A stretch of DNA of 49,510 nucleotides, counting the filler, from Stramenopiles sp. TOSAG23-2 (lineage: Eukaryota), in assembly GCA_900128395.1 (NCBI GenBank). It is 2 parts of 2 records of this genome, joined end to end, with 100 filler letters (N's around TTAATTAATTAA, not from the genome) between each part and the next. Parts side by side here need not be neighbours in the genome. Positions count along the whole stretch, not along the records: positions 1 to 24,808 come from LT649460.1; 1 more part is not named here. One strand, 5' to 3'. Shown here piece after piece: positions 1 to 49,510 of the stretch. Position 1 is the first letter of the stretch. Each line of letters opens with the position of its first letter. Below the pieces are notes generated by a model. That model searched no databases. It saw nothing but the letters and a program-made list of their open reading frames with translations, and had not been told where the DNA came from. The position numbers and the translations under genes were made by a program.

Positions 1-53
1 GCTGATGTCTTCAGTCTTTTTAGTGGTGGTGGGTTAATAGTTAATGATGCCAT
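1..53 (-). CDS. 5' end of a gene running off the window edge (MASLTINPPPLKRLKTS...)
   Basis: ATG at 53-51 preceded by AT-rich leader (aaacaac ATG); frame stays open to position 1. Too short to assign a product. Confidence 0.45.
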   Translation of the reverse strand, partial: MASLTINPPPLKRLKTS

Positions 54-386
54 GTTGTTTAGTTATATGCTGTATTGTGTGTGTGTATATATATTTCTCT
101 TTTTCGATGTATATATATCTATCTTATTATATTCTTTTAGTTCTTTTTAGTCATTGTGCCATTCAATTTCATTCAATTTTCAGCCATTATTAGAGGAGAG
201 GTGCAGAGATTTAAACAAAAAAAAATATTGGAAAAAACATTTTTGATTTAAAATATAAATGTTGGATGCATGCTGCCTAACATGCCCCTTTTAAAAACAT
301 TTAAAATTAGATTATATTCCCCTTCTTCGCCTCTCTCTAAACACACTAAACACACTAGACGCCCACCACACATGTGTTTTTTATTA

Positions 387-1306
387 TTACCAACCACGCA
401 CTTCAATTTCATTAGATGATGTATTATTATTATTATCGTCTGATGAGGATGTTTTTTTCATATTATTATCCTTTCCATCCCCATTACCATCACTATTCCC
501 CTTTCTATTTCGTAGTGGTGATTGACTATTGTTCATAGTATTTAATTTATTTCGTAATGATTTCACTTCACGAACTAATACTGTTTTTTGTGCCTTTAAT
601 TTACTTTCTTTCGCTTTATATATTTCTATTTCATCCATTAATTTTTGATTTGTTGATTTATATTTCAATATATCTCCATCAACAATTGCTTTTTGTGAAC
701 GCATTTCACTTTTTAACATTTCTACAGAGGCTTTTAATTGAACAATTTCACTATTTTTTGTTTCACTCTCATGTTTTTCATCTTCTAACATTCCACTTTG
801 TCGTTTCATTTCTTTTTTCAAATCTTTTAATTCACTTTTCATTGCTTCATTTTTATTGATCAATTCAACACCATTGACTTTATCTAATTCACCATGCAAA
901 TCTTTATTTAAACGAAGTAATCGTATTCGTTCCTTCTCAATAGTATCGAATTTTACTTTCATTTCCTCTAATTGTGCAAGATGTTCTTCACCATTTCCAA
1001 TTTCCGTTTTTGCAACAGTTTCCCACTTGTCACATTTTTCATTTATATCATTCATTTCCACCTTTTGTTTTTTCACAATCCCTTCTAATTCTTCTAAACG
1101 TCGTTGTGTTTCCATTAATATCGTATCGTTTTCTTTACGTTGAGTTTCCTCCATTTGTGCTTTTGCCAATGCTTGATCACGTTTTGCTGTCATCTTTGCA
1201 AGTACATCCTCCATTTTTTCTAATCGTTCAATTAATACTGATTCGGATGACAAATGTGTTGGTACCTTGTTGGTTGCTCCATTATTATTGTTATTACTTT
1301 GGTTGC

Positions 1307-1337
<31 letters not shown>

Positions 1338-2822
1338 GAAACTAGTACCTGCACCTGTATTCATTGCTTCATTCACTTCATCTGCATGGATTTTCTCACG
1401 TTTTAAACGTTCATCTAAATTTGCTTTATCATCCGCTGCTAATGATGCTGCTGCAACTGCTTCCGTGGAAACAACTTCAACTACATAACGTAATGTTTTA
1501 CTACGAATCATACTAAATGAATTGTCCCATTCCAATCTACACGTACCAGATCGTCCAGGATGAAATCGACCTTGTACTGATAATGGCGGACAACATTCAT
1601 CTGTTGTATAATGTGTATATGGATAAACTTGTAACCATGTTGATTTATCAGTAGCAGCACATTTTTCATCTACAATATCTTGAATCGATTTATTCTTTTC
1701 ATCATTTTTGTCTTTATTATTTGTATTATTATTATTATTATTATTATTTGTATCAGAAGATGATGATGCTGGTATATTTGTTTTTTTACTAGTTCCCCAA
1801 CTACTTGATTGAAAAAATGATAAACGTGGTTTACGTTTTTTTACTTTTTTCTTTTCCATTATATTTTTTGTATTGTTGTTGTTACTATTGTTATTATTAT
1901 TTGTTTTATCATCACTATTATTATTATTATTCTTACCACTACCACCTTGTTGTTGATGTATAATAGTTGTATTATTATTTTCATCTTCAAAATAAACAGT
2001 AAAGGCAATATCATGTTCTAATACAGAAAAATCCCATATGATAATATCACGTTTTGTTTTTACACGTATATCTAATTCAAATACACCTTGACTTGCTAAT
2101 TCAACCATACTACGTGGTACGGCTTGTAATAAAAATGTTTCAGCAGATATTAATTGTCTAGAACTTTCTTTTAATGTCATTTCATTGTTTGATATTGCAT
2201 TATATTCACCCGGTTTGAAAAATTCAATCGTTTTTTTACAATTCCATGCTTCTGGTATTGAAAATAGAGAAGCAATATATGATGAAATGGCTGCTTCAAT
2301 GTATGCAATATATTCTTCTTCTTTATTTTGGTTGTTGTTGTTTTTATCATCGTTGTTTGATGTTGTATTGTTCGACATATTGTTGTTGTTGTTGGGATTG
2401 TTGTTATTATTATCAGTATCTTGTTCATTATTATTGTTATTATTGGTAATAAACGTTGACGTTGCATTATTATACATATTATGTACACTTTCCGGTACAT
2501 AATTATTATTAATAGTTTCTGTGATACTTCCAATGTAATTTGTCCATGATCGATATGGTACCTCCGCTGGTAGCTTTGATTTTGGGTAACGATATGATAG
2601 ATATGCATGCAGTGTGTTGAATTGTGGTAAAGTACGTTGAATTTCAATATTATTTGATAAAATTAACGTAAAATAACGTTCTCCACCTTCCTTCAAAATT
2701 TGTGAAGATTTCACTTTTGGAAAATCTAATTTTGAATAATCATTCGTGGATAAATGTACATAATCGGTGGATATTGGTGATGATGGTAGTGATTTTTGTT
2801 TATTATTTGTTGATAATGACAT
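387..2822 (-). CDS. PX-like domain + GOLD domain + long coiled-coil protein (membrane trafficking adaptor-like), 811 aa
   Basis: PX-like segments (IQRTLPQFNTLHAYLSYRYPKSKLP ... ISSYIASLFSIPEAWNCKKTIEFF). GOLD motifs IIWDFSVLEHDIAFTVYF and GRFHPGRSGTCRLEWDNSFSMIRSKTLRYVVEV, split by an Asn-rich insert. E/K-rich heptad region at about aa 530-765. Confidence 0.8.
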
Positions 2823-3950
2823 GGTTGTATATATTTAAAAACGTGATATTGATATTGTCGTTATATTATTGCGTACTTCAATATATATATATATATATAT
2901 ATTTATTATTCAAAATTCCAGTTAACAATTCCAGTAAAAAAAAATGTAGTTTTAAAAAAAAAATAATATCTACTATATCTATCTACTATGAAGGGTATAT
3001 ATCAAAATTGTTAATTGTGTATTTGTAGGTATGGATAGAGAAAAAGAGAGAGGGATGAAATATTGCGACTTGGTTTTTTTTGAATATGATTTTGTGTCTC
3101 TACTTTTTTGTTCATGAGAAGACACATTACATTTGAGAACTATTCTTATTAATTTCTTCAAAAATTTATTGAAATATTTGTTTGTTTTTGTTGTTGGTCC
3201 GCCGCATTGCCAAAAGAAACTTGGGTTTGTTGATGCTGCTGTGTAGTGTTATTTTGATTTCATGTATAGTACGGATTAACCCTACAAATGACACTATATA
3301 TTGTTCCTTTCCATCAGTGCATACTGGCATAATACTCACAGTTCACAGCTCACAGCTCACAGCTCACAGCATTACAATATTATTATATACTCTCTCTTTC
3401 CTCTCTTCTATAATCGCCAACATGATAACTTCATCATCATCCAGATATCCAGATCATATCCCTGATCAAGGTGCTCAAACAAGTATTAGATCATATCCCT
3501 GATCAAGGTGCTCAAACAAGCTTTTTGATAATCCCAATGTAATTATATAGCTTTTTGATAATCTGAACCACCATCAAATACACACACACTATGCTGCGGT
3601 GTTATGTGTTTAAGTAATTGGTCTGCATAGCAGGGGAATAACATTGCTTAGATAACAGGGACATAGCATTAGACGACTTAGACAACGGGTTTTAAAGTTT
3701 TAACTGGTGTAATAACAACTTAAACTATTATATTAATAACTACATGCGGGTTTTTTTTATTATTAAAGTTTTAACTGGTAACAACTATACATGCAGTATA
3801 TATATAAAACAAACTATTCCAGGTATCAATAACACAATTTCTTACAACATTCACATTTTAGAAAACAAATCATCCTACCTTAATTAAGACAGGTAATATA
3901 AGTACATTAGAACTATATCACATATATAAAACGAATAGTAAACAGCTACG

Positions 3951-6900
3951 ATGGCTACCGTTATACCAGTAGCAGATGATCCACATGGTAAATACAGTGA
4001 TAAAAACCACGGGATGTCGGACGCTCAGCACAAAGGTGCAAAAAACCATTGGAAACACGTAAAAGCCGAAGTAAAAGTTGGTATGTTTGCAAAAGCGACT
4101 AAACACAAACATAAAATTGCAGCGTGTCATTGCACTGTAATTGGTGTTGTTGTACTCATAGTTGTTTTAACTACTGCAGCTGTTGCAGCCGCAGTGTATA
4201 AAAACCAAGATAAACTATGTTCAAAGGGATATACAAAATTCTGCCCAAAACCAGAACCTAAAGCAAATACACAAGCAGGGAAAGCATTTCAATTTGGAAC
4301 AGTTTCAGTAATACCCCCAAAACACGATTCTAGGCGCCGACTATCAGCAAAGTTTTCGTTCACGCAAGCTATCGACAAATTAGCCCGTGATATAACGCTA
4401 CGTGGTGCAGCAAAAAGAAATGGACGGAAATTAGCTATTGACACAGCAACATTTGCAGAAGATTCTGATTATAATATGGCAACGACAACATTTTTCGTAT
4501 CGGAAGAATCTGCAGAAGCTATGAACATGGTTAGTATGATCATGTGCGACGTAGCACAATTGCGAGCGGCGTATTTTGTAAATCAAGGACCATACAAAGC
4601 TCAAGTAGATGAGAGTAAATGCACAGCCGATGGATCTATGATGGAATGGACCGTAGATGTAAAGACAGTTGGAGCAGCTGATTCAAGTAATACGTTAACA
4701 TGCGCTGGTGATAATGAACCTGCTGTAAATGAAAAAGGCATCGCCACCTTAACTTGTGGCTGGAATATTGACATTTGGTTCCAGACTGGAGATGGTATGC
4801 CAATCAATGTGCAAATGAAAATATGGAAACCTGTTACTATGTGCGAAACTAATTGTGAACCTTCCATGTCATCATGTACATGTGATCCTATTCCTAGGAA
4901 AGAACTACAATTTAAGGCAGGCCCTATGGATATGGGTGGTACTATGGTTAATATGATGGGAATTTTGCATCAAACTGAAAATGGAGAACGAGACGAATCT
5001 ATTAAATTTGGCCAATTTATGTCAATGGGGGATCAATCCATGACTCAAGGTGCTATACATTGGTAAGTATGCCACACACACACACACAATCTCTTTCTTT
5101 TTTGTTTTTAATCACATATCACTAACATGAACTAATATATATATATATATATTAAATTTATAATATAAAATATAAACATATATATATATATAATAAAGTG
5201 AGTACAATACTGGTACAGGTGCTGGAAAAGTTTGGAGTCAATCAACTGAAGGAGGACCAGGGTCTAATCCAACAACGTTCAAATTAGCTTTTGATGGTAC
5301 GTATGTAAAAAAAAGACAAAGATGGAACTGCACAATGTCTTGACATGTCCGACCCAAAGGAAGTTGGAAGTCAATATCAATTATACGATAATACTGGCAA
5401 AGCTGTTATTTTTGAAGAAGGTTTTCCAATCGAAGCAGAATCCGCAGACGGTACAAAATACGAAGCCTGGGCAGGTTATCATGGTTTGCATGTACATAGC
5501 AGAGGCGGTGAGGATTCGGAGGCACAATCGCTATTTGCCGATGGCAAGAAAGTGAATAAAATCAATTATGACGCCGCCTCCAGCAGAACGCCGTATACAT
5601 TAAAAGTTGACAACGGGCGTTTAATGAAAGTATCACGAAAAACAATAACATTAGGGGAGTTGACAGGTGTTACCATGCAAGTTGGTTGGGGTAGTGATGT
5701 GCCAAGAATTATGTTTAATGGAACAAAATTACTGAAAGTTGGTGCTATGGGTGGCATGTGTTTTGCACAAAGCCAAAATGGGCCCCCTACGCTTGTGAAT
5801 GGACCAACAGACCAGTTCAGTTGTATGTGTCAAGGTAGATCATCTGGCCAATTATGGGGTGGGTCAAATATGTGGATGGAAACTTTTCAAGATATATCCA
5901 ATCCAACACCATTCGAAGTTTCTACTGAAGCATTTCCATGGGGCATAGATGTTTCTGCTGGGGAAGGATCGAGTCGGTTTCAAGGAAGAATGAAATTAGA
6001 AGTTGATCAAATAGTAAGAATGTGGATTGCAGGACCATCTTATCAGGGCGGGGCATTTATTGAAGGCCAGAATGTTACTCAAGGAAATGCAGTTGGTGTA
6101 GTTTATACATCAACCCCACAATCATTTACCGGTATTACAAAGAACTATAATCATGCTGAGCAGAGGAAGTCATATGACTGCAGTGGCGCAAAACAAGATT
6201 ATTCGGGGATGATAGGTGACTCTGTGTATTCAGGAACAAAATTGATCCAAGATGCAAGTGGAGCAACGGGTATAGTTAAAGGTCATGGTCATTTTGGATG
6301 GCGAATACAATTTGAAACGACATCAGGAACTTTCGTCGCTAATCAACCTATAAGAATGGTCGATCCAATAGAATTGTCTGGGATGTTTGAGCACTTCAGT
6401 ATAAATGGTTCTTTCACTCCAACTAGTATTAGTCAGCAAGGGCATGAATTACTAGTGAAAGTTACATCGGGAACATTTGCACAAGGTTATTACGATGCTT
6501 CTGCAAGTCAATATGTACCTGCTGCCGATATATATGTTGCTGGAATTAATCAAAATGATTTGTGGGGTTTTCATAGGGAGCAAGGTAAACTTAAGAACCA
6601 ACCAAATGCAAATACAGAGATTACATATACGACTAGAAAATTAGTATTCCCAGATGATACAGTTCCAGCATTGAAATGTTATGACCGTTGTCCAAAAGCT
6701 ACAGGTCTTGCAAGTAGCTGTTCCAGCAATGAGGATTGTTACGAAGGAGAGCCTGGTATTCTAGCAGATGTGAATGTAGACAGTCAAGGTAGTGGATGCG
6801 TTCAGGAAAATCTAGCTTTTGCCATAACAAAAGGTAATGGTGCGTTTACCGGTGCAAGTATTACAGGAACAGTTGATAGCAATGGTAAATTAGTCTCCGC

Positions 6901-7798
6901 TGAAGTGGAAACTTTTGGTAATGGATGTACCAATGACGACACCATTAGCGTTACTGTTAGTGGATGTACAAGTGCACCTAGTGTTTCAGCAAGTTGCAGG
7001 ACAGGAACAGATGATTCTGCGACATATGGACAAGCAAAAACTTATACTTATGATGGTTATTCCTTGAAAGATGGAAATGGTGCTAGTGTAACTGTAGCTG
7101 CAGCCGAAAATTCGCAGTTGAGTTCCATTCACTCAGGTATTCTTTTTGAGTTAACAAACGACGCAAAAGTTAAAGGACAGTGCGAGCATGACACTAGCCA
7201 AGTTTGCTACCATGATCTTCGTGAAAAATTGGATACGTATTATGAGTGGGAAACACGTTCAGCATGGTCAAAACGTGTCAGTTTGATCGATGAGGATGCT
7301 GGAACTTCCGTGAAGTTTGATCAGCCAATGGCAGTTTCATACACACATTCCGGTACAGAATCGAACAGCGGCAAAAATTATCATGGTACTAAAATTTTAC
7401 TATCATATGAAAATGAATTACGCGGATTTCCACAATTGTGTCTCGACAAGACCACTTTACAGAAAGCAGATTGTGCACCGGATTGGTCCGGTATAACAAG
7501 AAATATGCCTGATTTTACCGTTCCAGATAATGCGATTTTTACAAATACAGATACTGGAACAGAATATGTTGCAAAAGCAGGGGAAGTTGAACAAATCATG
7601 AAAATGGCAAGTAGCGCAGCATCTTGTTCCAGTCTTGATACGGCAACAGTACCTGCACCAGTGACAATTGATTTATATCAGTCATTTGAACTTGGTTCCA
7701 AGCCTGATTTATCTGACAAACCAACAGTAGTCTTCAGCGGCATGCTTCTTAAAGAGCTGGAAGAAATTGAAGCAGAAAAAGCAGCTGCATCTGAATAA
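3951..7798 (+). CDS. Large (~1236 aa) Cys/Gly/Thr-rich type II membrane-anchored or secreted protein; exon 1 3951-5062, intron 5063-5198, exon 2 5199-7798 with an apparent 1-nt frameshift in the A8 run at 5307-5314
   Basis: ORFs 3951-5066 and 5345-7798 are joined by GTAAGT donor at 5063, ACTAAC branch near 5121 and AAG acceptor at 5198. Exon 2 reads CEYNTGTGAGKVWSQ...KLAFDGTYVKK, then continues DKDGTAQCLDMSDPK only after removing one A. N-terminal TM segment VIGVVVLIVVLTTAAVAAAVY. Confidence 0.75.
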
Positions 7799-8369
7799 GT
7801 TTGTTCAATATAATCATCTCATATCACATCATAAAAAAAAAACATCTTCAATCTGTAGGCCAAAACAGAGACCATTTTTTCTCTTATATATATGATATAT
7901 ATCACATGATTTGAAATGATATATTATCACACATGTAATATGTTGTAAAAGAAAAAATATGGCGGTTTGCAGTCTTTTTTTTTTATAATACGTACTCCTA
8001 AAATGTATTATATACATGAATACAAAAAAAAAATGTAAAGCATGTTTTCATCACCGAAGAGAGCTGGGAGAGAGGGTAAAATATATTTTCATATAAAAAA
8101 ATACTTCGAAATCGGCTATATGTTATTATTATTAATATATGGTATCCTATCCAATTTGTACTTGAAAGTGTGACATTAGATACATAAACACGAATCTTAA
8201 TTTATTGTGGACACAGCAAGTAAAATCTGTATATTATTATAGTCGAGAGAATTTTCTCTGCTTTTTTTTGATATTTTGTTTTACTCTCCTCTCTCCTCTC
8301 TCCTAAAATATTGAAACATGTTGTATATCAAAAAACATCTATTCTTTTTAAAAGATTCAAGATTTTTTT

Positions 8370-8473
8370 GTCAGCAAATGCACATGTTTTTAAATACAAA
8401 AAATGTCTTTTGATTTTTTACAAAAGATTACCTTTTTTTGTACAAACTATTTTTTTAATGTGCAATGCATCAT
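8370..8473 (-). promoter_or_regulatory. Eukaryotic SECIS element (type II-like, extended apical stem) in the 3'UTR of the selenoprotein gene
   Basis: Minus strand reads A-UGAU (8473-8469), GCAUUGCACAUU, AAAAAAA, ~65 nt apical stem, AUGUGCAUUUGC, UGAC (8373-8370). Ten Watson-Crick pairs in helix II; unpaired As lie 12 nt above the GA/GA quartet. Located about 60 nt after the TAA stop. Confidence 0.75.
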
Positions 8474-8534
8474 TTCTAATACATCATGTACATATGTACA
8501 CAATTAATTATATATTATTTAAATTAATTCATAT

Positions 8535-9275
8535 TTATTGAATCATGCAAGGCAAGACACGTCGTTTGCCACAGCATAATGCATGTCCTATACTATAACC
8601 TTTTTCATTCGGTCTACTATCAATTTTAATTGGATTTCCCGCATCGTATGCATCAACTACCATTGCCATATGTTTCACCGCATCATTTGGTTTAGGTCTT
8701 GGAGTATGATTTTTACCACCCCACGAATATAATGATTTTGCTGAAGAAAACGTTGAGTCTTCAACAGATTGTTTTTGTAATAATATGATAGCTGGTTGAG
8801 TCATGCCATGTGGATAATCATATTCAGGATGATTTGGATCAAAACCAACGGCGGGTCTATTTGTTTTATCAGGGTGCCACGCAGACGGTACAATATCAAT
8901 GTCAGCAAGTTTCAAATCATTTAAAACATTTGCCAATTTATTTGTTGTGTCTGTTAAAATGTCATATGATAAGTTCCATGTATTTCTAGCCATTTCAACA
9001 TGTTCATCTTTTTGTCCTAAAATTACAAATGGTTTGATGCTTTTGCTTTCAAATAAATTATTAGAATCACCAAAATCACCAGCCCACCGACGGCACATCG
9101 GTCACCAATTTCCCCTAACGTATAATAATAAAACATGAGACTCCTTATTAGCATTTATAACAATCTCCATGGGATCTTTTATTGGCACTCCAACATGCGA
9201 TGATTCTTCCACTGCACCATTTTCAGTGACGTCACTAGCAATAACATAATTTTTCTCTATTACTTCTGATGTCAT
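8535..9275 (-). CDS. Selenoprotein of AhpC/TSA (peroxiredoxin-like, thioredoxin fold) type with UxxC motif, 246 aa, Sec58, C-terminal CaaX
   Basis: Frame is open from ATG 9275 (MTSEVIEKNY...HVLLLYVRGNW), through a single TGA at 9104-9102, into the tracked ORF (PMCRRW...). RGxW-[C/U]-PxC is the AhpC/TSA-type redox motif. Downstream YPHGMTQPAIILL...LYSW...RP fits the family. SECIS-like element in the 3'UTR. Confidence 0.9.
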
Positions 9276-9903
9276 TCTAAATATTTTTTCCTAATTAGAT
9301 ATTATATATATATATATACAATAATAATGTCGATAGTATTATTCCTCGTATATATTATCCTGGGAGACTGATTTAGAATCTCTCTCATATATGAATACAT
9401 ACAGTATTAATACTTACACACATGTTGTTGTTTCCGATTTCCGATCTACTATATATCTATACTAGGTGTTATCTAAAAGATCTTAGATCGATCGATCTTC
9501 TTCTATCCAATATCCAATCCCGCCAGCAAAAAACATAATAATTATATTGTAATTTACCATATAAGTACATAATATACCAATATGATAGGGATACATTTTC
9601 ACTTAAAATGATGAAAAATCCCTTTTTTCCAATTTTTCCAAAATAATTTCTTCGAACTATTAATAATTCCGTCGAACCCATCATCATCCCATCATACCAT
9701 CATACCACCAAGAAGAAGAGAAGAAGTAGATATATATATAGAATGTAGAAAGTGATAGTCAATATCATATTTTACAAAAGACAAACATTATAACCAAAAC
9801 TATTAAACAGGAATATTACGATAATAATAACACCACAAAAAGATATCACCCCCCCCCCTTACGCCATTCATAGATATATAATATATATTCAATTTGATAT
9901 ATC

Positions 9904-10812
9904 ATGGACATACCATTAAATAAAGAAATTGAAGCAGTTGGAACCTGGAATACATTTCCACAACCAATTACAACACGTGGGGAAGCAACTATATTTCATA
10001 CCATCGATCCAAATGCACCACCTGGAAATAGAGGTGCTGGTGGTGGTGTATCTGGACCGATCCTAGCAGCAATGATGCAAGAATCGGCAACATTAGCAAC
10101 GATAACTGCTTTACGACATACAGAACAAATTATGGGTACGCTAGAAATTAATATAAATTATATACGACGTGCATCTGGAAAACAAATATTTGCCAAGGCA
10201 AATGTATTAAAAAAAGGTAAAACCGTATCATTTGTCGAAGTTGATATATATAATGATGAGGAACGTTTAGTATGCAATGGGCATGTGATCATTGGTATTA
10301 AATTATCAGGTGGATACGTAAAACCAAATAAATTTGAACATGAAAATTTTGAAAATATATTAAATATGTTTTGGAAAAGCAATGAACATTATGGATATGA
10401 ATTGAAATTAATGGAAAAGAAACGTGGTTATTTAAAATTTGAATTAAATATTGGTCAAGAAAGTGCAAATGTTGATTTGGATAATTTAGCACAAATATTA
10501 CCTGGTGCACATGATTTTGCATGTGTCAACTGCGTTAGTACAATGGTTGATTTTGAAAATGGTGAATATATGAATGGTACAATAAGTTTAAATTTATCTT
10601 ATTTAAAACCATATTTAAAATATGTTGATTTAAAAAGTGATAATAAAAAAATTGAAATTATATCAAAAGTTGAAAAAAAATTAAAACCAGAGGAACAAAT
10701 TGCATTTGCTAGTTGTGAAATTATATCAAATAATGAAGTATTAGCAACTGGACGTATTGTTTATAGCGTAGCAAAAGAAAAAGAAGAATATAATGGTGCA
10801 TTTTCATTGTAG
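9904..10812 (+). CDS. Double hotdog-fold acyl-CoA thioesterase (PaaI-like), 302 aa
   Basis: Two repeats of hotdog motifs: GGVSGPILAAMMQE...GTLEININYIRRA...ANVLKKGKTVSFVEVDIYNDEERLVCNG, and GAHDFAC...GTISLNLSYLKP...IAFASCEIISNNEVLATGR. Confidence 0.85.
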   Translation: MDIPLNKEIEAVGTWNTFPQPITTRGEATIFHTIDPNAPPGNRGAGGGVSGPILAAMMQESATLATITALRHTEQIMGTLEININYIRRASGKQIFAKANVLKKGKTVSFVEVDIYNDEERLVCNGHVIIGIKLSGGYVKPNKFEHENFENILNMFWKSNEHYGYELKLMEKKRGYLKFELNIGQESANVDLDNLAQILPGAHDFACVNCVSTMVDFENGEYMNGTISLNLSYLKPYLKYVDLKSDNKKIEIISKVEKKLKPEEQIAFASCEIISNNEVLATGRIVYSVAKEKEEYNGAFSL

Positions 10813-10999
10813 TATTTATGTACATATGTAATGTTTATAATATGATGGATTATTAGAAAACGTTTTTTTTGTCGAACCAAGTCATCATACATATATATAT
10901 AATAATGATGGATTATGGAGTTGAACGTGTGAAATTTTATACAATAAAAAAGTACGTAGTATTTGGTGATTTTCAATAATGTGCGTGCAGCTGACCCAT

Positions 11000-11200
11000 C
11001 ATTTTAGGTTTGTATTTACGAGTATTTCAGGAGAATTTTTAAACATAAGATATATCTACATTCTACATAGACATTGTATCTCTCCAACTCATTGAAAAAA
11101 AAAATCATTTTAGGTTTGTATTTACGAGTATTTCAGGAGAATTTTTAAACATAAGATACATCTACATAGATATTGTATCTCTCCAACTCATGAAAAAAAA
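11000..11200. repeat. Imperfect tandem duplication, unit ~100 bp
   Basis: cattttaggtttgtatttacgagtatttcaggagaatttttaaacataagata...ctccaactca occurs at ~11000 and ~11106. Confidence 0.9.
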
Positions 11201-11212
11201 TCAAAAATCAAA

Positions 11213-11299
11213 CGCAGCAAAGGTGGACTTGAACCACTATTTAATGAAAAATCTATAGGTTTGAAGCCTACACTCCAGACCCCTGAAGCTCATCGCTGC
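11213..11299 (-). tRNA. tRNA-Sec: tRNA-Sec (UCA), copy 1, 87 nt
   Basis: GCAGCGATGAGCTTCAGGGGTCTGGAGTGTAGGCTTCAAACCTATAGATTTTTCATTAAATAGTGGTTCAAGTCCACCTTTGCTGCG. 9-bp acceptor stem with U.U pair, long D-stem with 4-nt loop, anticodon loop CU-UCA-AA (11264-11262), long variable arm, 4-bp T-stem GUGG/CCAC, discriminator G. This is the eukaryotic 9/4 tRNA-Sec fold. Followed by T-runs (Pol III terminator). Confidence 0.97.
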
Positions 11300-11391
11300 C
11301 CATTTATAATTATTTCTCAATGGATATATATGCAATACTATTTGCATGTTATTAGGAAATGTAAATTTTATGTATATATAAGAAAATCAAA

Positions 11392-11478
11392 CGCAGCAAA
11401 GGTGGACTTGAACCACTATTTAATGAAAAATCTATAGGTTTGAAGCCTACACTCCAGACCCCTGAAGCTCATCGCTGC
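11392..11478 (-). tRNA. tRNA-Sec: tRNA-Sec (UCA), copy 2, identical to copy 1
   Basis: Same 87-nt sequence shifted by 179 bp; followed by TTTGATTTT. Confidence 0.95.
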
Positions 11479-11932
11479 CCATTTATAATTATTTCTCAAT
11501 GGATATATATGCAATACTATTTGCATGTTATTAGGAAATGTAAATTTTATGTATATATAAGAAATGAGGATTTAACAGGGACATAGCATCTAGCATTCAC
11601 ATACCACAGGAATTATCCATTTCAATCATTTATAATGGCACAGTATTGGATTTCGTGGATTTCATAATTTGGTACCAAAGTATGTATATTTTCGGTTATA
11701 ACTACTTTTTTAAAATCATATCTATCCTTAGATGTAATATTATTTCCGAAAGATTCTCAAAACGTTTCCTCCCAGCTTTTGAGTGAGATTTTGATGTTTT
11801 TAAACAACGGGAATGGAACTATTGCTATATTGACTAAAGTATGTATATTTTCGAATACTACTACTTTATAAAATAAAATCAATATAGCAATTTCCTATTA
11901 TTTCCGAAATAATTCCATAAAAAGCGAGGAGT

Positions 11933-12139
11933 TTTGATGAACAGAAGATTAAAGTGAGGGGAGGAATCCATTCAATAAGTCACTGTATGTGTGTGTTCGT
12001 GATGAATGACTCTTTCTCTAACATTTTTATTTTATTTATATATATACATATATACATGTATTTAGGAACGTTTGATGAACAGAAGATTAAAGTGAGGGGA
12101 GGAATCCATTCAATAAGTCACTGTACGTGTGTGTTCGTG
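11933..12139. repeat. Near-identical ~68-bp direct repeat pair
   Basis: tttgatgaacagaagattaaagtgaggggaggaatccattcaataagtcactgta(t/c)gtgtgtgttcgtg at ~11933 and ~12071. Confidence 0.9.
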
Positions 12140-12221
12140 TAGATGTACAGACAAAACACATATTGCAGATGTACATATCAGTAGAGAAACAATATTATTA
12201 ACAATAACGTACAGATACAAC

Positions 12222-12959
12222 ATGAAGTCAAGATCATATGCAATAATATGCATCGTTGCATTTATTGTACTATTGCTACATAGTCACAATGTCAATGGAA
12301 GTAATGTAAATAATAATAGAATTAATAATAATAATAATCATAATAATCATAATAAAATATTAACAAAAGTAAGACAACGTACACAATTACGTAGTAATAG
12401 GAACAACCAAAAGAATGAAGATGATGATGAAGAGATTAATCAATTGATACAAGAAAAATTAATGGAATCATTCAATTCATTTTTACAAACAAATAGTCAA
12501 GCACAAAGTAAAGTAGAACCACGTGATGCTGAAAAAGGTGGCTCTGAGGAAGAATTATTGCCATGGGATAGAATACGTTTAACTGCACAAAGTTGCCAAG
12601 AAGGTCCAACGTATTCACGTTATGAACCAGCAAATATGAAATTAATCACAGATCAAGAACAATGCAATGTTTGCAGTCGTATTGTTGTCAATGCAAATCG
12701 TTGGAATTGGAAAAAACATTATTCCTCCCTATGCGTTGGTGTACCAAGGCATTTATTGGATTTATGTAAACATTGGGCATGTAAAATGTCAGTACATTGT
12801 CCAGAATTTATTGGAAATAAATGTATTGTAGATGGTTATGAACGTATGCCATGCCCGAAAAAATATTTATGTTGGAATTGTTTAGGGATACCAAAAAAAA
12901 ATGTTGCAAATTGTTTTGATACTTTAGATACAAAATTACATAAAGCAAATGGTGTTTAA
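12222..12959 (+). CDS. Secreted Cys-rich protein with a saposin-B-like C-terminal domain, 245 aa
   Basis: True start is likely ATG 12222 with signal peptide MKSRSYAIICIVAFIVLLLHSHNVNG. Cys spacing CNVCSRIV...LCVGVPRHLLDLC...CPKKYLC resembles saposin-like domains, with extra cysteines. Confidence 0.65.
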   Translation: MKSRSYAIICIVAFIVLLLHSHNVNGSNVNNNRINNNNNHNNHNKILTKVRQRTQLRSNRNNQKNEDDDEEINQLIQEKLMESFNSFLQTNSQAQSKVEPRDAEKGGSEEELLPWDRIRLTAQSCQEGPTYSRYEPANMKLITDQEQCNVCSRIVVNANRWNWKKHYSSLCVGVPRHLLDLCKHWACKMSVHCPEFIGNKCIVDGYERMPCPKKYLCWNCLGIPKKNVANCFDTLDTKLHKANGV

Positions 12960-13217
12960 TATGGCGCGAGATTAATTTGTGTGTGTGTGTGATGTGTGAA
13001 TGGATGGATATATATGAAAATGTCTGTAGTAGTGTGGAGTGGAATCAATTTGTTTCCGGATCAAAAGAAAAGAAGATTTTTTTTCATTTTTTACAATTGA
13101 CTAAATGTGTGTGTGAGTGTGAAAGTGCGTGAAAGTGCGCATCATTTAATATAATATATATATATATCTAAAAACAATTATCTACGTAACTATTTCAATA
13201 TTTACAATTATTTATGT

Positions 13218-13806
13218 TCGTGCGATTGAGTATTGAGCATATATTATGCATACTTAACACGAGAAGTGGTAAAATTATATTATAACTTATAACATATTAG
13301 ATTTTAAACATCTCATTTAAATAAATTATACAAATAATATTCCATATTCCAGTACGTTTTCTGTCACACAGGTGTCGTCTCATATTACTTTAACACGAGA
13401 AGTGTAAAATTATTATAACTTAGATTTTAACCAATATAGTTAAAGATTTTATTTTACTCATATGATAATGTTATATACACTTGTACGATACGAACCGTCG
13501 TAGAATATTATTCTCTTGCGATTGAGTATTGAGCATATATATTACTTAACACGAGAAGTGGTAAAATTATATATTATAACTTATAGATTTTAAACATCTC
13601 ATTTAAATAAATTATATACAAATAATATTCCATATTCCAGTACGTTTTCTGTCACACAGGTGTCGTCTCTCCTCTTATATATTTTATTTTTTTTCTATGA
13701 CACACTCCTATATACAAATAATATTCCATATTCCAGTACGTTTTCTGTCACACAGGTGTCGTCTCTCCTCTTATATATTTTATTTTTTTTCTATGACACA
13801 CTCCTA
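13218..13806. repeat. Complex nested local duplications between convergent genes
   Basis: tgcgattgagtattgagcat...ttaacacgagaagtggtaaaatt occurs twice (~13221, ~13517); acaaataatattccatattccagtacgttttctgtcacacaggtgtcgtctc occurs three times (~13330, ~13618, ~13714). Confidence 0.9.
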
Positions 13807-13817
13807 ATACATGCACG

Positions 13818-13850
<33 letters not shown>

Positions 13851-13887
13851 TATCTACGAGTAGTTATATAGTTATGTTCCTTGTTTT

Positions 13888-16800
13888 TTAAAACAATGTA
13901 CTACCAAACGAAACTGAACGTTCTTTTAATACAGTCGTATGTCCCCCATCACCACTACTAGTAGTAGTATTACCATCATCAACGTTTTTCTTCTTCTTAT
14001 CATTATTATTATTATTATTATTATTCTTTGACATTACATTTAATTCATCTTCAATTTCAGTTAAAACTTTTAATATATAATCAATGGAAGGACGCATATT
14101 TTGATCATGTGACCAACATGCTTTTGCTAATTCGCAATATTGTGAATACATTATCGAACGTATTTTATCACTCATTGTCGTATCACTACCATCATCATTT
14201 TGTTTTTCTGCATCTGTTTCAAAGATTATATTATCTTTAAATGTTGGACGTAATTTGTGTTCACATACTTTTGTCATTAAATCAATAATCGATGTAGTGT
14301 CCTCACTGAATGGCACACCACGTTCCTAAATACATGTATATATGTATATATATAAATAAAATAAAAATGTTAGAGAAAGAGTCATTCAACACAATAATAA
14401 ATCGATTTATAAAATAAACCTACCATAATTTCCCACATGACCAAACCAAATGCATAAATATCAATACGTTGATCATAAAATCGACCAACCATTACTTCTG
14501 GTGCAATCCATGCTGGTGAACCACACCTCGTAGACAACAAGAAACTTTTCTCCAATGTTGAGCTTAAACCAAAATCACATAATCGTACGGATAAATTTTC
14601 AATACTTGTATTGATATTTTTACGCAAATATTCAGTTAATAATTCATTTGAATTAATTTTTTGTGTTTCGGTTTTATTACTACTGTTATTGCCTTGTTCA
14701 TCATCATCATCATCATCACTACTACAACTGCTACTGCTACTACTACTATCATCTTTGTTACTATCCTCCTCCTCGTCATCATTGCCATCATTTAATTTTT
14801 TCTTCATAAATCGTTGTAATTGAAGATTTTTAAAAATATGTTTATGTGGATGATCGTCTACTTTCTTCTTAGCCCTTTTTTTATATCCAATAATAATATT
14901 TGCAGTTTTTAAATCACGATGTACAACAACAGGTTCTTTATTATGTAAATATTTTAAACCGTTTGCAATATCTTTTGCAATTTTAATTTTCAATTTAAAG
15001 GATAATTGGATTTTATCGTTTGATAAAATATCACGTAAACATCCATATTTCATATATTTACTAACTAGCCAAACTTCATTTTGTGTTGCAACCACACCAA
15101 CAATTTCAACTACATTTGGATGTACTAATGATTGCATTAATTCAATTTCTTTTTGCATCAATGCAAGCTCACGTTCACTTTTTTCAGTATGTGTTCTACG
15201 ATAACATTTTATTGCAACTTTCATGCCTCTAACTTTGCACTTATAGGTAGTACATGCATGGCCAGATGATAAAATTTGTTTTTTCTTTAAAACAGGTATT
15301 TCCCATCTTTCAAGTGGTTTAATATTATTTTTTTTCACTTTTGTATCATATGGTAACGATAATTGCGATTCTTGATCTGTACTATTATTATTATTATTAT
15401 CATTATTATTGCTGATATTATTGTCGCTACTATTAATCAAATATGATGAAGAAGAAGATCTTGTAGCAGCACTAGTAAGAATACTACTAGATGTGTTGAT
15501 AGAATAATTATTATCATTTTGCTGTATTTGATGATTTTGTGATAATGGTTGTGCTAACTTTGTTTCTGTATTATTATTACGTAACCACATATTTGTAGCT
15601 TTTCTATTTTTTTGCCATTGTTGCAATTTTAAAATCAATGTTTGTACCATATTTTTTTTAACCGGTTTAATTAAATAATCATCTGCACCAAGTTCCATGG
15701 CTTTATTGATATCGTTTAATTCTTCCACAACGCTGACTAGTATGATTGGAATATGTAATAATAATATATTACTTTTAACTTGTTGGATAAATTCAATACC
15801 ATTGACACCTGGCATATTTTTATCACACATAATTAAATCATATTTGTATTGATTTTCAAGCAATTCTTGCAATGCATCATTAGCACTTGAACAACATTTT
15901 ACGACGTATCCACAAACTTCCAATACATGTCGTAATGCTAAACGATGGAATGCACTATCATCAATTACTAGTACAGTAATATCCGAAGTTTCTTTATATA
16001 CTTTAGTTGGTATTTCTCGTTCTGGAGTTTGTCGTGTTAGAATATTATCAACCACTTGTATTTCTACCACTGATGATGATGATGCTTGCGCTATGGTTAC
16101 TGGAACAACTATTGACGACGGTGAAGGTTGTTGAATAGTATTTGCAACATGTGGCATATTATTGTTACTATTGTTTCTACTATTGCTACCGCTACTCATA
16201 CTACTACTACTACTACTACTACTAACACCGCTATTACTGTTAATAATACTATTGTTACTAATCCCCATCACATTATTATTTGTAGTACCATTAAACGTTT
16301 CTTTTGTTTCTACGTTGTTATTATTATAATTTGTTGTGTGAAGAACATTTGCTATTATGCAACTGCTATTATTAATGTTATTTGCATGTGCGGATTGAAG
16401 ATTTAATTTAATATCTTCAAGACTGCTATTACTATATAACAATTTATTCGTATCTTCCAGACTACTAGTACTACTGCCAGTACTGCCACTACTATGAACT
16501 CTTTGTTTTTGTTTTTGCTGGACCTTTTCTTTCAATATATGTAAATCATATTTTGTTTGCAATTTTGTTAACATATCTAATGCAAGTGGTCGTTTATTTA
16601 TCGTTTTATCGATACTTTTTTGAATTAAATCAATAAAAAATTGTGGTGATTTTGTAGAGTTACTTGATGGCATCTCTGGGCGTTCCCCAATTTTATATTT
16701 ATATGGTACAACTCTAGGATCATGATATGTTTGTTCTGAAAAAGGTAACCTCCGTGTTAACATTTCCCAAAAGACAATTCCAACACTAAATATATCACAT

Positions 16801-18104
16801 CGCATTAATTCATTACCTGTAAACACTTTATTTTGTTTAAATCGTTCTGGGCATGTCCAATATAAACTAAATTCTTCTTTTTCTTTGTCATTCATTGGTG
16901 GTAACATATGGTGATGGTTGCTGTCGCCATTGTTTGTTGCTGCTGGTGGTAATACAACATTTGGGTTTGCGATCATAGTTGCTAATGTACTCTTTTTCGT
17001 TGTTGTTGTTGAAGACGTCGCCGTCGTCGTTGACCATATGTCATTTTTCATTTTATCTTTTGATCGATCCCATTCAAATGAATGTGTAAAATCAATTAAT
17101 TTACCATGATGATGTGTATGATCTAACATAATATTTGGTGATTTAATATCACCATGTATGATGATAATATTGTTTTTTTTCACCCGTCTTTGTTGATTGT
17201 CGTTGCTGCTGCTGCTGCTGCTGTTGTTGTTGTTGTTGTCCCTATTATTATTAGTAGTAGTATCATTATTTATGATATTATCATGATAAAAATAATTATG
17301 AAGGTACGTAATTGCTTGTAAGATATCAATACTAATTTTCAATGTTTGGCCATAAAAATCTAAATCAGGTAATTTTTTATTATTTAATCTATCATATAAT
17401 GTACCACCATTTAAATATTCTAAACATATGTATTTATTTACGTTGTTTTTTAATACATTTGAATTGCTTGACATTTTTTCAATCGATAATCCTAGAAACG
17501 TAATGATATTTGGATGTCGAATACGTTTAAAAAATTTCAATTCATTTTGCAATTGTGAATTTTTAGAATGTGTTTTCATGACAATCGGTGTACCATTCCA
17601 TTTTACTTTATATACGGTTGATAATGATGTATGTGATAAAATATATTTCGTTTTGTAATCAATATTATGTAATATTGGTGAGGTAGTAGTATGTGGTTGT
17701 TGTAAAATCGATGTTGTTGTATTGTTGTCGTCATTGTCGTTTTTATTCCTGTTGGAAGTAAAAGTCTTCTTCGAGTTGTATTTATCATTTTGATTGACAT
17801 GTAAACTTGATGTTTTGACGGTATTTAATTTACCTAACGTTGTTGCTGTTGTTGTTATAGATGGTATAGAATTTGATAACGATGACGATGTTGGCATTGA
17901 CAATATATTATTATTATTACTTGTTGTAATATTATTATTATTATTATTATTGCTTGTAACTATTTGGTGATTTATTATATCATCATTATTTTGACATATA
18001 TTAGTTTGGATATTATCATGATTCTGTGCAGAACTATTATAATTATTATTATTATTATTATTATTATTATTGGATGTATTCAACGTACTATTTTTGCAAC
18101 CCAT
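13888..18104 (-). CDS. Dual TKL-type kinase with central response-regulator receiver domain (kinase-REC-kinase), ~1372 aa; exon 18104-14424, intron 14423-14326, exon 14325-13888
   Basis: Kinase 1: HPNII, HGDIKSPN, DFT, WTCPE, DIFSVG. REC: VLVIDD...DLIMCDKNMPGVNG...ILVS...GADDYLIKP. Kinase 2: VAIK, HRDLKTAN, DFG, WIAPE, DIYAFG. GTAGGT donor and TTTAG acceptor join WEIM|ERGVPF in frame. N-terminus MGCKNS. Confidence 0.92.
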
Positions 18105-18506
18105 GATGTGTTGTATGTGTATATATATATATATAACAATAAGAGGTTTGTTGGTTTAATATATACGTGCTTGAAACGTGTATGTATTTTATTTATGTCT
18201 GAAAATATTTTATAAATGAAATTAATACAGAAATGATTCTCTGTGTTGTTATATATTAGATATATCCTCAAAATTATTAATAATAATAATAATAATATAT
18301 CTTGATTTAATTATATAATTATATTATATATACAATAAAACGTTATATCTATATGTGATTGTCGTCGTTGTATGTGAATATATTCTTCGCCTATAAAACC
18401 GTGGTGTACTCTTCTACATCAGTAGTGTGACATACAGTATATCCAAATACAAAGACTTTCTATCTATACATCTATCTATCTCTACAACAATAATACATAT
18501 ATATAT

Positions 18507-18720
18507 ATCCACACAGTAATATTATTATTTATAAAAATGGTCGAACTCCACAAGGCACCTAAACATTAAGGAATTTTTAATTAAAAACTACCAATTTTAT
18601 TTAAATTAAACGATTAATAATAGTATTTTTTGGTCAATTTTAATCTTTTTTGGTAAATGCCTTAATTGTTAGGTGCCTGGTGGAGTTCGACCTTTTTAAA
18701 AATAATATTACTGTGTGGAT
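18507..18720. mobile_element. MITE-like foldback element, ~214 bp, with ~65-bp imperfect terminal inverted repeats
   Basis: Left end atccacacagtaatattatt...ggtcgaactccacaaggcacctaa...ttaagg is the reverse complement of right end ccttaa...ttaggtgcctggtggagttcgacc...aataatattactgtgtggat. AT-rich non-coding core. Confidence 0.75.
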
Positions 18721-19337
18721 GTAGTAACATCCAAAATCAATCAATCAATCGCTCTTTATGTGTGACGTGTGACTCAGGCACTCACTCAGGCACTCACTAT
18801 ATTATTTATATGCTAAATATAAATAGGGATCGACTAATCTGTGTGCGACAGTAGTGCCTGTGATCCATCCATCAACTTGAAGTGCAATCCATCCTGGTTT
18901 ATGTATTTAAATGGAATGCAAGATGCAAAAGGTGCAAGGTGCAAGGTGCAAGGTGCAAAGGTACACACAGTCTTTTTTTGAGGCCTTTTATGCTGTTATA
19001 ATACTTTTATTGGACTATTTATGCTTGTATGTCTGTTTTTTTCGTTTTGCAACTTTTCTTTTTTTAAAGTGCAAATTGCAAAAGTGCAAAAATGTACAGG
19101 TGACCGTATTTTTTTTAGTGAGAAAAGGAATATGATATATATGTAATATATGGAATACGATTATTTTTTTGAAAATAATATATGTGATACGAAGATATAC
19201 GAAGTATAAATATTACACGGCACACGGCATAAAATATATGTAGAATATTTTATTTACAAAAAATATAACAACAATGATGGTGCTAATAATAGTAATTTAA
19301 CTACAGTTGCTGAATTTAACACAGTTGCTGATGATCA

Positions 19338-19686
19338 TACTGATGGTCATAATAATAGTAACATTTCAGCTGATGATGATGGGTGTGGTGGTGATGTGGT
19401 GATGGTTTCAGATGATGATGATGGTTGTGGTGATGCATGTGATACATGTGGTGGTATATGTTCATGGGAACATATACCACCAGCTATATTACGTGAGAGT
19501 ATATTAAAAAATTTAATTAGTTATATGTCTCATAATAAAGTTAAGTAACATTTCAGCTGATGATGATGGGTGTGGTGGTGATGTGGTGATGGTTTCAGCT
19601 GATGATGATGGTTCTGGTGATGCATGTGATGCATGTGGTGGTATATGTTCATGGGAACATATACCACCAGATATATTACGTGAGAG
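19338..19686. repeat. Duplicated ~140-bp segment within an orphan coding-like fragment; each copy carries a perfect 15-bp-arm hairpin
   Basis: agtaacatttcagctgatgatgatgggtgtggtggtgatgtgg...atattacgtgagag occurs at ~19357 and ~19544. Confidence 0.85.
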
Positions 19687-19980
19687 GTGAATTTACTTGC
19701 AACCTTCTCTAAAGGTTGTTGATTTTTACATTTTTAATTCCCCCAAGCAGATATGTTTTGTTTTGAAAAATTGATAAAATGCCTTGTTATAATATAGAAA
19801 GCATGCGATTGTGAAAATATCTAGATATTTTTTATCGATATTATATCGTCTTCAAATCGAGAGAGGTATAATATATAATTATACATGTGTAAGTAATGTG
19901 TATTAAATTTATATATCTTGGAAATGTTAATCCTGTAATCCACACAAATCTACTTCATTAAACCAGCAATTGTATTAGAG

Positions 19981-20319
19981 ATGGAAAACGAGTTAAAAAC
20001 ACAACATCATGTAAAACCTAGAACTGCAATGGACCGGGATTATACTTGGTTCTTAGGATGGAAAATGTGTAATACTGGTACTAGTAGTGGAAAAGTTGCA
20101 AGGTACAATCGTGATGCATTCAAATTATTGTATGGTACTGATGATGAATTTCAACCTGGTACAGATGTTGATGTGGCAAAAATATATTATCAACAAATTA
20201 CATATAAATCAACTGGTTCAAATAAATATGCTGCAACTGGAACGCAAAATGAGCGAAATTTATTAAATCATGTAAAAAACACATTGTTTTGTGATAACCT
20301 CCACCGAAGATATACATAA
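19981..20319 (+). CDS. Hypothetical protein or gene fragment, 112 aa
   Basis: ATG-initiated ORF with protein-like composition; no recognisable motif. Confidence 0.35.
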   Translation: MENELKTQHHVKPRTAMDRDYTWFLGWKMCNTGTSSGKVARYNRDAFKLLYGTDDEFQPGTDVDVAKIYYQQITYKSTGSNKYAATGTQNERNLLNHVKNTLFCDNLHRRYT

Positions 20320-20718
20320 TTTTAATATTATATGAATTATATCTAACTGTAGATATATGTAAAGAATTTGCAAATAACTGGCTTGATGTTGGTGCAAATG
20401 TACATTATATAAAGCAAAAGAGAATGCCAAAACATCAGGATTGAAACTGATGGATGTACTAAAACCTTAGTGTAAATATCAGGGTTTCTGTGCTGTGTCC
20501 ATGTCCTAACGCTATAGCAATAGTAAATTTAGCAGCTAAATAGCCACGGGTAGTGTCTAGTATAAATTATATAGGAAAACTCGTTTTTCTTTGTGAAATG
20601 CTCGCGTGCATTTCAATGTTTGGATATGAAAAATAATAAATAAATAAATTTACATATTCAACATGCACACATATTAGTAATATAAAAAAAATGAAAGGGT
20701 CCACTCTCCTCTCTCTGT

Positions 20719-20970
20719 TCAAAGCTTTGCTACAATTCCTGTTTCCTGTTCACCTGGTAGTTTCGGTACACCAACACCTTTTAAATGTTGTCTTGATGGA
20801 TCATTAGCTGCCATTCCTTCATATGTTGAAGGAACACCGGCTAATTTACAACAATTTTCAACATATGTTTGTGTTCTTAATCCTAAAAATTCTCTCTCAC
20901 CTTTTTCTCTCGTAGCTTCATGTAATTGAATTTCATCTTCCATGGTTTTATAAGTGGGAGTTTGATATTT
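20719..20970 (-). pseudogene. Orphan C-terminal gene fragment ending in PTS1-like AKL; resembles the tail of a flavin-containing monooxygenase
   Basis: IKLP/TYKTMEDEIQLHEATREKGEREFLGLRTQTYVENCCKLAGVP...IVAKL. Frame is closed upstream by TGA TGA TAA and overlaps the end of the 20883-21455 ORF. Confidence 0.4.
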
Positions 20971-21455
20971 TCTTTATCATCACTAACGGATAGACCAATC
21001 CATGCATTGATTGGAAATTTTGCTGGGGCAATGGTTCCACTTGGATCTGTCCATTCAATAGTAATACGACTCGCCCATGATCCTTTTGGTCCATTTGTAC
21101 TTGATGCAAACCATACGGTGCCGGTAATATTGACTGGTGGTGGGGATGGTTTATTTGGTACATTAAAATTACAATCGGCACTACAATAGGTTGAATCGAC
21201 TTGGCACATAACTACCCATTTCTGATCGTTTCCATGCGGTTTAATAGTCATCGTACCATCCGATGAAATAGATACTTCTTTTTGATCACCATCATGCATA
21301 TCAGCAAATATATTATGAAATGGAAATAAGGATTTTTCACATGTTGTTTGTAATTTATTATTATTACTTATTTTGATATCATTTGTTGCAACGACAACAG
21401 CAATCACTGATGCAATAATTGCAACAAGGGCAATTATATTGACTCGTTTCATCAT
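20883..21455 (-). CDS. Secreted beta-rich hypothetical protein (~190 aa; C-terminus uncertain)
   Basis: Signal peptide MMKRVNIIALVAIIASVIAVVVA followed by a globular region FADMHDGDQKEV...CSADCNFNVPNKPSPPPV...WTDPSGTIAPAKFPINAW. Confidence 0.7.
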   Translation of the reverse strand: MMKRVNIIALVAIIASVIAVVVATNDIKISNNNKLQTTCEKSLFPFHNIFADMHDGDQKEVSISSDGTMTIKPHGNDQKWVVMCQVDSTYCSADCNFNVPNKPSPPPVNITGTVWFASSTNGPKGSWASRITIEWTDPSGTIAPAKFPINAWIGLSVSDDKENIKLPLIKPWKMKFNYMKLREKKVRENF

Positions 21456-22006
21456 ATTTATTAAATTATACGTTCTTTCTTTTTCGAATATTGTGGCCTT
21501 TCCTGTTTCTATTCTCTGTTCTTACAGTTCTGATGCATTTTTTGTTCTTTTTGGAACACAAAAAAAACACAAAATTTTTTTATGATTTTTTAAGTAGTTT
21601 ATCTTCTATCTTCTTGAGATCACTTTTCGGTCGCTTTTCGTAAATGTAAATATTCAATAATTAACACGTGTTATAATTGAAATACTGACGATTTATTTTT
21701 ATTCAGTATTTTTTATAAAATAAAAATATAAAAAAAAAAATTTATTCATAGATAGAAAATTCAATATTATATACTGTAGTAAAGTTATACATATACTTGT
21801 AATACTTGTACCACATCTTGCTATACCATGATTCATTATATATATATTACATCCAACCATGAACAAATCAAATTGCATCCAGATATAATATTGTTTATCA
21901 TTGCAATATATACATATTATATATGTATTATATTTTACATCTATCATATTCTTACACCATGTATCTATATCATCATATAGTCGCTGACTTAGAATTATTT
22001 GATTTT

Positions 22007-22580
22007 TATATATAATAATAACGTGTAGCAGTATGGGAATTTGTGGAAAACTGATTTAATCCATATTTGGTATTATTTCGGATAATACTAGAAAGTAGAC
22101 GTTAAAATTGACAGACAGTGTTTTTATACATACAAGACAAATATATGTGGGAAGGTGGGAGAAGGGAATGGTAGATATGTGTGATCTATATCTATCCGTT
22201 TGGAATATTGTACATATATAGAACAATAGAGAGAATAAAACGTTATCAGTATTTCTCTGATATATATAATAATAACGTGTAGCAGTATGGGAATTTGTGG
22301 AAAACTGATTTAATCAATATTTGGTATTATTTCGTATAATACTAGAAAGTAGACGTTAAAATTGACTGACAGTGTTTTTATACATACAAGACAAATAAAA
22401 AATAAATATGTGGGAAGGTGGGAAGGGAATGGTAGATATGTGATCTATATGTATCCGTCTAGATTATTGTACATATATAGAACAATAGAGAGAATAAAAC
22501 GTTATCAGTATTTCTCTGTCTTATTGTACATATATAGAACAATAGAGAGAATAAAACGTTATCAGTATTTCTCTGTCTGT
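22007..22580. repeat. Imperfect ~253-bp tandem duplication plus an additional ~58-bp sub-duplication
   Basis: tatatataataataacgtgtagcagtatgggaatttgtggaaaactg... occurs at ~22007 and ~22261; attgtacatatatagaacaatagagagaataaaacgttatcagtatttctctg occurs three times. Confidence 0.9.
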
Positions 22581-22702
22581 AATAGGTTTTCTTTTTTTTT
22601 TGAAAGTTATTTGAAATTTTTATTTTTACCATCATCACATTTTTGATAATTTATTAGTATATAATATTATCTTAAAAAAAAACATATTAATAATATAGAA
22701 GC

Positions 22703-23898
22703 ATGGAAAAAATACAACCAACTGGGTTTCAACATTTATTAAAAAGTAAACGACATGCACCAGAAAATAGACGAAAAATACATCATTCCAATTCACCGAA
22801 GAAAAAATTATACAATAACAATAATGATAATAATAATAATAATACAATGTTAGATACAACAAATATTAATAAAAATACATCTTCCCATCGTTTTGTACGT
22901 ATGTTAATAGATGCTGTTAATAAAATGCATGATAGTAAAATAACACATGAAAAAATAAGTGAATATAATTTAGCATTGATATTATGTCATAAAATCAATG
23001 CGTTGTTTACCGTACAACAAACATTTGTAGATGCAGAAAAATTAGCACAAACTATGTATAGTGAAGAATTTGCTAATTGTATAATAGATGTAAGTATATA
23101 TATATTAAAATAAATCAACAACATCAAAAATATAAAACTAACTTTATTTACTATAACTTTATTTTATATATATATATATCGATATATTAGATATTAATTG
23201 AAGGTGGTGATTTAGCATATATACCTGGTCAATTATTAGTATATTTAACAATGAATGATAATTGTGTTGATTATTTATTAAAAGATGATATTATTGCAGT
23301 TATATGTGGCGTATTACGTGTTGGGGAAAGACGTTTTAGTACGATTGGTATTACTATATTTAGAAATTTAGCTGATTTTTGTAATTCAAAAGTATTTTTT
23401 GCATCAAAAATGCGTAGTCGAACAAATGTATTGAAATTAATGTTACAACGATATGTAAATGATGGTAATAATAGTAACAACAACAACGTTGATGATGGTA
23501 ATAATAGTAAGAACAAGAAGGATTCAAATATTGACATCGATCAAACGATGTATAGTTTTTATAATACAAATATTGTGTTAGAAATATTAATCTTAATTGA
23601 ATATATTATTTCAGCAACTACATCACGTTCCCATATCGATGAATTACGTGATATTGTACAAGAAACCATTATTATCAATCAACAACGATCAATAGAGGAA
23701 GAAGAAGAACAAGAGAGTAATAGTAATTTTAATAATAACAACGACATGATATTTTTAAATAATCAAGAGGTATTACAAATGGCATATAAAATAACAAAAA
23801 ATGCTGATAATCGTAAACATCATGTTACAAAAGATGTTGATTATGAAAAAGCAAATAAATCAAGAAGGAAAGATGGTTATGCAGCAGCGAATATTTAA
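22703..23898 (+). CDS. Helical (ARM-like) hypothetical protein, ~364 aa; exon 22703-23089, intron 23090-23190, exon 23191-23898
   Basis: GTAAGT at 23090, CTAAC near 23138 and TAG at 23188-23190 give an in-frame join CIID|ILIEGGDL...MNDNC of the two tracked ORFs. Confidence 0.75.
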
Positions 23899-23967
23899 GC
23901 TCTGGAAAATATGGAGACACAGACGACATTTATTAAAAAGTGACCCTGTGAGATATGTGAGAACTGA

Positions 23968-24133
23968 TGATACACTGACACCTGACATTGTGAAAGAGTA
24001 ATTAAGATTTCAAAGTTCAAAAAAAGTAACTTTTAAGAGACTGATACACACATGATACACTGACACCTGACATTGTGAAAGAGTAATTAAGATTTCAAAG
24101 TTCAAAAGTAACTTTTAAGAGACTGATACACAC
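23968..24133. repeat. ~83-bp tandem duplication
   Basis: tgatacactgacacctgacattgtgaaagagtaattaagatttcaaagttcaaaa...gtaacttttaagagactgatacacaca occurs twice. Confidence 0.9.
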
Positions 24134-24318
24134 ATATTACACACATCACACATGGCACCACGAACCACGAGAGAGGAGAGAGAAATGCGGTACTCAACAA
24201 CGCCCCATCATGATGCCACATCAGAGAGAGAGGAGAGACAAATGTTCGTGTGTGAGAGAGAAAGACAGAAAATGTACACAATATTGTATAATTTATAATA
24301 AAGAATAAAGTAAGAGTG

Positions 24319-24808
24319 TCAATCATTTAAATCACCATTACCTCCTCCTACATGTCTACCATTTCCATCATAACAATTTGCTTTTCCACCTTTTGAACGT
24401 ATAAGATCAATGATCTCTTGTTTAATTGGACTATCATTATANNNNNNNNNNNNNNNNNNNNNNNNNNNNNNNNNNNNNNNNNNNNNNNNNNNNNNNNNNN
24501 NNNNNNNNNNNNNNNNNNNNNNNNNNNNNNNNNNNNNNNNNNNNNNNNNNNNNNNNNNNNNNNNNNNNNNNNNNNNNNNNNNNNNNNNNNNNNNNNNNNN
24601 NNNNNNNNNNNNNNNNNNNNNNNTTATTAATACTATCAAGAGACATATGAGTTAATAACAATTCAATCAACTCAGTAGTCGTTCTGTTATATGCTGCTAA
24701 ATGTAATGCATTCCCTCCATCACTACGTGCAATATTAGGATCAGCTTCACCTCGTTCAATTAAATATTTAACTATGTGGAAATGTTCTTTGTATGTAGCT
24801 GCCATTAA
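24319..24808 (-). CDS. Ankyrin-repeat protein (partial, interrupted by assembly gaps)
   Basis: LMAATYKEHFHIVKYLIERGEADPNIARSDGGNALHLAAYN...LIELLL are ankyrin consensus repeats; C-terminus IKQEIIDLIRSKGGKAN...GNGDLND. N-runs lie within and upstream. Confidence 0.85.
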
Positions 24809-24908
24809 NNNNNNNNNNNNNNNNNNNNNNNNNNNNNNNNNNNNNNNNNNNNTTAATTAATTAANNNNNNNNNNNNNNNNNNNNNNNNNNNNNNNNNNNN
24901 NNNNNNNN
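24442..24908. other. Three scaffold gaps (N-runs) within the ankyrin gene
   Basis: N-runs at 24442-24623, 24809-24852 and 24864-24908. Confidence 0.99.
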
Positions 24909-25219
24909 TGCTATTCCATGCTAACGTATCGTTCTCTAAAAAAAATTGACTGGGCTGGCCTGCCCAGCCTGCTGGGCCTGGCCAGCCAGCCAGCTATAGC
25001 TATATTATTGTCGTCTATTTTGTCAATCTCACCTCTCACTGTGTTTTGCCAAATATCATAATTTATATATATACAATCACAGAATCAAATCAACATACCG
25101 TATATTGAAATATATGAATACATTGATCCGATCCTTTCCATCGATTAATATAAATAAATCTCTATCATTACATAATAGAATAGATTACGTGTACATAGAT
25201 AATCGTAAAAGAAAAACAC

Positions 25220-26149
25220 ATGAAGAAAGTATCACATATAAATATAAATTGTTCAAATTTATACACATCTATCCAATTTTATAGTAATTTAGGTTTTCAA
25301 ATAAATGGAAATATACTTGAAGAGAAAGCAACGAAAAAAATATTATTACAAAAAAAATCAACATTTAAAGGTGAACAAAATCCAGCTTTATTATTAATAG
25401 AATATTTAATCAGCAATGATGATGGTACTAATACTAAAAAAATTCCTGGAATTCAAGAAGGTTATGTACCAGGAATTGCGCGCATGGCACTATGGGTTTT
25501 AAATATTAAAGATGAACAAAAAAGGCTACGTAACCTTGGTATTAATACTTTCATTACCAAGCCGATAACAGATACACCACCAGGATCTCGCACCGCAACA
25601 ACTATTGTTGCATTACGAGATCCAGATAATGTCATGGTAGAATTAGTAGAACTTCCTGGTGTGAGAAAATATCCATTTTTTGTACATGTAAATATTAATG
25701 TGACGAATTATAAACGTAGTTGGAAATTTTATAATGAAATATTAGGATTTCAAATAAATGCTTATTTAGGTGCAGTTGAAAATTCATTTTACAAAACATT
25801 ACAAATTCCAGATCCTGGTCTTGCAAGAAATGTTGCATTAATAAAATTAGATGGCAATCCTTCATTTAATATTGATTTAATTGAATGGAGAAATCCACAA
25901 ACAAGTGGTATTGCACCTAAAAATGATCCAAATACATTAGGCATGATTGGTATAACAATTGAATGTGAGACGTTTCAAATATTTAGAGATCAAGTTGATT
26001 TAATGATGAAACATTCATCATCTGGAAAAAATGTTGTACAACAAATTGTATTACCGAGTATTGGTACATGTGATTCATTTATTACAACAGATTTAGATGG
26101 TACCACGATTGAATTGATTTATATAAAACATTTGAATAATAAATTGTAA
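25220..26149 (+). CDS. Two-domain VOC/glyoxalase-bleomycin resistance family protein, 309 aa; possible PTS1-like NKL end
   Basis: HININCSNLYTSIQFYSNLGF...LRDPDNVMVELVE and HVNINVTNYKRSWKFYNEILGF...TDLDGTTIELI. Confidence 0.88.
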   Translation: MKKVSHININCSNLYTSIQFYSNLGFQINGNILEEKATKKILLQKKSTFKGEQNPALLLIEYLISNDDGTNTKKIPGIQEGYVPGIARMALWVLNIKDEQKRLRNLGINTFITKPITDTPPGSRTATTIVALRDPDNVMVELVELPGVRKYPFFVHVNINVTNYKRSWKFYNEILGFQINAYLGAVENSFYKTLQIPDPGLARNVALIKLDGNPSFNIDLIEWRNPQTSGIAPKNDPNTLGMIGITIECETFQIFRDQVDLMMKHSSSGKNVVQQIVLPSIGTCDSFITTDLDGTTIELIYIKHLNNKL

Positions 26150-26489
26150 TATAATTATAAATAAATATAAAATATTCCATCACCCACAACTTCTTTTTTT
26201 ATATTAAACTCCCTTAAATTACTATGGATGATCATGTTTAAGGTGCATCATCGACGAATGATGAATGTGATTCTCTCAACAACAACACAAATTCAAATTT
26301 TAAAATTACAAACTCTATATATTTAATAACGGAAGAGTTGAGAGAGAGAGAAAAAGAAGAAGTGTTTAGATTGAAATCAATAGTGTTAATACAAGAGATT
26401 ATTCGTATTAGTATTATTATTATTATTATTATTATATATAGATATATAATCATTCATACACCCATTAATAATATCCAAAAACAATAAAC

Positions 26490-28091
26490 ATGCCGATGAC
26501 ATGGACATACAAGCTAATTAAAACATTATTTAAAATGACATCTGGTGCATTTTATGCTACTATTGAGCTGCGTGGCGAGGAAAACATACCAAAACCAGGG
26601 GAAGCATGTATACTATGTTTCAATCATGGTAATGGTTTAGCAGATCCGAAATTAATTATACGTGCAACACCTCGCATGGTACGTTTCTGTGCCAAAGATA
26701 CATTGTGGAAAATTCCAATCATGGGAACCTTCATTGCAAATAGTGGTGCAGTTCCTGTATATCGTCGACGAGACCATAAAGGTAAAAATACCAAAGAGTT
26801 AAATGCTATTATGTTCAAAAATGTATACGATGCACTTGGACGTGGAGAAATGATAGGAATAGCACCGGAAGGTGTATCGAGGTTTTTGCCATTTATGGCT
26901 GAGCCATTGAAAACTGGTCCTGCGCGCATGGCATTAGCAGCAGTTGAGTTGCATATGGAAAAGGATGAAAATTATCAAATTAAACTATTACCAACTTGTA
27001 TTACTTTTACACATCGTGAAAAATTTAGAAGTGATGTTGTTTTAATATATAGTGATCCTATCATTGTTGATAAAACATGGATTAATAATCCAAAGCGTTT
27101 TCCTACACATGAAGATGCAGTGAAAGAATTGACAAGATTATTAGGTGCTAGCATGAAAGCAAGTACCATTAATTGCCCAGATTGGGAAACAACACAAGTA
27201 GCATTGACAGCTGCACGTATACATCGACCTTTAGGGACGAAAATAAGTTTAGGTGATTATGTATTGCATTTACGTAGCTGGGTGGAATTTTTAAAACCAC
27301 CATCAAATGGTGTAGATGATGCTGGAAATGCCATCATAGAATATGATAAGATAGCTCCAGATGTGAAATATTTGCGAGAAAAATTAATTGAATATCAAAC
27401 ATTTTTAAATTCAAAGAAAATTAAAGATGATCGTGTTCGTAAAATTGAATTTCAAGGTCGAATGCCACGATGGGTTATCTTTTTACGTATGATACAAACA
27501 GGTATGTTAGCATTTGTATTATTTATATGTGCATTGCCTGGTTTAGTAGTATGGACACCATCATGGTTCTTAATACGTCGTGCGGAAAGAAATTTATTGG
27601 CAAAAGGTCCAAGATGGAATGATTCAGTAGCAGAGATGAAAATGTTATATGGATTTTTATCAACAATAGCATTGTTTGTTTTATCTGCTATTTTTGTTAA
27701 TTGGAAAGCATTGCTTTTACCAATTGTTTTATGGTTTACCATACGTTTTTATGAAGATGGTATTGCAGCTGCAAGAGATTTTTATTCATTATATAAATTA
27801 TTATTTTTATATGATACAACGATGGAAAAAATGAGAAGTATGCGAAAAGAATGTGTAGCATTAGTAACAAAATTGTCGTTGAAATCCGTTGAAATTAAAA
27901 GAAATAAAAGTGCAGACAATGCTATTGATAGCTGGACGGAACGTGATGAAAATATTCCATGGTATGATCCATATTGGTTTGATATGCCATGGACGAAATT
28001 TTTAATTAATTTTATTATGCGTAGACAAAAGAAAGATTGGAACGAAGTGTTACGATTTAATGATCATAATACGATGAATTATGTGGAATAA
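26490..28091 (+). CDS. Glycerol-3-phosphate/lysophospholipid acyltransferase (PlsC-type domain plus C-terminal TM helices), 533 aa
   Basis: NHGNGLAD (HX4D), FCAKDTLW, GAVPVYRRRD, IAPEGVS and LKTGPARMAL motifs; hydrophobic helices in the C-terminal half. Confidence 0.92.
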   Translation: MPMTWTYKLIKTLFKMTSGAFYATIELRGEENIPKPGEACILCFNHGNGLADPKLIIRATPRMVRFCAKDTLWKIPIMGTFIANSGAVPVYRRRDHKGKNTKELNAIMFKNVYDALGRGEMIGIAPEGVSRFLPFMAEPLKTGPARMALAAVELHMEKDENYQIKLLPTCITFTHREKFRSDVVLIYSDPIIVDKTWINNPKRFPTHEDAVKELTRLLGASMKASTINCPDWETTQVALTAARIHRPLGTKISLGDYVLHLRSWVEFLKPPSNGVDDAGNAIIEYDKIAPDVKYLREKLIEYQTFLNSKKIKDDRVRKIEFQGRMPRWVIFLRMIQTGMLAFVLFICALPGLVVWTPSWFLIRRAERNLLAKGPRWNDSVAEMKMLYGFLSTIALFVLSAIFVNWKALLLPIVLWFTIRFYEDGIAAARDFYSLYKLLFLYDTTMEKMRSMRKECVALVTKLSLKSVEIKRNKSADNAIDSWTERDENIPWYDPYWFDMPWTKFLINFIMRRQKKDWNEVLRFNDHNTMNYVE

Positions 28092-28302
28092 AAAAGTGTG
28101 CATCATATATAATGTGTGTGTGTGTGGGTACCGTTAAAAAATATCTTTGTTTAAAATATATATATATACGAAAGACGTAAAATTTAAAAAATGAAAAAAA
28201 ATGCGAGGCACGCGACTCGTAGATTTAAAAAGAGTACCAAAACCTCTTCTCTGCTGGAAGTACGCCTCGTACATTTTATATTCAAATAATATTTTAATTA
28301 TC

Positions 28303-28917
28303 TTACATCTCAAAATCACAAGGTTCAAAACATTTGGTTTCATTCACATCAAAAATTGATGGATCTGGTTTTTTTAATATAAATTTTCCAAATGTATATT
28401 CACTACCATCACGGCCATCATGCAATCTAATACCTTCTTGTTTTTCATCATCAGTTGTATAATAAATAAAGCCATTTGGCATGATAGATTGTGGCGATAA
28501 CCATTGTTGAGTTTTTATTGATGTATAACCAGTTGCCATATCATCTAACACTAACGTAGAATTATATTTCCAGGATTCATACACAGTTGGTGCTGTTGGA
28601 CCAAATGGTTGCATTTTACAACAAATATTTTGCGATTTTGAATACATGATGAAAGAATCTTTAATAAAAAAGGCAGTACATTCATGATCATGGCCTACTT
28701 TTGGGCAAAAACATCTTGTATGATCAATACGTTCAGCTTTTAGTGACCAATCATAATTAATTGTACCAATACTCATAGGTACTCCGTTTAATTGTGTGTA
28801 GTTAAATTCTACAACAAATTCATTTGGCCATGATGGCCCAGTTATAAATGCATATGATTGGGGTATAACAATAATAATAAGTGATACCAAATAACAATAG
28901 AGCGTTGATGTCATCAT
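28303..28917 (-). CDS. Secreted ependymin-related (EPDR-like) protein, 204 aa
   Basis: Signal peptide; PSWPNEF...GTINYDWSLKAERIDH, CC..P motif, C-terminal PDPSIFDV...C...C typical of ependymin-like lipid-binding proteins. Confidence 0.65.
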   Translation of the reverse strand: MMTSTLYCYLVSLIIIVIPQSYAFITGPSWPNEFVVEFNYTQLNGVPMSIGTINYDWSLKAERIDHTRCFCPKVGHDHECTAFFIKDSFIMYSKSQNICCKMQPFGPTAPTVYESWKYNSTLVLDDMATGYTSIKTQQWLSPQSIMPNGFIYYTTDDEKQEGIRLHDGRDGSEYTFGKFILKKPDPSIFDVNETKCFEPCDFEM

Positions 28918-29157
28918 TTTTGATTAATATATTACGCGGTAATTAAAAAAAGTTTTTATATCTCTCCTATTTTTACTTCCTTTTGCACATTTATCTTATT
29001 GTATTAAAAACTTCTGTTTCTTCATTTTTAACTTTTTAACCAAACTTTTGGTCGGTGGAATACTTCTTTCTAATTCTGGTATTCTGAATTGTAATTATTT
29101 TCCTATCAAAAAATCGAGACGTTAAAATATTATTGGGACACATTAAAACATAAGGAT

Positions 29158-29766
29158 TTGCACATCAATCAGATAATTGCAAAACATAAAAAAGAAATAG
29201 AAAAATTAAATGATAATTTAACAATAAAATTAAAAAAGGAACAATTTAAAATTATAAATGAAACAACAAAGAAAATAGAAGCATCAACGGTGAATAAAAA
29301 GAGATATGAAGAATTACAAAAGGAAATGGAAAAATTGAAATTAATTTTAGAAAAGAAAAAAAAAATCATTAAAAATATGGTGCGTTTACATAATGAATCT
29401 TCTAAAACTTTTGAAAGAGAAAAACAAATAGAATTGAAAAAGATAAAAGATCGACATAAAAAAGAGCTTGCGATGACAATAGAAGAAATTGAACGTGCTG
29501 CCATGGATGCAGTAAAAAATGTACATATGGCACATATAGATGATGATAATAATAGTTATTATGAAGATGATGATTCAGAATATGAGGATATGGCATTCCA
29601 TATTGTGCGGAAACTACCGTTTGAAATTGGTTCAGCTGAAGGTTTGTGGCCGATTCCTCCCGAAGAACAACTTGGGGATGGGAACAAAGCAATGCAACAA
29701 TTGAAAAATCCAATTCCAATCCAATCCCCAAATAGCAAACGACGTTTAAGTTTGCATCAAATGTAA
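29158..29766 (+). CDS. Coiled-coil protein; 5' end unclear (no ATG at ORF start)
   Basis: K/E-rich heptad ORF. The tracked start is TTG, so this is probably a 3' exon or a truncated gene. Confidence 0.5.
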   Translation: MHINQIIAKHKKEIEKLNDNLTIKLKKEQFKIINETTKKIEASTVNKKRYEELQKEMEKLKLILEKKKKIIKNMVRLHNESSKTFEREKQIELKKIKDRHKKELAMTIEEIERAAMDAVKNVHMAHIDDDNNSYYEDDDSEYEDMAFHIVRKLPFEIGSAEGLWPIPPEEQLGDGNKAMQQLKNPIPIQSPNSKRRLSLHQM

Positions 29767-29785
29767 ATCTTTATCATGGTATATT

Positions 29786-29822
<37 letters not shown>

Positions 29823-30301
29823 TATTCTTTAATTATAAAATATTTCAAAATATTTAATATATATACAAGGCATTATAAAAAACTATATCCTTCTCGTGCG
29901 GCCTCTAGCTCTTCTTGAACCTGTTATAAATATAATATGATTATTAATTATATGATATATTGTATTTTTCCCCCGAACTGGTTTCAGTTTATTTTAAGGA
30001 CAATACAATATATAGTTGTATGTAATATGAAATAGGGGGTAAATAATATTACATGAATTTGTTTCCAATATAGGCCTCCTAGAATAAATAATTCATCCCA
30101 ATTCTGCATTCCCCCCCCACACAAGACTGTCTTCTCCCAATAATGATGAAATATAATTGTTTTTTATATATTTATAGTGATGTACACACACACACACACA
30201 TGTTGCAAAATACATGTCAATATATAAATATATATATAGGTATACATGTACAGTCGTCTATAGAAAATATAAACATTATATTATAATAATAATTAAAAAA
30301 A

Positions 30302-31348
30302 ATGTATACTACTAATGGCATATCTAATAAATTTATAAACGTTGTTGTGATAATATGTTTTATTGATAGTATTATTGCAGTATCGTCGTTTTCGTTACGG
30401 AATGGCGGTGGTCAAAGCAACTCATACACACCTCAAGCGAATCCTGTTGCACCAAAACCTGATGGGATGTTCTTTCCAAAAAATCAAAATGAAATGGAAC
30501 AACCAAAAGGTGGGTCGATTGAAAGTTTATTTTCAGATCATGCAGAAGCACCTTTAGCACATAGAGATGTTTATCCTAAACAACAATTGCCAACACCAAC
30601 AACAAAGAAAGGTGTTAATAATACGTTGTCTTCATCTGATCAAGTACACCATTATGGAAACACACCTTCAGTCAATATTACAAATGTAATGGATGTTGGA
30701 ACTGGTGAAAAAAAGAAAAATGTCACTGCAAGTATTCCTAAATTGAAAAATGAAAAACCAGTTGGCGCAATGAACGCATTAAAAGAGGAATTAGTAGAGG
30801 AACATGGGAAGTTACCAAAAGCACATGCCAGTGATGATACATCAAAAGATGATGATGGTAGTGGTAGTAATAATAAAGGAAAAGGAAACAAAAAACCTAA
30901 AGAAGATCCGGCATGGAAATTTATGATGAGTAATATTAAAAAAGACGAAGCACCTGCAACGCCAGTGCAATTGCCGCAATTAGATGAAAAGCCACCAGTA
31001 CAACAACCACAACAACAACAACAACCACAACAACAACAACCACCACAACAACAACCACCACCGCAGCAACAACCGCAAAAACCACAAAAACCACCACCGA
31101 TGGCTGCACCAACACAATCCCAAGCTGTGCAACAACAGCCGCAGCAACCTATGGCGGCTGCACCACCAACACCATCACAAGCTGTGCCACAAAAACCACC
31201 TATGGAAAATGCCCCACCACCTCAAAAAACAGATACACCACCTGTGCAGCAACAAACTCCATCTGCCTTGAGGAGTAATAAACCGTCTTCTCCTCCACCA
31301 CTTTCTGATGTGAGAGGTATTATCAATGAATTTAAAGGCATGGATTGA
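30302..31348 (+). CDS. Secreted Pro/Gln-rich low-complexity protein, 348 aa
   Basis: Hydrophobic N-terminal segment FINVVVIICFIDSIIAVSSFSLR; PQ-rich repeats in the C-terminal third. Confidence 0.7.
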   Translation: MYTTNGISNKFINVVVIICFIDSIIAVSSFSLRNGGGQSNSYTPQANPVAPKPDGMFFPKNQNEMEQPKGGSIESLFSDHAEAPLAHRDVYPKQQLPTPTTKKGVNNTLSSSDQVHHYGNTPSVNITNVMDVGTGEKKKNVTASIPKLKNEKPVGAMNALKEELVEEHGKLPKAHASDDTSKDDDGSGSNNKGKGNKKPKEDPAWKFMMSNIKKDEAPATPVQLPQLDEKPPVQQPQQQQQPQQQQPPQQQPPPQQQPQKPQKPPPMAAPTQSQAVQQQPQQPMAAAPPTPSQAVPQKPPMENAPPPQKTDTPPVQQQTPSALRSNKPSSPPPLSDVRGIINEFKGMD

Positions 31349-31641
31349 ATGTCAGTATGCCGGGCACATGGAGAAGAGGGTGTAATTTAATAAAACAAAA
31401 AATTATATACTGCACTGAATGCTTCGTAAAAAATGTGTATTTCACATGAAACAGACGAAGTCCAATGTATTTAAAGTTTTAAAAATATTAAATTCTATTT
31501 TTTATTTTGCTCTTAATATAATATTCTACAAAGTTCGGTACAATCAAAATTAAATCATTTTATAAAATTACACCTCTCGGCGCTTCTATTTTAATCTATC
31601 TCCACAATACGAACATCGTCTCTCTCTCTATAACATTTCTT

Positions 31642-33006
31642 TCAATCAAAGAATCGTTGTGGCATTCTTCTTTTTCGACTATTATTACAAAACCGCAATC
31701 TCAAATAACTACCTTTGCGAAAAGCTGATATAATTACTAATATTCCAAATACAAATGCAATGACTTGAAAATATTGTATTGACTTATCAATATGAACATG
31801 AAGATCATTTTTATTTACAACTTTCATCCCTGTTTTAGAATCTATTTCTGTTAATGTCCATATGTCATTAAAATATAATGATGGCCCATAACTTTCACCG
31901 CCAAATAATACATATGTATTCAATGTAGAAATATAACTCATCGTATGTCTATATCTATGTATTGGGATCTCTTTTTTTTTCTTTTTTATGACTGTAATTT
32001 TATTCCAACTATTTTTAATTATATCATATCTCCACACATCGCCAAAACATTTACATGCAGGTTTACAGTTGGCCCCACCATATAAAATTAAGCCTAATTT
32101 CTTATTACTATTGTGTAAAACTAAACTTGAATGGCTTAATCTACCTGGTGAAACAAATGATGATTTTATTTGTTTCCAATTTTTCATATTTATATCATAC
32201 AACCATAAATCATTCAATGATTGGGAACATGAGAATCTTAATTTACACTTTAGAGTATTTAATTTATATGTCCCACCAAATATATACATATTATGTTTTG
32301 ATATAACAGATGAATGTCCATAACGTGGTTGTGGCATCATATGTGTATTTATATCATTATTATTGTTAACAAGATCATTTTGTCCTCCTCTAACAATTAT
32401 TTTTGTCCAAAAATTTCCATCTATATCATATTTATAAAGGTCATTATTTACAAAGGTTTTATTGTTTATTCCAAACGGTGCTATCAATCCTCCAAAAATA
32501 AGCATTGAATTGCCTTCTACAATATACGAAGCTGTATGGCCAGAACGTGGTGCCGGTACAAAATTATGATTTGCATTTTTCTTTTGAATCCATTCAAAAT
32601 TTTCCAAAAACCATAAATCGTTCATATATGAACCAAAAATATAGCTGCCTCCAATACCTTTATTTTTCATTTCTTGATTTGATTGATATCTTAAACCACC
32701 ATCATTACCGCCAAATAAAATAGAGACAGAATTTTTCGTTGTAATCAACGATGCGCTGTATCTTGCAGAAGGTGTCTCTTTGCTTTTAATTTCATTGACC
32801 TCCATAGTTTCTAAATTAATTAACCATGAATCTTTCAACCAAGTTGGTTTACCTTTATTATAATTATATCCACCAAAAATCAATAAGCATTGTGCATTAT
32901 TATTATTATTATTATTTATTTTACATTTATTAACTGATGTAGAGTGACTGTACCGAACTGCTATTTTATCCGATTTTACTTGCTGTTGCCAACTCCATTC
33001 TGTCAT
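31642..33006 (-). CDS. Kelch-repeat beta-propeller protein with C-terminal TM helix, 454 aa
   Basis: Six R-x-[SG]-H/A...IFGG...ND[LI]W repeats; TM YFQVIAFVFGILVIISAF followed by a basic tail. Confidence 0.9.
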   Translation of the reverse strand: MTEWSWQQQVKSDKIAVRYSHSTSVNKCKINNNNNNNAQCLLIFGGYNYNKGKPTWLKDSWLINLETMEVNEIKSKETPSARYSASLITTKNSVSILFGGNDGGLRYQSNQEMKNKGIGGSYIFGSYMNDLWFLENFEWIQKKNANHNFVPAPRSGHTASYIVEGNSMLIFGGLIAPFGINNKTFVNNDLYKYDIDGNFWTKIIVRGGQNDLVNNNNDINTHMMPQPRYGHSSVISKHNMYIFGGTYKLNTLKCKLRFSCSQSLNDLWLYDINMKNWKQIKSSFVSPGRLSHSSLVLHNSNKKLGLILYGGANCKPACKCFGDVWRYDIIKNSWNKITVIKKKKKEIPIHRYRHTMSYISTLNTYVLFGGESYGPSLYFNDIWTLTEIDSKTGMKVVNKNDLHVHIDKSIQYFQVIAFVFGILVIISAFRKGSYLRLRFCNNSRKRRMPQRFFD

Positions 33007-33316
33007 ATTATTATATAGATCTAGATATGGACTTTAGATCTCCCTCTATGCTATAGATGGCGAAGAAAAATTAGGTAAATCTCTGTAAGTGTGTATTTTT
33101 TTAATGTCTTTTTATAAATGTGTAAAGAAGATAAAGATATTATTATTATTTTGTGTATTATTATTATTGTATAATAAATATTGGTATTATTAGTATTATT
33201 ATATTATAGAATTACACACACACATTTATTTATGAAGAAGAACATCTCACATCACTATGCAGACACCAAAATCCAAATATCAATTTTCTGTTGTAGGAAT
33301 GAAATTATCAATCAAA

Positions 33317-34757
33317 TCATTGTTGCAACGTATGATTTAACCATACTGTTCCTAGATCTTTACAATTTGATATCCCTTTTGATTGAAAACAATTTAATAT
33401 ATCATCATATTTATCAATACCTGTTAAATCTTGAACATTATAATAAATTATTTCAACACGATTCTCTCTTGTATCGACAAATGGGATACCAAAATTACCA
33501 CAGCCTTCCATCCCTTGTCCAGCAACCATAAAACCTTTATCTTTTTCCGTAACTTTATTGCAATGTGTATGCCCCATTACATATTTTAATGAATTTATTT
33601 CATCTAATTGTTGGCATCCATCCATGCCTTTAATTTCATTATACACATCAGGAACATCCATTTGATTACTACATCCAAGACCGGCATTGTTCCAATGCTG
33701 AAAGAAATAAATCATTTTATATAATAATATTTTGTTAGTTCATGTTTATTCATATTACACCGTGTGTGTATATATATATATATGGAAAAGCAATACTTAC
33801 ACCAACAATAAACGCAACAGCTGGTTTTGATTGTTTGAAATATTCACAGCCTTCTTGGAAATACTTTTTTGTATCTTGGTATGTATATCCTCCACTATAT
33901 AATAAGAAGCCCGCATTGCCAATTTTAAAATAACTGAAAAAATTTTCAATAGATGCCATGCGATGTCCGGAGGATTGTTTATCTGGATTTACAGAAAAAT
34001 TTAAAAACTGGACATTATTGTTTTTCGATGCAATAGAATCCATTCCATAAAATTGCATATGGCCATTTCCAAATTGGTCACTCTCTGATGCTAAAATTGG
34101 TGTACCAACAGACCAATAATCATGATTTCCTGCCACTGTTGCAAATAATTTGGATTTTAATTCCAAATTTATTTGATCGTACCATGTCGTTGATAAATTA
34201 CCATATCTATCATAAAAATTATCACCTAGAATCATCCAATAATCTATATCTTTTGCTCCTGCATTTAATAATGCTGTACTGCGTTCAAACGTTTGGAATT
34301 TACCACCAAATGTACATCCCATGAATGCACCATGAAAACACGGATCAGCAATTATTATACCACGTACACCAGTATTTTCAATTGGGTAGTTTATTGTCAC
34401 GTTGGTCCCATTAATAGTGACAGTTTTTTTTGAATTTTTATTATTTGAGCTAATAATATTTTCATATTTTGAATGCAAGAATTTATCTTTCCAACGATAT
34501 TGAAATGGTTTATTGTATGTAAAAAAATCCGCATCTTCATTTATTAATGGATTCGTAGCATTTGTTATAACTGAAATTCTTGCAGAACCGTATCCTTTTG
34601 ATCCAAGCCCAGGTGTAACCCTTAAATCAATCGGAGATGCTGGATTACTCCTAGTAGTTCCTCTTTTTCGAATAACTTCATCCACCAAAGAAAGTGCTTT
34701 CAAATGTGGAATACTTATTAAAAAAACAAGAAGAAAGGCTACTATGAAAACCTTCAT
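33317..34757 (-). CDS. Secreted calcineurin-like metallophosphoesterase (purple acid phosphatase-like); exon 34757-33801, intron 33800-33698, exon 33697-33317
   Basis: Signal peptide MKVFIVAFLLVFLISIPHLKA; motifs IIADP, GDNFYD, GNHD, G|HW (across a GTAAGT...ACTAAC...TTTCAG intron) and GHTH. Confidence 0.9.
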
Positions 34758-35139
34758 GGTATGGTATCGTGGTGTTTGATTTAAAGTAATCATCGTTATA
34801 AATATTATTTAAATAAATACGAAACAATATGCATTTGTTGAGTTGTACATTATCTGCTATATATATATAATACATTAACATTTGTATTTTAGGAAGGTTC
34901 GTTTGATGCAAATTGTATAGTAATATTGAATTAGAGCTTATTATTATTATATATTACATCTTATTTGATGCACGCACGAGGCGGGGGTAAAAATATAGTA
35001 ATTTGTACTTGTTAAAATACATAGTTTAAGATTTCCATAGTATATATAAATTTTTTGTTTTTATGAATATAAAGCCACAAACACACACACACACACACGC
35101 CGGCATGCTACATCATATATACTGTATATATCTGTTTTA

Positions 35140-38086
35140 TCATCGTCTAGTACTAGCACCTAATCCTAATCCACCCTTTGTTATTTCACTTTCATATTCT
35201 GCTAATTTATTATATGTTTGCGGTGGTAATTTATGCTTCAACCATGCAGTAAATGACATAATTGCTTCCGCTTTTGCGCCTATATTTTTAATTTCTTCAT
35301 TATATGATTCTGGATTTTGAAAATTATTATTATTCCTATTGTAATCGTTGCGTCCGCCGATGATCATATTGCCATTTGCCACAGCTTTCTTTTGCAACTG
35401 AAGCAAGCACAACATATAATCTTCCAAAACTTTATGGAAATTTTTTACAATTGGCTCCCCAAGCTCATTAAATCTTGCACGTTTAGCTTGTCGTTCATAT
35501 TCACTATCATTCGTAGGTAATAAATCAACCTTTTTTTGTTGGATTAATTCTAATGCTTTTGCATAATCTTTTTGCTCATGCACCAATACAAAAAATTGAT
35601 CCAATTGCAGCAATATATAAAGTGTATCGCGTTCTTTATCGGATACATTACGTGCCTTACCATTCCTAATCATACCTGCAAGATCACGTGCGCGTTTCAA
35701 AGTGTTCGGTTGACGATTATTATCGAAGCCTCCATCAGATGGAACGATAGCTTGGCTTAGCTGTAAATTTACTAAATGCAATACACGATCAAATAATCTT
35801 GCTCTCCAATACAAATCAATTGCCCTTTCCAAATTATTTTTTTTCTCCGCGTTGCGCGCTGCAAGGCGTATAATTTCCTGCACTTCTGCATCGTCTTGTA
35901 TAACTTTACTTAAATATCCTGTACTACTTTGATCTTTTGCACCAAGCAATTGGTCGAGTTGTTTCTCATGCGCGTTGAAAAATAATTTAGTTAAAAACAT
36001 ATTGCGTTCTATTTGACCTGCATTTCCACTACTATCGCCCGATTTGCGCAATACGCATAGATAATCTGTTGCAACAGTGATATCAGCACCAGCGATACGT
36101 TCAATGTAATCATTTACCATTTGACCGAGGGCAAAATTACCTTCATCATCGATACAAACACCAGGATTAATTCGTTTATTACGGGGTGTTTGGCTGTTGA
36201 TGCTGTTGCCAATGGAAGAGTCGTTGCCAAAGCCGCCCCTGCGCCTTGGTTGATTTTGTATTCCTTGCTCCCCACTACGTTTTAAAACACCATAGTGGTC
36301 TAGCGCAATTGCAAAATGTACGGCATCGTCAGGTCGGCCAGCATTTACAGCTAAATACGTCAATGCTCTTTCAAATTGCAAGCAGTATAACAACAATGTA
36401 AAGTAGTGAAAGGGACGATTATTATCACTTGTGAAATAATCTGGTCCATATACTTTCATAATCACATCAGATAAATTTTCCATGGTGAAATTATCAAAGC
36501 TATCGTTCCTACTAAAATTTCCTTTCATTTTACCAGAGGTGACCACTATCGATAATTGATGCCACATGAAATCTTCAATATTCTCGGAAACTGCAAGACC
36601 TTCTAATTGATGCACAATATGCTGCGATCCTTCACCTGCTCTCCCTTCACCGACCATTTGAGCTAACAACGTTAAAACTGCACTTTTATAGCTTGCATTG
36701 GGGGATGTATTCTTATTTTTAAACGTTGTTTTTACGTAAGCTTTCCAATCTGTGGATGTTTGCATATTATTGTTGCTGCCCGCAAAACAGCTTCTCCATG
36801 CTTCCAAGCCACTAACTATATGTTCTGGTTCATTTGCAATATTTGTGCCACTCCAATCATAATTATTTGATCTACTAATAACTTGTTTAAATACATTAAT
36901 TGCATCATCGTATGCACCACAACGTAAGCAATGATATGCAACAGCCCATGGATTTCTATCTTCACCTTCATAATCAGTACCCTGTAAGTATTTTCTAACT
37001 AAACCAATCGATTCTGAATGATTAGTGTTGTATGAAGATCCCCCAGCGCCAGTACACTCTTCCATCGTACGTTTCCATTGGTTTTGTAAATATTGAATCC
37101 CACCATTTACAAAATTCATTTGATATGCCTTTTGTTGTGATGGATCGCGTGATAAACGTTGTTGTCTGTATTGAGATTGGGCAGGGCCATTGTACTGGTG
37201 TTGATCTACTTGGTGTTGATCTTCTCCGATCATCGTACGTAGTAGATCCCAGCTAATCTCGCGTTGCGCGCCGTCCAAGTCATTTTCGAACGCAGATGCA
37301 CCTTTAAAATGAGTTAGCAATGGACAAAGAACAGCACGTCCAGGACGTCTTTTTTCATTTAAATCTTTAATACATTGATGATAATTTACTTGTAAATTAC
37401 TTAAACGTACATGCCCACCAAAATATAAAGTGCCTTGCCCTTGTTGTTGCTGCTGCTGTCGCATGATAGAGCCAGGAGTGCCACTGGTGTTGACAAATCT
37501 TTGCGGAGAATTAGGATTACTATTTTCCAATTGGTGTATCCTTGAAAAACTTAAATCCTGTAGACTATTATTAGTAGTATGATTATGATGTTGTTGTTGA
37601 TAACCACTGTTAGCTAACATCATATCTTGTCCACCTCGTTGTCCAACAGAGGATAAAATTTCTTGTTGTGCACGTCTCCAATCGTTTTCTAATTGATGAC
37701 TAACACGCCGCTCAAATTCAACTGCCGTGGTTTCCATGCAATCATGCAATGCATGCAATATAATTTCATCATGATATAATTTTAAATGACTATCAATATC
37801 AGTATCTTCCACATATGTATTTAAAGGAACAGGATTCGCTTGTAAGTCCAATAACTGAATTGCTTTACGATGCCCTTCGGTATCAATGGAACGCTGTGAT
37901 AGTAAACGTAACGCTTTCGTATCCGAAATAGGGCCGACATTATTATCCACAAATTGCTTCGCTGCAATTTCTATTTGCGTTAAATTACGATCTAATAGTT
38001 CAGATTCTTGTGTTTCTTCTGGATCTAATAATTCATTTGTTTTATTTGCTAACTCTTGTAACTGTGCTGAAGTTGGTCGATAACTC

Positions 38087-38088
<2 letters not shown>
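35140..38088 (-). CDS. NUP93: Nuclear pore complex protein Nup93/Nic96, 982 aa
   Basis: LDRNLTQIE; DTDIDSHL...W; PWAVAYHCLRCG; IEDFMWHQL; YGPDYF; LQFERALTYL; DAVHFAIALDHYGVL match the Nic96 family pattern. Confidence 0.93.
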
Positions 38089-38119
<31 letters not shown>

Positions 38120-38470
38120 GAACGTATGTGATATATAGGGTATGTATATATATATGATATGGGATAATGAATGGTATATATTTATATATATTGTTATATC
38201 TGATATGTTGTGTATATCAATCTATTGTATGTAGACGAGACGACTGTCTATATCTATAAATATATATTGAATGTTTTATTTCAATTCATTTTAATTTAAG
38301 AAGAGCAAAGAAGAAAGAAGAAATTCAAATTATTAATCGTAATAGCATATACACAGCATTAAGTTATAACACATGCTATTGCCATACTAAATCACCAACC
38401 CCGGTGAAAATTTCGAGATCTGATGGTGGTGGACAAAGGACAATATATACATATTTTTACTTTTTTTGTT

Positions 38471-39797
38471 TTACGATATCACGCACTTTTTATCATCTCC
38501 ACCACCACGCACAACACTCTTTGTTGCCCTTAATTTCCATTTCGCATTTTCAAGATGCTTTTTATTGCTTTTAGTGATCTCATCTAATTTACGTTCTTCA
38601 ACCACCCCATTTCCGTCTCTTTTCTCATCAATTTTACACTGCCAGAAATCATCCAAAATTTGCTCTTTTTCTTTTTCCACGAGTGCCTCTTCCCCTTTAT
38701 CGTTTGTTTCTTCAGTTTCTACCTCTTCCTTTAATACAATTTCAACATTGCCTTTGTCCCAATAATGTGACCATGAAGGAAAACCAGGAGGGGTCCGTTC
38801 AATCTTTATTTTTTCCGGCTGTTTTCTATTTTCAATTAATTTCATAATTTTTAATGCTGTTTTTGGGGTGAAACTGGAGACATAATACTCCAACGTTTCC
38901 CACTTGTCTAACATTTGTGGGAAATTTATCAAATTCCATTTTTTCCAGCAATAACATAGAGACAAGTCTTCCAATATTTGTATACATGAAGGTTTCTTTT
39001 CCTACACTCAAGCCTCGTTTTCTTATTTGAAATAGAATTAAATTGACCACTTGCTCATACCCTTTTTTCCCAGTTTCATTTAAAATTTTCCAATATTGAC
39101 GATCTAAGCATTTATGTTTTGTTTTAATTAATCCAAATAAATGCTGTTGTTTTTTACCTAATTCTGAAATATTTGCCCAATTTAATTGTAAATCTTCAAC
39201 GTTTGAATTGTCTTTTAAACCAAGCTGAATTTTTTTGACCGTTTCGTCTGATATGTCTTTGAATTTAACCCCAGAAAAATTTAACACTTTAATCAATTTT
39301 GTATTTTGTTTAAGAATCTCAAATACAACTTTGTGATAGTTGCGCATAGCTGCAATATCAATAAGTGTTTCATATTCGCGCTGTATTGATGGGTGTTTCG
39401 TGTCACACAGTTGCAAAAATAAATTTTGTTTTGTTTTTTGACCTCCCTCTTCAACAATTCGATCCCATTGTAGACTCAATGTTGATATATGCGTGTTTAC
39501 TTTAATTGATTTCGCGATTGCTGCAACAGTAGTTGCAAGTATTTTCAGTTGTATCCAATATTGTTTTTCATCATTTTGATCATGTTCATTTATGTTTTTA
39601 CCACGGAATGTATCCCAACGTTTTTTTATAATACGCAAAGGTTCTACAATAAACATAAACATGTCAATAATTGGTACTATTAACAATGTTAGAATTTTTC
39701 CGCAGCAACTTACTTTTCGAACTCTTATGCTTAACGCTTCATCTGGTATATCATCTTACATACATGTGTTTTTCTGTATTTTTAGGCGGAGTTTCAT
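38471..39797 (-). pseudogene. Disrupted gene: TM segment followed by RNI-like LRR segments, with a frameshift at ~38971 and an upstream in-frame stop
   Basis: LRR-like IKVLNFSGVKF and SNVEDLQLNWANI. The next repeat TNI-EDLSLCYC is restored by removing one G at 38971-38972. Upstream frame reads MKLRLKIQKNTCM*DDIPDEALSIR...CCGKILTLLIVP. Confidence 0.55.
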
Positions 39798-40213
39798 TTT
39801 AACTTATGAATACAATATTCTTCCTGCTGCTGTGCTGCTGTGATTACTTTTACTTTACTGTACACTACTGATTAATATGCCTATAAGTGTGCACAAAAAA
39901 CATCTTTTGTGAACTGTGAACTGGAGGGCTGATGCTATTCCCCTACTAAATTCCTTAATGATAGTGAGGAGGAAAAACTCTCCTCGAAGAAAAAGTGCAA
40001 AAAAAAAAAAGAACAAAATAAATAAACAAACTTATAAAAAAAGGGAACAACTGTAAATATACACATTAACATATAATTATTAGATAAAATAAATGATGGA
40101 CACATTCGATGGAAAACAAAAATATGATATAAAATATAAAAAACATATACATTAGTAGTAATATTTTTATTATTGTAGAGAGAAAAAGAAGATTAAAATA
40201 TTTTTTTGATTAA

Positions 40214-41017
40214 GAATGTTGGGATTGTTTTTATCAACTTGTAGTAGATACCAACGCATCTTTCATTACGGAAACTGTGGGGCGTTATGATGGTAAATAT
40301 GTCAATAAGAAGGATGAATGGGGTGGTAGATACAGGAATACTGCAATTAGTGGTGGATGGAAGAACGATAGCAATACTGATACAAATATTACCTCAAAGA
40401 AAAATACGACTGAAATATTATTAAAATTGAACAAAAAGCGAAAAATGTTTAACAGCATTGTAAAAAATGACACTTTTAATATATTGAAAGAATGGGCAAA
40501 GGGAAGTATGAAGGATCAGCCTCATTTATGGGCAAATAATGGTTCGCTATGGAAAAATTTCTCAAAGAGTCTTATGAGCAACAGGTCAAATACCATTAGC
40601 AATGTATCTCATATGAAAAATGCTTCAATTAATAATAAGAATAACAATAATAATACGAATATGAATATAATGCGCTTTAAACGAATGGAAAAAAATCAAC
40701 AAATATCTGGTGTAATCACAGAAATACGTGACGATTTTGATAATAAAAATATTGTTGCAGAAATACGAGATAGCGATGACTACAATCGGTATCAACGCAG
40801 TAATAATGATCAATTAAGATCAAACCAAAATGGGTTTAAACCTAGTCGTCGACATAATCGTAACCATCATCCAATTGAATCGATATATTTAGAATTGCAA
40901 AAAGATTCAAATAAACGATATCATGAGATAAAAAAGGCATTGAAAAAGGCAGAAAAAAGATTTGAACGAATGAAGAAAATACATTTGCAAAATCGAAAAC
41001 TTCGGGGTGGTAAATAG
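40214..41017 (+). CDS. Hypothetical protein; probable 3' exon or fragment (frame opens ECWDCFYQLVVDTNASF...)
   Basis: Frame is open about 20 codons upstream of the tracked GTG start; Asn-rich, ends LRGGK. No start codon or upstream exon identified. Confidence 0.45.
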   Translation, partial: ECWDCFYQLVVDTNASFITETVGRYDGKYVNKKDEWGGRYRNTAISGGWKNDSNTDTNITSKKNTTEILLKLNKKRKMFNSIVKNDTFNILKEWAKGSMKDQPHLWANNGSLWKNFSKSLMSNRSNTISNVSHMKNASINNKNNNNNTNMNIMRFKRMEKNQQISGVITEIRDDFDNKNIVAEIRDSDDYNRYQRSNNDQLRSNQNGFKPSRRHNRNHHPIESIYLELQKDSNKRYHEIKKALKKAEKRFERMKKIHLQNRKLRGGK

Positions 41018-41345
41018 AATATTTTGGTAAAAATTTACGAAGTGTTTTTAAATATTAAATATTTAATATAAATATTACGCATATAATTTATACGAAGTTT
41101 ATGTAAAATTATTATATATAACTCTTAGATTTTAACCATATATAATATATATAATATACGGAATATATATTAAAAATATCTAGTAAAACACGTATCATAA
41201 TAATATGTAAATATCATATACCTGTACAGTGTTTATTATATAAAAATATAATATCCCCCTTCCTAAATGATGTCCATTTGTCCATCAAACTTTAATATTT
41301 TATTTAAAAAATAAAAAATATATATGCATAGACGATTTTACCATT

Positions 41346-42595
41346 TTACCATCCATCACAAATTTCCCAACTATCCATAACTGCTTGTTCTTCAATTTTA
41401 CGATCATTATCATCCGTCTCAATAATATGAATTTTTCTGTGCTGATGTGTAGATGCACAACTGTGATGAGGTAGTATTTCCAGTATCATACCGATTGGAA
41501 AATTATCAAAATTAATTGGTGATCCATCACTTGTTTCTACTTCGCCAGCTTCTTGCTTTAAAACTTTTATACATAATTTGTGTTTTTCAGTACCTGCAAT
41601 ACGCCCATAATGATTGCTTTCCCCTTGTGCGCTGCAACCTGTCCATCCACAATCTATTAGCAACATATTTTGTTTCGGGTATTTCCCAATTACTCTAGTC
41701 AGTACACGGACAGCAATATCATCCAATGTACATGATCCTAAATCTGCTTGCATGCAATCGTAGTATATAAAATTTCCAGGATGTATTGCATCTATCTCAT
41801 TTAGATGCGATGGCATTATACTGCAAGTTGGAGTGCTTCCAACGGTTATCATTACATCAGACATGCCAATACCAATACCAAAATGAGATCGTATTTTATT
41901 TGCAAAATTGACAACAGCATCCCTTTCGATTTCAGCAATTGCTTTTATTTCATTCTTTGATTTCCCTCCATAAGAGTGTCCACCCTTTGGATGGAGCGTA
42001 GTGAAGTGTGTTAGAGGGGATATCTTTTTAAGGGTTAAGAAATTATACTTACGTGCGTATAGATTCCTCCAAAAATCATTTTGTCTTTGCCGGCATTGTA
42101 TAATGCAGCTATTAGTTCCAAACTGTCTGGATCTTTTGGATCTATTCCATCTCTGTGGTATCCACAATCTACCATGACCCAAACATGCCATGGTTTAATA
42201 TGATTTGGATGGGAAAAATTAATTAAGGCACTTATCATTTCCATTGAATCTACCAAAATCGAAAATTTATCCATTTTGTTATTTAGCTTCATTGCATCCA
42301 TAAATTTATCAGGGGTAATTGGAACAGCATATAAAATATCATCGAATCCACCATTGCAAAAGAAATTCACTTCTGCCAATGTTGAACAGACAATACCATT
42401 TCTACGACCTCCTGTTTGTATCATTGCGCCTTGGATCGTTTTGTGTGTTTTTACATGAGGTGTCAGCTTTACATTGAATTTGTCTGCCTGTTTTAACATT
42501 TGATATGCATTGTTTTTAATTTTATTTAAATACCCAATTAAACACGGTGTTCTTAATTCGGATATTGATTTTGCTGTGGACGATAATGAAGCCAT
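41346..42595 (-). CDS. D-serine dehydratase / D-threonine aldolase-like fold-type III PLP enzyme (Dsd1 family), 393 aa; exon 42595-42053, intron 42052-41985, exon 41984-41346
   Basis: LRTP, PHVKTHKT (PLP lysine), STLAE, DDILYAVP, VDCGYHRDG, YTH|GGHSY (in-frame across a 68-nt GTAAGT...CTAAC...AAG intron), VGSTPT, HPGNFIYYD, QEAG, PHHSC (Zn ligands). Confidence 0.93.
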
Positions 42596-42628
42596 GATAA
42601 TGTGGTTTATATTTTCAATTGTACAATA

Positions 42629-42669
<41 letters not shown>

Positions 42670-42986
42670 TACGTATATTAGCTTCTTATATTTATTGGCA
42701 ACAACATACGCGGGTAATTTCTTCAAGGAGTAATCATACATGTGGTCTATTATAATACATGCTGTACCTGGTATGTATATTTTTAATAAAAGAAGAGGGT
42801 TTTTTTTTTTTAAGGTTAGCTAGCCCAGCTAGCCCGGCTAGCCAGGAGTGCATGACTGTGTGTGATGATGAGGAGAGATGAGAATTGCACAACAATTCAA
42901 TCAATGAAAGATTATAATATATTTATCATATTGGTTCAAGAAGATAGTATATAAGTATATAACAAAGAAATCATCAATTGTTAAGC

Positions 42987-43319
42987 ATGGCAATACCGAA
43001 ACCGAAAGCACCAAGATTAACTGATCCAACAGAAACATCCGTCAATGTTGCATGGGAAAAAGTGGATGGTGCGACTGGGTATATTGTATTAGTAAAAGAA
43101 GTACCAGAAGAATGGAATGAAGCAAAACGACATGAATTTAATAGTGATATCAATAGTTCAGAAATTGATGGTTTATCACCGACCTGTACATTTCAAATAA
43201 AGTTAATAGTTAAAACGGCGGAGGGGGATAGCGAGCCTAGCGATGAATCTGTAGTAGATACGCTAGTAGCAAATTGTGGACCCGATCAAGATAAAAAAAA
43301 ATGTTGTATTGTATCATAA
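42987..43319 (+). CDS. Single fibronectin type III domain protein with C-terminal CaaX box, 110 aa
   Basis: PKAPRL...TETSVNVAWEKVDGATGYIV...IDGLSPTCTFQIKL...GDSEPS; ends KKKCCIVS. Confidence 0.88.
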   Translation: MAIPKPKAPRLTDPTETSVNVAWEKVDGATGYIVLVKEVPEEWNEAKRHEFNSDINSSEIDGLSPTCTFQIKLIVKTAEGDSEPSDESVVDTLVANCGPDQDKKKCCIVS

Positions 43320-43577
43320 CATTGAAAAATAAAATACCAACACATTTTTTTTATTTATAAAGTTTATATGTCATATATAATATTTTTATAAAAATATAAA
43401 AATTAATATACTTCTTGTCCTACTACTATATTATCGAAAAAATATAGGCACATATTATATGCACATAATACTTTTATTATTTTAAATATTTTTATATTAA
43501 TAAATACTCGCAAACGACTTCGTACTCATCTATTATATACAATCTCTAGCATCTACTCTGAACGTACCTAATGATAG

Positions 43578-45758
43578 CTAACTTTTGCCAGCTGGTGAAT
43601 AGGACATTTGCTGTAATTGTGAATATCGTCTTTCCCATTGTTTCTGTTTACGATCTGTTGATTTATATCCAGCTAAATTACCTTTTAATTTACCAATCTT
43701 TTTATTTGGTGCAATTGGTGTATATCGATCGGCTTGTTCAATAGCTTTTAATACTGCGAGATCATCTGGATGATATTCTTCATCGTCATTTTCCATATTT
43801 TTACTTGGGGTGAAACTTAAACCTCCCAGATCTTCGCCACTTAAACCAGATCCAGATTGTAAAAATGGAGAAGCTGTACTATTTATATTATTCATATTGC
43901 CACTAGGGGTAGATTTCAATATACTACGAGGTCGATCATTTTTGGTACTACGCGGTGTACCACTACGTGGCGTTGAACCAACACCTTTTAAATTTTGTAA
44001 ACGATTTTTCAATGATTTTGCTTGAGCATTTGAAGCAATACCATGCTTCAACGGTGTCTTTGTATTCGCTTTTACTTTATCATTAAGAATATTATTTATA
44101 TCATTGTTCCTCTTTTTACTTCTTGGTGGCGAATGATCATATGTTAAAATACCAGTTTTACGAAAAAATAAATTATGATTATTGTCATCATCATCATCAT
44201 TATCGTTATCGCTCCCAATTTCAAGACGCTTTTCATTGCTATTTGATGGAGATATTTCTTTAATTTTACCTGGAGTTAATTGTATCTTAAACGGTTTCTT
44301 GCTTGTAGAATGGTGATTTGTTGGACTACTATTATTCCCACCATTGTTATAAACATTGTCTCGTACAACAATGCCTACTCCTTTTTCTAACATATTGTTA
44401 TTATTTTTATTATAACTACTACCTATTATTGATGTCGGATTATTTGGCGTTGTTCTATTATTACGATTACCATTTGTTGTTGTTGTTGGAGACAACTTAA
44501 ATTTAAAATTATTATTAAGATAGATTGACTTTTCATTATTGCTATTGCTATTATTGTTGTTATGATCACTACTTGTTGGCGATGGAATTATATCCTCATT
44601 GTTTCTACTATTTTTAAATCGATTAGTATGATTGTTAGAATTACTTAAATTACTATTGCCAGCACCGCCACCACCACTTTGGAATCTTCTTCTTCTTCGG
44701 ATAGAATCCATACCAGAGGAACGTGAAGAGGCTAAAGATTTGGAAAATGAAATATTCAGACTATTATTGTTTGTGTAAAATTGTTGCTTTTTATTCATAA
44801 TGATGCTATTATTGCTATTATTATTGATCATACCGTTACCACTAATATTATTAACGGTACTTTCTTGCATTGTCATCAGCGGCGATGGAAGTATATTTTC
44901 AGCATTTTCAAGTGAATTATCAATAATCCTACTAATACTTTTATTGTTGCTATTATTAATAGCAGTATTGATTTGAAGTTTATTATTATTATTATTAATC
45001 ATATTGGTATTTGTTGTTGAGGATGTTAATTGTTGTCTTAGAGCTTGATGCCTATTTCTACCTAAATATGCCGAAGCAGCTGCTGTTGCAGCAGCTGTAG
45101 CCACCGTTGTGTATGCCTCTTTATCTACAATTTTTAATTGTGTATTATATGGCGATGCTTGTAAAGCTGCTTCAGCAGCAGCAGCAGCAACAAGGGCAAT
45201 AGTTTCTGTTGGCGATAAAGACGTATTTCGATGCATATTATTATTAGTAGTATTATTATTATTATTTGATGGTGTAGTTAAAGGTATCATCCTATTGTTA
45301 TTGGTATTATTTATACTATTTAAATTCGTTGTTGTCCAATTGTTTACATTAGGTGGGCTAGATGTGATCGTATTAAAATTCACTGCTTGTTGTTGGTGGT
45401 GTAAATTATTCATCGCTTCGTCCGCAAATGATACCAATTGATTCATTGTCGGTGGATTCTTTCCTTGTAACAATATAGGATTTGAAAAAGGTTCAATATA
45501 TGATTCTCGTACTTTACGTAAACCTAATCTAATTTCTTCACGTTGCGCGATTTCTTTTTCATAATCTTTCCATTGCATAGTACCTTCCTTTGATATGTTA
45601 ATTAAGTTTTGGTTATAGCTTGCTGTCCCTTCCGCCGTCCTGATACCATACTTTCCTCTGCTAATAAGACCATGATTTATATTTGTATTTTGTATTGTTG
45701 GTTTTAATTTTATTTTATCATATAGTGATGTTTCCTTTGTTGATGAGGATGATGACAT
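43578..45758 (-). CDS. Low-complexity Asn/Ser-rich hypothetical protein, 726 aa
   Basis: Long ATG-initiated ORF with the poly-Asn style of neighbouring genes; no recognisable domain. Confidence 0.75.
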   Translation of the reverse strand: MSSSSSTKETSLYDKIKLKPTIQNTNINHGLISRGKYGIRTAEGTASYNQNLINISKEGTMQWKDYEKEIAQREEIRLGLRKVRESYIEPFSNPILLQGKNPPTMNQLVSFADEAMNNLHHQQQAVNFNTITSSPPNVNNWTTTNLNSINNTNNNRMIPLTTPSNNNNNTTNNNMHRNTSLSPTETIALVAAAAAEAALQASPYNTQLKIVDKEAYTTVATAAATAAASAYLGRNRHQALRQQLTSSTTNTNMINNNNNKLQINTAINNSNNKSISRIIDNSLENAENILPSPLMTMQESTVNNISGNGMINNNSNNSIIMNKKQQFYTNNNSLNISFSKSLASSRSSGMDSIRRRRRFQSGGGGAGNSNLSNSNNHTNRFKNSRNNEDIIPSPTSSDHNNNNSNSNNEKSIYLNNNFKFKLSPTTTTNGNRNNRTTPNNPTSIIGSSYNKNNNNMLEKGVGIVVRDNVYNNGGNNSSPTNHHSTSKKPFKIQLTPGKIKEISPSNSNEKRLEIGSDNDNDDDDDNNHNLFFRKTGILTYDHSPPRSKKRNNDINNILNDKVKANTKTPLKHGIASNAQAKSLKNRLQNLKGVGSTPRSGTPRSTKNDRPRSILKSTPSGNMNNINSTASPFLQSGSGLSGEDLGGLSFTPSKNMENDDEEYHPDDLAVLKAIEQADRYTPIAPNKKIGKLKGNLAGYKSTDRKQKQWERRYSQLQQMSYSPAGKS

Positions 45759-46273
45759 TATGTATCTATGGGTTTTCCTCTTTCTTTTTCCTTTCGTTAT
45801 CTACTTTGGATGAATTTTTTAATCTACACGTATGTGATGAAACATGTTATATACAGCAGTAAAATATATATATATATATATATATAAATATACAGTTTAA
45901 TACAATTATCGTGCACACTGCTTTTGCACCACTTCTTTCTTTTTTCAAATTAAATAAAAAATAAAATTGATGATGATGAATTAGAATATCGTATTTTTTT
46001 ATTAGAAGGCAGAAAGGTGCAATAATAGTAAGTTACAAACGCCGTGGAAGGCGAGGACCCCTGCCCCAACATCAGCACAACGAAAATAATGGTTTAAGGA
46101 GTGTGTTTCGCTAAGTAATTTCGGTTCTATGCGCCTACTAATATGCTTCCAGGCTATGTACCTACTAATGTGTTGGCCACTCCAATGTCTAGTTAATATG
46201 AGATATGAGAATAAAATAGAAGGAGATAGAAAATAGAAAGCAATACCAACAAATATAGTATATTAAATAATTC

Positions 46274-48442
46274 TTATACCAAAGTAAAAGAAAAGTTACT
46301 TTTATTATACGCGTTTGCAGAAACGAATTGTCTACCATAGCCTTGTTTCGACATTCCATCCCAATCCTTTGACACATCGTGTCGTTCCAGCGAATCCTTT
46401 GCCTCCGTATATTTTTGATAAAATTCCTTTCGCCGTTTTTCTAAATATTCCAGTTTAATATCTTTCAATTTGTGTATTTTTTCTAAATATTCTTCAGTTG
46501 TATAACATGATTTACAACAAGGTGGCATTTCTATTTGATACGTTGCATTGACTTCATTTCCATCAGCCCAGTGAGAAAACTTACCATTGTTATCAAGTAC
46601 CATTGTTTGCATCGTTCCCCATTGTTCAGGATCAAATCTCCCGTGATGCGGAAGTCTTTGCACTGGTAGGGTCACATATGGATATGTATTCCGTATACTA
46701 ACAATGCCATGTCCTTTTCTGTTCCTGGGGGGGACTCTAAAACGGTCTACCTCTTCTTTCGTTTTAATTGTTTGAGATTCAGTACTGTATGTTATTGCTT
46801 TCGTATAAAGTAATTCTTGACACATTGCACATCTGCGTGTTAATTTGGGTAAATCAATATACCAACCAATAACTTCCCTTGCTAATTGCCATAACTCGTA
46901 TTTAACGCCTTTAACTTTAATCGAAGCAGCGTATTTAACATTTTCAAATTTAATCGAAGCAGTTGAATCGCCAATGTTGAGTTTTAATTCACCTTCCACG
47001 ACACAGCCTGTTTCGAATCTACCTGTTAATTCGACAAATTTTATATCATGGTCTTTTAGAACTGAAGAAAATTTATAATCATTGGGCCACTTATAGGTAC
47101 CAATACCATGTAAACAATCTAATTGAAGCATTCCACTGTACATACGGCCATCATCAAACTTTTGTTTCACCATACCATTCATGAAAATCTTCCATGATTC
47201 TTCATAGACGAAATCTCCTTTGCAATTAAATTTTCCTTTCATAAAGTCACTAATGTTTTTTTTATAATAACGATCACTATCAGTTACAGTAAGTGAACCA
47301 TTTTTATATTGCGTGTAAGAATGGTTATTAATGCAAATTGATTTTCCTACTCCTTTCGGTATACCATATTTAAACTCTGCCTCGAATTCAGAGCAACATT
47401 TTGGTACACTTATGATGCATTTACCGCATTTACACGATTCTTTCCATTTTCCATTGATAGTCATACCATCTGAATAACTATATATTCCTTCTCCATGGTA
47501 TTCATCATTCTTCCACTGACCCTCATAACCTCCACCGCCATAATACGTAAGCTTGCCATTGCCGTGTTTTTTTCCATTCTTAAAGTCACCAACGTACGTT
47601 TCTTGTTGTGACGGTATATATTCCGTACCTTTACCATGTGGTTTTCCTCTCGTGGTATCGCCAACATATTCCGTACGATTTTTGTCACTATATATTATTT
47701 TTTGTTGTCCATTTTTAGAAATAATAAAACTTTTACAAGGTGTTGTTGACAGACCCAACAGTTGCGGATTATGAAGTATATTTTGATCCGTATATCGAAT
47801 CTTCTCTATGGTCTTTGTGACTGGAGAAAATACTGCCAAATGCTTGGGAGGTAAGGAATCTTTTTTTTTTGGAGAAAAAAGTAGTCTTACGTTTACAGTG
47901 TCAGCATGTATTAAATCTGATAGTACCACAGAACAACCCTTATTTGATGGAAATGCACACCACGCTTTTTTCTTTTTACGATTAATCCATCTTATTACTC
48001 CAACTTCACTATATATTACTCCAACTTCATTTGGATTTTCTTTTAACATGATTTTTTCACCCGCTTCAAATCGACGACCTGACATTTTTATTACCATAGG
48101 ATCAGTTTCATTCAGTCGCTTCATGTGTTTATAGAATCTTTTCTTTTGGACTCGAGTACCATCAGCATACCACGTCCTTGTAAATAAACCTTGATACATT
48201 TTTTTCTCAGCTGGTGTAACAGGACTTCCATACTTATCATATTGTGTCTTACGCGGTTTATATTTTCCTCTGGTACCAGCATGTTTAATGCCGGAACGGT
48301 GTTTTCTCACAGCTTCTCGATTTTTATAATTTTTGATGAGAAGATCCTCTTTCAGCTTTTTCTTTTTTGCTCGACATTTGCGCACTCTATCTTTACTATT
48401 ATTTTCCCTTTTCCTTTTTTTCCTTTCTGCGCTTGTATCCAT
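46274..48442 (-). CDS. MORN-repeat protein with basic NLS-like N-terminus and C-terminal Cys pairs, 722 aa
   Basis: YVGDTTRGKPHGKG, YVGDFKNGKKHGNG, YEGQWKNDEYHGEG, YSGMLQLDCLHGIGTY are MORN repeats; CAMC and CKSC pairs. Confidence 0.85.
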   Translation of the reverse strand: MDTSAERKKRKRENNSKDRVRKCRAKKKKLKEDLLIKNYKNREAVRKHRSGIKHAGTRGKYKPRKTQYDKYGSPVTPAEKKMYQGLFTRTWYADGTRVQKKRFYKHMKRLNETDPMVIKMSGRRFEAGEKIMLKENPNEVGVIYSEVGVIRWINRKKKKAWCAFPSNKGCSVVLSDLIHADTVNVRLLFSPKKKDSLPPKHLAVFSPVTKTIEKIRYTDQNILHNPQLLGLSTTPCKSFIISKNGQQKIIYSDKNRTEYVGDTTRGKPHGKGTEYIPSQQETYVGDFKNGKKHGNGKLTYYGGGGYEGQWKNDEYHGEGIYSYSDGMTINGKWKESCKCGKCIISVPKCCSEFEAEFKYGIPKGVGKSICINNHSYTQYKNGSLTVTDSDRYYKKNISDFMKGKFNCKGDFVYEESWKIFMNGMVKQKFDDGRMYSGMLQLDCLHGIGTYKWPNDYKFSSVLKDHDIKFVELTGRFETGCVVEGELKLNIGDSTASIKFENVKYAASIKVKGVKYELWQLAREVIGWYIDLPKLTRRCAMCQELLYTKAITYSTESQTIKTKEEVDRFRVPPRNRKGHGIVSIRNTYPYVTLPVQRLPHHGRFDPEQWGTMQTMVLDNNGKFSHWADGNEVNATYQIEMPPCCKSCYTTEEYLEKIHKLKDIKLEYLEKRRKEFYQKYTEAKDSLERHDVSKDWDGMSKQGYGRQFVSANAYNKSNFSFTLV

Positions 48443-49110
48443 TCTGTTGGCAATATGTATATATTGATTGTTTGTATAATCAACTTCTTGTATTCGAAAC
48501 TTTATTATAATAGTCTGTATATAAATCTACTACTTGATAGTTTTAGATGAACTTTTACCAAATTATTCCACTATTAGAACTATAGTTTAGAAAAAAAGTT
48601 GTCGGAATATTGACAACCACAAATTCCACGTTTCTATACTTCTTACATTACCATTACCATCTTGTGTCACTACAAAACCAAAAAGGCAAGACCAGTTTTG
48701 TCGCACAACACTGTAAGACGACTAAACTGTTCTACTGTAACTGTCGGACGCAGTGCGGACGTGCGGACGGCGTTACTTCCTTACAGGCGAATACCAGCTA
48801 CTAAAATACACTGTATGTGCTAGTAAGAGCACAGCATAGAGTGTTGATAAACATAAATTCAGATGGTTGTTTTCACACATATATATATACAGGTGATACC
48901 ATATATAACATAGACAGTGGTATAGAGAGCGTATAAAATATACGTAATATACAGATAGAGAATTCAAATATTAATATAAATCCGTAAGACTTTCAGGAGA
49001 AGTCATTATTACGAATATAATCAGTTTAGTTAAGCTTCTAGGTAATAGGCCCTTGAAGAAAAGTGTGTTTTCCAAAAGCGACACAATTTAAACAAAATCA
49101 TTTTAGAAAT

Positions 49111-49171
49111 CTTAAAAAAAAAAAAAATTTATAAAAAAAAAAAAAAAATTTAAAAAAAAAAAAAAAAATTT
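49111..49171. repeat. Three tandem poly-A/TTT units (~20 bp)
   Basis: tt(a)n-ttt-(a)n-ttt-(a)n-ttt. Confidence 0.8.
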
Positions 49172-49266
49172 AGTGTAACACAAGCACAACAACATCTTCT
49201 TTTATTAGTCTAATATGCTATCAAATTACCAACAAGTACAAATACTGGCCAATTACTATATGAAGT

Positions 49267-49510
49267 TAATTAATCTTTACCTACCCTTTGATGTGTTACT
49301 CAATCGTTATAATAAAATAGATAAATAAGTAAATAAACTACTACAGATTTATGTACTTAAAAATTAAAATTGCATATAAATATTAAACTACTTAAATTAT
49401 ATAAATTATTTCCTTTAATTTATTTCCTTTGAAACCCCTACACATCAGGGCAGGGAATTAATCTTTACCTACCCTTTGATGTGTACACTGTACCCTTATA
49501 ATAAAATAGA
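49267..49510. repeat. Direct repeat pair at the window end
   Basis: aattaatctttacctaccctttgatgtgt...ttataataaaataga occurs at ~49268 and ~49456. Confidence 0.8.

Follow-up and report, generated by a model that had tools for sequence, protein, structure and literature searches.

The locus described here comprises a pair of genes for the selenocysteine tRNA (tRNA-Sec), a selenoprotein gene encoding a thioredoxin-fold redoxin and, between them, the gene of a hotdog-fold thioesterase, all lying in a 49.5-kb window, by which we mean the whole stretch of DNA that was analysed (Table 1). An earlier note had placed two tRNA-Sec(UCA) genes here, about 2 kb from a UGA-containing gene on the same strand, with a single thioesterase gene in between, and this arrangement is borne out in all its parts. 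In fact, ARAGORN and Rfam RF01852 both find the two tRNA genes at the positions originally given; the UGA-containing frame is present, with one in-frame TGA, a conserved UGA and homologues that align a cysteine to it; the intermediate gene is recognised as a 4HBT thioesterase by Pfam (8e-12) and NCBIfam (6e-12); and the tRNA-Sec pair and the selenoprotein gene share the minus strand. The distance from the 3' end of tRNA-Sec copy 1 to the start codon of the selenoprotein gene is 1937 nt, the tRNA genes being located upstream. The thioesterase gene is the sole convincing gene in this interval; it lies on the opposite strand and is transcribed divergently from the selenoprotein gene, and is not known to have any connection with selenium. 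The region between the two protein genes contains a single ORF of 72 aa (9469-9687, minus strand), which by eye appears non-coding.

Table 1. Features of the locus, in coordinates of the window (.: no strand).
Feature	Position	Strand	Basis
SECIS-like 3'UTR element, 61 nt past the stop codon	8371-8473	-	MFE folds; conserved arms
Putative selenoprotein gene, 246 aa, thioredoxin-fold AhpC/TSA-type redoxin with W-U-P-M-C site and CaaX-like C-terminus	8535-9275	-	Translation; Pfam PF00578; AlphaFold; Foldseek
In-frame UGA, predicted to be read as selenocysteine (U58)	9102-9104	-	Conservation; Cys alignment
Divergent intergenic region between selenoprotein and thioesterase genes, 628 nt	9276-9903	.	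ORF list
Intervening gene, 302-aa hotdog-fold (4HBT) thioesterase	9904-10812	+	Pfam PF03061 8e-12; NCBIfam TIGR00369 6.3e-12
Further tandem duplication immediately 3' of tRNA-Sec copy 1, with a period of 106, 2 copies and 90% matches	10998-11200	.	TRF; repeat search
Perfect tandem duplication, 2 x 179 nt	11204-11561	.	Repeat search, 100% identity; TRF period 179, 2.0 copies, 100% matches
tRNA-Sec (anticodon UCA) copy 1, 87 nt	11213-11299	-	ARAGORN; Rfam RF01852 64.4 bits
tRNA-Sec (anticodon UCA) copy 2, identical to copy 1	11392-11478	-	ARAGORN; Rfam RF01852 64.4 bits

The window is eukaryotic nuclear DNA and contains the Pfam families Nup93/Nic96, PX/GOLD, kelch, protein kinase and MORN. An origin from a giant virus, suggested by the GC content of 30% and the lack of obvious introns, was rejected on the presence of nuclear-pore, trafficking and kelch genes. 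The GC content stays near 30% along the whole window, in which the locus does not stand out as an island of different composition, and the gene density is roughly one per 2.2 kb. Among the 23 window proteins scanned, no recognised Pfam family corresponds to the selenocysteine (Sec) machinery (SPS2, SepSecS, PSTK, SBP2, eEFSec), these families having been recognised by name and 10 of the 23 proteins having no Pfam match at all. Beyond the redoxin, no selenoprotein gene was found in the 49.5 kb; of the 15 TGA-containing frames listed in the window, one looks like a selenoprotein and the others were rejected by eye.

The covariance model scores both tRNA-Sec copies well above its gathering score (64.4 bits against 47, E 6e-11). 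Read by hand, the nine positions of the acceptor stem form eight pairs and one U.U, the D stem is fully paired (6/6, including one G.U) and closes a loop of 4 nt, the anticodon stem has 6 bp, the variable arm is long, the T stem has four pairs out of four and the discriminator is the final G. The UCA anticodon, the 13-bp acceptor plus T helix in its 9/4 form, the 6-bp D stem, the long variable arm and G73 are all present, a list of features that agrees in part with PMC5330540. By two methods and by hand reading, these are real tRNA-Sec genes with eukaryote-type fold features. As for their expression, a B-box-like motif is found at position 65 of the tRNA, and the 5' flank of each copy shows a TATA-like run at -31 and ATGCAAAT at -48; T5 and T8 runs occur within 20 nt downstream of copy 1, and only a T4 run follows copy 2. 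The promoter-like motifs sit in DNA of 70% A+T, and the TATA-like run and the others may be chance occurrences. Each copy has its own upstream AT-rich promoter-like region and downstream T-run, and the pair would probably be transcribed by RNA polymerase III, as in vertebrates. The polyA RNA contigs leave the tRNA uncovered, which carries no information on a small RNA that lacks a polyA tail.

The two genes are arranged head-to-tail, 92 nt apart, in a repeated 179-nt unit composed of 9 nt of 3' flank, the tRNA-Sec and 83 nt of 5' flank. Two-copy tandem arrays are not confined to this site: TRF finds five of them, with periods of 57-179 nt, in the 49.5-kb window, and one window duplication is single-copy in another sequencing run. 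The tRNA-Sec duplication looks like one among many intergenic tandem duplications of the window, and the pair was most likely born of a recent 179-nt tandem duplication, a type that appears frequent in the intergenic DNA of this genome. The alternative is that tRNA-Sec exists as one gene only and that its second copy was produced by the assembly, through the collapse or expansion of a repeat or through a chimera formed in amplification; we consider this rather unlikely. In its favour, the two units are 100% identical, flanks included, and perfect identity extending to the flanks is considered suggestive of assembly artefacts in PMC5330540; moreover, the three runs that best match the window are tiny (10-21 million letters) and apparently of the amplified-DNA type, and the N runs inside the window mark it as a scaffolded draft. 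However, the other two-copy arrays of the window are imperfect (90%, 94% and 99% matches), as expected for real duplications of differing age, and the presence of one such array in some runs and its absence from others argues for a biological duplication process. Environmental contigs are short, so that the copy number of the 179-nt unit is not readable from them, and they speak neither for nor against the duplication.

In the selenoprotein gene, the minus-strand frame is interrupted by exactly one TGA, at residue 58, and this codon falls within the AhpC/TSA domain that Pfam PF00578 recognises on residues 42-118 (E 1.3e-7, 32 bits against a cut-off of 26). The AlphaFold model has a pLDDT of 73 overall and of 80-94 in the residue blocks 31-130, and in it U58 is located just before the helix formed by residues 59-69; the best Foldseek matches are BCP/PrxQ peroxiredoxins, AhpC and ResA (E about 1e-5 to 1e-6). 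The position at the N-terminus of a helix, together with the fold, fits a redox CxxC site. A sequence search of the PDB with the redoxin gave a single insignificant match (E 0.55). A metagenome scan returned 158 pattern matches, from which three relatives were obtained, and in all of them (L001, 99% amino acid identity; L002, 65%; L003, 68%) the UGA and the preceding ...YVRGNW are kept, with the coding sequence conserved on both sides. Furthermore, a cysteine occupies the column of U58 in seven of the seven Cys-form homologues aligned. The UGA bases are also unchanged in the environmental contigs X4 (8458-9230) and X13 (8935-9137), in which the adjacent base 9099 is changed, a substitution that we read as synonymous. 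For five of the six database homologues, the gene call starts at the Met that follows the UGA by two codons, the outcome to be expected of gene callers that stop at a Sec codon; the distant homologue P0013 (35% identity) likewise starts at the Met after the UGA, and a separate 57-aa database protein matches residues 1-57.

The same observations bear on whether the TGA is instead a true stop, with 8535-9098 and 9105-9275 being separate or degenerate ORFs and no selenoprotein at all. The gene callers split the gene at the UGA in all of the database homologues, and the Rfam models do not find a SECIS, as would suit this possibility. Nevertheless, it is very improbable: all three related loci keep the protein sequence encoded ahead of the TGA, down to 65% identity, the TGA coincides exactly with the first Cys of W-C-x-x-C in all seven Cys-form homologues and lies within both the Pfam domain and the predicted fold, and tRNA-Sec genes exist in the same genome. 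From conservation and Sec/Cys pairing we infer that UGA 58 specifies Sec and, judging from the sequence, that the gene is a genuine selenoprotein gene. It would be an RNA polymerase II gene whose product is a 27-kDa redoxin of 246 aa with a W-C-x-x-C site carrying selenocysteine in the first position.

This protein belongs to a small family, for which a search among 1.84 billion gave 23 representatives at E<=1e-3 and which is characterised by a conserved Y-P-H-G-M-x-Q-P block and by the CaaX-like tail, which suggests lipid anchoring. The redoxin is probably a thiol-disulfide oxidoreductase or a thiol peroxidase. In peroxiredoxins, the peroxidatic Cys is embedded in the motif P-x-x-x-T/S-x-x-C. 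The redoxin reads ...Y-V-R-G-N-W-U-P-M-C, with no Thr/Ser three residues before U, and its assignment to the peroxiredoxins proper (Prx/BCP) was rejected; by its motif, the U58 site is of the thioredoxin-like W-C-x-x-C type. Membership of the SelL-related redox proteins (NCBIfam NF040769) was rejected as well (16.3 bits against a cut-off of 120, E 0.006). With these proteins and with ResA/TlpA it shares the thioredoxin fold and the W-C/U-x-x-C site, along with a weak sequence similarity to NF040769 and a structural similarity to ResA in Foldseek; unlike ResA, it has no ResA-type signal peptide or membrane anchor and possesses a C-terminal extension of about 100 residues. Sec-containing AhpC/TSA-type and thioredoxin-like proteins have been described in algae and protists under the names 'AhpC_b' (UxxC, Thalassiosira oceanica), 'TlpA', 'thioredoxin-fold protein' and 'peroxiredoxin-like' (PMC7539508, PMC2375036). 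Like them, the redoxin combines an AhpC/TSA domain with a UxxC motif in place of the peroxiredoxin motif and comes from a marine unicellular eukaryote, Cys forms being found elsewhere; AhpC_b of T. oceanica, compared by its description, may be the same family.

Recoding of the UGA would occur with the help of a SECIS-type hairpin in the 3'UTR, 61 nt past the stop codon. In the candidate element, AUGA is followed by a helix of 10-11 pairs, an internal loop rich in A, a long hairpin at the apex, the second strand of the helix and GA. MFE folding of the window, of L001 and of L002 gives, in all three cases, the helix with AUGA and GA at its flanks. When the window is compared with L002, the 3'UTRs have largely diverged and the arms of the hairpin stand out, partly by eye, as the conserved blocks. 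The Rfam SECIS models gave no match at E<=10, either in the whole window or in a targeted search of two 3'UTRs. A loose SECIS-like pattern of our own matches 90 times in the window and scores this site at an unremarkable 7.5; being unspecific and too permissive, it was dropped as evidence.

Environmental sequences were also inspected for the linkage. The contigs of the three relatives all begin inside the selenoprotein gene, so that the upstream side, where the tRNA genes would be expected, is absent from all of them, and no tRNA gene occurs in the parts that exist. In L002, the downstream neighbour of the homologous gene differs from that of the window. L003 departs from the redoxin family after about residue 214 and continues into leucine-rich-repeat-like sequence, which could reflect an intron, a fusion or a chimeric contig. 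Neither the protein alignment nor a 29-nt tRNA-Sec pattern found a match when viral contigs were scanned, and none of the environmental pieces listed, which are short contigs, bridges the selenoprotein gene to the tRNA-Sec genes. One X4 contig carries 68 nt of tRNA-Sec, with two differences, beside 403 nt unlike the window; it could derive from a relative whose flank has diverged, and it says nothing about linkage. Many of the X1 'joints' rest on sides of 20-22 letters, apparently matches to low-complexity sequence. Gaps in the cover, as at the tRNA region in X13 and X17, carry no information.

The background given in the earlier note, that eukaryotic tRNA-Sec is usually single- or low-copy, agrees with PMC5330540 and PMC2695483, in which the gene is usually single-copy and multi-copy cases are known. 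Multi-copy or identical genes are described in zebrafish, Fragilariopsis, Trypanosoma brucei and T. cruzi; in particular, the two identical copies of T. brucei lie among protein genes, some 3.8 kb from each other, while T. cruzi has eight copies and Fragilariopsis cylindrus several (PMC5330540, PMC2695483, PMC2943599). As described there, such genes share with ours the UCA anticodon, the long variable arm, the 6-bp D stem, G73, the presence of more than one copy and the placement in short intergenic regions between protein genes, whereas the head-to-tail arrangement in a 179-nt unit, only 92 nt apart, distinguishes the window. Unlike the T. brucei genes, as characterised in PMC2943599, those of the window still have a B-box-like motif and T-run terminators and are preceded by a TATA-like run, which points to RNA polymerase III rather than to read-through transcription by RNA polymerase II. 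The accessible portions of PMC5330540, PMC2695483 and PMC2943599 do not report a selenoprotein gene as the neighbour of tRNA-Sec, and a full-text search of the literature found, in the text it made available, no description of a eukaryotic tRNA-Sec/selenoprotein gene cluster.

A parallel is found in prokaryotes as regards distance and orientation, the tRNA-Sec gene and a selenoprotein gene that depends on it being about 2 kb or less apart on the same strand. In prokaryotic sel clusters, selC lies beside selA/selB/selD and/or a selenoprotein operon. Unlike these clusters, the locus lies in eukaryotic nuclear DNA, has separate promoters and an intervening gene on the opposite strand, and shows neither selA/selB/selD-type nor eukaryotic Sec-machinery genes among the 23 proteins scanned; its SECIS-like element is located in the 3'UTR, and not inside the ORF as in the prokaryotic systems.

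How surprising the proximity is can be judged only roughly, from selenoproteome sizes taken from the literature and assumed genome sizes. On this basis, the chance that a given point has a selenoprotein gene no more than 2 kb away is estimated at 0.25-1%, and the chance that one is among the four nearest genes at 0.3-3%. With a rough chance of 0.25-3% per genome, a coincidence is uncomfortable for this genome alone, and what makes it plausible is only that this case was selected afterwards, out of a very large scan. Taking the locus as a whole, the best explanation, which we consider likely, is that these are ordinary components of the Sec system that are neighbours without forming a unit. As for the closeness of the tRNA-Sec pair and the redoxin gene, we lean towards chance, which is quite probable. 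The 1.9-kb spacing would then most likely be a coincidence in a compact genome, tRNA-Sec being expected to serve all selenoprotein mRNAs in trans and the tRNA-Sec and redoxin genes to use different polymerases.

The earlier note had set beside chance in a compact genome, without choosing between them, a functional or co-inherited selenium locus. In such a locus, the tRNA-Sec genes would be duplicated for dosage and held by selection close to a Sec-dependent redoxin; possible reasons would be a shared chromatin or regulatory environment responding to selenium or oxidative stress, or the joint gain and loss of the trait. The low estimate for random proximity (0.25-3%), the location of the tRNA-Sec genes upstream of the selenoprotein gene on the same strand and their duplication are all in line with it. 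Furthermore, clusters of selenoprotein genes with one another, one of them syntenic across species, are described in algae (PMC7539508), and the tRNA-Sec genes of T. brucei lie among protein genes and are co-transcribed by RNA polymerase II (PMC2943599), so that there is precedent for unusual genomic coupling of tRNA-Sec. Nevertheless, we regard such a locus as improbable, and apart from the short distance none of the findings shows a functional unit. An unrelated gene on the opposite strand, that of the thioesterase, separates the tRNA-Sec pair from the selenoprotein gene, and since each tRNA-Sec copy is equipped with a TATA-like element, a B-box-like motif and a T-run terminator that belong to it alone, co-transcription is not expected; the 49.5 kb yielded neither a gene of the Sec machinery nor a second selenoprotein gene; a tRNA that serves all selenoproteins in trans would draw no evident benefit from being in cis; the homologous gene of L002 has a different downstream neighbour; and similar duplications are common in the nearby intergenic DNA.

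Slightly less probable still is the fullest version of the idea, a eukaryotic 'selenium locus' in an uncultured marine picoeukaryote lineage, with a doubled tRNA-Sec tightly linked to a lineage-restricted, probably lipid-anchored Sec-redoxin. If it were true, a decoding tRNA and a major client would be inherited or regulated together, and an equivalent of the selC-selenoprotein neighbourhoods of prokaryotes would be known from a eukaryote for the first time. A linkage conserved in relatives would be the first sign that eukaryotes organise the decoding and the use of selenocysteine as a genomic unit, and would offer a way into the question of how marine protists with large selenoproteomes adjust the dosage of tRNA-Sec to their needs. 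With the components taken as ordinary neighbours, the preferred reading, the analysis documents a tandem tRNA-Sec pair in an uncultured eukaryote, corrects a gene split by callers at its UGA, where the database homologues are all truncated, and adds a small marine family of putative Sec-containing W-U-x-x-C redoxins with a CaaX-like tail. RNA contigs of a polyA metatranscriptome fall on 8612-8927, 9903-10168 and 10588-10738; since such libraries may contain DNA, they are only a weak hint of expression.

By sequence, the minus-strand frame at 8535-9275 is a selenoprotein gene. It encodes 246 residues and is interrupted once by an in-frame TGA, at position 58 (G-N-W-U-P-M-C-R-R-W). The Pfam AhpC/TSA domain spans the TGA (residues 42-118; 32 bits, cut-off 26), and in the model predicted from a 19-sequence alignment (pLDDT 73 overall, 80-94 in residue blocks 31-130) U58 immediately precedes the helix 59-69; among solved structures, BCP/PrxQ-type peroxiredoxins and ResA come closest in fold. 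The TGA and the conserved upstream residues are kept in three related metagenome contigs (L001, L002 and L003, with protein identities of 99%, 65% and 68%, respectively), and in two environmental contigs the codon is unchanged while the neighbouring base 9099 differs, a change read as synonymous (Pro to Pro). All seven Cys forms in an alignment that takes in remoter full-length homologues place Cys in the U58 column, within W-C-P-x-C. Furthermore, the six homologues returned by a word-indexed search are all truncated, five of them starting at a Met two codons past the TGA, and an exhaustive search added a 35%-identical homologue that also starts after the TGA and a separate 57-aa protein aligning with residues 1-57. 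Every detail that the earlier note observed, this UGA-containing gene among them, is confirmed. The family is small: of 1.84 billion representatives, 23 reach E<=1e-3. Since the U58 site is thioredoxin-like, without the peroxiredoxin Thr/Ser motif, thiol-disulfide oxidoreductase or thiol-dependent peroxidase chemistry would be expected.

Nine sequences, distant ones included, end in a CaaX-like box (C-M/A/V-I-Q, C-V-V-M or C-S-I-M) and carry a Cys-Cys pair and basic residues ahead of it; besides the window gene, these are the database homologues P0002-P0006, P0009, P0013 and P0024. This tail suggests prenyl or palmitoyl anchoring of the selenoprotein, and MIEN1, reportedly a prenylated thioredoxin-fold protein, would be an analogue. 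In L003 (516-1067) the redoxin frame stays with the family up to about residue 214 and then enters a leucine-rich-repeat-like ORF; either an intron or a gene fusion could explain this, as could a chimeric contig.

A putative, SECIS-like hairpin lies in the 3'UTR, 61 nt past the stop codon. It opens with AUGA and a helix of 10-11 pairs, which has a small internal mismatch; an A-rich stretch and a long apical hairpin follow, and the returning strand and GA close it. The helix is recovered by unconstrained MFE folds of the window, L001 and L002; the apical part differs in the 65%-identical L002, both in sequence and in being shorter, and the only well-conserved 3'UTR blocks between the two, read partly by eye, are the hairpin arms, AUGA and GA included. 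The element is labelled only SECIS-like because the Rfam SECIS models matched neither the window nor the 3'UTRs searched alone, and because our own permissive pattern is unspecific (90 matches over both window strands, with an unremarkable 7.5 for the candidate); the selenoprotein call rests mainly on the UGA, the domain and the homologues. Fifteen frames broken by one or two TGAs were listed in the window, and only 8535-9275 was judged by eye to be selenoprotein-like. In three others the TGA stands 4-17 codons ahead of the next stop, as in ordinary genes ending in TGA, and the remainder were rejected by eye as overlapping known genes in other frames or being of low complexity.

Coordinates of the features at and around the tRNA-Sec and selenoprotein genes
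Feature	Position	Strand	Remarks
SECIS-like element	8473-8371	minus	3'UTR
CaaX-like tail	8535-8600	minus	end of selenoprotein gene
Hotdog-fold thioesterase	9904-10812	opposite to selenoprotein gene	302 aa; between selenoprotein gene and tRNA-Sec genes
Two-copy tandem array	10998-11200
tRNA-Sec(UCA) copy 1	11213-11299	minus	ARAGORN and Rfam RF01852
tRNA-Sec(UCA) copy 2	11392-11478	minus	ARAGORN and Rfam RF01852
179-nt units	11204-11382, 11383-11561		100% identical
Interrupted two-copy duplication	11674-11873
Interrupted two-copy duplication	11933-12139
Two-copy tandem array	13613-13811
Two-copy tandem array	22464-22578
Two-copy tandem array	23967-24142

According to ARAGORN, the whole 49,510-nt window has two tRNA genes in all, both tRNA-Sec(UCA), in agreement with the earlier note and with RF01852 (64.4 bits for each copy, gathering score 47, E 6e-11); no other Rfam family exceeds its gathering score in the window. 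Read by hand from the 87-nt sequence, the fold is of the eukaryotic 9/4 form, with an acceptor stem of nine positions (eight pairs and one U.U), a D stem of 6 bp around a 4-nt loop, a long variable arm and a 4-bp T stem; the anticodon stem has 6 bp and UCA at the centre of its loop. The discriminator is a terminal G, and G73 is a criterion for tRNA-Sec in PMC5330540. Upstream of both copies lie ATGCAAAT at -48 and a TATA-like run at -31; position 65 has a B-box-like motif, and T-runs follow on the 3' side (T5 and T8 for copy 1, T4 for copy 2). This layout is compatible with Pol III transcription, since vertebrate tRNA-Sec genes combine a B box with upstream elements and a TATA box at -30 (PMC2943599), but promoter-like motifs are weak evidence in DNA of 70% A+T.

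Each 179-nt unit holds one tRNA-Sec with 83 nt of 5' and 9 nt of 3' flank. The intergenic DNA of the window is unusually rich in two-copy tandem duplications, with units of 57-179 nt: four further arrays have periods of 57-106 nt and 90-100% matches, and another sequencing run (X13, joint 11959 to 12101) has one of the two interrupted duplications, 11933-12139, in single copy. Such duplications are common and polymorphic in the intergenic DNA of this genome, so the simplest reading of the tRNA-Sec pair is as another example. An assembly artefact is a possible source of the second copy: the units are perfectly identical, flanks included, a pattern that PMC5330540 flags as a possible artefact. 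The short contigs aligned to the window do not separate one copy from two. Multi-copy, identical tRNA-Sec genes are already documented, with two copies in T. brucei and eight in T. cruzi (PMC2695483).

The arrangement itself is as the earlier note described it: tRNA-Sec and selenoprotein genes are all on the minus strand, 1937 nt apart, with a single thioesterase gene between them, which diverges from the selenoprotein gene over a 628-nt spacer. With selenoproteome sizes taken from PMC7539508 and PMC2375036 (14 to 96; diatoms 16-44), and with assumed genome sizes and gene numbers, a rough estimate of the chance of a selenoprotein gene is 0.25-1% within 2 kb of a given point and 0.3-3% among the four nearest genes. 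The probability of chance proximity is low for one genome, but this case was picked post hoc from very many windows. L001-L003 begin inside the selenoprotein gene, so the tRNA side is missing from them; the 0.5-3.3 kb that they cover downstream of the gene hold no tRNA, and the downstream neighbour in L002 is another gene than in the window. A tRNA-Sec works in trans on all selenoprotein mRNAs. As this one also seems to be served by a promoter and terminators of its own, and the gene in between is unrelated, we infer no apparent cis-coupling.

Taken singly, the parts are of known, ordinary kinds, namely tandem eukaryotic tRNA-Sec genes and a Sec-form thioredoxin-fold redoxin with a SECIS-like element in the 3'UTR. 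Marine algae have Sec AhpC/TSA-type proteins with a UxxC motif, as well as 'TlpA' and 'thioredoxin-fold' selenoproteins (PMC7539508, PMC2375036); among them AhpC_b resembles the window protein in type and motif and may be the same family (PMC7539508). In T. brucei, the tRNA-Sec genes lie among protein genes, and Pol II transcribes them (PMC2943599). The available text of PMC7539508 reports selenoprotein genes that cluster among themselves and none that cluster with tRNA-Sec; likewise, the text examined in the full-text literature, outside subscription journals and supplements, mentioned no eukaryotic tRNA-Sec gene clustered with a selenoprotein gene, which leaves absence unproven. The closeness of the genes is probably a coincidence; a functional or co-inherited selenium locus, for which the locus offered no positive support, is improbable.

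The window is eukaryotic nuclear DNA, with Pfam matches to Nup93/Nic96, PX/GOLD, kelch, MORN and kinase plus receiver domains and 22 ORFs of at least 150 aa (about one per 2.2 kb). GC is about 30%, without an island at the tRNA-Sec/selenoprotein locus. Among 23 window proteins, 10 of them without any Pfam match, no Pfam family was recognised for selenophosphate synthetase, SepSecS, PSTK, SBP2 or eEFSec. N runs at 24442-24623, 24809-24852 and 24865-24908 (270 bases together) mark the window as a scaffolded draft. The stretch is near-completely contained in three very small sequencing runs of one organism, and is found at about 0.4-0.6 in marine and seawater metagenomes from several studies and at about 0.2 in marine metatranscriptomes; the source is therefore an uncultured, widespread marine eukaryote. 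PolyA metatranscriptome contigs cover the selenoprotein gene body and the thioesterase gene, a weak hint that both are expressed.

Convergent with the selenoprotein gene is an 817-aa ORF (5345-7798, plus) with a GC of 0.39 vs 0.30 and no Pfam match. Alanine-racemase-N and D-serine-dehydratase domains fall in overlapping minus-strand ORFs (42035-42670 and 41346-42191, within 41346-42670), which are probably parts of a single gene divided by a small intron or a frameshift. Protein kinase domains and a response-regulator receiver occur together in the 1240-aa protein at 14382-18104 (minus), an uncommon architecture in eukaryotes.

Follow-up and report, generated by a model that had tools for sequence, protein, structure and literature searches.

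In SECIS elements, the core forms a kink-turn to which SBP2 binds; SBP2 in turn brings in eEFSec and the Sec-tRNA, and the AAR motif is also needed (PMC8704476, PMC2792357). Helix II sets the distance between the core and the AAR motif, and the apical part is described as being of minor importance for the efficiency: when the apical parts of human elements were swapped, the effect was only 2- to 5-fold (PMC2761289). The criteria that we adopted for the type II elements are a position in the 3′-UTR, >51–111 nt from the UGA, and an apical AA located 10–13 nt above the core. For the size of the apex, operational limits exist in the search tools: in the four SECISearch patterns, no more than 25 nt may follow the AA, and the SECISearch3 filter accepts an apex of at most 30 nt (PMC3753652, supplements S1 and S4). 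The training set of SECISearch3 was itself collected with these patterns (PMC3753652, supplement S2), and the limit on the apex length has thus not been tried against unbiased data. Larger apices are known from protists. Long mini-stems are reported for Ostreococcus tauri, O. lucimarinus and some Chlamydomonas, and an "extremely long mini-stem" is mentioned for the deiodinase-like SECIS of Dictyostelium (PMC2375036); the statement in an earlier sequence-only reading of the present locus, that type II elements have only a short apical mini-stem, was therefore overstated. As for the proteins, selenoproteins of the AhpC family are listed for bacteria, protists, sponges and choanoflagellates (PMC3753652, supplement S6), algal forms are named AhpC_a and AhpC_b (PMC7539508), and the published alignment of the family includes both Sec and Cys members (PMC3753652). 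Finally, for 11 of 16 fungal UGA-Sec genes SECISearch3 returns nothing, and no structure is identified in the text of that study, which accepted the SECIS-less genes by homology (10.1101/314781).

The window, i.e., the whole stretch of 49,510 nt (filler included) from Stramenopiles sp. TOSAG23-2 that was analysed here, has a G+C content of about 30% and is eukaryotic, with genes for kinases, a GOLD/PX protein and a Nup93/Nic96 protein. The sequencing runs that contain the stretch are marine. Several other structures were seen in it. A long AT-rich hairpin (7804–7930, about −28 kcal/mol) is located just past the stop of the convergent plus-strand gene. The adjacent plus-strand ORFs at 3951–5066 and 5345–7798 (371 and 817 aa, respectively) have no Pfam match and may be one split gene, and a membrane stretch appears to be present in the former. 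The minus strand carries, at 14382–18104, the gene of a kinase–response-regulator receiver–kinase protein, with an apparent further exon near 13888–14325. It also has, at 41346–42670, a D-serine dehydratase-like gene in two overlapping frames, which is probably split by an intron and has a serine dehydratase domain as well as an alanine racemase N-terminal one. A long inverted repeat at 18539–18692 matched MIR9563 with E 0.0015 and 36.9 bits, which falls well short of the gathering score of 90.

An AhpC/TSA-family (peroxiredoxin-like) gene on the minus strand of the window carries an in-frame TGA at the first residue of a UxxC motif, in the context RGNW-U-PMC (Table 1). The TGA is covered by RNA contigs without a listed change in all four sequencing runs used. 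The Pfam profile AhpC-TSA (PF00578) matches residues 42–118, spanning the TGA, with E 1.3e-7 and 32 bits against a cut-off of 26, and it was also matched in five of the seven aligned members. In the fold search with the predicted model (mean pLDDT 59.7), the top matches were BCP/PrxQ/Prx proteins, which have the thioredoxin fold; the NCBIfam search gave only a sub-threshold SelL-related match, and the sequence search of the PDB with the protein gave nothing useful. When compared by eye with the published alignment, the protein resembles the AhpC selenoproteins in its AhpC/TSA domain and in having the UxxC box in an RGxWUPxC context, as in bacteria and sponges, and the sponge members have similar downstream motifs (PMC3753652).

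The close homologues are few and all environmental (6 by word search and 7 by profile search). Five of six (P0002, P0003, P0005, P0006 and P0007), and also the distant P0011, start at a Met just past the TGA position, as is usual for gene callers at a stop. A metagenome scan of 66 candidate stretches provided three loci: L001, which is a haplotype of the same species; L002, an orthologue with 64% protein identity, in which the UGA and the frame on both sides of it are kept; and L003, whose homologue stops at residue 155, before the stop codon of the gene. Including the window, the UxxC motif with TGA occurs in all four eukaryote-like loci seen. From position 535 of L003, the homologous gene passes into unrelated sequence with no GT at the junction, the locus being a truncated copy or a chimeric contig. 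The homologue searches, one of which used a profile lacking the N-terminal motif, found no close homologue with a Cys aligned at the UGA. One weak match of 50 (L004, 30% identity) was seen in the prokaryote genomes, and no relative was found among 39 stretches of the viral contigs. The source name "Stramenopile-MAST_4", carried by one member of a more distant homologue cluster, suggests marine stramenopile relatives. Two identical tRNA-Sec genes are located 2.7 kb from the gene, which itself very probably decodes its in-frame UGA as Sec. The tRNA-Sec pair is a perfect 179-nt tandem duplication (11204–11561, minus strand), either real or an assembly artefact, and near-identical direct repeats (69, 64, 40 and 41 nt) lie around the two genes at 10998–12139.

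Table 1 Coordinates, in the window, of the putative selenoprotein gene, the SECIS-like element, the overlapping compact fold and the tRNA-Sec genes
Feature	Position	Strand	Remarks
AhpC/TSA-family (peroxiredoxin-like) putative selenoprotein gene	8535..9275	minus	246 codons with TGA read as U; no intron seen
In-frame TGA, codon 58, first residue of the UxxC motif (putative Sec)	9102..9104	minus	L001, L002 and L003 also have TGA at this position
SECIS-like element, whole	8473-8370	minus	104 nt; A-UGAU/UGAC core
Conserved A (8473) and 5′ core UGAU (8472-8469)	8469..8473	minus	A-UGAC in the orthologue L002
Helix II, 5′ strand	8458..8468	minus	Pair probabilities 0.92-1.0 in the isolated element; 5′ arm identical to L002 at 18/22 positions
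A7 run (AAR motif)	8450..8456	minus	Spacing of 12 nt to the core; part of a large A-rich internal loop
Extended helix III	8394..8443	minus	10-bp A/U-rich stem, internal loop, 7-bp stem, 8-nt terminal loop
Helix III stem 1, 10 bp	8443-8434/8403-8394	minus	Predicted fold
Helix III stem 2, 7 bp	8427-8421/8412-8406	minus	Predicted fold
Terminal loop of the apex, 8 nt	8420-8413	minus	Predicted fold
Helix II, 3′ strand	8374..8385	minus	3′ arm and core identical to L002 at 15/19 positions
3′ core UGAC, giving the GA of the tandem G.A/A.G pairs	8370..8373	minus	CGAC in L002
Fold B, compact SECIS-like	8314..8389	minus	Core C-UGAC 8374-8370 and UGAU 8330-8327; helix I 8389-8382/8321-8314
tRNA-Sec gene, copy 1	11213..11299	minus	ARAGORN anticodon TCA; Rfam RF01852, 64.4 bits
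tRNA-Sec gene, copy 2, identical to copy 1	11392..11478	minus	In the 179-nt tandem unit

The SECIS-like element begins 61 nt past the TAA stop of this gene and 628 nt past the in-frame UGA, and is hence located in the 3′-UTR. Its two helix II strands form 10 Watson–Crick pairs, 5 of which are G-C, with a 1x2 U loop. The A7 run is unpaired in all folds, and the helix III following it is paired in the predicted folds, so that the apical bulge offers an unpaired AA(R) below a further helix, as in type II elements. The apex between the strands of helix II is 71–72 nt long, and the distance from the AA to the GA is 82 nt. All the features given by the sequence-only reading, including the A-UGAU/UGAC quartet, helix II, the position of the A7 run and the apical pairings, were found where it had placed them on the minus strand, and its apex of about 70 nt agrees with the measured and paired one; what it missed are the weakness of helix I and the compact fold overlapping the element (8374–8327).

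Compared with the type II (form 2) elements, the similarities are the RUGAN/NGAN core with its invariant UGA and GA (A-UGAC/CGAC in L002), the tandem GA and the 12 nt from the core to the unpaired AA (PMC2647825, PMC3753652), as well as a helix II of normal length, the extra helix over the A bulge and the 3′-UTR position. Unlike those elements, the present one has the apex of 71–72 nt against the 25 nt allowed after the AA in the patterns or the 30 nt in the SECISearch3 filter, a helix III composed of two stacked stems, a weak helix I, and C as the last core base, which departs from the W of the finer KGAW core consensus. Because the element would work like a type II SECIS yet fails the operational size test, we filed it as a variant of type II. 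With the elements of Ostreococcus and Dictyostelium it shares the enlargement of the apical stem of a type II element in a protist genome; however, A instead of G precedes the core here, in contrast to the long mini-stem elements reported there, and the AA-to-GA distance, for which 15–39 nt were searched in that study, is 82 nt in the window, 85 nt in L001 and 51 nt in L002 (PMC2375036). Among the titles, abstract openings and passages surveyed, from which most subscription journals and all figures are missing, no description of a SECIS apex of this size was found.

The transcription of this region was examined using RNA contigs from four runs of four studies, which give neither the strand nor the 3′ end. 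The gene is covered by contigs in all four runs, with no joints. The whole element is contained in one unspliced contig in two of the runs, X15 (8299–8476) and X16, a polyA library (8293–8497), and X16 alone bridges both sides of the element under a 31-base rule. A contig of X18 covers 8433–8564 with indels of the L001 type and overlaps a contig of the coding region, and X17 has no cover on the element. Since no cover was found at 8141–8281 or 9269–9400 in any of the four runs, the cover tracks the gene and not DNA. No single contig includes both the coding region and the 3′ arm, and the linkage and the strand are inferred from the overlapping contigs. The contigs of two studies end at 8293 and 8299, on a GA repeat that varies between the haplotypes, and show no poly(A) loose end; for this reason, the 3′ end was not called. 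A poly(A) site upstream of 8370 on the transcript, which the sequence-only reading had named as speaking against its proposal, is not borne out for the molecules seen, because the contigs of X15 and X16 span the element.

The comparison among the loci was made separately for the arms, the apex and the flanks; MAFFT misaligned L002 across the whole UTR. Within the element, L001 differs from the window by a 3-nt insertion beside the A run and by one change in the terminal loop, both of which are unpaired. As L003 has no usable 3′-UTR, one independent orthologue, L002, is left for comparing the element. In L002, the corresponding element occurs 35 nt past the stop and is composed of A-UGAC, an 11-pair helix II, an AAA spaced 13 nt from the core, a helix III of 7 bp and CGAC, with an apex of 38 nt against the 71–72 nt of the window (71–75 nt including the haplotype). 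Each of the two arms is matched between the window and L002 to a degree that none of 2000 shuffles reached, while the apex, the upstream flank and the downstream flank are similar at the level of chance (629, 792 and 721 of 2000 shuffles as good, respectively). The conservation of two short arms, predicted to pair with each other and separated by 71 or 38 nt, is the strongest evidence, and it comes from one orthologue. The search for covariation proposed earlier was answered in part: L002 keeps both arms, but mostly by sequence identity and with little two-sided covariation, since inspection of helix II revealed one C-G pair gained and one U-A pair lost. An arm-motif scan of the viral contigs gave 114 stretches with a sole strict match, L052, which is not SECIS-like in its fold and was taken as a chance occurrence.

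On these grounds, we estimate at about 80% the probability that the element is the working SECIS of the AhpC-like selenoprotein mRNA, type-II-like and having a greatly extended helix III. The assignment to the upstream gene is based on the gene context, the arms conserved in the orthologue and the unspliced RNA contigs.

The predicted folding depends on the flanking sequence. When isolated, the 104-nt element folds as described (−22.3 kcal/mol, z −2.37; 3 of 200 shuffles equal), and the apex alone also folds better than most shuffles (z −2.76; 2 of 200 equal). With flanks, the three core-adjacent pairs lose in some folds to a local 9-bp hairpin able to seize the 5′ core; the RNAfold check that had been proposed thus gave the expected structure for the isolated element but not throughout in its context. 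The probability of the core-adjacent pairs was 0.89–0.94 in a 184-nt stretch and 0.0–0.19 in three longer stretches reaching 8500 or past it. For the lowest pairs of helix II, the full UTR gave a probability of 0.16 (37 °C) or 0.03 (20 °C), against 0.0–0.99 over the other stretches folded, and restoring the core-adjacent pairs costs 0.5 and 2.4 kcal/mol, respectively. When L002 is folded with its flanks, the minimum has a shifted register, 0.9 kcal/mol below that of the SECIS, the first pair of which has a probability of 0.08–0.13. The folding model has no term for the stabilization by the kink-turn or by SBP2. Helix I is weak: the best pattern options have 6 of 8 pairs, and forcing the three proximal pairs costs 7.3 kcal/mol. 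It is well formed in L002. Three pairs of a helix I located 7 nt past the core in both may covary (AGA/UCU here and UCG/CGA in L002), but this helix is too short to trust. A near-palindrome close upstream of the core (8483–8504, minus strand) forms the 9-bp hairpin, which is also present in L001 and not in L002.

The frequency of such structures bears on whether the fold arose by chance or is a decayed element, the UGA being a real stop or recoded otherwise. A relaxed long-apex pattern (apex of 26–100 nt) has 196 matches on both strands of the window (86 and 110), and a match to this pattern by itself therefore proves little; the lack of an Rfam match and of a close Cys homologue in the searches also fits such a reading. 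When the first three pairs on the core were to be Watson–Crick, with at least 10 pairs and at least 5 G-C pairs, the only match in the whole window was the element itself, directly behind the UGA gene; this strict pattern was absent from all 5000 dinucleotide shuffles made of the 255-nt 3′ region and occurred once in 12 block-shuffled windows, a null that is optimistic because the strict conditions were set after the element and L002 had been seen. Moreover, both arms are conserved within an otherwise unalignable UTR, the UGA and the frame on both of its sides are kept at 64% identity with the Pfam match crossing the UGA, and a Sec tRNA is present, and we therefore judge an origin by chance or decay to be very improbable. 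A further candidate for the working SECIS is the compact fold B, beside which the long element would be a relic or an alternative conformer. The two are mutually exclusive, as fold B takes the 3′ core of the long element as its own 5′ core. Fold B is of canonical size, satisfies the whole Loose+ pattern in each of the haplotypes, has a helix II of 9–10 pairs, and supplies, as a perfect 8-bp stem, the helix I that is missing from the long fold; its isolated energies are −12.3 and −13.3 kcal/mol. It is, however, less stable than the long fold by about 6 kcal/mol, with a pair probability of 0.0 at both 37 and 20 °C; C rather than A or G precedes its UGA, its helix II contains one G-C pair and varies by indels between the haplotypes, and its upper part contributes only −3.2 kcal/mol. 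Patterns like it occur in 685 of 1000 shuffled UTRs, and in 151 of 1000 even with a perfect 7-bp helix I. It is absent from L002, where CGAC stands at this place, and no compact Loose+ candidate was found there within 490 nt past the stop. Fold B is probably a chance pattern, and that it serves as the SECIS of this gene is very improbable; it may still take part in an RNA switch, and a loose search could report it as the SECIS of the AhpC-like gene.

The other alternatives accept the arms and concern the apex. The apex itself may be selected, as a binding site or a switch that tunes Sec insertion or the mRNA stability in this lineage, a reading that agrees with a SECIS function of the core. 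That the apex alone outfolds its shuffles, that the changes between the haplotypes avoid the apical stems, and that the window and L002 are both over the limit and share a long A-rich 5′ bulge would be consistent with this reading. Nevertheless, the apex has no sequence similarity to that of L002 and differs nearly twofold from it in length, pairing between A runs and U runs is readily gained in DNA of 70% A+T, and two haplotype changes are too few as a sign of selection; we regard a selected apex as rather unlikely. The apex might also be wholly or partly an intron of the 3′-UTR, the mature mRNA then carrying an ordinary SECIS. GT and AG dinucleotides permit introns of 25, 37 or 41 nt, and a rare spliced form could go unseen because the contigs drop rare variants. 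The apex is, however, contiguous in two RNA runs and no joint was found in any run; the three possible GT-AG cuts would leave 31–47 nt, which still exceeds the 30-nt limit; and the apex of L002 is over the limit as well. Such splicing is extremely improbable.

The number of nucleotides after the AA is 69 in the window, 72 in L001 and 36 in L002, all of which exceed the operational size limits of SECISearch and SECISearch3. In a re-implementation of the upper Loose+ pattern, the native element fails, while an element whose apex was shortened in silico fits. From the published limits, the SECISearch patterns and the SECISearch3 filter would discard the elements of both the window and L002. At E up to 1, the Rfam model RF00031 matched nothing in the window, and with E up to 10 it gave no match in 8250–8560 or in positions 600–800 of L002; this miss may also stem from sequence divergence. 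The earlier suggestion that pattern-based or filter-based finders could miss the element is thus upheld by the 25- and 30-nt limits against 69–72 nt and by the absence of an RF00031 match, whereas the undercounting of the selenoproteome deduced from it stands only for the SECIS-first pipelines, which would miss the gene; searches that start from homology rely on the Sec-aligned UGA. In the literature searched, no selenoproteome was found to be published for this group. In that SECISearch3 would return no SECIS for it, the gene resembles the fungal SECIS-less genes, which are bona fide UGA-Sec genes for which this finder gives none (10.1101/314781).

If the element is a SECIS with an extended helix III, its action can be outlined from established SECIS biology. 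The UGA/GA core would form the kink-turn and bind SBP2, and helix II would keep the usual spacing between the core and the unpaired A run. According to a 2022 cryo-EM structure, eEFSec is reportedly located at the apical A motif. Together with the Sec-tRNA encoded nearby, eEFSec would decode codon 58 as Sec. Helix III seems to have grown to a 50-nt interrupted stem within the apex of 71–72 nt; because this long arm starts beyond the A run, it could project away, leaving the recognized parts intact and correctly spaced. Selection would act on the core, helix II and the A run, and the apex past the A run would be a tolerated appendage, the length of which may drift as long as it is paired and its loop is closed.

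The size of the apex is surprising, being more than twice the limit of the standard tools, although the direction of the change has precedent. The conserved arms with an apex of 71–72 nt, beside an orthologue with one of 38 nt, constitute a natural test of the apex size limit. A wider proposition, which we put forward tentatively and hold to be possible rather than probable, is that the SECIS elements of this lineage routinely carry functional apical stems two to three times the limits of the tools: the machinery would read the core and the A bulge, and ignore or use an arm of 50–70 nt. A hidden class of this kind might then lie behind some of the "SECIS-less" genes of protists and early fungi, and engineered Sec-recoding RNAs might use the apex as a site for free insertions. 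If the element works, SECIS-first discovery misses new selenoprotein families in such protists, and a search that is agnostic about the apex, conducted behind Sec-aligned UGAs, could be tried on the genes listed as SECIS-less.

Follow-up and report, generated by a model that had tools for sequence, protein, structure and literature searches.

A probable UxxC selenoprotein with a peroxiredoxin-like thioredoxin fold and a CaaX-type tail in an uncultured marine eukaryote

The window (the whole stretch of DNA analysed, 49,510 nucleotides, filler included) carries on its minus strand a gene at 8535..9275 whose frame contains an in-frame TGA. Reading begins at the ATG at 9275-9273, the first ATG after an in-frame TAG (9293-9291), and runs through 57 sense codons ending ...LLLYVRGNW to the TGA at 9104-9102, which is followed by CCG ATG TGC. 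A 187-aa ORF (9098..8535, minus) shares the frame of the 57-codon stretch. Read through, the coding sequence comprises 246 codons, counting the TGA (9102..9104, minus) as Sec58, plus the TAA stop at 8537-8535, and orthologues are co-linear with it on both sides of the TGA. Sec58 is the first residue of a U-P-M-C redox motif. By a rough hand estimate, a 57-codon open frame would arise by chance at 30% GC with p ~0.01. The preliminary description of this locus, which reported a frame from ATG 9275 running into the TGA in frame with the 187-aa ORF, was exact in both coordinates and peptide. The 3' untranslated region, to the limit of RNA-library contig cover, occupies 8293..8534 (minus) and holds a candidate SECIS element, and two tRNA-Sec(UCA) genes lie 2.1-2.4 kb from the gene on the same contig. 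The neighbours of the selenoprotein gene are nuclear genes such as Nup93; searching with Nup93/Nic96 gave just three close relatives.

The read-through protein matches Pfam AhpC-TSA (PF00578) over residues 42-118 (32 bits against a gathering cutoff of 26, E=1.3e-7), so that the domain extends across the TGA; the score for Redoxin (PF08534), 22.7 bits, falls short of the 26.6 required. At the TGA column all 18 aligned relatives have Cys, within the motif (F/Y)YRGxW-C-PxC. Those Cys relatives that are named are bacterial 'peroxiredoxin-like family protein' entries, and Cys homologues of the family are found in eukaryotes too (Gymnochlora and Amoebidium). TGA stands at the same column in four of four metagenome orthologue loci, L001-L004 (99, 65, 68 and 50% identity), and is invariant in all five DNA sequences when the window is counted. 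The prediction that homologues would hold Cys or Sec here was thus borne out. In all four orthologues the frame is open on both sides of the TGA, down to 50% identity. Among the 12 codons upstream of the TGA, 10 differ between the window and L002, nine of them synonymously; these comparisons place the upstream frame under purifying selection all the way to the TGA. Coding conservation on both sides of a UGA, together with a Cys/Sec column, is what is expected of a selenoprotein gene. L002 has Leu instead of Met after U-P and therefore offers no restart codon.

Five of the six close homologues in databases begin at Met60 (MC[KR].W), that is, they were called from after the TGA. Protein P0011 (35% identical) also begins at Met60, and the 57-aa N-terminal piece was called separately as P0010. 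Gene callers do therefore cut this family at the Sec codon, as had been anticipated; every entry found for it in databases is so truncated, and public protein sets consequently lack its catalytic residue and strand 1. Searches of 185,579 prokaryote species, each represented by a single genome, found no close relatives with the patterns tried, and no relatives of the selenoprotein family were found among viral contigs.

RNA-library contigs from four studies tile 8293-9248 without joints. All five contigs covering 9102-9104 read TGA, rather than TGT, TGC or TGG, although these are assembled contigs and cannot by themselves prove transcription or strand. No splice joint, and hence no sign of an intron over the codon, was seen in any of the five, of which X16 record 6 alone extends 31 nt or more to either side of the TGA. 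The two checks on which the reading of this codon had been made to depend, its identity and its retention in RNA, both came out in its favour. One RNA contig carries a strain variant in the codon after the TGA (CCG>CCA, synonymous). Further downstream, X13 record 1 corresponds to 8299-8476 and X16 record 4, from a poly-A library, to 8293-8497. The RNA runs gave no contig cover at 8100-8292 and 9249-9600, and these limits are not counted as transcript ends.

Six of the 22 ORFs of at least 150 aa in the window end in TGA, and reading through these stops adds merely 1-17 codons. No in-frame TGA joining any other long ORF to an upstream frame was found in the window. General reassignment of TGA is therefore excluded, and a variant genetic code was rejected on these grounds. 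The Sec-decoding machinery is represented by the two tRNA-Sec genes (anticodon UCA), which are supporting machinery and not part of the gene. Copy 1 (11214..11299, minus), predicted by ARAGORN, scores 64.4 bits against Rfam RF01852 (gathering score 47, E=6e-11); copy 2 (11393..11478, minus), found by ARAGORN and Rfam, belongs to a 179-bp tandem duplication in which the promoter-like region upstream is also repeated. Both exceed the Rfam gathering score. A search for a second selenoprotein gene in the ORF-poor gap at 18100-23300 gave nothing convincing.

A candidate SECIS element lies at 8355..8478 (minus), in a register that the unconstrained MFE structure of the trimmed stretch adopts. It consists of an AUGA (8473-8470), the 5' arm of helix 2 (8468-8458), an A-rich unpaired run (8457-8450), a long apical helix and hairpin (8447-8387), the 3' arm of helix 2 (8385-8374) and a GA (8372-8371), all on the minus strand. 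Stem-loops of this SECIS shape (AUGA, helix, A-rich loop, GA) occur 36-65 nt past the stop in the window and L001, in L002 and in L004. The helix-2 arms are identical between the window and L002, with nine of nine pairs kept, and the stem-loop of L004 (720-794) has the same architecture built from other helix sequences (z=-4.4, 0/200 shuffles as stable). The nine helix-2 pairs common to the window, L001 and L002 never vary, so that no covariation is obtainable, and none was observed. MAFFT misregisters the arms, both for the candidates including L004 and for whole 3' UTRs, and an objective three-lineage pair count is therefore precluded. A covariance model built from the window, L001 and L002, which is too sequence-specific for a fair test, finds L004 726-788 with filters off at 9.6 bits (E=3.6, not significant); with default filters it recovers only its own training sequences and misses L004. 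Rfam scans of window 7800-9600 and 8290-8540, of L001-L004 and of L004:690-810 returned no SECIS family at E<=5-10, which is a weak negative, as E<=10 over 4227 families is a demanding threshold. Helix 1 is weak in both the window and L002, shuffled sequences reach the stability of the L002 fold (z=-0.9), and the MFE structure of a longer window stretch favours a competing 5' hairpin. The apical part of a textbook SECIS is shorter than that of the window (~70 nt). We consider a SECIS at 8355..8478 plausible; as a stem-loop ~60 nt into the 3' UTR it would direct Sec insertion at UGA58.

In an AlphaFold model of the read-through protein (pTM 0.75), U58 follows strand 47-53 and stands at the N-terminal end of helix 59-69, with W57-U58-P-M-C61 directly before the helix. 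The nearest folds are Prx/BCP and ResA. Two further positions are invariant in family alignments: Cys61 (codon 9093..9095, minus), the second residue of UxxC, and Pro161 (codon 8793..8795, minus), in a YPxGMxQ-P-A block. In the model, Pro161 directly precedes strand 162-166 and is presumably the cis-proline of the thioredoxin fold. Peroxiredoxins proper have a PxxxTxxC motif and a catalytic Arg. BCP/PrxQ-type peroxiredoxins (PDB 2ywn, 2cx3, 3hjp, 5iow) are the best sequence-profile and fold matches, but profile alignment to 2ywn and 2cx3 puts R54 on the Prx Pro column, U58 on the Thr column and P161 on the Arg column (the Arg of the Prx KRAVF block), and keeps only the peroxidatic Cys, as C61. 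With these three columns replaced, the protein cannot be counted as a canonical peroxiredoxin. It does have the features of thioredoxin/ResA-like proteins, a W-C-x-x-C motif (here with Sec first) where helix 1 begins and a Pro before strand 3, and the model supports its placement as a thioredoxin/ResA-like CxxC-type oxidoreductase with UxxC on a peroxiredoxin-like thioredoxin fold. Of the initial assignment to the AhpC/TSA-type thioredoxin-fold proteins with a UxxC site, domain, fold and motif are therefore retained; a catalytic-type AhpC peroxiredoxin gives way to a Prx-like CxxC protein in the ResA/thioredoxin style.

We conclude, with a probability of about 0.88, that 9275..8535 (minus) encodes a 246-residue selenoprotein of an AT-rich uncultured marine eukaryote, in which UGA58 is decoded as selenocysteine by tRNA-Sec, presumably under the direction of the candidate SECIS element. 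The decoding of UGA58 as Sec, already proposed in the preliminary description, is supported by the Cys/TGA column, the RNA contigs, the use of TGA as an ordinary stop and the two tRNA-Sec genes. If UGA58 were instead a true stop, the gene would be the 187-aa ORF from Met60 with an unrelated or decayed frame upstream, or a pseudogene. Gene callers give this model for five of the six close homologues, Met60 comes directly after TGA-CCG, and no curated SECIS model matches; yet the upstream frame is held by purifying selection to the very TGA (nine of ten differing codons synonymous) and is conserved down to 50% identity, L002 with its Leu cannot restart there, and the 187-aa product would have lost both strand 1 of the fold and its first redox residue. 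A decaying gene is also unlikely to show TGA in five of five DNA sequences and five of five RNA contigs, and we regard a true stop as extremely unlikely. Read-through with a residue other than Sec, whether by a variant code (Cys or Trp) or by near-cognate suppression of a leaky UGA-C, is very unlikely. With Cys at this column the motif would become the canonical WCPxC, and the SECIS, again, is matched by no curated model. UGA-C is a leaky stop context, and the base after UGA is C in the window, L002 and L003, but L004 has UGA-G. Were Cys intended, a single substitution would give TGT or TGC, but TGA never varies between lineages in which nearby synonymous sites are saturated; the ordinary use of TGA as a stop in the window excludes a general reassignment, and two tRNA-Sec genes are present. 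There is next to no chance that an assembly or sequencing error produced the TGA, or that it is part of a spliced-out intron. The window seems to come from low-input sequencing of an uncultured organism (three small runs under one organism label contain 80-100% of its sampled words, two of them flagged as the possible source), and such data are error-prone, but the same TGA is found in four independent metagenome contigs and, with no joint, in RNA-library contigs of four studies, and neither the Pfam domain nor the fold is interrupted at it.

Within the Sec reading, the chemistry could follow that of peroxiredoxins, with Cys61 attacking peroxide and Sec58 resolving rather than acting as the nucleophile. 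The alignment of C61 with the peroxidatic Cys of BCP-type peroxiredoxins and the best fold matches, which are peroxiredoxins, point this way. We consider such a peroxidase unlikely, as the other Prx catalytic columns are lost (Pro to R54, Thr to U58, Arg to P161) and ResA-type CxxC reductases match nearly as well. In CxxC enzymes of the thioredoxin fold it is the first of the two motif residues, at the beginning of the helix, that acts as nucleophile, and Sec normally holds the nucleophile position. In the preferred thioredoxin/ResA-like reading, Sec58 at the N-terminus of helix 1 would be the attacking nucleophile and Cys61 the resolving residue, with P161 opposite. The selenolate would attack an oxidised substrate, presumably a peroxide or disulfide; Cys61 would resolve the selenenic acid or mixed intermediate so formed to a selenenylsulfide, which a thiol system, thioredoxin or glutathione, would re-reduce.

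The protein ends in the tail C234-C-G-K-R-R-x-x-x-C243-M-I-Q (8538..8576, minus), in which a CaaX-type box follows a Cys pair and a basic patch. C234, G236 and C243 are invariant in the family alignment, and a Cys at position -4 from the end is present in eight of eight family members having a C-terminus. The endings are CMIQ, CAIQ, CVIQ, CQIQ and CVVM, with CC and a KRR patch upstream. A CaaX box starts with Cys at -4, continues with two residues that are mostly aliphatic and closes with one that farnesyltransferase accepts, and the endings of the family agree with this pattern. No signal peptide is present in the selenoprotein. Given the conserved CaaX tail, the protein is probably lipid-anchored, that is, attached to a membrane through a farnesyl (plus palmitoyl) tail. 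Once farnesylated, and perhaps palmitoylated, the tail would hold the enzyme on a membrane at its cytosolic face.

Peroxiredoxin-like or AhpC selenoproteins with UxxC have already been described (PMC3753652, PMC7539508, PMC2398784); the kind of protein is well known, and with such proteins in print the window gene adds a member to it. The 'Prx-like 1' selenoproteins of marine prokaryotes in the GOS selenoproteome (pfam00578, UxxC; PMC2398784, Table 2) share, as tabulated there, the AhpC-TSA domain, UxxC with Sec first, a marine habitat and Cys forms that outnumber Sec forms. In contrast to that description, the window gene is eukaryotic and has its stem-loop in the 3' UTR, where Prx-like 1 genes place a bacterial SECIS immediately after the UGA, and the window protein has a 40-residue insertion (about 121-160) with a HPEYDYPHGMTQPA block, and the CaaX tail. 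Among eukaryotes, 'AhpC' selenoproteins are described from Monosiga, Emiliania and sponges (Mariotti 2013, PMC3753652) and 'AhpC_b' from Thalassiosira oceanica (Jiang 2020, PMC7539508). Compared by description only, AhpC and AhpC_b share with the window protein the AhpC/TSA domain, thioredoxin fold, UxxC and Cys homologues, and they have a 3'-UTR SECIS, for which the window gene offers a candidate. For AhpC_b, the published description reports only prokaryotic Cys homologues (PMC7539508), whereas the window family has eukaryotic ones. The descriptions of AhpC and AhpC_b make no mention of a CaaX tail.

ResA/TlpA-type oxidoreductases (PDB 3c71, 2f9s, 1st9) have the same Prx-like thioredoxin fold, W-C-x-x-C at helix 1 and a cis-Pro opposite; ResA-type profile matches reach E 1e-8 to 1e-10 with a target-normalised TM-score of ~0.64, at an identity of only ~12%. 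ResA is, however, an extracytoplasmic, N-terminally anchored bacterial Cys protein, whereas the window protein carries Sec and a lipid-anchor motif at its C-terminus, and lacks a signal peptide. SelL (NF040769) and SelU/PRXL2 (Pfam AhpC-TSA_2, PF13911) likewise share a Prx-like thioredoxin fold, occurrence in aquatic organisms and a redox motif at the same structural place. The read-through protein scores 16.3 bits against the SelL-related redox protein model, for a cutoff of 120, and does not match PF13911 at E<=0.01; the SelL motif is UxxU and that of the window protein UxxC. MIEN1, a prenylated SelW-like member of the Rdx family, is as described in PMC6738349 also a thioredoxin-like redox protein tethered via a C-terminal CaaX, but it belongs to another fold subfamily, has Cys rather than Sec and comes from animals. 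Among the matches listed by a literature search on CaaX, prenylation and selenoproteins, no lipid-anchored selenoenzyme appeared.

More tentatively, and with less than even confidence, we suggest that the gene represents an undescribed eukaryotic family, so far of uncultured marine protists. Encoded 2 kb from a tandem tRNA-Sec pair, its product could be the first selenoenzyme with a Ras-like tail of farnesyl-CaaX, polybasic stretch and palmitoyl-Cys, and might act as a selenol peroxidase or reductase at the membrane surface, a functional analogue of GPx4 on a Prx-like scaffold.

Reading through the TGA restores an AhpC/TSA redox enzyme to what looks like an orphan family without a Pfam domain. 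If the CaaX tail is truly prenylated, this would be a lipid-anchored selenoenzyme. The locus indicates that an uncultured AT-rich marine eukaryote uses selenocysteine, and its tRNA-Sec and candidate SECIS can seed a search for the remaining selenoproteome of the organism.

On the minus strand, an open frame begins at the first ATG (9275-9273) after an in-frame TAG (9293-9291), runs for 57 sense codons ending in ...LLLYVRGNW, and meets a TGA (9104-9102) followed by CCG ATG TGC. The same frame continues past the TGA as a 187-aa ORF (9098..8535). Re-reading the strand reproduced exactly the coordinates and peptide of the preliminary description, including its observation that the TGA is in frame with this ORF. 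The 246-aa read-through product matches AhpC-TSA (32 bits, curated Pfam threshold 26, E=1.3e-7) over residues 42-118, that is, on both sides of the TGA, and falls slightly under the Redoxin cutoff. HMMER, run exhaustively against 1.84 billion representatives (E<=1e-3), returned only 23 relatives. Across the 18 whose sequence extends into the N-terminal region, which include the dubious multi-repeat proteins P0013 and P0018, the column of the TGA (U58) is Cys in 18/18, and conservation of W57 and C61 is 90% or higher in the motif context (F/Y)YRGxW-C-PxC. Closer relatives are all cut by gene callers at the TGA position: five of six start with MC[KR]RW, with P0004 starting differently. P0011 (35% identity) starts MCKTW, and the 57-aa N-terminal piece is its own database entry (P0010). 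The earlier expectation that gene callers would drop the catalytic residue is thus borne out by entries that begin after the TGA and by the separate N-terminal piece. This column, the orthologous DNA and the tRNA-Sec genes support the reading of UGA58 as selenocysteine, and we conclude that it is very probably decoded as such (probability roughly 0.88-0.9).

A single scan of metagenome contigs yielded four orthologous loci, L001, L002, L003 and L004, with protein identities of 99, 65, 68 and 50%. TGA occupies the U58 column in 4/4, the reading frame is uninterrupted before and after it, and RGNW-U is followed by -PMC, -PLC, -PMC and -GIC, respectively. L002 has Leu in place of Met60 of the window and therefore lacks a restart codon there. 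Ten of the 12 codons before the TGA differ between the window and L002, nine of the ten synonymously: Ser, for instance, switches between its two codon families, and Leu and Arg also change to synonymous codons. The TGA is the same in 5/5 sequences (window plus four loci). An invariant TGA amid synonymous change is the classic mark of a UGA that is translated and under selection. With the patterns tried, neither viral contigs nor prokaryotes (one genome each of 185,579 species) yielded a relative. In L003 (530-1070), similarity ends after ...AYAAG, and leucine-rich-repeat-like coding sequence stands where the C-terminal tail and 3' UTR would be expected; a chimeric assembly, an intron or a genuine rearrangement could each account for the break.

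A general reassignment of TGA was considered as another source of an in-frame TGA. Among the 22 ATG-ORFs of at least 150 aa in the window, six stop at TGA, with read-through adding only 1-17 codons, and every ORF other than the selenoprotein gene is free of in-frame TGA. Since TGA is a normal stop elsewhere and only the selenoprotein gene is fused by read-through to an upstream frame, a reassigned code is excluded; TGA is an ordinary stop in the window.

The window has a GC content of ~30%, is represented in marine metagenomes and metatranscriptomes, and carries nuclear-type eukaryotic genes (Nup93/Nic96, PX plus GOLD, Kelch, MORN, and a receiver plus protein-kinase hybrid). Searching with the nucleoporin brought up only three relatives. 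The hybrid, a 1240-aa protein (14382-18104, minus strand) with very long Asn and Ser runs, combines protein-kinase domains (Pfam Pkinase 1.5e-61, five matched stretches) with a response-regulator receiver domain (Response_reg 4.6e-23), and is a two-component/kinase hybrid of unusual architecture. Two plus-strand ORFs, 3951-5066 (371 aa) and 5345-7798 (817 aa), have no Pfam match and lie in a region of higher GC (39% vs ~30% in the surroundings).

Two tRNA-SeC(UCA) genes were identified on the minus strand by ARAGORN and the Rfam tRNA-Sec model, at about 11213-11299 and about 11392-11478. Both score 64.4 bits (gathering score 47, E=6e-11), with a 9-bp acceptor, 4-bp T-stem and long extra arm under the Rfam model. 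The genes form a perfect 179-bp tandem duplication (window 11121-11568, minus strand), which takes in ~90 nt upstream with TATA-like and ATGCAAAT-like motifs, plus a downstream T-run. Only 2.1-2.4 kb separate the pair from the selenoprotein gene, and a divergent neighbor (9904-10812, plus strand; 302 aa, 4HBT thioesterase domain, E=8e-12) sits between them.

RNA data came from contigs of four libraries from four studies (two oligo-dT, one poly-A); these are assembled, and show presence in RNA libraries rather than proof of transcription, strand or transcript ends. They tile 8293-9248 without joints. All five contigs covering 9102-9104 read TGA (other letters in 0/5), and no joint marks an intron there, with only one of the five, record 6 of library set X16, bridging the codon by the mapping criterion of at least 31 nt on each side. 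This record is a strain variant with a synonymous CCG>CCA directly after the TGA, plus Gly66>Cys. Two contigs, from X13 and X16, cover the proposed SECIS in full and end at 8299 and 8293.

This 3'-UTR stem-loop is probably a SECIS element. On the minus strand, AUGA (8473-8470) lies opposite GA (8372-8371) across a helix with arms 8468-8458 and 8385-8374 (11-12 positions: 3 bp, a small internal loop, 7 bp), beyond which an unpaired A-run (8457-8450) leads to a long apical helix. The fold is the unconstrained MFE in the window, L001 and L002 once a competing upstream segment is omitted; a longer window stretch favors a competing hairpin, which a 3-nt deletion in L001 disrupts. Despite only 65% protein identity, the helix arms of the window and L002 are letter-identical (9/9 pairs); the apical part differs, and direct reading shows an extra C in the L002 5' arm, faced by a U>G change. 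Differences from L001 in this region are confined to unpaired parts. L004 has entirely different helix sequences, yet textbook form-2 SECIS geometry: a 9-bp helix 1 (720-728 with 786-794), AUGA (730-733) and GA (783-784), and a helix 2 of ~12 bp followed by an AAAA run and a 5-bp mini-hairpin, more stable than 200/200 shuffles (z=-4.4). Stop-to-element distances are 61 (window), 36 (L002) and 65 nt (L004). Rfam scans of the window 3' UTR and orthologue loci gave no SECIS hit, and the shared helix pairs are invariant, showing no covariation. Helix 1 is weak in the window and L002, and the L002 fold is not more stable than shuffles (z=-0.9). MAFFT fails to register L004 with the other candidates, and a covariance model trained on those of the window, L001 and L002 detects the L004 element no better than at E=3.6.

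The same model weakly matches 31783-31872 on the minus strand (24 bits, E=0.17), a SECIS-shaped segment with a perfect 10-bp helix between AAUGA and UGA. It falls inside the C-terminal coding part of a Kelch-repeat ORF (33006..31642) that ends in TGA, where read-through would add 17 codons, and is probably a chance match. In L004, ~170 nt downstream of the SECIS candidate, 940-1055 is a direct tandem duplication of ~55 nt, each copy holding a GC-rich inverted repeat (hairpin).

An AlphaFold2 model from a 19-row alignment (mean pLDDT 77, pTM 0.75, 127 residues at pLDDT >=90) has a thioredoxin-fold core; residues 1-31 are disordered, an insertion at ~131-150 is modeled with low confidence, and the tail is floppy. 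U58 sits at the N-terminus of helix 59-69, directly after strand 47-53. Foldseek matched peroxiredoxins (AhpC2 5ovq, BCP 3hjp, PrxQ 5iow) and ResA (3c71, 2f9s) at 8-15% identity and target-normalized TM-scores of 0.5-0.67. A profile search of PDB sequences returned BCP-type Prx (2ywn, 2cx3; E ~1e-12) and ResA (E 1e-8 to 1e-10). NCBIfam gave only a 16-bit match to 'SelL-related redox protein' (cutoff 120), and PF13911 (SelU/PRXL2) did not match. Those relatives that bear a name are bacterial, annotated as 'peroxiredoxin-like family protein' or 'AhpC/TSA family protein'; Gymnochlora and Amoebidium supply two eukaryotic Cys forms.

The preliminary description of an AhpC/TSA thioredoxin-fold protein with a UxxC site holds for domain, fold and motif; it does not extend to canonical peroxiredoxin catalytic columns. 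R54, U58 and the conserved P161 fall on the Pro, Thr and Arg columns of Prx, and the protein is therefore not a canonical peroxiredoxin, only the Cys column being kept, by C61. That C61 falls on the peroxidatic-Cys column of BCP-type Prx in the PDB profile alignment would fit C61, rather than U58, as the peroxidatic residue, which we consider unlikely. By model and alignment it is instead a Prx-scaffold protein wired like a CxxC/cis-Pro thiol-disulfide oxidoreductase. The Sec58 selenolate would attack a peroxide or disulfide substrate; resolution of the intermediate by Cys61 would yield a selenenylsulfide, which would be recycled by a thiol system.

Prx-like/AhpC selenoproteins with UxxC are already in print for marine prokaryotes and for eukaryotes: 'Prx-like 1' (pfam00578; 225 Sec vs 2,740 Cys forms; PMC2398784, Table 2), AhpC proteins of Monosiga, Emiliania, sponges and other protists (PMC3753652), and 'AhpC_b' of Thalassiosira oceanica (PMC7539508). 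Compared by description only, all have UxxC in common with the window protein. Among the papers listed by literature searches on selenoprotein prenylation and protist selenoproteomes, there was neither a lipid-anchored selenoprotein nor a paper naming this family.

All eight family members with a C-terminus carry Cys four residues from the end (CMIQ, CAIQ, CVIQ, CQIQ, CVVM), preceded by an invariant C..G, mostly CC-G-K-R-R; CaaX-like boxes also end two Cys-form relatives. By the CaaX rule, the tail would presumably be farnesylated, with a Ras-like polybasic plus palmitoyl second signal. The read-through protein has no hydrophobic N-terminal signal, and we infer that the enzyme may be cytosolic and membrane-tethered.

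Follow-up and report, generated by a model that had tools for sequence, protein, structure and literature searches.

The window, by which we mean the whole 49,510-nucleotide stretch of DNA analysed here, carries on its minus strand a gene that is split by one in-frame TGA codon (Table 1). Translation of the minus strand confirmed the layout given in an earlier note on this DNA, in which the frame that opens at the ATG at 9275 runs through 57 codons (ending LLLYVRGNW) to a TGA at 9104-9102 that is in frame with a 187-residue ORF. The TGA is followed by CCG, ATG and TGC in the frame of this ORF, a table-11 call at 8535..9098, and 188 codons separate the TGA from the terminal TAA. With the TGA read through, the translation comprises 246 residues and contains the sequence Y-V-R-G-N-W-U-P-M-C around codon 58. 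The neighbouring genes in the window are of eukaryotic nuclear kind according to their domain matches (Nup93/Nic96, kinases, Kelch and MORN domains). At a distance of 2 kb from the split gene, an exact 179-nt tandem repeat (11204-11382 and 11383-11561) holds two identical tRNA-Sec genes, and the window thereby contains Sec-decoding machinery at the tRNA level.

Table 1. Positions of the proposed selenoprotein gene, its parts and the nearby tRNA-Sec genes in the window
Feature	Position	Strand	Description and evidence
Proposed selenoprotein coding sequence	8535..9275	(-)	246 codons plus TAA (8537-8535), without intron; reading frame, Pfam, RNA-library contigs, AF2 model
Codon 58 TGA, proposed U of the U-P-M-C redox motif	9102..9104	(-)	TGA in L001-L003; Cys in distant homologs; RNA-library contigs; model
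Codon 61 TGC, second (resolving) Cys of UxxC	9093..9095	(-)	Nearly invariant in the alignment of distant homologs
CaaX-type box C-M-I-Q, codons 243-246	8538..8549	(-)	Ortholog C-termini; tail disordered in model
Candidate type-II-like SECIS element	8367..8476	(-)	Fold; architecture conserved in L001 and L002; inside RNA-library contigs
3' UTR	8293..8534	(-)	RNA-library contigs
tRNA-Sec copy 2, anticodon TCA	11213..11299	(-)	ARAGORN; Rfam RF01852, 64.4 bits against a gathering threshold of 47
tRNA-Sec copy 1, anticodon TCA	11392..11478	(-)	ARAGORN; Rfam RF01852

What does the TGA codon signify in the middle of this frame? A TGA occupies the same column, in frame, in all three related DNA loci (L001, L002 and L003), whose proteins are 99%, 65% and 68% identical to the window protein, respectively, and the coding sequence is conserved on either side of it. 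Upstream of the TGA, the 12 alignable codons of L002 comprise 2 identical, 9 synonymous and 1 non-synonymous codons, and the 21 alignable codons of L003 comprise 6, 11 and 4, respectively. Because the TGA and the flanking coding conservation recur in three other DNA records, the in-frame TGA represents more than a chance occurrence. The earlier note had treated the TGA column as the position of the first Cys of a CxxC motif, and Cys is indeed found there in 9 of 9 aligned distant homologs, within the motif [FY]RGxW-C-PxC, and also in P0012, P0013 and P0019, which were read by eye. The representative search behind this comparison gave 23 matches, six of which (P0018, P0021, P0023, P0025, P0027 and P0029) were left out of the alignment. 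Distant Cys homologs occur in eukaryotes as well, in the EukProt entries of Gymnochlora and Amoebidium.

The same note had anticipated that standard gene callers would drop the catalytic residue, and the database records bear this out. All six close database homologs are cut at the TGA column; five are called from the Met just past it, and the remaining one, P0004, joins at residue 62. The N-terminal 57-residue piece is recorded as a separate protein (P0010). Two further database relatives of 227 residues each, P0037 and P0044, have W at the U column, which we take to be TGA translated by a gene caller under a table in which TGA encodes Trp. Automatic annotation here loses a catalytic residue and one third of the protein's fold.

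Contigs assembled from RNA libraries, which are no proof of transcription and are silent on translation, cover 8293-9248 colinearly in four runs from four studies, three of them polyA or oligo-dT. When splicing over the TGA codon was checked in these contigs, no joint was found over 8293-9248, and one contig record (8901-9137) bridges the codon under a 31-letter rule. No letter of codon 58 differs in the five contigs that cover it; the independent assemblies and the RNA-library contigs all read TGA, and none has TGT, TGC or TGG. Five of the seven variant sites that the contigs show in the coding sequence are synonymous. Contig cover in the four runs is confined to 8293-9248, and lack of cover elsewhere is not counted as evidence. 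Contigs of two studies end at 8299 and at 8293 without loose ends; the mRNA 3' end is likely to lie near 8293-8299, a weak hint that comes from RNA-library contig ends only.

We propose that the UGA at codon 58 is recoded as selenocysteine, as the earlier note had suggested, and the conservation of the TGA, the Cys of the homologs, the tRNA-Sec genes and the candidate SECIS element described below support this reading of the sequence. A recent nonsense mutation, or a sequencing or assembly error, would also look like a single in-frame stop. However, four independent DNA records share the codon with contigs of four RNA-library runs, and the changes on either side of the TGA follow a purifying pattern, which makes the probability of a pseudogene or an error practically negligible. 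If UGA58 were instead a plain stop, the locus would yield a peptide of 57 residues, a protein of 187 residues that starts at Met60, or both, and the table-11 calls here and in five of the six database homologs do start at this Met; the lack of an Rfam SECIS match would fit such termination. The 187-residue product would, however, be deprived of strand 47-52 and of the first redox residue, in a region (residues 31-60) that is modelled with pLDDT values of 83-94. Moreover, in three species or strains both the frame and the amino-acid sequence stay conserved across the TGA, and the changes upstream of it are mostly synonymous; L002 has Leu at the Met60 position (P-L-C), and thus the Met60 start codon is not conserved. 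Plain termination is accordingly a very remote prospect.

It is also highly unlikely that UGA58 is decoded as one of the standard amino acids Trp, Cys and Arg through near-cognate decoding or a local change of the code. The W of P0037 and P0044 and the non-canonical character of the SECIS candidate would speak for such insertion, but callers using table 4 print W for TGA, and TGA is the codon in L002, a member of the 90% cluster of P0037. TGA terminates 6 of the 22 other window ORFs of at least 180 residues (TAA, 12; TAG, 4), and genome-wide reassignment of TGA can thus be dismissed. The genome also has two tRNA-Sec genes, and the homologs use the column for the catalytic Cys of CxxC, where Trp would be inactive. 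It is almost certain that the TGA-split gene codes for a single antioxidant-type enzyme of 246 residues with an active-site selenocysteine. A hairpin that follows the UGA (CCGA...UCGG) was considered as a recoding helper and rejected, as it is absent from L003. Among the other window ORFs of at least 150 residues, none gains more than 17 codons by TGA read-through, and no further selenoprotein gene was found among them.

The candidate SECIS element begins approximately 60 nt past the stop codon. Its core is formed by AUGA at 8473-8470 and a 3' GA at 8372-8371, and its helix II (3+7 bp) leads into an internal loop that is A-rich on the 5' side and then into a long helix III. The isolated element yields this structure in an unconstrained fold (-22.3 kcal/mol). 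In a 141-nt context the minimum-energy fold is a different pairing, which was set aside as not conserved because part of the upstream segment involved is deleted in L001. A matching architecture is found at L001 762-874 and L002 640-720. Both arms are kept in L002, whose UTR otherwise fails to align except close to the putative 3' end, where a short stretch can be matched, and in both the window and L002 the AUGA and GA stand at the base of a 10-11 bp helix that is followed by an A-rich loop. The element is included in RNA-library contigs 8299-8476 and 8293-8497. A search with a model of the window and L001 elements gave L002 641-720 as the top non-self match (18.8 bits), with an E-value of 0.15 over all the sequence searched (67 kb on two strands), at which the match is not significant by itself. 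The second-best match, window 7913-8002 (+) with 17.6 bits, is taken as chance because it has no 3' GA and the gene that precedes it has no in-frame TGA. When the three elements were aligned with MAFFT, the 5' arm of L002 was misplaced, and the model-search alignment has spurious rows; neither was used for pair counts, and no compensatory base-pair changes were found in the element between the only two distinct species compared.

The element resembles the canonical type II SECIS, as depicted in passages of PMC3753652, in its 3' UTR site, its AUGA 5' core, a helix 2 of approximately 10-11 bp, a run of unpaired A residues after helix 2 and an additional helix 3, and its 3' GA would allow the tandem G.A/A.G pairs. 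It differs in its 3' core, which is UGAC in the window and CGAC in L002 rather than the KGAW consensus given in the same passages (PMC3753652), in a very long helix 3 in the window (an apical structure of approximately 70 nt) and in a weak helix 1. The Rfam SECIS families gave no match in 7800-9700 (E up to 10), in the whole window (E up to 5) or in L001-L003 (E up to 10). Given the lack of an Rfam match and the departure of the 3' core from the consensus, the element is assigned candidate status only.

The same two properties, together with the abundance of AUGA...GA stems in this AT-rich DNA, would be expected if the gene encoded a selenoprotein whose true SECIS lay elsewhere or had another shape, with the stem-loop at 8476-8367 serving some other role in the UTR. 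The abundance is derived from a loose stem scan that gave 51 matches in the window, missed the candidate itself and is too crude for an estimate of significance. We regard this alternative as unlikely, because the stem-loop is the sole UTR block conserved between the window and L002 besides the short 3' stretch, both species share its core and helix base, it falls within RNA-library contigs, and inspection by eye found no rival AUGA...GA stem common to the two UTRs. In our proposal, the stem-loop with its AUGA...GA core would direct the recoding of UGA58, and the two tRNA-Sec genes would supply the Sec-tRNA; we assume that the eukaryotic SECIS-binding and elongation factors are present. A SECIS-like element that is missed by the standard Rfam models would help to broaden the SECIS models used on AT-rich protists.

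The read-through protein matches Pfam AhpC-TSA (PF00578) over residues 42-118 (32.0 bits against a gathering threshold of 26; E 1.3e-7), and Redoxin (PF08534) remains under its cut-off (22.7 against 26.6). Together with the RGxW-C-PxC motif of the distant homologs, the AhpC-TSA match upholds the assignment of an AhpC/TSA thioredoxin fold with a UxxC active site that had been made from the sequence. Pfam at E up to 1 returned only these two families, without a match to the SelU/PRXL2 profile AhpC-TSA_2, which we take to be the Pfam family of SelU and PRXL2. The SelL-related NCBIfam family NF040769 is the top NCBIfam match for the window protein and for five of the seven other proteins scanned, and its score for the window protein (16.3 bits, E 0.0059) falls far below the curated cut-off of 120 and places the protein outside the family. 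A PDB sequence search gave nothing relevant.

In the AF2 model (mean pLDDT 74.5; core 80-94), strand 47-52 precedes U58 and helix 59-69 follows it, and the residue is found at the N-terminal end of the active-site helix. The best structural matches of the model are BCP/PrxQ-type peroxiredoxins (5epf, Z 14.1; 2a4v, Z 14.0), followed by other peroxiredoxins, PRXL2B (Z 12.1) and ResA/TlpA (Z about 11.6). The fold is thus predicted to be of the BCP/PrxQ peroxiredoxin-like type within the AhpC/TSA superfamily. Typical peroxiredoxins have the peroxidatic motif P-x-x-x-T/S-x-x-C. The window protein has neither Pro at position -7 nor Thr/Ser at position -3 relative to C61, and the absence of the P-x-x-x-T-x-x-C motif distinguishes it from true peroxiredoxins. 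In the proposed chemistry, Sec58 would attack a peroxide or a disulfide, the resulting intermediate would be resolved by Cys61 as a selenenylsulfide, and a thiol reductant would then re-reduce the selenenylsulfide.

What might be the function of the C-terminal tail? The CMIQ end is preceded by CCGKRR (residues 233-238), and residues 230-246 are disordered in the model. C[MAV]IQ or CVVM ends 17 of 17 aligned ortholog C-termini (about 6 clusters at 90% identity), and two distant Cys homologs retain the CaaX end only (CSIM and CIIS). A CC pair, a basic patch and a CaaX box form the arrangement of Ras-type membrane targeting. The CCGKRR...C-a-a-X tail suggests a farnesyl/palmitoyl membrane anchor, in which the CaaX Cys would be farnesylated and the CC pair palmitoylated next to the basic patch, and the enzyme would act at the cytosolic face of a membrane. 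The tail contains three Cys residues (4-8 in P0011), and flexible redox tails occur in other selenoenzymes such as thioredoxin reductase; the tail could thus be redox-active or metal-binding and pass electrons to the Sec-Cys centre without any lipid anchor. We consider this somewhat unlikely, because every ortholog fits C-aliphatic-aliphatic-X at its end, with Q or M as X, because the KRR patch and the CC pair are conserved upstream of it, and because the CaaX end is the only part that survives in the two distant Cys homologs. A real CaaX tail would provide a new way to place selenium redox chemistry at membranes, with a purpose comparable to GPx4-type protection from lipid peroxides. The gene at 9275-8535 very probably belongs to the nuclear genome of an AT-rich marine microbial eukaryote; it has no intron and would encode a Prx-like oxidoreductase with Sec58, its insertion directed by the SECIS candidate at 8476-8367, and with a lipid-anchored tail.

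Among known systems, the closest in structure are the BCP/PrxQ proteins 5epf (BcpB) and 2a4v (yeast nuclear thiol peroxidase), which superimpose with rmsd values of 2.5 and 2.2 A over 138 and 135 residues, respectively, and in which the active-site helix likewise begins with the redox residue. However, their sequence identity to the window protein is 12-15%, and the window protein is distinguished by the CxxC-type motif W-U-P-M-C, a 35-residue insertion (about 128-160, partly of low confidence) and the lipidation-type tail. With SelL/NF040769 and a related CxxC group, for which we take PRX_like2 to be the name, the window protein has in common a Prx-like fold and a CxxC/UxxU-type motif directly after RGxW. 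The SelL motif is UxxU, whereas the window protein has a single Sec (UxxC).

Another close known system is AhpC_b of the diatom Thalassiosira oceanica (Jiang et al. 2020, PMC7539508), a selenoprotein that combines an AhpC_TSA domain with a UxxC motif. Compared by its description in the passages of that paper devoted to it, AhpC_b is likewise a protein of algal or protist eukaryotes, has a UxxC rather than a Prx-type motif in an AhpC/TSA domain, and occurs almost exclusively in the Sec form; the window protein shares the defining motif of the AhpC_b family, UxxC within an AhpC_TSA domain. In the same passages, the homologs of AhpC_b are reported as prokaryotic Cys forms only and no CaaX tail is mentioned for it, whereas the window protein has distant eukaryotic Cys homologs (Gymnochlora and Amoebidium) and a CaaX tail. 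Prx-like/AhpC-type UxxC selenoproteins of aquatic protists have already been published, as passages of PMC7539508 and PMC2375036 describe, and the window gene is an undescribed member of this group. With respect to the tail, the window protein resembles MIEN1 (C17orf37), a geranylgeranylated thioredoxin-fold CxxC protein of the SelW/Rdx group (PMC6738349 and PMC3527542): both are small thioredoxin-fold proteins with a redox motif and a C-terminal CaaX box that leads to the membrane. MIEN1, however, has Cys instead of Sec and belongs to a different thioredoxin-fold family, to which homology was not detected. More tentatively, and with somewhat less than even confidence, the window gene may found an undescribed Sec-only family of a few marine protists and, adjoining the duplicated tRNA-Sec genes, may encode the first selenoprotein to be held at membranes through a Ras-like farnesyl/palmitoyl tail instead of a transmembrane helix, a lipid-anchored selenol peroxidase or reductase of the cytosolic face whose mRNA would carry a SECIS variant with a conserved YGAC 3' core and a long apical helix. 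Uncultured marine protists are rich in selenoproteins, and this family adds to their selenoproteome.

The minus-strand gene that starts at ATG 9275 very probably encodes a selenoprotein. Fifty-seven codons ending in ...SHVLLLYVRGNW run directly into a TGA (codon 58, the U column), after which P-M-C-R-R-W opens 188 further codons that lead to a TAA in the same register, exactly as an earlier note on this DNA had described. That note had also claimed that the ORF track loses the active-site residue, and the table 11 ORF list indeed gives just two separate pieces of 57 and 187 aa.

Positions of the gene and of other features in the window
Feature	Position	Strand	Remarks
Gene, read through	9275-8535	-	246 residues
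In-frame TGA	9104-9102	-	proposed Sec codon
Terminal TAA	8537-8535	-	
Candidate SECIS	8476-8367	-	3' UTR stem-loop
tRNA-Sec gene, anticodon TCA	11213-11299	-	ARAGORN and Rfam, 64.4 bits (gathering 47)
tRNA-Sec gene, anticodon TCA	11392-11478	-	ARAGORN and Rfam, 64.4 bits (gathering 47)
Tandem array of tRNA-Sec units	11204-11561	-	179-nt unit
Direct repeats	11000-11200		62 nt (98% identity, spacing 106); 40 nt (93%, spacing 99)
Thioesterase-like gene	9904-10812	+	
Two adjoining ORFs	3951-7798	+	371 and 817 aa
Kinase/receiver protein	14382-18104	-	1240 aa
D-serine-dehydratase-like gene	41346-42670	-	overlapping ORFs 42035-42670 and 41346-42191

What does the TGA specify? A metagenome scan recovered three related loci, L001, L002 and L003 (99%, 65% and 68% amino-acid identity), along with weak matches of 29 residues each in L004 and L005. 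All three related loci carry the in-frame TGA at the same column, within ...YVRGNW-TGA-P-[ML]-C-RRW. Relative to the window, the identical, synonymous and non-synonymous codons 5' of the TGA number 2, 9 and 1 in L002 (12 codons available) and 6, 11 and 4 in L003 (21 codons), and those 3' of it number 59, 61 and 68 in L002 and 49, 55 and 52 in L003. The mostly synonymous change 5' of the TGA indicates that the N-terminal piece is constrained as coding sequence of this same frame. L002 has Leu in place of the Met after the TGA that gene callers use as a start. The gene end and SECIS of L003 lie outside the part seen; its ortholog tracks the family to residue 214 only, followed by leucine-rich-repeat-like coding sequence in another frame (~535-1070), and this break may reflect a chimeric assembly, a rearrangement or an intron. 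A 16-nt word, AAGGCATCGCGTCCTT, occurs after the 3' ends of two different genes, at ~773-790 in L002 and ~1096-1113 in L003, and might be a 3'-end or repeat motif peculiar to this lineage.

A search of 5.8 billion proteins yielded only six homologs, five of which begin at the Met following the TGA column; the remaining one, P0004, has an unrelated 10-residue start and matches from residue 62 on. Among 1.84 billion representatives, 23 matches were found at E values up to 0.001, including the N-terminal 57-aa piece as a separate database protein (P0010). Fourteen of the 23 were retrieved, and nine distant ones were aligned with the orthologs. Each of the nine has Cys both at the U column and at the second position ([FY]RGxW-C-Px-C), which, together with the conserved TGA, supports the proposal of the earlier note that UGA58 is decoded as selenocysteine. 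By eye, the same CxxC motif is present in P0019 and in both domains of P0012, and P0013 has the thioredoxin motif WCGWC. Two further shared features of the family alignment are the stretch YP[HxN]GMxQP, in which P161 hardly varies, and the Arg R193, which is invariant. The distant Cys forms from named sources are EukProt entries (Gymnochlora and Amoebidium); P0012, from Gymnochlora, contains the whole domain twice in tandem, each copy with FYRGHWCPFC and YPTGMAQP.

Other readings of the codon fare poorly. Trp at the U column of two 227-aa proteins of the L002-type cluster (P0037 and P0044) might suggest a sense codon; given that L002 itself carries TGA, this Trp is probably a TGA translated by a gene caller under a TGA=Trp table, and calls of this kind make selenoproteins look like Trp variants. 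The N-terminus of both proteins (MAEAVEKYV...) resembles that of the window protein (MTSEVIEKNYV...) by eye, and their BLASTP alignment with it begins only at residue 36. TGA is a stop in this organism: the 22 other window ORFs of at least 180 aa end in TAA (12), TGA (6) or TAG (4), and TGA read-through adds at most 17 codons to any other long ORF, compared with the 57 and 188 codons joined here, which excludes a genome-wide reassignment. An intron over the codon, or TGT, TGC or TGG in its place, would argue against the Sec reading. RNA contigs from four libraries of four studies, three of the libraries polyA or oligo-dT selected, were placed on 8100-9600; 12 records cover 8293-9248 with no joint reported, and five span the TGA and agree with it in every letter; record 8901-9137 is one of these five and extends at least 31 letters to either side. 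The contigs vary at seven places in the CDS, some before and some after the TGA; five of these changes are synonymous, and the other two are I40L and G66C. One record stops at 8299 and another, of a different study, at 8293, which hints weakly at the mRNA 3' end. Contigs in RNA libraries are neither proof of transcription nor able to show translation. Selenocysteine remains the preferred reading.

An AlphaFold2 model built from a 17-row alignment with Cys replacing Sec has a mean pLDDT of 74.5 and a pTM of 0.74, with blocks at 83-94 over residues 31-130, 78-92 over residues 151-220 and low confidence at residues 1-30, 134-147 and 230-246. In the model, strand 47-52 precedes residue 58 and helix 59-69 follows it, which is where thioredoxin folds classically carry their redox residue. 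The top structural matches in Foldseek and in a wide VIA search are BCP/PrxQ-type peroxiredoxins (5epf, Z 14.1, rmsd 2.5 A over 138 residues; 2a4v, Z 14.0), followed by other peroxiredoxins, PRXL2B (Z 12.1) and ResA/TlpA/DsbE-type oxidoreductases (Z ~10-11.8). The read-through protein also passes the Pfam AhpC-TSA threshold, in line with the AhpC/TSA thioredoxin-fold assignment of the earlier note. The best NCBIfam match is a SelL-related redox protein, far under its cut-off. Peroxiredoxins have the signature P-x-x-x-T-x-x-C, which this protein lacks. Taken together, these features suggest a CxxC-type peroxiredoxin-like oxidoreductase rather than a typical peroxiredoxin.

Rfam SECIS families gave no match around the gene, in the window as a whole or in the related loci. 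A shared stem-loop, found by eye and then by folding, starts ~60 nt past the stop in the window and ~35 nt past it in L002 (640-720). When folded alone and unconstrained, the window, L001 and L002 elements adopt one architecture (-22.3, -22.0 and -15.0 kcal/mol): AUGA is followed by a single mismatch and by a helix that a small internal loop interrupts (3+7 bp in window and L001, 4+4+3 bp in L002), then by an A-rich loop of 10-14 nt on the 5' side and a further helix, with the return strand passing through the 3' arm to GA-C-AAA. Both arms are kept between the window and L002, where the remaining UTR is barely alignable; L001 differs from the window at two unpaired places, the A-rich loop (through a 3-nt insertion) and the apical loop (through an A-to-G change). 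A covariance model of window and L001 found L002 641-720 as its best non-self match (18.8 bits, E 0.15 over 67 kb on both strands, roughly calibrated), which is suggestive given the expected place and not significant alone. The 3' core reads UGAC or CGAC, compared with KGAW in the consensus UGAN/KGAW (PMC3753652). Also counting against a SECIS are a weak helix 1, an unusually long apical part in the window, a minimum-energy fold in a 141-nt context that differs from the isolated one, and no covariation in the element between the two species. We consider this stem-loop the probable SECIS.

In all 17 ortholog sequences with an aligned C-terminus, ...CCG[KR][RN]... is separated by a few residues from a final C-[MAV]-I-Q or C-V-V-M. 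These sequences form ~6 clusters at a 90% identity level and do not include P0007 and L003, which diverge earlier. A C-a-a-X end is also present in two of the nine distant Cys homologs (CSIM and CIIS). Proteins with a CaaX box are farnesylated when X is Q, M or S, and, as Ras proteins illustrate, nearby Cys residues and basic residues provide the second signal for the membrane. On this motif, we lean towards a lipid anchor at the cytosolic membrane face; the tail is disordered in the model, as expected for such an anchor.

A distance of just 2 kb, with one thioesterase-like gene in it, separates the two tRNA-Sec genes from the selenoprotein gene, whose strand they share. Both are exact copies of the tandem unit, including ~90 nt of upstream sequence with an octamer-like word, ATGCAAAT, and a TATAAAT word just 5' of the gene. 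Inspection by eye allows nine pairs in the acceptor stem and four in the T stem, which is the eukaryotic/archaeal form. Two further direct repeats lie just downstream of the pair and, with the tandem, indicate several local duplications. The window (~30% G+C) has long ORFs, most of them without interruption, that contain runs rich in asparagine, and Pfam domains including Nup93/Nic96, protein kinases with receiver domain, Kelch, MORN, GOLD and acyltransferase, which identify it as nuclear DNA of a eukaryote; the sequencing runs in which it occurs are for the most part metagenomes or metatranscriptomes of marine or seawater origin. The kinase/receiver protein combines two kinase domains with a bacterial-type response-regulator receiver domain. 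The adjoining ORFs have a clearly raised G+C (0.39 against ~0.30), are rich in Cys, Gly, Ser and Thr, have no Pfam match and differ in composition from their neighbours. The split D-serine-dehydratase-like gene suggests a short intron or frameshift.

tRNA-Sec is usually single-copy, and genomes with several copies are known (PMC5330540). Ostreococcus and Thalassiosira have selenoproteins of the peroxiredoxin, peroxiredoxin-like and thioredoxin-fold types (PMC2375036), and AhpC_b, reported from T. oceanica, is a UxxC selenoprotein with an AhpC_TSA domain (PMC7539508), likened to the present protein by description, not by sequence. Surprising here are a rare, Sec-only family, a CaaX tail, a probable SECIS missed by standard models and adjacent tandem tRNA-Sec genes. 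Literature searchable by full text, which leaves most subscription journals outside its coverage and absence unproven, yielded no prenylated selenoprotein; the only prenylated thioredoxin-fold protein met there is MIEN1, a Cys form, whereas the protein described here would carry Sec.
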